Shown in pieces: positions 1-12,664 of a DNA stretch of 12,664 bases. Origin of the DNA: Pseudomonadota bacterium (lineage in GTDB: Bacteria; Bdellovibrionota; FAC87; UBA2466); contig JAYUGC010000092.1 in the NCBI GenBank assembly GCA_043767805.1, forward strand, positions 1 through 12,664. The letters are read 5' to 3'. The position numbers were made by a program, and so were the translations under genes. The notes beneath the pieces were generated by a model. That model was not told where the DNA came from and did not search any database. It worked only from the letters and a program-made list of their open reading frames with translations. The first letter of the stretch is position 1, and each line of letters begins with the position of its first letter.

Positions 1-2
1 CA

Positions 3-470
3 TTCTTGCTAGGTCTACGCATGGACGATACGAGCTCGCTGCTTTTTCGTTACCAGGGCACCACGATACCCATCCTGACTACCTCGGCGCCCACCACCAA
101 CGTGAACGCGAGCGCCAAGCTCATGGCCGTCGAGTTCGAGTTCAGCTTCAACCTCAACGATCCGTTCGATAACTTTCACGGGTTTCAGTTTTTCGTGCCG
201 ATCAACCTGCAGGGCTACATCAATTGGCTTACGGGCACTTCGAGCGTGTACATGAATTTCGGCATTTCAGGCGGAGTGGGAGCGGGGGTCCGATACTATA
301 CGGGCGGGCCCGCCATCTTCGATCTGACATTCGTTTATCACTCCGCGATGTCTTTCGGTGACATCGAGCAGGCCGGGACCTCGGACAAAGTAGTCAATGC
401 CGCCGGCAATCCGGTCAAGGGTAGTCCGACCGGGGCCGAGCTCCGCCTAAGTGCGACCATCGTCTTCTGA
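3..470 (+). CDS. C-terminal part of a probable outer-membrane beta-barrel protein (runs off the left edge)
   Basis: Frame is open from the window edge. Amphipathic beta-strand patterns (AVEFEFSFNL, VGAGVRYY, FDLTFVYH) and a final strand ELRLSATIVF ending in Phe, the usual BAM signal. Confidence 0.6.
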   Translation, partial: FLLGLRMDDTSSLLFRYQGTTIPILTTSAPTTNVNASAKLMAVEFEFSFNLNDPFDNFHGFQFFVPINLQGYINWLTGTSSVYMNFGISGGVGAGVRYYTGGPAIFDLTFVYHSAMSFGDIEQAGTSDKVVNAAGNPVKGSPTGAELRLSATIVF

Positions 471-499
471 GAGCGCCACCGGGGTCGGTACCTCCGTAA

Positions 500-660
500 G
501 AACTCATCTCAAAAGCAGTTCCGTAGCGGTTCGTCGAGCGAAAGGGATCGAGGACGCAGGGAGGGGCGGCCCGGAGGCAGCCCTGAAGGGGCTGTCGAGG
601 ACCGACCCGACTGAGGACGAAGAGCCAGGGCCTTCAGACTGTAAGTTTTTAGATGCGCAT
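500..660. repeat. Structured MITE-like / ncRNA-like intergenic element
   Basis: Imperfect terminal inverted repeat CATCTCAAAA (505-514) / TTTTTAGATG (646-655), 9/10 paired. Internal hairpin GGCAGCCCT-GAA-GGGGCTGTC (576-596), extended by GGGCGGCCC (564-572) / GGACCGACCC (599-608) across a GGA/GA internal loop. Confidence 0.45.
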
Positions 661-816
661 AAATCTTTTCAGCAATGCCCGGTAGAGCCCCTTTTTGCAT
701 CTACGGGTCTCCGGGATTCTTTAGCTCAGGGAGAAGAAACTCGGGTCCGGCCTTATACACTCTTTGCCTATGAGACCACTTTCCCGCTCAACTAACCTTG
801 CAAGGAGCCCCGTCCT

Positions 817-3150
817 TCAGGGAGCGGAGCTCGCCTGCTCCCGCTGCCGACGGGCCAAAAACTCGGGAACCGTTTCCCCCGGAAGTCTCAGGCCTTGCCG
901 CTGGATGTTCGTGAGATGACCATCTACGAACGCTTTCTGCTCAGGCGTCATCGGTATCGTTTGCTCCGTCACCCACTCGGGAAGGACAACCGCGTAGGCG
1001 AGCCCTTCATTCTTGTCCGTGGCGGCGAGCACGGAGTCTCCTCCGCGCCCCGACGCGACTCGAGTCAGGAAAGGAAAATGACTTCGGGGGATGTCCTTCA
1101 TCTTGCCCGTAATCTTTCCTTGATAGCCGTCCCGCTTGAGAATCTCTTTTCCGGCGGCCTGAATGCCGTAATTGCCCTCGCCGCGCTGGATATTCACGAT
1201 GCGCGGATCGTCTTTACCAAGAATGCGCTCGAGCTCCGCTCTCGCCCGGGGGCCATCGGCGATAATGAGGTCGGGTGAGCTCTTTTGATTGAGCACCGCC
1301 GCGATCACTTTATCGCGATAAGTCTGAGTCTGGCTCATCACCTTGGCCCATTCGGTATCGGTCGCGCCGTCCATGCGGAAAGGCACCGTCCGAAGCACCA
1401 AGTAATCGTCTTTCACTCCCACGTCGTGCATCAGACCATTGAGGTACTGCCCGCGCGCACCCGACATGGCCATACCGGTGACGAACTCGTCAACGCCAAC
1501 AGGGTCGGCGAGGATGAGCACCTTGGGATTTTCCAGTCTACCGCGGTAGTGGCCAAAATCCTTAACGTCGGGATGGTTCTTCACGTTGAAGGCAGCGATG
1601 CCGTCCTTCTTCCAGGTTTTGCCGGGCTTCGGCGTGAAGATAGCTTTCAGATCGAGATTGTCTTTCATGAGATTCGCCATCTCGACCGAAGGCCCCGGAT
1701 CGAAATCGTAACGAGACTCTGGACCACGCGCCCGCGTGTTGAACTGCTCCTGAGGATCGATCTCGTCACTCGGCTTGCTGTGCCGGATGGCCTCTAGCGC
1801 TTTCATGTCGAACTCGGCCTTGCCCTTAATGCCATCGATGATGGCATAAGGCTTTCCAGACATTCGTATCGCATTCGACTCACCTTGCATGCGAGTGCCG
1901 GGAGTGCCGAAATGATAGTAAGCGGTGGAGAGGTCCGTTCTCCCGTACTCGAAGGGGTCTCCCGCCTCGAAATGATTCTTCTGACCGGGATCGGCTTCGA
2001 TATGCCACCCATCGGCGACATACTTTTGCAAAGGACTCAGCTGTTTCTGGACCACTTTCCCCGGATCCTTGCCTTCCCTTTTCATGAAGCCCAGGGCAGT
2101 GGGATGAGGAAAGGCGGGAACCAGAAGATGGTTTTCTATTTTGGTGCCGTCCGAAAGGGTGACCCCTTTTAACGAGACGGTCTTTTCCCCGTTGACCTTC
2201 ATCTCAGTCAGTTTATGCCCGCCGAGCTGCGCCGGATGGAGGATGCCGTTGCCGTAAGGTCCGCCTTTTGAAAAAACCATGCGGCTATAAAACCAATCCA
2301 CATTTTTGTCGAGCGCTTCAGTCGCGGCCAGGCGATCCGGGTCGAGTTTGTAATTGAGCTTACGGCCCAAGAACTCGCTGTATAGGTCCTGTCCTTCGGA
2401 CCCGAGAAGCACGCCGAAAGTGTTGTTGCCACCGGCGCTGACTTCTTTCATCTCGGGAACCTGGATGAACTTCATCTCGCGCTCGGATATCTTCGTCGGC
2501 ACCTTCACTCCGACACTTTTCAGAAACGTCGCCGTCGCATCCTGCGCGGCGCCGCCAAAATCCACGAGCATCCGCATCTCGGGATGCTGCTTGATCATGA
2601 TCTCGTAAAATCCTTTGTTCCATGCCGCATGGGGACCTTCATGGGTCATCGTCCAGAGATGATTGTCGACGATGGTCGTGCGACGAATCTCGCGCTTGCC
2701 ATCTTTCTCATAAATGTAAGGAGCGTCTCGAACGCCGTACTGACCGAAGATCGTATAGGGAAAGGCATTAAAGAAGCCGGCGCTCTCGTGCATCCCCAAG
2801 TAATTAACGATTTTCTGCGCGTCTCCGCCGAAGGCGGCCGTCGCCGTATGAAAGGACGACTCGGCTTTGTGAACGCCGTCCTGGCCCATGAAGAGCCCTT
2901 GTTGGCGGCCATCTGAGAGCCGGTAAAAAAGCGGACCAAAAGCCGCGCGAAATTTTTGCAGGCCCAGCATGAGCGGAGACATCGTGGGCAAAGGAGGCAA
3001 CGAGGCAATGTGGTCGATGAAATCGCGGCCGTTCTTGGTCTTCGGATCGGGACCATGATCGAACGGCTGCCTGAGTGCCGCGTAGTCACAGCCAAGGGAG
3101 ACTCGGCTTAGGAAAAAAACGAATGTGAAAGCGCGAAACTTCCAGCCCAC
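817..3150 (-). CDS. Putative exported protein with two tandem uracil-DNA glycosylase-like (UDG superfamily) repeats
   Basis: 777-aa ORF, GTG start with AGGGGG upstream. Leader MGWKFRAFTFVFFLSRVSLG followed by the only Cys. Repeat 1: FDHGP...FGPLFYR...LFMGQDG...FFNAFPY...MLVDFG...FPHPT. Repeat 2: FDPGP...HYRGRLENPKVLILADPVGVDEFVTGMAMSGARGQYLNGLMHDVGV...YLVLRTVP...LIIADG, which resembles the family-4 UDG N-terminal block. Confidence 0.7.
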   Translation of the reverse strand: MGWKFRAFTFVFFLSRVSLGCDYAALRQPFDHGPDPKTKNGRDFIDHIASLPPLPTMSPLMLGLQKFRAAFGPLFYRLSDGRQQGLFMGQDGVHKAESSFHTATAAFGGDAQKIVNYLGMHESAGFFNAFPYTIFGQYGVRDAPYIYEKDGKREIRRTTIVDNHLWTMTHEGPHAAWNKGFYEIMIKQHPEMRMLVDFGGAAQDATATFLKSVGVKVPTKISEREMKFIQVPEMKEVSAGGNNTFGVLLGSEGQDLYSEFLGRKLNYKLDPDRLAATEALDKNVDWFYSRMVFSKGGPYGNGILHPAQLGGHKLTEMKVNGEKTVSLKGVTLSDGTKIENHLLVPAFPHPTALGFMKREGKDPGKVVQKQLSPLQKYVADGWHIEADPGQKNHFEAGDPFEYGRTDLSTAYYHFGTPGTRMQGESNAIRMSGKPYAIIDGIKGKAEFDMKALEAIRHSKPSDEIDPQEQFNTRARGPESRYDFDPGPSVEMANLMKDNLDLKAIFTPKPGKTWKKDGIAAFNVKNHPDVKDFGHYRGRLENPKVLILADPVGVDEFVTGMAMSGARGQYLNGLMHDVGVKDDYLVLRTVPFRMDGATDTEWAKVMSQTQTYRDKVIAAVLNQKSSPDLIIADGPRARAELERILGKDDPRIVNIQRGEGNYGIQAAGKEILKRDGYQGKITGKMKDIPRSHFPFLTRVASGRGGDSVLAATDKNEGLAYAVVLPEWVTEQTIPMTPEQKAFVDGHLTNIQRQGLRLPGETVPEFLARRQREQASSAP

Positions 3151-3325
3151 CCCGACCCCCTAATGCGAAGCCTAAGTTTACGCGAAGCACTATTGGTGAG
3201 AAGATGAATTCCCGAGGCGAACGCGTGGTCCCGCAGAATACAGATCCGCCGGGTTTACCGAGTAAAGAAACCTCCCTCACGGCGGGTTCGAAGGGGCCAC
3301 TAGGGCGCTGTAGTAGCCTAGCCAA

Positions 3326-3567
3326 ATGAGAGCTATCTTTCTGATCCTGGCCTTAAGCGGCCACGCCGAAAATTCAGCCATCGAACGCGCCAAGCGGCCA
3401 GCGTGGCGCGCGGAGCGCAGCGCCCAAATTCAAAAACTCGCACCGCAATTAGAGGCCTTAAACCATTGTGAAGCTGACGCCGATTGCGTGAACCTGAAAA
3501 TGAACGACCTATGGTGCCCGGATTCTGCGGCCGGCGGCATTCTGGTTCACCGCAAGGAACAAAAGAA
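3326..3567 (+). pseudogene. Small secreted Cys-rich protein, 3'-truncated at an ISL3 fragment
   Basis: Signal peptide MRAIFLILALSGHA and a CEADADC...WCP motif. After ...HRKEQK the sequence becomes ISL3 DNA read out of frame (the ORF track runs on to 3736). Confidence 0.6.
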
Positions 3568-3697
3568 GAAGAGCATTCGGATTCAGAAACTTTCAAAATT
3601 ATCGATTACGGGTGCTTGCTCACTGCGGGTGGGATGGGATATTCGGAATCCGAAATTAATCAACCAGGGACCGTTCCCCCGTTGGTGGAGTAGAGCC
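3568..3697 (+). mobile_element. ISL3-family right-end fragment (130 bp), copy 1
   Basis: 128/130 identical to 9080-9209. Encodes the transposase tail RAFGFRNFQNYRLRVLAHCG and ends in GTAGAGCC (reverse complement GGCTCTAC, typical ISL3 terminus). Confidence 0.9.
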
Positions 3698-3755
3698 CAA
3701 GCTCGGTCGCGACTCTCTTCACATTGGATCTACTAACTGAAATGGTTTGAAAATT

Positions 3756-3769
3756 TGGAGCGGGTGACG
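3756..3769 (-). other. tRNA-Gly-like 3'-end remnant (possible att core)
   Basis: Reverse complement CGTCACCCGCTCCA resembles the T-stem 3' side, acceptor 3' strand, U discriminator and CCA of bacterial tRNA-Gly. AT-rich flank on the CCA side; no complete cloverleaf. Confidence 0.45.
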
Positions 3770-3786
3770 CCATAGTGGGCGAACCA

Positions 3787-3960
3787 ATGGTCGTGGCGCG
3801 CGAGCACCCGGCTCAGTGGGTTAAGGCTACGGTTGACCGGGACGAGCTGGCAAGACTTCGTCTGGTCGAGAAGTGGCCTCTGAAACGTCTCTAGGCTCAC
3901 TTCCGATGCGGGAGATCAAAGATTAGTAAGAAAGTTCAGCTTCATAGAAACGGTGGATAG
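3787..3960 (+). pseudogene. Small helix-turn-helix protein with an in-frame stop
   Basis: Manual translation: MVVAREHPAQWVKATVDRDELARLRLVEKWPLKRL*AHFRCGRSKISKKVQLHRNGG*. The HTH-like pattern spans the TAG at 3892-3894. Not in the ORF track. Confidence 0.45.
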
Positions 3961-4086
3961 GAGATTCAAAGCGGTGATTCCTGCGCCGGTGAGGCGACAG
4001 AGTCGACGTTATGTGACCCTTCAGAGACCGTTCCCTTGCGAAAAGGGCGCGCGGATGGAGCCGGGGGTGGCGGGGATCACTCTACG

Positions 4087-4230
4087 GGTGAGGTTCTTCA
4101 CGCCTTTTTCGACGAGCGCGGCGATGCAATTTTCGGGAATACCGCAAAGGCCGAAACCCCCGATTGTCAGCGTGGCGCCATCGAAAACATCCGCGACCGC
4201 TTCGGCCGCATCCTTTACGAGCTTATTCAT
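4087..4230 (-). pseudogene. scoA: 3-oxoacid CoA-transferase subunit A, N-terminal 48 codons only
   Basis: [48 protein letters not shown] has the [11 protein letters not shown] signature. The expected xSNN continuation is absent and the frame runs into unrelated sequence to a stop at 4021. Confidence 0.85.
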
Positions 4231-4328
4231 GTATATTTTTTCACCCCGGCAACACTCCCACGTAGGTCATAAGGGTCGCATGAGTATCCCACCTTTAGAG
4301 GGCAGAAAAGTGGGCGCGAGCCGCGCAA

Positions 4329-4994
4329 TCAGTAGTCGCTGGAGTAGAGTTTTCCAAACTTGTTGAGATGGCTCTTGCTGATGGGCACCGTCTGAACGGA
4401 GAAGTCCTCCTGGGTCAGGGAGGACGCGGTGATGGTAACGTCCCTCGACAGGGGTTCGGACCCCTCCGCCCAAACCCGTAGAGTGTGCTTTCCCGGGGGG
4501 ATGTCTTTCAGAGTGAAACTTCCGTCCCGGCTCGGGACCGTGAAGCGGCGGTTTTTCAAAACGAGAATGGAGCCGATCATCTCGGGGTGGATGTTGCAAA
4601 AGAGCCGGATGAGCCCGGGGGTTTTGAAAGTGAACGTTTTCTCCTCGGGCCCGCGAAACGCGCCCAGGTCGAAGGGCTGTGGCTTGGAGAGAGACCAGAC
4701 GTTGTGATGAATGGAATCCTGATTGCGGAAAGTCACCGTTTCGCCGGCGGTGAGCGTCAGGACGCGGGGCTGGAAACGTTTGTCCTTTTGATCCAGATAG
4801 ACGATTCGTTTCTTGGGCGGAGGCCCCTCGTCGAAACCCGTGACGTAGACGACGGAGTTTTCATGGGAGGCGCAGGGTTTCCACTGATGTTCGTTCTGGG
4901 CCTTTTCGTTGAGCGTTACCTTGCCGCGGATCGTTCCACCCTGTGCGGTGATTGCAATCAGGAGGGAAACAAGGGAAAGTAACTTCACACTCAT
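4329..4994 (-). CDS. Periplasmic cupredoxin (type-1 copper) with carboxypeptidase-regulatory-like beta-sandwich
   Basis: Signal peptide MSVKLLSLVSLLIAITAQG. FQPRVLTLTAGETVTFRNQD, HHNVWS and FCNIHPEM supply His/Cys/His/Met ligands. GTIRGKV and DGSFTLKDIPPGKHTLRVW are carboxypeptidase-regulatory-like motifs. Confidence 0.88.
   Translation of the reverse strand: MSVKLLSLVSLLIAITAQGGTIRGKVTLNEKAQNEHQWKPCASHENSVVYVTGFDEGPPPKKRIVYLDQKDKRFQPRVLTLTAGETVTFRNQDSIHHNVWSLSKPQPFDLGAFRGPEEKTFTFKTPGLIRLFCNIHPEMIGSILVLKNRRFTVPSRDGSFTLKDIPPGKHTLRVWAEGSEPLSRDVTITASSLTQEDFSVQTVPISKSHLNKFGKLYSSDY
4948..4961. promoter_or_regulatory. Candidate CRP/FNR-family operator
   Basis: Perfect 12-bp palindrome TGATTGCAATCA (4949-4960). 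GTGAT-N4-ATCAG is 8/10 to the FNR consensus TTGAT-N4-ATCAA, centred ~80 bp upstream of the cyclase ATG, but lies inside the cupredoxin coding sequence. Confidence 0.25.
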
Positions 4995-5033
4995 TCGGGT
5001 TTACCAAGGCAAATGCAGCGCGGTTGATGAAAC

Positions 5034-7049
5034 ATGGCGCCCGTTTTCTCAAAGTTTCAAAACAAACTACTCGCGGCTTTCGCCCTTCTGGTCGCTCTGA
5101 TTATCCTGCCGGTACTTCTGTTTGTAAATGCGGCTATAGACCGGGCCAGTGAATCGCGCATTGAGGAGAGTCTGCGCACGGCCCAGGAGGTGTTTGCCAG
5201 CTTCCTGGACACCCGGCGGAAAGCCTACTCCGACAGTGCCGACATCCTCATCAATTCCCAGCCCTCTTTGAGGGCGCTGCTCGGCAGCTCCAACGACGAT
5301 GAGGAAAACCTGTTCGGCTCGGAAAATGAAGAGTCCGGTACCTCCGCGGGCCGCCAGGAGACGCACGATGCGCTATTTTCAACGGTGGAGGGCCTGGGGA
5401 TATTTCGTAATGCCGGCCTCTTTTTGATGACCGACGCCCGGGGTGTGTTGCTCTTTTCCAAAGCGGATCCGAAGGCCTTCGGGGTTAGTCTGGCCTCCCT
5501 GCCCATTGTGCGCCAGGGCCTGGAGGGAAAAGAGGGCCACACGCTCTGGGGCTCCGAGGATCCCGCCATTCGGCCCCAAGTGGCCCTTCCCAAAGCGAAC
5601 TCCCCGACCATTTACGAAGTGTTCTTCAAGCCGATTGCCTTTGGGGGACAGGTAAAGGGACTGCTCGCCATCGGTTTTCCCATTACTCTTTCCGAAATCG
5701 AACGCATTCGGGATATCACCCGTTCGGAAATTGCTTTTTTGTCCAAAGGCACCATCTACGGTAACTCCAGTGCGGTGCCGCTTCCCCTCGGCGGCCTGTC
5801 GGTCTTGAATCTGGTGCGGTTCGACCACGCCAGTGAAGCCTTCATCGGACTTCGTTCGGTTCTCAACGACAGCCTGGGTGAGCCGGCCGGGGCCTCGCTC
5901 ATTTACCGTTCGAAGACCCGGGAGGCCGCTCTCTTCCGTCGGCTCAAGGTGGTTCTGAATCTCATTGCGGCCCTGGCAATGCTGGGCGCCGTGCTCATTG
6001 CGCTTCCGCTGAGCCGCGGCGTTACGCGTTCGATCCGCGACCTGATCCGAGGCGCAAAAGCGGTGCGGGCCGGGGACCTGACAACCACGGTCACCGTGGC
6101 GTCAGCGGACGAATTTGCGCTTCTGGCCGACTCCTTCAACGAAATGACCCGGGGCCTTCGGGAAAAGGAACAGATTAAATCCACTTTCCGGCGCTACGTG
6201 AGTCCGAACGTGCTCAACGCGCTTTTGGCCGATGGCGCCGTGCCCAAATTGGGAGGGGACAGCCGCCGACTGACGATCTACTTTGCCGATATCGCCGGGT
6301 TCACCCGGATATCGGAGAGGCTTAAGCCCGAGGAGACCATCGAATTTTTGAATGACTATCTGTCGCGGGCTACACAGTGCATCGAGTCGGCCGGCGGAAT
6401 CGTCGATAAATACATCGGCGACGCGGTCATGGCGTACTGGCTGGCCACGGGGGATTCGCCCATGGACCGCGAGCAGGCCTGCCGCGCCGCTGGCAATCAT
6501 TCGGCCACACTCCTGGCTTTGAAGGAAAAGTGGGGAGGCCGCATCGGGCCCGAAGGGGTAGGGGTCCGCGTCGGGATTCATTCGGGGCAGGCGATCATGG
6601 GCAACATCGGCTGCGATTCGCGCATGGACTACACTTTGGTCGGAGACGACGTAAACACGGCGGCACGGCTCGAAAGTTTGAATAAAAGTTACGGCACCTC
6701 CATCCTGGTGACCGAGAGCGTGACGGCGGGGCTTCAGGCCAAGTTCCTCTTTCGCGAAGTGGACCAGGTTCGCCTGCAGGGAAAGGCCCACGTGGTTCGC
6801 GTTTTCGAGCTCATGAGCGAAAGAGAGGCCGCCACCACCGGGCAGATGGCGCGGGCCGAGCGGTTTTCCGGGGGTCTGGGGCTTTACCGGCAGCGGGAAT
6901 TCGAAAAAGCGCGCCGTTGCTTCGGGGATCTCGGCCGGGACTTTCCCGAGGACCGGGCGGCGCTCATTTTTGCCGACCGCTGCGCGCTCTACGCCACCGC
7001 CTCGCCGCCCGCCAAGTGGGACGGAGTCTTTCAGATGCAGACGAAATAA
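5034..7049 (+). CDS. Membrane-bound class III adenylate cyclase (TM - periplasmic sensor - TM - HAMP - cyclase - TPR-like tail)
   Basis: Two hydrophobic helices. HAMP (AKAVRAGDL...DEFALLADSFNEM). Cyclase motifs FADIAGFT, DKYIGDAVMA, GIHSG, DYTLVGDDVNTAARLE, with the Lys/Asp pair that indicates ATP specificity. C-terminal WDGV...K tail. Confidence 0.93.
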   Translation: MAPVFSKFQNKLLAAFALLVALIILPVLLFVNAAIDRASESRIEESLRTAQEVFASFLDTRRKAYSDSADILINSQPSLRALLGSSNDDEENLFGSENEESGTSAGRQETHDALFSTVEGLGIFRNAGLFLMTDARGVLLFSKADPKAFGVSLASLPIVRQGLEGKEGHTLWGSEDPAIRPQVALPKANSPTIYEVFFKPIAFGGQVKGLLAIGFPITLSEIERIRDITRSEIAFLSKGTIYGNSSAVPLPLGGLSVLNLVRFDHASEAFIGLRSVLNDSLGEPAGASLIYRSKTREAALFRRLKVVLNLIAALAMLGAVLIALPLSRGVTRSIRDLIRGAKAVRAGDLTTTVTVASADEFALLADSFNEMTRGLREKEQIKSTFRRYVSPNVLNALLADGAVPKLGGDSRRLTIYFADIAGFTRISERLKPEETIEFLNDYLSRATQCIESAGGIVDKYIGDAVMAYWLATGDSPMDREQACRAAGNHSATLLALKEKWGGRIGPEGVGVRVGIHSGQAIMGNIGCDSRMDYTLVGDDVNTAARLESLNKSYGTSILVTESVTAGLQAKFLFREVDQVRLQGKAHVVRVFELMSEREAATTGQMARAERFSGGLGLYRQREFEKARRCFGDLGRDFPEDRAALIFADRCALYATASPPAKWDGVFQMQTK

Positions 7050-7089
7050 CCATTGAGCCTTCTCCACGGCGTAAACTAGAATTCTCTCC

Positions 7090-8424
7090 GTGCAACGACA
7101 ATTATTACGCGCAGCGGTATTTCTTCTTTTTTTTACCGCCCTCGGCCCGGGGGCAATGGCCGGCGAAGACGATCTGTTCGGGGCCGGTCCCTCCGCGCTT
7201 GCGCTAAAAGACGACTGGAATCGAGCCGGCCTTCGGATCGTTCCCTCCGGAACGCTCGATTTGCGTTTCGTTCACGCCGGTACGGCCATCGGTTGGGAAT
7301 ATGGGGGACCGGGGCTTTCGCGCTATGGTTCCACCCCGCCGGGGGCGCCGGGCACGAGGGAATCCGGCGTCCGGGGTGTCACTTTCCGGATGCCCCAGAT
7401 CGGCCTGGATCTCGATTTTCTTTTGCAGGACACTCCTTTGCTCCACCTGCAGCTGGGCTATGACGATCACCCGGAGCTGACGGGGCGAGTGGGCTCCATC
7501 GGAGTCGTGAAGGCTTTCGCCCACCTTCCCACCCTCGGACCCATTGCGCTCAGAGCGGGGGTGATGATTCCACCGGTCTCTCTCGAACACCCGGGCCCCG
7601 CCTGGAGCACGCGCTATACGCTGACTCCCTCGGCCATCAATACCTGGGTCGGCGAGGAACTTCGAGTGGTCGGACTGGAGGGCTCGGGGGCAATGGCGTT
7701 TGGTAAGGGGATGCGCGGACGGGTGGTGGTGGGCCTCTTCTCGCACAACGATACGGCAGGCGCCATTCTGTCGTGGCGGGGCTGGGGGTTTCACGATTAT
7801 CAGGTCAAGCTGGGGGATCGTCTCCGAACCTCGGGGGACACCGATAGCGCGGTATTATCGCCGACCGTCAGCACGGCTCCCTTCGAGGAATTGGATGGCA
7901 GGCCCGGCGCCTATGCCAAATTGGGTGTCGACGTGGGCGACAGCCTGAAACTCGAGGTATTTGTCTCTCACAATTTCGCAAACCCCCGTGCATTTGAACA
8001 CGTTACGTTTGGGAAAGCTTACGGCTGGCGGACCACTTTCGTAAACGCGGCTGCCCAGTACCGCCCTCTTTTGGGGCTCACGTTCCTGGCTCAGGCGCTT
8101 TACGGAACGACCCTCATGGGCGCTTCCGCCGTCGACAACTCCTTTGCTTCCGCCTTTCTCCTCGCCTCCTACCAGTGGGGCCGCCACCGGTTGAGCTTTC
8201 GCTACGACTGGTTTCAGGTGCTGGATCGGGACGCCAACGCCGGTGATCTTAATGACCAGCGAGGCAACGCCCAGGTGGTGGCCTACTTTTTCTCCCTCGA
8301 CGAAAACCACACGCTGGGAGTGGAGTACCTCAGACCCGTGGCCACCCGGGTCGGCAATACCGGATTGGCCCGGGTGGACGCTTTTGACGATCTCGTTCAA
8401 GGGGCCTACCGGCTGAGTTTTTGA
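7090..8424 (+). CDS. Uncharacterised outer-membrane beta-barrel protein
   Basis: GTG start, signal peptide ending AMA, many amphipathic strands (HRLSFRYDWF, HTLGVEY), C-terminal QGAYRLSF. Starts 40 bp after the cyclase on the same strand. Confidence 0.8.
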   Translation: MQRQLLRAAVFLLFFTALGPGAMAGEDDLFGAGPSALALKDDWNRAGLRIVPSGTLDLRFVHAGTAIGWEYGGPGLSRYGSTPPGAPGTRESGVRGVTFRMPQIGLDLDFLLQDTPLLHLQLGYDDHPELTGRVGSIGVVKAFAHLPTLGPIALRAGVMIPPVSLEHPGPAWSTRYTLTPSAINTWVGEELRVVGLEGSGAMAFGKGMRGRVVVGLFSHNDTAGAILSWRGWGFHDYQVKLGDRLRTSGDTDSAVLSPTVSTAPFEELDGRPGAYAKLGVDVGDSLKLEVFVSHNFANPRAFEHVTFGKAYGWRTTFVNAAAQYRPLLGLTFLAQALYGTTLMGASAVDNSFASAFLLASYQWGRHRLSFRYDWFQVLDRDANAGDLNDQRGNAQVVAYFFSLDENHTLGVEYLRPVATRVGNTGLARVDAFDDLVQGAYRLSF

Positions 8425-8435
8425 GGGTGAAGGCG

Positions 8436-8555
8436 ATGGCACTGAAAGAGACGGATCTGGAGATAGTCCACCTGAAGGGCAGCGGGCCCGGTGGACAGAA
8501 CCGCAACAAGCGCCAGACCGGCATTCGCATTACCCACCTGTTATCCCACTCGTAG
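8436..8555 (+). pseudogene. GGQ-motif peptidyl-tRNA hydrolase (class I release-factor / ArfB-like domain), truncated
   Basis: Manual translation MALKETDLEIVHLKGSGPGGQNRNKRQTGIRITHL|LSHS* has the SGPGGQxxNK...IRITHL signature. Similarity stops at 8540, where PTG would normally follow. Not in the ORF track. Confidence 0.85.
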
Positions 8556-8580
8556 TTTTATCGTCGAGACCCGAATTAAT

Positions 8581-9171
8581 GTCATGGATCTTTCGGAAAC
8601 CTATCGCTCCATCGCCAAGAAACACTTCCCCGAAGCCATGATCGTAGCCGATAGGTTCCACGTCATTCGGCTCGTAAACCACAGTTTTCTAAAAACCTGG
8701 CAACAACTCGACCCCAACGGTCGCAAAAATCGTGGGCTACTAAGCTTGATGCGACGGCACGAAAAGAATCTCGATCCCGACCAAAAGCTCCGCCTAAAGC
8801 AGTATCTAAGCCATTGCCCCGCTCTCGAACGGGTCTATGAATTCAAACAAAAACTTTGCATGCTGCTGCTGACCAGACAGCGCCAAAAGACCGCTTTGAG
8901 GCCAGCAATCTACCAGTTGGTCGAAATGATCGAACAGCTCAAGCTGACCGCTTTCGAACCCCTTAGAACCCTGGGTCTGACTCTGGAAAGGTGGCAGGAA
9001 GAAATAGGCCGGATGCTCCGCTTCTCCAAAAGCAACGGCATCACAGAGGGATTCCACAACAAAATGGAAATGATCTCCCGAAGAGCATTCGGATTCAGAA
9101 ACTTTCAAAACTATCGATTACGGGTGCTTGCTCACTGCGGGTGGGATGGGATATTCGGAATCCGAAATTAA
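8581..9171 (+). pseudogene. ISL3-family transposase, C-terminal half only
   Basis: VMDLSETYRS, ADRFHV and SNGITEGFHNKMEMISRRAFGFRNFQNYRLR motifs. The N-terminal zinc-finger/HTH region and first catalytic Asp block are missing; the first ~30 aa of the track ORF 8491 are junction sequence. Confidence 0.9.
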
Positions 9172-9209
9172 CCAACCAGGGACCGTTCCCCCGTTGGTGG
9201 AGTAGAGCC
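8581..9209 (+). mobile_element. 5'-truncated ISL3 element with intact right end, copy 2 (left boundary approximate)
   Basis: Transposase fragment plus 38 bp ending in GTAGAGCC. The right end is defined by where identity with 3568-3697 stops. Visibly more AT-rich than flanking genes. Confidence 0.88.
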
Positions 9210-9214
9210 AAGAA

Positions 9215-9291
9215 TGGTCGGGCTGGTCAGATTTGAACTGACGACCTCTTCGTCCCGAACGAAGCGCGCTAGCCAACTGCGCTACAGCCCG
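9215..9291 (-). tRNA. tRNA-Pro (anticodon CGG)
   Basis: 77 nt, CGGGCTGTAGCGCAGTTGGCTAGCGCGCTTCGTTCGGGACGAAGAGGTCGTCAGTTCAAATCTGACCAGCCCGACCA. Acceptor CGGGCTG/CAGCCCG, anticodon arm CTTCG-TTCGGGA-CGAAG, T loop TTCAAAT, encoded CCA. Confidence 0.97.
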
Positions 9292-9965
9292 TCTTGGCAA
9301 ACCAGAAGCTTGGGATCCGCGGCCCGAGAAAAACTCAGTTCCGCTTCGGCTTTGAGTGACCTCAAAGTCGCTTCCAAACCTCGTCGTATCGACTCGAACG
9401 CTTCGGGCGTTACGTCTTTCGGAACCGTTACCGGAACTCCATAGACAATCACGCACTTAGCGAACGGATTCGGAAGGTAACACCGATTCCAAGCCCTTTT
9501 AAAGACAAATCTGCGGCTCGCTGCCGCACCGCCCGGAATAATCGGCAATCCGGTTTCCTGGGCGAGTTTCAAAATCCCTGGCTTCACCTCATAGATGGGA
9601 CCGCGCGGTCCATCCACCGCGAGTGAGGCTTCGCGTCCGCTCCCGGAAACCGCGTCTATCAACCCTTTCAGGCCAGCGGCGCCTCCTTTGCTCGAGGATC
9701 CACGCACCACGAAAAAGCCCAAGGCCTCGAGGAGCCGCTTCATCAACTCGCCGTCCCGGCTTCGGCTAGCCATCACCGCCATGTCGCCATCGCGGTAAGC
9801 GCCGAGGAGAAGTAGTTCGTCCCCATGCCAATGCGCGTAAAGAGACGGACGAAGGGCGGGGCGGCGCACATGCGCGTAGCGGTACGTGAGGCTAAGGAGC
9901 CGATAGGCCCAATGCAGCACAAAAACGGACAGGGTCTCTTTGATTCGCCGAAAAAATTCCACCAA
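9282..9965 (-). CDS. DUF374 / lysophospholipid acyltransferase-family protein
   Basis: Motifs HWHG, MASRSRDGE, VRGSSSKGG, AVDGPRGP, W..CYLPNPF. The true start may be GTG at 9962 (GAGG 7 nt upstream). Confidence 0.88.
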   Translation of the reverse strand: MVEFFRRIKETLSVFVLHWAYRLLSLTYRYAHVRRPALRPSLYAHWHGDELLLLGAYRDGDMAVMASRSRDGELMKRLLEALGFFVVRGSSSKGGAAGLKGLIDAVSGSGREASLAVDGPRGPIYEVKPGILKLAQETGLPIIPGGAAASRRFVFKRAWNRCYLPNPFAKCVIVYGVPVTVPKDVTPEAFESIRRGLEATLRSLKAEAELSFSRAADPKLLVCQDGL

Positions 9966-10009
9966 TTAGCCTCAAAGGAGGCCCTCATTAAGCCGATAGG
10001 TAATCGATC

Positions 10010-11068
10010 ATGCAACCCAAAAAGGCTCAGTCCCAGCTTGTGGAAAATCAGGGTCTTCCGAAGGATCCTTTCCTCGCCGAGCGCGATCTTCGCGACTTTT
10101 GTTTTCAGGCGGGACAGGAGCTCGGACAATTACTCGGGGCCATCCTCGGGGAATTGAACTACGCGCTCTCGACGGCAAATCCGTCGGTGCGAGATAGGTC
10201 CATGGCCATCGCCCTCTCCGCCGCGGAAAAGGCGCTGCATCTCTCGGCCAACCTTCGTTACTACAGCGGCCCTGGCGGAATGGACGCCCGGCCGACCGAT
10301 CTCGCGCAGCTGCTGCTCGACACGGTGGAATTACTCGAAGGCGAGCTCCAGCAACGAGGCCTCCGGCTCACGGCACTCACCGAAACACCGGCAACCGCCG
10401 CTCTCGACGCCGCGACCCTTAGGCATCTTTTGACCAATTTGATTTTGAAAATGGCCGAATCTCTCGTCGGTGGCGGCGAGATCTCCATGACGCTCCGTCG
10501 TACGGACGCGGTTTACGAACTTTCCCTCATCGGCCGTCCCATCGGCGTTATGTCCCAGCCGCCCATGGCGTTAAACGGCCGTGGTCCCGGACCTGCCTCG
10601 CCTTACACCATCGCGCGCAGTCTCCTCGAAGCGCAGGGCGGAACGCTCAACACGTCGCATACGCCCGAAGGGTATCCGCAAGTCGTGCTCGCGTTGCCAT
10701 ACGATCCGAAGCTGAAAACGCCCGAGAATTTCGAAAACCGCCGGCAGAACCGTCGCGTGCGCGTTCAGTTCACGGGCGAAGTCATTTTCCCCGGTCACCC
10801 GCCGCTCGCCATGGAAGTCTGCATCTTGAGCGAAAAAGGCGCGTACCTCGTCTTCCCCAAATCCGCCGAGTTCCGCCCCATCAAGCCGAACACCAAGGGA
10901 TCGTTGAAGATTTTCTATTTCGACGGACAGGCGGTGGAGATCGAGGAGTTCCGCATCGCGAGCCTCGACCCCAAAGGCCCGACGGCCGGCGTAGGCGTGG
11001 AATTCTTGCGCATCGATACCCGGGCCAGAAGCGTGCTCTCTGCCTTGGTCAAGAGCCACACGGGCTGA
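10010..11068 (+). CDS. Degenerate histidine-kinase-like (DHp + HATPase remnant) protein fused to a C-terminal PilZ domain
   Basis: AGQELGQLLGAILG resembles an H-box without His. Also PTDLAQLL, LRHLLTNLI (N-box-like), GGGEISMT and IARSLLEAQGGTL. PilZ: ENRRQNRRV, ILSEKGAYL, GVGVEF. Confidence 0.75.
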   Translation: MQPKKAQSQLVENQGLPKDPFLAERDLRDFCFQAGQELGQLLGAILGELNYALSTANPSVRDRSMAIALSAAEKALHLSANLRYYSGPGGMDARPTDLAQLLLDTVELLEGELQQRGLRLTALTETPATAALDAATLRHLLTNLILKMAESLVGGGEISMTLRRTDAVYELSLIGRPIGVMSQPPMALNGRGPGPASPYTIARSLLEAQGGTLNTSHTPEGYPQVVLALPYDPKLKTPENFENRRQNRRVRVQFTGEVIFPGHPPLAMEVCILSEKGAYLVFPKSAEFRPIKPNTKGSLKIFYFDGQAVEIEEFRIASLDPKGPTAGVGVEFLRIDTRARSVLSALVKSHTG

Positions 11069-11134
11069 TCTCCGGCATTCACGAAATTGTCCTTTACGCC
11101 CACGACACCCGTCGGGCTACACTGATAAATAGCC

Positions 11135-12178
11135 ATGAAGATCTGTTTCGTAGTCCGGTCGGCCTACTACCAGCGCCCCGCCTACACGACGTCGCACCTC
11201 GCTTTCGAGGCGTGGCGGCGCGGCCATACGGTCGTATTCGCGAACATCAATAGCCTCACGTACCGCGATCCCGGAAAAATCACCGCCATGGTCACGGCCG
11301 CGGGCCCCGGCCATTTTAAGGACACCACGACTTATCTCGAAGCGTTGCAGGCGGAGGAAAATCGCCGCTTCGAAGTGAACCTCACGGATTTCGACGTCGT
11401 CTTTTTGCGCTATAACCCGCATGGCGATACAGAAATCGACGCGACGAAGACGAACCCCGGCCTGGAGTTCGGGCGTCTCCTGAAACTCCACGGCGTTATG
11501 GTCTTAAACGATCCAGGCGGCCTCGCCAAAGCGTCGAGCAAAATGTACCTCTCCTCGTTCCCCGAGGAAATCCGCGCGCAGACGCTCATCACCCGAAGCG
11601 CGGTGAAGATCAAAGATTTCGTGAAGCGACTGCGTAAGCCCGTCATCTTAAAGCCGCTTACCGGCTTCGGCGGGCAGGACGTGTTCTTCATCAAGGATTG
11701 GCGCGACATCAACATCAATCAGATCATCGCGACGGTCAGTAAGAACGGTTACGTCATCGCCCAGGAATTTTTGCCCGCCGTAAAGCAAGGCGACAAACGC
11801 CTGCTCCTTTTGAACGGCGAGCCCATTTTCGTCGGTAAACAAGTGGCGATGTACCGGCGCATGTCGCCCAAAGGCGAAATCCGCAGCAACATGCACATCG
11901 GCGGCGTCCGCCGCACGGCGAAGTTCTCGCGGGTCGAAGCGCGCATCGCGGAAGTCGTGCAGCCGAAGCTCATCGCAGACGGCCTGTATTTCGTCGGCGT
12001 CGACATCGTCGGCGACAAAGTTCTCGAGATAAACTCTTTCTGCCCCGGCGGCATCCACAACATCAACGAGCTATACGGAATCAACGTGGGGGAAGCGGTC
12101 ATCCGCGATCTGGAAAAACGAGTCCAAGTGCGAGGCCCCATCCTCGGCACCACCCCTCCGATCCGTTCGGTAATCTAA
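11135..12178 (+). CDS. gshB: Glutathione synthetase-like ATP-grasp ligase (prokaryotic GshB family)
   Basis: DFDVVFLRYNP, VLNDPGGL, ILKPLTGFGGQDVF, QEFLPAVKQGDKRLLLLNGEP, RSNMHIGG, GLYFVGVDIVGDKVLEIN. Confidence 0.75.
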   Translation: MKICFVVRSAYYQRPAYTTSHLAFEAWRRGHTVVFANINSLTYRDPGKITAMVTAAGPGHFKDTTTYLEALQAEENRRFEVNLTDFDVVFLRYNPHGDTEIDATKTNPGLEFGRLLKLHGVMVLNDPGGLAKASSKMYLSSFPEEIRAQTLITRSAVKIKDFVKRLRKPVILKPLTGFGGQDVFFIKDWRDININQIIATVSKNGYVIAQEFLPAVKQGDKRLLLLNGEPIFVGKQVAMYRRMSPKGEIRSNMHIGGVRRTAKFSRVEARIAEVVQPKLIADGLYFVGVDIVGDKVLEINSFCPGGIHNINELYGINVGEAVIRDLEKRVQVRGPILGTTPPIRSVI

Positions 12179-12184
12179 AAACTC

Positions 12185-12664
12185 ATGGCAAAAGACATCC
12201 TGTTTCTTTGCGGCGGGCGGTCCGACGAGCACGAGATTTCTCTCATTTCCGCGAAATGCGCGCTCGATGCGCTCGATAGAAATCTCTTCCGGCCGATAGT
12301 CGTCGGAATCTCGAAAAAGGGCGGCGTCTGGCATCTGTGCGATGAGAAGACCTTCTTCCAAGGTGAGTTTCGCGCCGACAAAATCCGGTTGAACGAAGAC
12401 ACTCCGCAAGTTTCCTTGGCCCCCTACTCTTCCAAAGATGGAAAGGGCCAGCTCTTTTGCAACGGCAAGACGATTACCTTCGACGGCGTTTTCCCGATTC
12501 TCCACGGCCAATTCGGCGAGGACGGCACGCTTCAAGGCATGCTCGATCTCGTCGGCGTTCCCTACGTGGGATCCAACTGCGGCGCTTCCTGGATCTGCAT
12601 GGATAAAGTGCTCACCAAGAACCTGTGCGCGAATGCCGGTATCCCCGTCTCGGATTACGTTTGG
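12185..12664 (+). CDS. ddl: D-alanine--D-alanine ligase, N-terminal part (runs off the right edge)
   Basis: Manual translation MAKDILFLCGGRSDEHEISLISA...DGVFPILHGQFGEDGTLQGMLDLVGVPYVGS...CMDKVLTK. Missing from the ORF track because there is no stop in the window. Confidence 0.95.
   Translation, partial: MAKDILFLCGGRSDEHEISLISAKCALDALDRNLFRPIVVGISKKGGVWHLCDEKTFFQGEFRADKIRLNEDTPQVSLAPYSSKDGKGQLFCNGKTITFDGVFPILHGQFGEDGTLQGMLDLVGVPYVGSNCGASWICMDKVLTKNLCANAGIPVSDYVW

Follow-up and report, generated by a model that had tools for sequence, protein, structure and literature searches.

The window (the whole 12,664-nucleotide stretch of DNA analysed here) carries on its minus strand, at 817..3150, a gene (P0001) that encodes a protein of 777 aa followed by a stop codon (817-819). 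The start codon is a GTG at 3150, with a GGGGG stretch ending 6 nt upstream. Because just three further open codons precede this GTG (the open frame is 780 aa), a longer N-terminus is ruled out. The gene is present once in its own genome. The sequencing runs listed for this DNA are DNA runs of one sediment-metagenome study, a possible source of it, and no RNA run is among them. It has 335 representative relatives at E<=0.001 and full-length homologues that are 38-50% identical, so the reading frame is not a chance reading; names in the homologue cluster are 'hypothetical protein' throughout. The gene is genuine, and its product bears a leader, a single cysteine and UDG-type motifs. Each of these had been picked out in the original prediction. 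The 20-aa basic-then-hydrophobic leader is seen in the translation (K4, R6, then a hydrophobic run), the cysteine count is one (C21), and the UDG-like motifs are more extensive than was noted, occurring in both of the units described below.

The neighbours of this gene in the window are housekeeping or signalling genes. An ISL3-end repeat of 130 nt lies at 3568-3697 and again at 9080-9209, and a truncated ISL3 transposase and a tRNA-Pro are close by. The description of the gene as adjoining a scarred region is therefore accurate.

A leader and a single cysteine at the N-terminus

UDG-superfamily enzymes normally act inside the cell. Here, the protein begins with a leader (aa 1-20; 3091..3150, minus strand) of sequence M/V-GWKFRAFTFVFFLSRVSLG, which directly precedes C21. 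The leader has K4 and R6 first, then AFTFVFFL and then S18-L19-G20, with S18 and G20 at positions -3 and -1 relative to C21. The hydrophobic region is short and broken by R16; its best 12-aa Kyte-Doolittle mean is 1.70, the second-lowest value among the homologues that have a leader. Leaders are conserved in the family: a hydrophobic leader is present in 72/78 full-length homologues, about 12 of which have a clear lipobox.

Leader calls followed a rule of thumb (basic, hydrophobic, small residues at -3/-1), and by this scoring the 777-aa protein shows all the hallmarks of Sec export, conservation in homologues included. The leader is a probable Sec signal peptide, cleavage probably occurs after G20, and the protein is very probably exported, either to the periplasm or into the medium; the export route is one that we infer from sequence. 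Export had been predicted originally, with the retention of the leader in homologues named as a check, and the homologues agree: the six exceptions (6/78) have starts that fall inside the conserved body.

A different view of the same residues takes the hydrophobic N-terminus for an anchor or for the result of a wrongly called start, which would make the protein an ordinary cytoplasmic or membrane-tethered repair UDG. The weak leader, with R16 inside it, and the GTG start are compatible with this. Against it, there is no alternative N-terminus upstream; a start at the next methionine, M57, would remove conserved residues; and the clear lipoboxes in about 12 homologues need translocation. In addition, the genome already encodes a canonical, leaderless Ung (E 1.4e-88), and further has a UdgX-family fusion and a family-4-like ORF. 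An ordinary repair UDG is thus highly improbable, and the presence of a separate canonical Ung makes a non-repair, accessory role plausible.

Cys21 (3088..3090, minus strand) is the sole cysteine of the protein. The bacterial lipobox consensus is [LVI][ASTVI][GAS]C following an uncharged hydrophobic region. In V-S-L-G-C, by comparison, Ser occupies position -3 and R16 lies five residues upstream, and a lipoprotein identity was rejected. The cysteine is retained, as the motif C[DRP]Y, only in the three closest homologues (P0003-P0005), where it lacks lipobox context; its spacing from the leader is variable, and in P0004 it lies 30 aa into the protein. The earlier proposal of SLG/C as a non-canonical lipobox is unlikely given the Ser at -3, the Arg within the hydrophobic region and this variable spacing. 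Cys21 is probably not lipidated and lies at the very beginning of the mature chain. The mature protein is basic (pI 8.45; family median, 8.79).

Two tandem UDG-like units

Taken alone, the window protein matches the Pfam UDG model PF03167 at 13.4 bits (E 0.085), against a gathering score of 24.3. Among 53 homologues, 36 match this model at E<=0.01 and 28 score at or above 24.3 bits; the best stretch falls in unit 1 in 22 of the 36 matching homologues and in unit 2 in 14. A whole-protein profile run against 177,635 PDB sequences finds 5gn2 (BdiUng) as its sole convincing match (E 5.9e-6). The unit 1 profile (A3) matches the same structure at E 7.4e-10 (query 37-116 against chain 29-107), and the unit 2 profile (A5) matches it at E 1.6e-5. 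The nearest clusters in the ESM Atlas are likewise of the UDG superfamily and from Bdellovibrionota. NCBIfam, including the ung equivalog models (TIGR00628 / NF0035xx), returns 0 families at E<=1 for the window protein. A Pfam CSLinker match at aa 763-777 (E 0.01) is below the cut-off and was treated as noise. The family-level profile matches bear out the original assignment to the UDG superfamily, of which this protein is an unusually long, multi-domain member. Both units are predicted to have a UDG fold of the BdiUng/Blr0248 type.

Unit 1 is introduced by the lead-in FDHGPDP (3043..3063; this and all features below lie on the minus strand), identified by alignment and paired by hhalign with FDPGPS before unit 2. 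The first part of its UDG-like core, supported by the A3 match to 5gn2, spans aa 60-225 (2476..2973). It contains motif A, GQDGVH (aa 89-94; 2869-2886), F107 and N128 (2767-2769); D91 and N128 align with BdiUng D57 and N94. An insert of about 109 aa (aa 226-334; 2149..2475) follows. This insert distinguishes the long form of the family, to which this protein belongs, from a short form: its occupancy is 0.96-0.98 in 48 long-form sequences and mostly 0.2-0.3 in 21 short-form sequences (0.50 in one 15-residue bin). It contains the near-invariant loops AGGNN.F and GG...NG...AQLGG, and its PDB matches are confined to weak, PstS-like ones (E 0.3-0.66). Beyond the insert lie the last strand of unit 1 and a motif-B-like FPHPTALG (2071..2148), recognised by conservation and a weak hhalign match to Ung, within which His349-Pro350 occupies 2101-2106. 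The unit closes with a tail (aa 361-476; 1723..2070) carrying conserved GW.I..DPG, YGR.DI and FGTP..R in the A4 alignment. Profile A4 has no PDB match and the tail no Pfam match, and an ESM Atlas search with aa 205-476 gave nothing usable.

The residues expected to act in catalysis are the most uniform part of unit 1. Across 69 sequences, G89 is found in 69, Q90 in 67, D/E91 in 68, N128 in 69, H349 in 66 and P350 in 68. The family consensus is GQD[GA][TA]H and HP[STG]xLS, and L353, at the intercalating-Leu position, is present in 42/69. At position 93, the place of the Tyr in the Ung motif, the residues are Thr in 44, Ala in 18 and Val in 4 of the 69, with Tyr not among the top residues. Motif A, the acid, the Asn and the motif-B His are thus all present, the Asp and Asn being placed by alignment and the His by motif and because short forms keep it (H349 in 18/21, P350 in 20/21). 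The motif-B assignment draws on motif likeness and on a sub-optimal, weak hhalign match to Ung HPSPLS (prob 6.8%); a weak second HMMER stretch (4.8 bits) instead sets the BdiUng H168 region near IQVPE. By these comparisons the predicted catalytic set of unit 1 (GQD, Asn128, His349-Pro350) is complete and family-1/BdiUng-like, and its conservation suggests catalytic residues under selection.

Unit 2 (aa 477-777; 820..1722) is supported by hhalign to unit 1, by the A5 match to 5gn2 and by a Pfam UDG match at aa 539-636. It opens with FDPGPS (1687-1704), the counterpart of FDHGPDP. Conservation further marks: HYRG (1540-1551); ADP (aa 548-550; 1501-1509); R566 (1453-1455); R587, which stands at the Asn position (1390-1392); and IPRSH (1078-1092). 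When aa 25-215 are aligned with aa 476-660, hhalign gives a probability of 98.2% (E 6.2e-14), an alignment on which the two tandem UDG-like units are assigned to internal duplication. A comparison of aa 28-362 with aa 529-777 gave no similarity (prob 2.1%), because that cut excluded the unit 2 lead-in. The tails of the two units align weakly (prob 17.7%). In unit 2 the acid is kept (D549, 67/69), the Asn position is occupied by Lys or Arg, and the motif-B His is probably lost. The window protein also departs from the family at some conserved positions of this unit, for instance in having Ala in place of W699 (62/69 in the family). Unit 2 is probably a degenerate UDG-like domain.

The state of unit 2 raises the possibility that both units only bind, as in a non-catalytic exported DNA binder that holds DNA tightly in the manner of UdgX or anchors extracellular or prey DNA. 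The loss of the unit 2 Asn, the probable loss of its His, the basic character of the protein and the low Pfam score would all suit a binder. However, 66-69/69 sequences, which share about 22-50% identity, retain the unit 1 acid, Asn and His-Pro, a pattern not easily accounted for unless the unit is catalytic. The NCBIfam search, with its 0 matches, also gave no UdgX-type model. Binding as the only activity is considered quite unlikely.

Genomic context and candidate substrate

The family is found in 79/401 genomes sampled from the window's phylum, in 1/33 other genomes of its taxonomic family and in 0/1 other genome of its genus; contigs with relatives are labelled Bdellovibrionota almost throughout. 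One homologue belongs to the cultured Peredibacter sp. HCB2-198. A same-genus genome (G171) has two short DNA stretches in common with the window and nothing more. The 50 homologue loci examined lie among housekeeping genes, with the most frequent neighbour seen in 11/50, and no neighbour is conserved across them, DNA-related partners (nuclease, AP endonuclease) included. The window's 12 neighbouring ORFs do not recur beside homologues, save for cyclase-like matches in 2 loci. Given these housekeeping surroundings and the lack of a conserved neighbour, the family is not mobile. The accessory role that had been read from the mobile region beside the gene stands in part: the patchy distribution fits an accessory gene, but the family does not move with such elements.

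Incoming phage DNA had also been named as a target, and the protein could then be a Brig1-like glycosylase that defends against phage or other foreign DNA by attacking phage DNA with modified bases or uracil. The superfamily offers a precedent in Brig1, which the consulted portion of PMC11078745 describes as a UDG-superfamily glycosylase serving as a defence gene; the small residue that replaces Tyr in motif A would admit 5-substituted pyrimidines; and the patchy distribution and the adjoining IS scar are in keeping with this role. Set against these points, export would keep the enzyme apart from injected phage DNA. There is no match to PADLOC defence models and none to PHROG at E<=0.1 (one match at E 0.13), no relatives were found on viral contigs by the two patterns used, and the homologue loci are of a housekeeping kind rather than defence islands. 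A role against phage has very little probability.

Further context comes from the shorter sister subfamily. In 39/42 of its genomes an exported amidohydrolase co-occurs, and 27 of the 42 co-occurring genomes have the two genes on one contig, no more than 8 kb apart; in one such pair (L085) the genes occupy 6038-8104 and 8249-9910. Leaders are present in 14/15 of these amidohydrolases. The enzyme retains the HxH, H, H, D metal ligands and an HLAEG motif, and the solved structures closest to it are those of MTA/SAH, guanine and 8-oxoguanine deaminases (PDB 4f0r, 6ohb, 7ww2). Through this partner, about half of the genomes that carry the UDG-like family show it in a setting of nucleobase processing outside the cytoplasm. 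The coupling is to the short form; the long form, including the present gene, mostly lacks the partner, which occurs in 3/37 long-only genomes and was not found in the window's genome (profile at E<=1e-40; one member at E<=1e-5).

Such a partner also accommodates a non-polymeric substrate. With the same architecture and export, the protein could hydrolyse the N-glycosidic bonds of nucleotides, nucleosides or short oligonucleotides in the periplasm, so that nucleobases are salvaged, or nitrogen is scavenged, from the nucleic acid of prey or of the environment; in the short-form clade it would feed free bases to the exported deaminase. That the short subfamily and the amidohydrolase are so tightly associated, in the same genomes and often side by side, and that both have leaders, favours this assignment. 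The amidohydrolase's clade acts on free bases and nucleosides, a point no less in keeping with a small-molecule substrate than with DNA, and a DNA-processing neighbour was not found in the 50 homologue loci. On the other side, the long form mostly does without the amidohydrolase, and the mature protein is basic, as are nucleic-acid binders. The characterised UDG-superfamily members in the literature consulted act on DNA, and BdiUng, in the consulted portion of PMC5449639, needs at least pNUNN as its minimal substrate. Small-molecule salvage is accordingly regarded as doubtful.

Bdellovibrionota is a phylum with known predatory members, and the Bdellovibrio group is mostly predatory. The preferred reading, to which we give a probability of about one half, is that the 777-aa protein is a glycosylase that excises bases outside the cytoplasm, from the DNA of prey or of the environment. 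It would be a Sec-exported enzyme in which two UDG-fold units, both of the BdiUng/Blr0248 type, stand in tandem after an ancient duplication. The unit 1 active site would comprise: a water-activating GQD loop with a small residue at the place of Ung's thymine-excluding Tyr; a pocket Phe; a base-reading Asn; and a His-Pro motif B. Unit 1 would most likely hydrolyse the N-glycosidic bond of uracil-like or deaminated bases in DNA, with U, 5-substituted U and bases of the xanthine/hypoxanthine type as candidate targets. The DNA, probably single-stranded or nicked, would be encountered outside the cytoplasm, as prey DNA during predation or as environmental DNA; the reaction would set bases free and leave abasic DNA that breaks easily. 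Unit 2 is most likely non-catalytic, acting as an intramolecular substitute for the second subunit of the BdiUng homodimer, as a backbone-binding module, or as both. It is by sequence comparison that we infer catalysis, the use of DNA as substrate, what unit 2 does and what the protein is for, which would be digestion, salvage or killing and not repair.

Extended to the phylum, this reading becomes more tentative. Bdellovibrionota might export an enzyme dedicated to base stripping, with which DNA from prey or the environment would be digested, disarmed or 'cleaned'; repair of the cell's own genome would not be its task. In short-form lineages this enzyme could form a two-step machine with the exported deaminase (deamination then excision, or the reverse), and the long form could have become partner-independent via its insert of about 109 aa.

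The characterised UDG-superfamily members in the literature consulted are intracellular DNA repair or defence enzymes (PMC5449639, PMC11078745, as far as the consulted portions describe them), and our literature search found no report on an exported superfamily member or on this family. If the more tentative, phylum-wide reading is correct, this would be the first DNA glycosylase working outside its producer's cytoplasm. If active, the family would carry base excision into the cell envelope or into prey, provide a testable enzyme for prey nucleic-acid processing by predatory bacteria, and be a case from nature in which a catalytic and a pseudo-catalytic unit, fused in one chain, have taken the place of a glycosylase homodimer. 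The link between the sister subfamily and its exported deaminase-like enzyme suggests an as yet undescribed nucleobase pathway outside the cytoplasm.

Comparison with characterised UDG-superfamily enzymes

Brig1 resembles what is proposed for the window protein in its UDG fold, its non-repair use, its action on foreign DNA and a pocket enlarged beside C5, as far as its features are given in the consulted portion of PMC11078745. By the same account Brig1 is cytoplasmic, single-domain and found in a defence context, whereas the window protein is predicted to be exported and has no PADLOC match.

The family consensus resembles both signature motifs of family 1 Ung (GQDPY(H) and HPSPLS), the intercalating-Leu position included. 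An hhalign comparison with 20 Ung sequences, drawn from genomes of the window's phylum, brings the two motif A stretches together (prob 33.6%, E 4.4e-4). In contrast, the thymine-excluding Tyr is replaced (GQDGVH here; Val, Thr or Ala in the family), and the window protein is much larger, duplicated and, by prediction, exported. No family-1 Ung structure in the PDB matches the whole-protein or unit 1 profiles at E<=10. A family 1 Ung identity was rejected on the lack of an NCBIfam ung match and of the motif A Tyr.

The only convincing solved relative of either unit is BdiUng, or Blr0248, of Bradyrhizobium diazoefficiens (5GN2, 5GN3, 5GNW, 5GRK). In the consulted portion of PMC5449639, its D57, N94 and H168 are described as Ung-like catalytic residues, and the enzyme as dimeric, with a preference for ssDNA and with U, 5hmU and xanthine as bases that it removes. 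The similarity is limited to about 80-110 residues per unit. Within it, the two proteins share motif A in its GQD form, in which a small residue stands in for Tyr, a lead-in of the form FR..GP..(H/W/Y)R, and the aligned Asp and Asn. Unit 2 has Lys or Arg where BdiUng has its Asn. Compared by sequence, unit 1 has a motif B of the HP[STG]xLS type; in BdiUng, the same portion of PMC5449639 reports an extended polar protrusion replacing classical motif B, and no intercalating Leu. BdiUng is a single-domain protein of 272 aa with no leader reported in that portion, whereas the window protein is a tandem fusion of 777 aa with a leader, to which the long-form insert and tails of 116 aa and about 85 aa are added. 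Where BdiUng pairs two identical chains, the window protein joins two units in one.

Gene, leader and predicted export

The gene for P0001, the 777-aa protein of the window, is real. It is an open reading frame at 817-3150 on the minus strand whose start codon is a GTG at 3150; a GGGGG ends 6 nt upstream of it, and just three further open codons lie upstream (open frame 780 aa). Its full-length homologues are 38-50% identical (12 proteins, counting the window's own copy), and among 1.84 billion representatives searched by profile, 335 relatives score at E<=0.001, 128 of those at E<=1e-30. The N-terminus, (M)GWKFRAFTFVFFLSRVSLG|CDY, has two basic residues followed by a brief hydrophobic segment, Ser at -3, Gly at -1 and Cys21, the sole Cys of P0001. 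Open reading frame, translation and homologues agree with the original observation of a gene at this site encoding a 20-aa basic-then-hydrophobic leader and a single Cys.

A hydrophobic leader, taken as a best 12-residue Kyte-Doolittle mean of >=1.5, is present at the start of 72 of 78 distinct family sequences of 640-970 aa. Because the six leaderless homologues all begin within the conserved body, these are read as truncated gene calls. A lipobox-like Cys was flagged by regular expression in 14 of the 72 leader-bearing homologues; in two of these it lies within the hydrophobic stretch, which leaves ~12 convincing lipoboxes. A clear lipobox, as seen in some members, requires translocation, placing the bulk of the protein outside the cytoplasm. 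On inspection and from the conservation of leaders, export holds as a predicted family trait, which bears out the apparent export of P0001 and answers whether homologues keep the leader.

P0001 itself is unlikely to be a lipoprotein. The SLG|C site, raised earlier as a possible non-canonical lipobox, does not stand: Ser occupies -3, R16 breaks the hydrophobic region, and the Cys is not widely kept. As a lipidated residue Cys21 was likewise rejected, since the motif C[DRP]Y is common only to P0001 and its three closest homologues (P0003-P0005), with no lipobox-like placement. In the alignment, P0004 has the Cys of this motif 30 residues after its start, well beyond the leader.

Two uracil-DNA glycosylase-like units

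With P0001 alone, Pfam gave a sub-threshold uracil-DNA glycosylase (UDG) match towards the C-terminus (aa 539-636, E 0.085), and the NCBIfam scan gave no match. Among 53 scanned homologues, the Pfam UDG superfamily PF03167 was matched in 36 at E<=0.01 and in 28 at the gathering score, the best stretch lying in the N-terminal part in 22 and the C-terminal part in 14. Searched against all PDB sequences, the profile of the whole family had a sole convincing match (E 5.9e-6; one other at E 0.68): 5gn2, the structure of BdiUng (Blr0248) from Bradyrhizobium diazoefficiens. A profile of the N-terminal unit 1 (aa 28-362) matches 5gn2 at E 7.4e-10, and one of the C-terminal unit 2 (aa 529-777) matches this chain in the same region (E 1.6e-5). 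Consistent with this, hhalign aligns aa 25-215 with aa 476-660 in an alignment of 69 family members (probability 98.2%, E 6.2e-14), pairing FDHGPDP with FDPGPS, F-Y-R with H-Y-R-G, strand-plus-GQD with strand-plus-ADP, N128 with R587, and FGGAA with ADG. Together, the shared 5gn2 match and the alignment of the two halves argue that P0001 arose long ago from tandem duplication of a BdiUng-like unit. The UDG-like nature first proposed is upheld by the family-level PF03167 matches and by both unit profiles.

The leader (aa 1-20) is followed by the unit 1 core (aa ~60-225 plus aa 335-360), interrupted between its third strand/helix and its last strand by an insert (aa 226-334; window 2149-2475, minus strand). 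Next come a conserved tail of unit 1 (aa 361-476), for which no PDB or Pfam relative was found, and unit 2 (aa 477-777). The insert belongs to the long form of the family, which includes P0001 and is defined by a match at E<=1e-95; the short form, a sister subfamily of ~640-890 aa, matches in two stretches at about 1e-18 to 1e-40. Occupancy of the insert is 0.96-0.98 in 48 long-form sequences; in 21 short-form sequences it is 0.2-0.3 in most bins and 0.50 in one. The insert carries the loops that are best conserved in the long form, AGGNN.F and GG...NG...AQLGG. Weak PDB matches (E 0.3-0.66, not significant) to PstS, a phosphate-binding protein, within its N-terminal half pair AGGNNEFP with GAGATFP and NGLLHPAQLGG with GLFQFPTVIGG; on these non-significant matches, the insert is a possible phosphate-binding module.

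The BdiUng paper gives D57 (in GQDPA), N94 and H168 as Ung-like catalytic residues, and A59, in place of the GQDPY Tyr, as the explanation of 5hmU and xanthine excision (PMC5449639). D91 and N128 of P0001 align with D57 and N94. Across the 69 family members, G89 and N128 are invariant and Q90 is kept in 67; position 91 is D in 49 and E in 19, and position 93, the 'Tyr' position, is T in 44, A in 18 and V in 4. H349 (66/69) and P350 (68/69) belong to an HP[STG]xLS motif that resembles HPSPLS of Ung, and in short forms, right after the core, they are kept in 18/21 and 20/21. H349 is likely the motif-B His; the hhalign alignment to Ung is weak (sub-optimal match for the H349-P350 motif, probability 6.8%; motif A, probability 33.6%, E 4.4e-4) and a weak second HMMER stretch (4.8 bits) places the BdiUng H168 region elsewhere.

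Unit 2 retains D549 (67/69), R536-G537, G564, G567 and P590 (69/69). Lys or Arg stands at the expected Asn position in 57/69, and Arg566 (41/69) at the position of the BdiUng pocket residue A73. The weak tail alignment of the two units (probability 17.7%) suggests that unit 2 lacks a motif-B His, and it is read as a degenerate or re-purposed domain. At aa 699 (window 1054-1056, minus strand), within the unit 2 motif R.W.GTSGD, P0001 has Ala versus Trp in 62/69; it also deviates from the family at T702 and R706, and because of these differences its unit 2 tail appears unusually divergent.

Distribution and genomic setting

Scanned by pattern, a set with one genome per species yielded 52 loci, 46 of them labelled by record title as Bdellovibrionota lineages (Bacteriovoracaceae, Halobacteriovoraceae, Pseudobdellovibrio(naceae), Bdellovibrio sp., Oligoflexales/Oligoflexia, Peredibacter sp. 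HCB2-198 and others), so that nearly all carriers, the taxa asked after earlier, bear labels of this phylum. The other six have older or vaguer labels, one being Flavobacteriaceae. In a quick tree (SH-aLRT only, midpoint root), oddly labelled members fall inside Bdellovibrionota clades, and P0001 groups with P0003-P0005 (support 100), then with a Pseudobdellovibrionaceae sequence (96). The protein of the Flavobacteriaceae-labelled locus (L036) is sister to that of a Bacteriovoracaceae record (L012), with branch lengths of 0.25 each; probably this contig was binned wrongly, and no gene transfer took place.

Within an even sample of the phylum, the family is present in 79/401 genomes (70/336 good-quality ones): the long form in 38, the short form in 42, both in one. 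It occurs in 1/33 other genomes of the window's own family and was not found in the sole other genome of its genus. The window's genome further has a canonical, leaderless Ung (L055), a UdgX-family fusion (L054) and a family-4-like short ORF (L056). Exported P0001 is therefore surplus to genome repair, in keeping with the accessory role first suggested. The fusion (L054:1483-2820, minus strand; G000:C133) has 445 aa and joins a TIGR03915 'putative DNA repair protein' domain to a UdgX-family uracil-DNA-binding domain.

No neighbour gene in the window is syntenic with homologue loci. The commonest neighbour of the family gene recurs in 11/50 loci, the neighbours being housekeeping genes (DEAD helicase, ABC-F, Lon, ClpP, AhpC). 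In 7/50 loci, in the Pseudobdellovibrio/Bdellovibrio-labelled clade, an S13 peptidase (D-Ala-D-Ala carboxypeptidase/endopeptidase) gene lies directly downstream (L019, L026, L029 and L032, at about 180-480 nt; L010, L013 and one further). In Bdellovibrio, prey walls are acted on by secreted PBP4-type enzymes; close kinship may be all that the S13 synteny reflects.

The scarred region noted beside the gene is present. A 130-nt direct repeat, 98% identical, occurs at window 3568-3697 and 9080-9209 and corresponds to the 3' end of an ISL3 element. The second copy ends a 5'-truncated ISL3 transposase gene (8491-9171, plus strand; positions 183-370 only of the ISL3 model), which abuts the 3' end of tRNA-Pro(cgg) (9215-9291, minus strand); the first stands alone as a remnant, 418 nt upstream of the gene for P0001. 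Between the two copies, 5.4 kb of DNA hold genes for a cupredoxin-like protein and a HAMP-adenylate cyclase, together with an unknown 444-aa ORF. Separately, a ~80-nt element at 545-629, within the doubtful ORF 451-795, occurs once in the window's genome and has 13 matches (74-88% identity) in G125, a genome of the same family. It matched no tRNA or Rfam family and is possibly a small dispersed repeat (MITE/REP-like).

An exported amidohydrolase and the proposed function

An amidohydrolase gene lies near the short form in 12/20 loci (6 families; the 20 loci come from 9), often adjacent and on the same strand; the same cluster adjoins 4/50 long-form loci. Leaders are present on 14/15 of these proteins, which retain HxH, H269, H301, D352 and the HLAEG motif. 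Among solved structures, those closest to them are MTA/SAH deaminase (4f0r, E 2.3e-18), atrazine chlorohydrolase, guanine deaminase and 8-oxoguanine deaminase, and NCBIfam scores are all far under cut-offs. Surveyed by profile at E<=1e-40, the amidohydrolase is present in 43/401 genomes, 42 of which also have the UDG-like family: 39/42 short-form genomes versus 3/37 long-only genomes. Of the 42 genomes that have both genes, 27 carry them on a single contig no more than 8 kb apart. Since related genomes are not independent, a Fisher p of 1e-33 overstates the association, but the pattern still spans many families. Short-form gene and amidohydrolase look like an undescribed two-gene module. In the window's genome the amidohydrolase was not found, by this profile or by a one-member search (E<=1e-5).

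Minus-strand examples include L085:8249-9910, L095:8075-9643, L103:3343-4920, L086:2177-4288 and L029:4457-6625, among others. Judged from Pfam domain starts, these members of the purine/nucleoside-deaminase clade carry a novel, variable N-terminal extension of very roughly 50-400 aa.

The co-occurrence and adjacency place the UDG-like family in an extracytoplasmic nucleobase-processing context, which fits either DNA or small nucleotides as substrate. The main rival, a nucleotide or oligonucleotide N-glycosidase for salvage, is compatible with this coupling and is considered rather unlikely. The preferred mechanism, with a probability of about one half, is an exported glycosylase in which unit 1 would remove uracil-like or deaminated bases from DNA encountered beyond the cytoplasm, with unit 2 as its non-catalytic partner. 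Action on incoming phage DNA had also been envisaged; this phage-defence idea does not hold.

A literature search on Bdellovibrio UDGs, exported UDG-superfamily members and BdiUng found no paper on such a protein; on BdiUng it found the BdiUng paper and one review. BdiUng is described as a homodimer in that paper (PMC5449639), making a fused catalytic/pseudo-catalytic pair a natural reading of units 1 and 2 by analogy. Taken in aggregate, sequence comparisons assign P0001 to the UDG superfamily, nearest the BdiUng class, from which it differs in being duplicated, elaborated and, by prediction, exported.

Follow-up and report, generated by a model that had tools for sequence, protein, structure and literature searches.

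The locus analysed here raises the question of whether a copper protein, an adenylate cyclase and an outer-membrane barrel that are encoded side by side form one signalling system across the cell envelope, and which of them would perceive the signal. The three genes lie within a stretch of 12,664 nucleotides (the window), which was analysed together with related loci from other genomes and metagenomes.

Gene integrity, products and flanks of the locus

All three ORFs were open and full length (Table 1), with intergenic gaps of 39 bp (4995-5033) and 40 bp (7050-7089). The preliminary description of three tightly spaced, intact genes was correct in integrity and spacing but not in orientation, as the cupredoxin gene is divergent from the cyclase gene and only the cyclase and barrel genes are co-directional. 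The terminator-like hairpin directly 3' of the cupredoxin stop codon was found by a consensus scan that returned 8 sites against 5.5 expected. The neighbouring genes were broken on both sides as previously noted, with a truncated CoA_trans gene on the left and a truncated RF-1 gene and an incomplete ISL3 transposase on the right. The RF-1 remnant matched positions 6-40 of 116 of its profile with 32.3 bits (E 1e-07), under the 35-bit cut-off of the family. Two copies of a 130-nt direct repeat, 98% alike, bracket the trio, which looks like an island gained by horizontal transfer and lies between remnants of ISL3. In keeping with acquisition, the barrel profile matched one of 301 genomes sampled from the phylum, that of the window (1 of 41 relatives with the barrel protein as single query).

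Table 1. Features of the three-gene locus and its flanks.
Feature	Position	Strand	Basis or remark
Exported cupredoxin-like protein, 221 aa	4329..4994	-	ORF and domain searches
Signal-like segment	cupredoxin N-terminus	-	sequence
Cupredoxin domain, residues 62-145	4560-4811	-	
CarboxypepD_reg-like beta-sandwich, residues 150-200	4395-4547	-	
Conserved C-terminal tail of cupredoxin		-	last residue Tyr
Predicted type-1 Cu ligand H97	4704-4706	-	
Predicted type-1 Cu ligand C133	4596-4598	-	
Predicted type-1 Cu ligand H136	4587-4589	-	
Predicted type-1 Cu ligand M139	4578-4580	-	
Membrane sensor adenylate cyclase, 671 aa	5034..7049	+	ORF, domain searches, PDB comparison
TM1, residues ~12-35		+	
Periplasmic domain, residues 36-302	5139-5939	+	~267 residues between hydrophobic segments
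TM2, residues ~303-326		+	
HAMP, residues 326-377	6009-6164	+	46.9 bits
Class III cyclase (Guanylate_cyc), residues 412-588	6267-6797	+	81.8 bits
C-terminal tail of cyclase, residues 597-671		+	
Porin-fold outer-membrane barrel, 444 aa	7090..8424	+	ORF, AF2 model, Foldseek
Family-defining barrel motif, residues 161-192	7570-7665	+	between model strands 5 and 6
Terminator-like hairpin	4314..4326	-	consensus scan only
Truncated CoA-transferase gene, N-terminal 69 codons	4021..4230	-	CoA_trans profile positions 2-46 of 217
Truncated RF-1/ArfB-like gene, first 39 codons	8436..8555	+	cut by IS fragment
ISL3 transposase fragment	8491..9209 (ORF 8491-9171)	+	profile positions 59-240 of 240 (1-58 missing)
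130-nt direct repeat, left copy	3568..3697	+	solo remnant; ISL3 transposase gene 3' end and IS end
130-nt direct repeat, right copy	9080-9209	+	end of ISL3 fragment

The full His/Cys/His/Met set reported for the cupredoxin was present (H97, C133, H136 and M139, with C-x2-H-x2-M spacing). It did not vary among the 71 aligned family members (71 of 71) or in a second alignment (57 of 57), and neither did D93, F108, N134 and the C-terminal Y221. The protein is thus predicted to be a type-1 copper protein. The family profile matched amicyanin (E 2e-5), pseudoazurin (E 1e-4) and NirK cupredoxin domains in the PDB. Single-domain amicyanin and pseudoazurin (TIGR02657, TIGR02375, PF00127) share the ligands and their spacing; however, scores were far under the equivalog cut-offs (21.9 vs 110 bits), and the family of the window has an additional beta-sandwich domain and a C-terminal tail with an invariant Tyr. 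The genes around it point to signalling and not to methylamine dehydrogenase or nitrite reductase, and the NCBI label 'methylamine utilization protein' given to family members was unsupported by any context seen. No fusion to a sensor or barrel was found among the 11 longer family members examined, all of which were tandem cupredoxin repeats.

The cyclase kept its catalytic motifs, as had been claimed. Its best solved relative is CyaB of Pseudomonas aeruginosa (3r5g, E 5e-29, residues 409-597). In the blocks FxDIxGFT, DK(F/Y)(I/V)GD and DYT..G..VN.A.RLES, the two proteins have the same residues at the putative metal, base and transition-state positions, and the cyclase of the window would therefore be expected to produce cAMP. 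CyaB receives its input from a membrane-embedded sensor module, whereas the cyclase of the window has a large periplasmic domain followed by HAMP. This domain did not match Pfam dCache_3, lacks the D[FY]GFR motif common to most of its relatives and has an acidic insert. A module sensor-domain profile built without the sequence of the window and without its counterpart from a Bdellovibrionales MAG (L003) matched it with 53.7 bits in two pieces, while residues 85-190 in the middle of the region did not align. The module sensor domain is dCache_3-like, and the domain of the window is assigned to it, as a probable member, by this two-piece profile match.

The barrel has a signal-peptide-like N-terminus if GTG 7090 is the start, and ends with Phe. 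Its AF2 model had a mean pLDDT of 87.8, and Foldseek retrieved the solved porins OmpT, OprP/OprO, chitoporin and PorB (E 3e-13 to 1e-9, TMt 0.55-0.71). The protein did not match any Pfam or NCBIfam family, and only 2-3 of 50 barrel relatives matched Porin_O_P, Porin_4 or BBP2. As in OmpT, OprP/OprO, chitoporin and DcaP, the model predicts a beta-barrel with an inward loop. Sequence identity with these general and specific porins is about 9-14%, and the family is set apart from them by an invariant acidic/aromatic loop motif, located between strands 5 and 6, which in general porins is the position of the constriction loop. The barrel contains no cysteine and hence no c-type haem site. The porin fold, the signal-like N-terminus of the cupredoxin and the two hydrophobic segments of the cyclase agree with the placement of the products in outer membrane, periplasm and inner membrane that had been proposed.

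Linkage of the three families and exchange of the output domain

Two sets of loci were compared. The barrel motif N[STA]W[VI]GEE[LIV][RK] was found at at least 593 genomic loci, of which the 80 best matches were kept (set 1); set 2 consisted of 80 cupredoxin-seeded metagenome loci that were the best matches to the protein of the window. Both sets are therefore best matches and not random samples, many rows are kin, and gene calls followed longest-ORF heuristics. Since set-1 loci served to build the A2 and A3 profiles, only two groups of counts do not depend on training, namely those with single proteins as queries and those of set 2.

With the proteins of the window as single queries, a cupredoxin homologue was found in 63 of the 80 set-1 loci. 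Among the 58 loci flanked by 4 kb or more on each side, 53 had a cupredoxin; 34 had cupredoxin and sensor, 19 cupredoxin only, five neither and none the sensor only. The gene-neighbourhood check that had been suggested thus showed all three families together in 34 of 58 loci, and they occurred in seven different orders and orientations. Record titles named Pseudomonadota, SAR324, Bdellovibrionales, Desulfobacterales, Acidobacteriota, Krumholzibacteria and Marinimicrobia, and the divergent arrangement of the window was also present in L003. Overall, co-occurrence of the three families is far above chance and extends across phyla.

In set 2, the barrel family of the window was found at none of the 80 loci, which indicates that it is dispensable for the pairing of cupredoxin and sensor. 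A neighbour matched the sensor-domain profile at 46 loci and a second barrel family at 37; where flanks were at least 2.5 kb (n = 22), ten loci had both, seven the sensor only, three the second barrel only and two neither. The second family (AF2 mean pLDDT 66; best PDB match DcaP, E 9e-16, TMt 0.74; hhalign probability 55% against the barrel family of the window) is predicted to have a porin fold and takes the place of the window's barrel in these loci. The cupredoxin is the hub of the module, as it pairs with the sensor without the barrel family of the window and with the barrel without the sensor. The 19 set-1 loci without a sensor within 7 kb indicate that the cupredoxin-barrel pair has, or can have, a sensor-independent role.

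The statement in the preliminary description that such pairs stand beside HAMP-GGDEF/EAL proteins was borne out. Of 52 large neighbours of barrel/cupredoxin pairs scanned, 35 were GGDEF-EAL proteins, nearly all with a HAMP match, five were HAMP-histidine kinases and three were cyclases, one of them also with a Ser/Thr kinase. The 37 metagenome sensors comprised 27 Ser/Thr kinases (four with the kinase N-terminal and HAMP absent), four cyclases, four histidine kinases and two PP2C phosphatases. In a quick tree of the sensor domain, the six output labels required 9 changes and the window fell in a starred four-row clade of cyclases. The output domain, earlier suggested to be swappable, is exchangeable on one conserved periplasmic sensor domain.

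Proposed signalling route and its alternatives

The reading proposed, to which we give about an even chance, casts the cupredoxin as a co-sensor in the periplasm that the sensor domain reads and a dedicated porin serves, the locus being the cAMP version of the module. Contact between the proteins, the stimulus and the direction of regulation are all proposed here. The exported cupredoxin with its predicted type-1 copper centre would be the signal-perceiving partner of the dCache_3-like periplasmic domain, and the state of the copper site would shift its seating on that domain. Most likely the state read would be Cu(I)/Cu(II), which would report electron flow or the redox poise of the periplasm; occupancy of the site by copper is less likely. 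Hints of a redox role are that the second cupredoxin-family member of the genome is encoded immediately upstream of CtaA, CtaB and SCO1, that multihaem cytochrome c genes stand between cupredoxin and sensor in three loci (L113, L135 and L146) and that, at L111, a MauG-like di-haem peroxidase is encoded two genes upstream of the cupredoxin. Through TM2 and HAMP, the change could reach the CyaB-like class III cyclase, alter how active it is and so alter cAMP. The barrel may be a channel in the outer membrane dedicated to letting in the stimulus, either copper or a small redox-active solute, or may dock the cupredoxin.

Alternatively, cupredoxin and porin could be a self-standing unit of periplasm and outer membrane, for example for copper handling or for electron transfer to or from an outside substrate, beside a dCache_3-like sensor that binds its own small ligand directly, adjacency reflecting service of the same condition and not communication. 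dCache domains usually bind small ligands themselves, and the 19 sensor-less loci have variable, unrelated neighbours. The paralogue beside the cytochrome-oxidase and copper-chaperone genes (CtaA, CtaB and SCO1) and the multihaem cytochromes of the three loci would fit this reading as well. However, cupredoxin and sensor stay paired across no fewer than five unrelated types of output, in sensors of reversed topology (kinase N-terminal and HAMP missing) and with either of two porin families or none. A protein that partners the sensor domain would be expected to show this pattern. Second-messenger enzymes and protein kinases or phosphatases form the outputs, and none of these is a regulator dedicated to the adjoining genes; the barrel, moreover, has no site for c-type haem. 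We regard a self-standing unit as rather unlikely.

Sensing of copper availability, in which the porin admits copper and the sensor reads the apo or holo state of the cupredoxin as a report of copper load, would suit the invariant ligand set and the SCO1 gene beside the paralogue. A precedent for copper input to such enzymes comes from P. aeruginosa, where a c-di-GMP enzyme has a periplasmic CHASE4 domain reported as likely to recognise copper (PMC13277305). Yet copper-resistance or copper-efflux genes were absent among the neighbours scanned at the loci. Type-1 sites bind copper tightly; where Met is the axial ligand, the site is buried, has high affinity and serves electron transfer, and is ill suited to reversible occupancy sensing, which makes this version improbable. 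The trio could also have been carried here by IS-mediated transfer as an inert passenger, with no working role and an adjacency meaningless in this genome. This accords with the IS remnants, the two truncated flanking genes and the lack of a barrel-profile match in the 300 other genomes sampled from the phylum. It is nevertheless highly improbable given three intact genes with conserved catalytic and ligand residues, the same divergent arrangement in L003 and a G+C of 0.60 for the trio vs 0.579 for the genome.

With the cupredoxin as co-sensor, the locus would represent the cAMP-producing form of a very widespread envelope sensing module, in which the copper protein is accompanied by the same kind of sensor domain regardless of the signalling output. 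Literature searches found no study of a cupredoxin/barrel/sensor module, in line with the preliminary description, which knew of no characterised example, and the module is apparently unstudied.

Comparison with known envelope systems

YfiBNR (TpbB) of P. aeruginosa and E. coli also has proteins in outer membrane, periplasm and inner membrane, and its periplasmic protein controls a HAMP-containing nucleotide-second-messenger enzyme through a periplasmic domain. The likeness is one of logic; sequence matches to the trio were confined to HAMP. In place of a porin there is YfiB, a Pal/OmpA-like lipoprotein; YfiR is neither a cupredoxin nor a copper-binding protein, and YfiN makes c-di-GMP. In Cyc2-rusticyanin and PcoB-PcoA, as proposed for the trio, a barrel in the outer membrane operates together with a cupredoxin-type copper protein in the periplasm; no sequence relation to the proteins of the window was found. 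Cyc2 carries haem, unlike the cysteine-free barrel here, PcoA is a three-domain multicopper oxidase, and neither pair is tied to a sensor.

In LuxP-LuxQ and NspS-MbaA, the sensor uses a periplasmic domain of the tandem-PAS/dCache type to read a periplasmic partner encoded beside it, and MbaA is a HAMP-GGDEF-EAL protein like most module members. LuxP and NspS have periplasmic binding-protein folds for AI-2 and polyamines, whereas the partner in the window is a predicted type-1 cupredoxin with a CarboxypepD_reg-like domain, and the module described here often has a dedicated porin attached.

Recurrence of the cupredoxin, sensor and porin genes

Scanning one genome per species with the barrel alignment yielded at least 593 loci, of which the 80 best matches were retained. 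Single-query searches using the proteins of the window identified a cupredoxin homologue in 63 of these best 80 barrel loci. Profile searches of the same 80 loci showed both a cupredoxin and a sensor domain beside the barrel in 43, a cupredoxin only in 20, a sensor only in five, in each of which the contig ended on the cupredoxin side, and neither in 12. The co-occurrence expected in the preliminary description was borne out when the neighbourhood was seeded with the barrel: a cupredoxin was found in 53 of the 58 loci flanked by 4 kb or more on each side, 34 of these with the sensor and 19 without it, while no locus had the sensor only and five had neither. Seven orders or orientations of the three genes were observed and the commonest was cupredoxin, sensor, barrel (28 loci). 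The divergent arrangement of the window was also present in L003, a Bdellovibrionales MAG.

The 12 closest cupredoxins were then used to scan metagenomes, and of at least 590 loci recovered the best 80, many of them short, were kept. The barrel family of the window was found in none of these best 80 loci. Its place was taken by a second, uncurated porin-fold family of approximately 380-530 aa with sequences ending in Arg-Phe, whose gene immediately preceded the cupredoxin gene in 37 of the best 80 (including loci L087, L093, L099, L117, L122, L126, L137, L141-L144, L152 and L159). The sensor-domain profile matched a neighbour in 46 of the best 80. Among the 22 metagenome loci with flanks of at least 2.5 kb, ten had the sensor and the second porin, seven the sensor only, three the porin only and two neither. 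Taken together, the surveys therefore define a recurring unit of porin, cupredoxin and sensor, in which the porin comes from at least two families and the cupredoxin is the constant member.

The sensors of this module carried a range of output domains. A total of 52 large neighbours in the genome set comprised 35 GGDEF-EAL proteins, five HAMP-histidine kinases, three cyclases (one also with a Ser/Thr kinase), two HAMP-MCP proteins not matching the sensor profile and seven that were unrelated or without a match. Culturable carriers of the GGDEF-EAL version include species of Kordiimonas, Nitrospirillum, Sphingobium and Pseudoalteromonas. The HAMP-MCP genes located downstream of the pair in Pseudoalteromonas (L040 and L067) were not counted as module sensors because they gave no match to the sensor profile. 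The 37 metagenome sensors comprised 27 Ser/Thr kinases, four of which had an N-terminal kinase and no HAMP, as well as four cyclases, four histidine kinases and two PP2C proteins. A quick ML tree was built from 72 sensor domains, on which nine changes were needed to account for the six output labels, against a minimum of five. The cyclase label needed four changes, of which the starred branches force at least two, and a starred cyclase clade united the window with L003, L088 and L106. Overall, the cupredoxin family would feed most of the major bacterial signalling outputs, and the cyclase output was rated as a further variant of the module.

Predicted products of the three genes

The 221-aa cupredoxin had a signal-like N-terminus and a CarboxypepD_reg-like beta-sandwich at residues 150-200. 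The fold was recognised by PF00127 with a marginal but passing score (21.6 bits, cut-off 21.2), while PF13473 scored 21.8 bits, under its cut-off of 27. Among PDB entries, the family profile matched amicyanin, pseudoazurin and the cupredoxin domains of NirK. The type-1 Cu ligands H97, C133, H136 and M139 were invariant in 71/71 and 57/57 relatives, as were D93, F108, N134 and the C-terminal Tyr, and the Cys-x2-His-x2-Met spacing was that of amicyanin. With this fold and ligand set, the product is a predicted type-1 (blue) copper protein. The closest subgroup also conserved a C-terminal tail of H-x-N-K-F-G-K-P/L-Y.

The cupredoxin family included 3,170 representatives (50% identity) at E ≤1e-30, multi-repeat proteins included, and its members were named in the databases only as 'hypothetical protein', 'plastocyanin' or 'methylamine utilization protein'. 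Membership in the amicyanin, pseudoazurin or plastocyanin equivalogs of NCBIfam was rejected with scores of 19-22 bits against cut-offs of 88-110. No curated NCBIfam family was found for the cupredoxin, and only 3/57 relatives reached E ≤0.001 on the equivalog models. A scan of 11 longer family members for fusion (Rosetta-stone) forms showed tandem cupredoxin/CarboxypepD_reg repeats in all of them.

The 671-aa product had two hydrophobic segments around a region of ~267 residues and, C-terminal to these, HAMP and a class III cyclase domain. The Guanylate_cyc catalytic domain scored 81.8 bits against a cut-off of 21.9 and its closest solved relative was CyaB of P. aeruginosa (3r5g, E 5e-29). 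Key positions were identical to CyaB in three aligned catalytic blocks; these we take to be the two metal-binding Asp, the base-specifying Lys (plus Thr or Asp) and the transition-state Asn and Arg. Domain and motifs together indicate a predicted class III adenylate cyclase.

The Pfam dCache_3 domain (PF14827) gave no match in the window's sensor at E ≤0.1. Among module relatives, it was found in 27/35 GGDEF-EAL sensors and in the sensors of L033, L035 and L051 (E ≤1e-5). The periplasmic domains of the neighbouring sensors were mutually alignable, and the window's domain scored 53.7 bits against a module sensor profile built without the window and L003. This match was in two pieces, residues 5-84 and 192-329, with a divergent middle part, and the domain had an acidic insert and a replaced D[FY]GFR motif. 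The window's periplasmic domain is thus, as judged by profile, a divergent predicted member of the module's sensor-domain family.

The 444-aa barrel had no match in Pfam or NCBIfam. The sequence had a signal-like start if read from the GTG at 7090, contained no cysteine and ended in Phe. Its AF2 model (mean pLDDT 87.8) had 17 strand elements and a Foldseek search matched solved porins, among them OmpT, OprP/OprO, chitoporin, PorB and DcaP. Fold, signal and C-terminal aromatic residue together indicate a porin-fold outer-membrane barrel. The motif singled out in the preliminary description (residues 161-192) was the most conserved part of the barrel family and was located between model strands 5 and 6, which is presumably the position of the constriction loop in general porins. 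The motif may occupy this place, as placed by a model that gave secondary structure only. Invariant residues of this predicted loop were E166, W172, E189 and E190. Membership in Porin_O_P, BBP2 or Porin_4 was rejected, with the window's barrel unmatched and matches in 3, 2 and 3 of 50 relatives, respectively (best E 2.5e-6). Clusters in the ESM Atlas for the cupredoxin and barrel were solely 'hypothetical' or 'porin family'.

The model of the second porin family had a modest mean pLDDT of 66 and showed two long N-terminal helices followed by a barrel, with DcaP as the best match (E 9e-16, TMt 0.74). Alignment of this family with the window's barrel family by hhalign gave a probability of 55% over 311 columns. 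In the Rhodospirillaceae MAGs L009, L011 and L006, the barrel was tandemly duplicated, and after it came a gene for an AI-2E family transporter (354-357 aa; Pfam-confirmed in L009). An ORF of the same size, assigned by position and size only, was found at the transporter position in L006, L011, L037, L052, L056 and L061.

Gene layout and flanks in the window

The window was the entire contig C92 (12,664 bp) of a 4.5 Mb genome with 204 contigs. The three genes were open and full-length with gaps of 39 and 40 bp, in agreement with the earlier account of an intact and closely packed trio; that account did not mention that the cupredoxin gene is divergent from the other two. Its observation of broken neighbours on both sides also held, with a truncated CoA-transferase on the left and RF-1 and ISL3 fragments on the right. 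No further ISL3 transposase was found among the ORFs of the window's genome, and the window flanks had no tblastx match in any of the fetched loci. Four DNA runs of a single sediment-metagenome study contained the stretch, one of them possibly the source run, and no RNA datasets carrying it were listed.

The G+C of the trio was 0.60, close to that of the genome (0.579). The barrel was found in the window's own genome only, both among 41 related genomes with a single-protein query (1/41) and among 301 sampled genomes of the phylum with the family profile (1/301). The trio therefore looks horizontally acquired.

Features of the window and of related loci (L, fetched locus; C, contig; G000, the window's own genome)
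Feature	Position	Strand	Remarks
C-terminal protein part	3-470	+	Phe-terminal like outer-membrane barrels; cut by contig end; no Pfam match
777-aa ORF	817-3150	-	Lipoprotein-like start (Leu-Gly-Cys); no Pfam family
Patchwork of repeated elements	3150-4330		Parts also match contigs C29, C14, C72, C123, C115 and C187
Chimeric 136-aa ORF	3326-3736		Contains left repeat copy as solo remnant
Direct repeat	3568-3697 and 9080-9209		130 nt, 98%; 3' end of ISL3 transposase gene plus IS end; brackets the trio
CoA-transferase fragment	4021-4230	-	Profile positions 2-46 of 217 only
Cupredoxin	4329-4994	-	
Sensor cyclase	5034-7049	+	
Barrel	7090-8424	+	
RF-1 domain fragment	8436-8555	+	Profile positions 6-40 of 116; 32.3 bits, below 35-bit family cut-off
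ISL3 transposase fragment	8491-9171	+	First 58 profile positions missing
Ordinary genes past the IS fragment	9282-12664		DUF374 (-), 352-aa protein with C-terminal PilZ, glutathione synthetase, D-Ala-D-Ala ligase start
Second cupredoxin/CarboxypepD_reg member, same genome	G000:C77:29024-29746 = L172:7025-7747	-	
Multihaem cytochrome c genes	L113:6597-7895, L135:1052-2506, L146:1663-2874		Between cupredoxin and sensor
MauG-like di-haem peroxidase	L111:999-3056		Two genes upstream of cupredoxin
Cupredoxin and signalling genes, SAR324 genome	L002:3215-6025	-	Cupredoxin, then ECF-type sigma factor, OmpR-type response regulator and HAMP histidine kinase (shorter periplasmic part) on same strand; barrel divergent

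Proposed role of the cupredoxin and comparison with known systems

The main rival explanation takes the cupredoxin and porin as a self-standing unit and gives the sensor a ligand of its own, and the 19 cupredoxin-barrel pairs without a sensor among the 58 full-flank loci argue for it. The pairing of cupredoxin and sensor persisted across at least five output chemistries, a reversed kinase topology and two porin families or none. By analogy, this pattern is that of a putative accessory co-sensor, as in LuxP-LuxQ or NspS-MbaA. Since the pairing persists through these changes, the cupredoxin is read here as a putative co-sensor, which would perceive the signal and be read in turn by the periplasmic domain of the cyclase. 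The porin would be either the entry route for the stimulus or a docking site.

The second cupredoxin/CarboxypepD_reg member of the window's genome kept the His/Cys/His/Met ligands and lacked the C-terminal tail. Its gene was immediately upstream of CtaA (COX15), CtaB (UbiA), an ABC-2 transporter and SCO1/SenC. Preceding it were NAD synthase, an anti-sigma-like zf-HC2 protein and a sigma-70-like match that was weak and below cut-off. Matches to the cupredoxin profile were found in 23/40 related genomes with scores typical of this paralogue type. The contexts of the paralogue, of the multihaem cytochromes and of the di-haem peroxidase point to redox chemistry. Redox state is favoured over copper load as the stimulus of the putative co-sensor because these side contexts are redox enzymes and because the type-1 site is complete and invariant; type-1 sites with an axial Met serve in electron transfer and bind their copper tightly.

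A further proposal, which we regard as tentative and on balance rather doubtful, is that the cupredoxin is a blue-copper protein dedicated to reporting periplasmic redox state. Docking on the dCache_3-like domain would be switched by the Cu(I)/Cu(II) state of the cupredoxin, for example if its exposed C-terminal His ligand flipped with the redox state, as happens in amicyanin and other short-loop cupredoxins. Diderm bacteria would thereby possess a general input for the level of oxidants or the flow of electrons outside the cytoplasm. This input would have its own outer-membrane channel and would have been connected repeatedly to outputs based on cAMP, c-di-GMP, histidine kinases, Ser/Thr kinases and PP2C.

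To our knowledge, no stimulus is known for the majority of c-di-GMP enzymes and of bacterial receptor Ser/Thr kinases, and a copper-protein co-sensor, if true, would supply one input for hundreds of these proteins together. We also know of no earlier signalling role for any type-1 copper protein, so this would be the first. The cyclase version offers an easy readout (cAMP, E. coli cya- host) for what the module senses.

An identity with YfiBNR was rejected, as only the HAMP region weakly matched the models for YfiN and the YfiR-associated kinase, scoring 13-32 bits where the cut-offs are 194-325. YfiBNR consists of the Pal-like lipoprotein YfiB, YfiR and the PAS-HAMP-GGDEF protein YfiN, whereas the barrel and cupredoxin have other folds. 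No study of a cupredoxin-sensor-porin module was found in full-text searches of the openly accessible literature. The nearest item reported that copper is likely recognised by the CHASE4 domain of an enzyme from P. aeruginosa (PMC13277305). Overall, the signalling logic in which a dCache-type domain reads a periplasmic partner has known examples, while none is known to us with a blue-copper partner and a dedicated porin.
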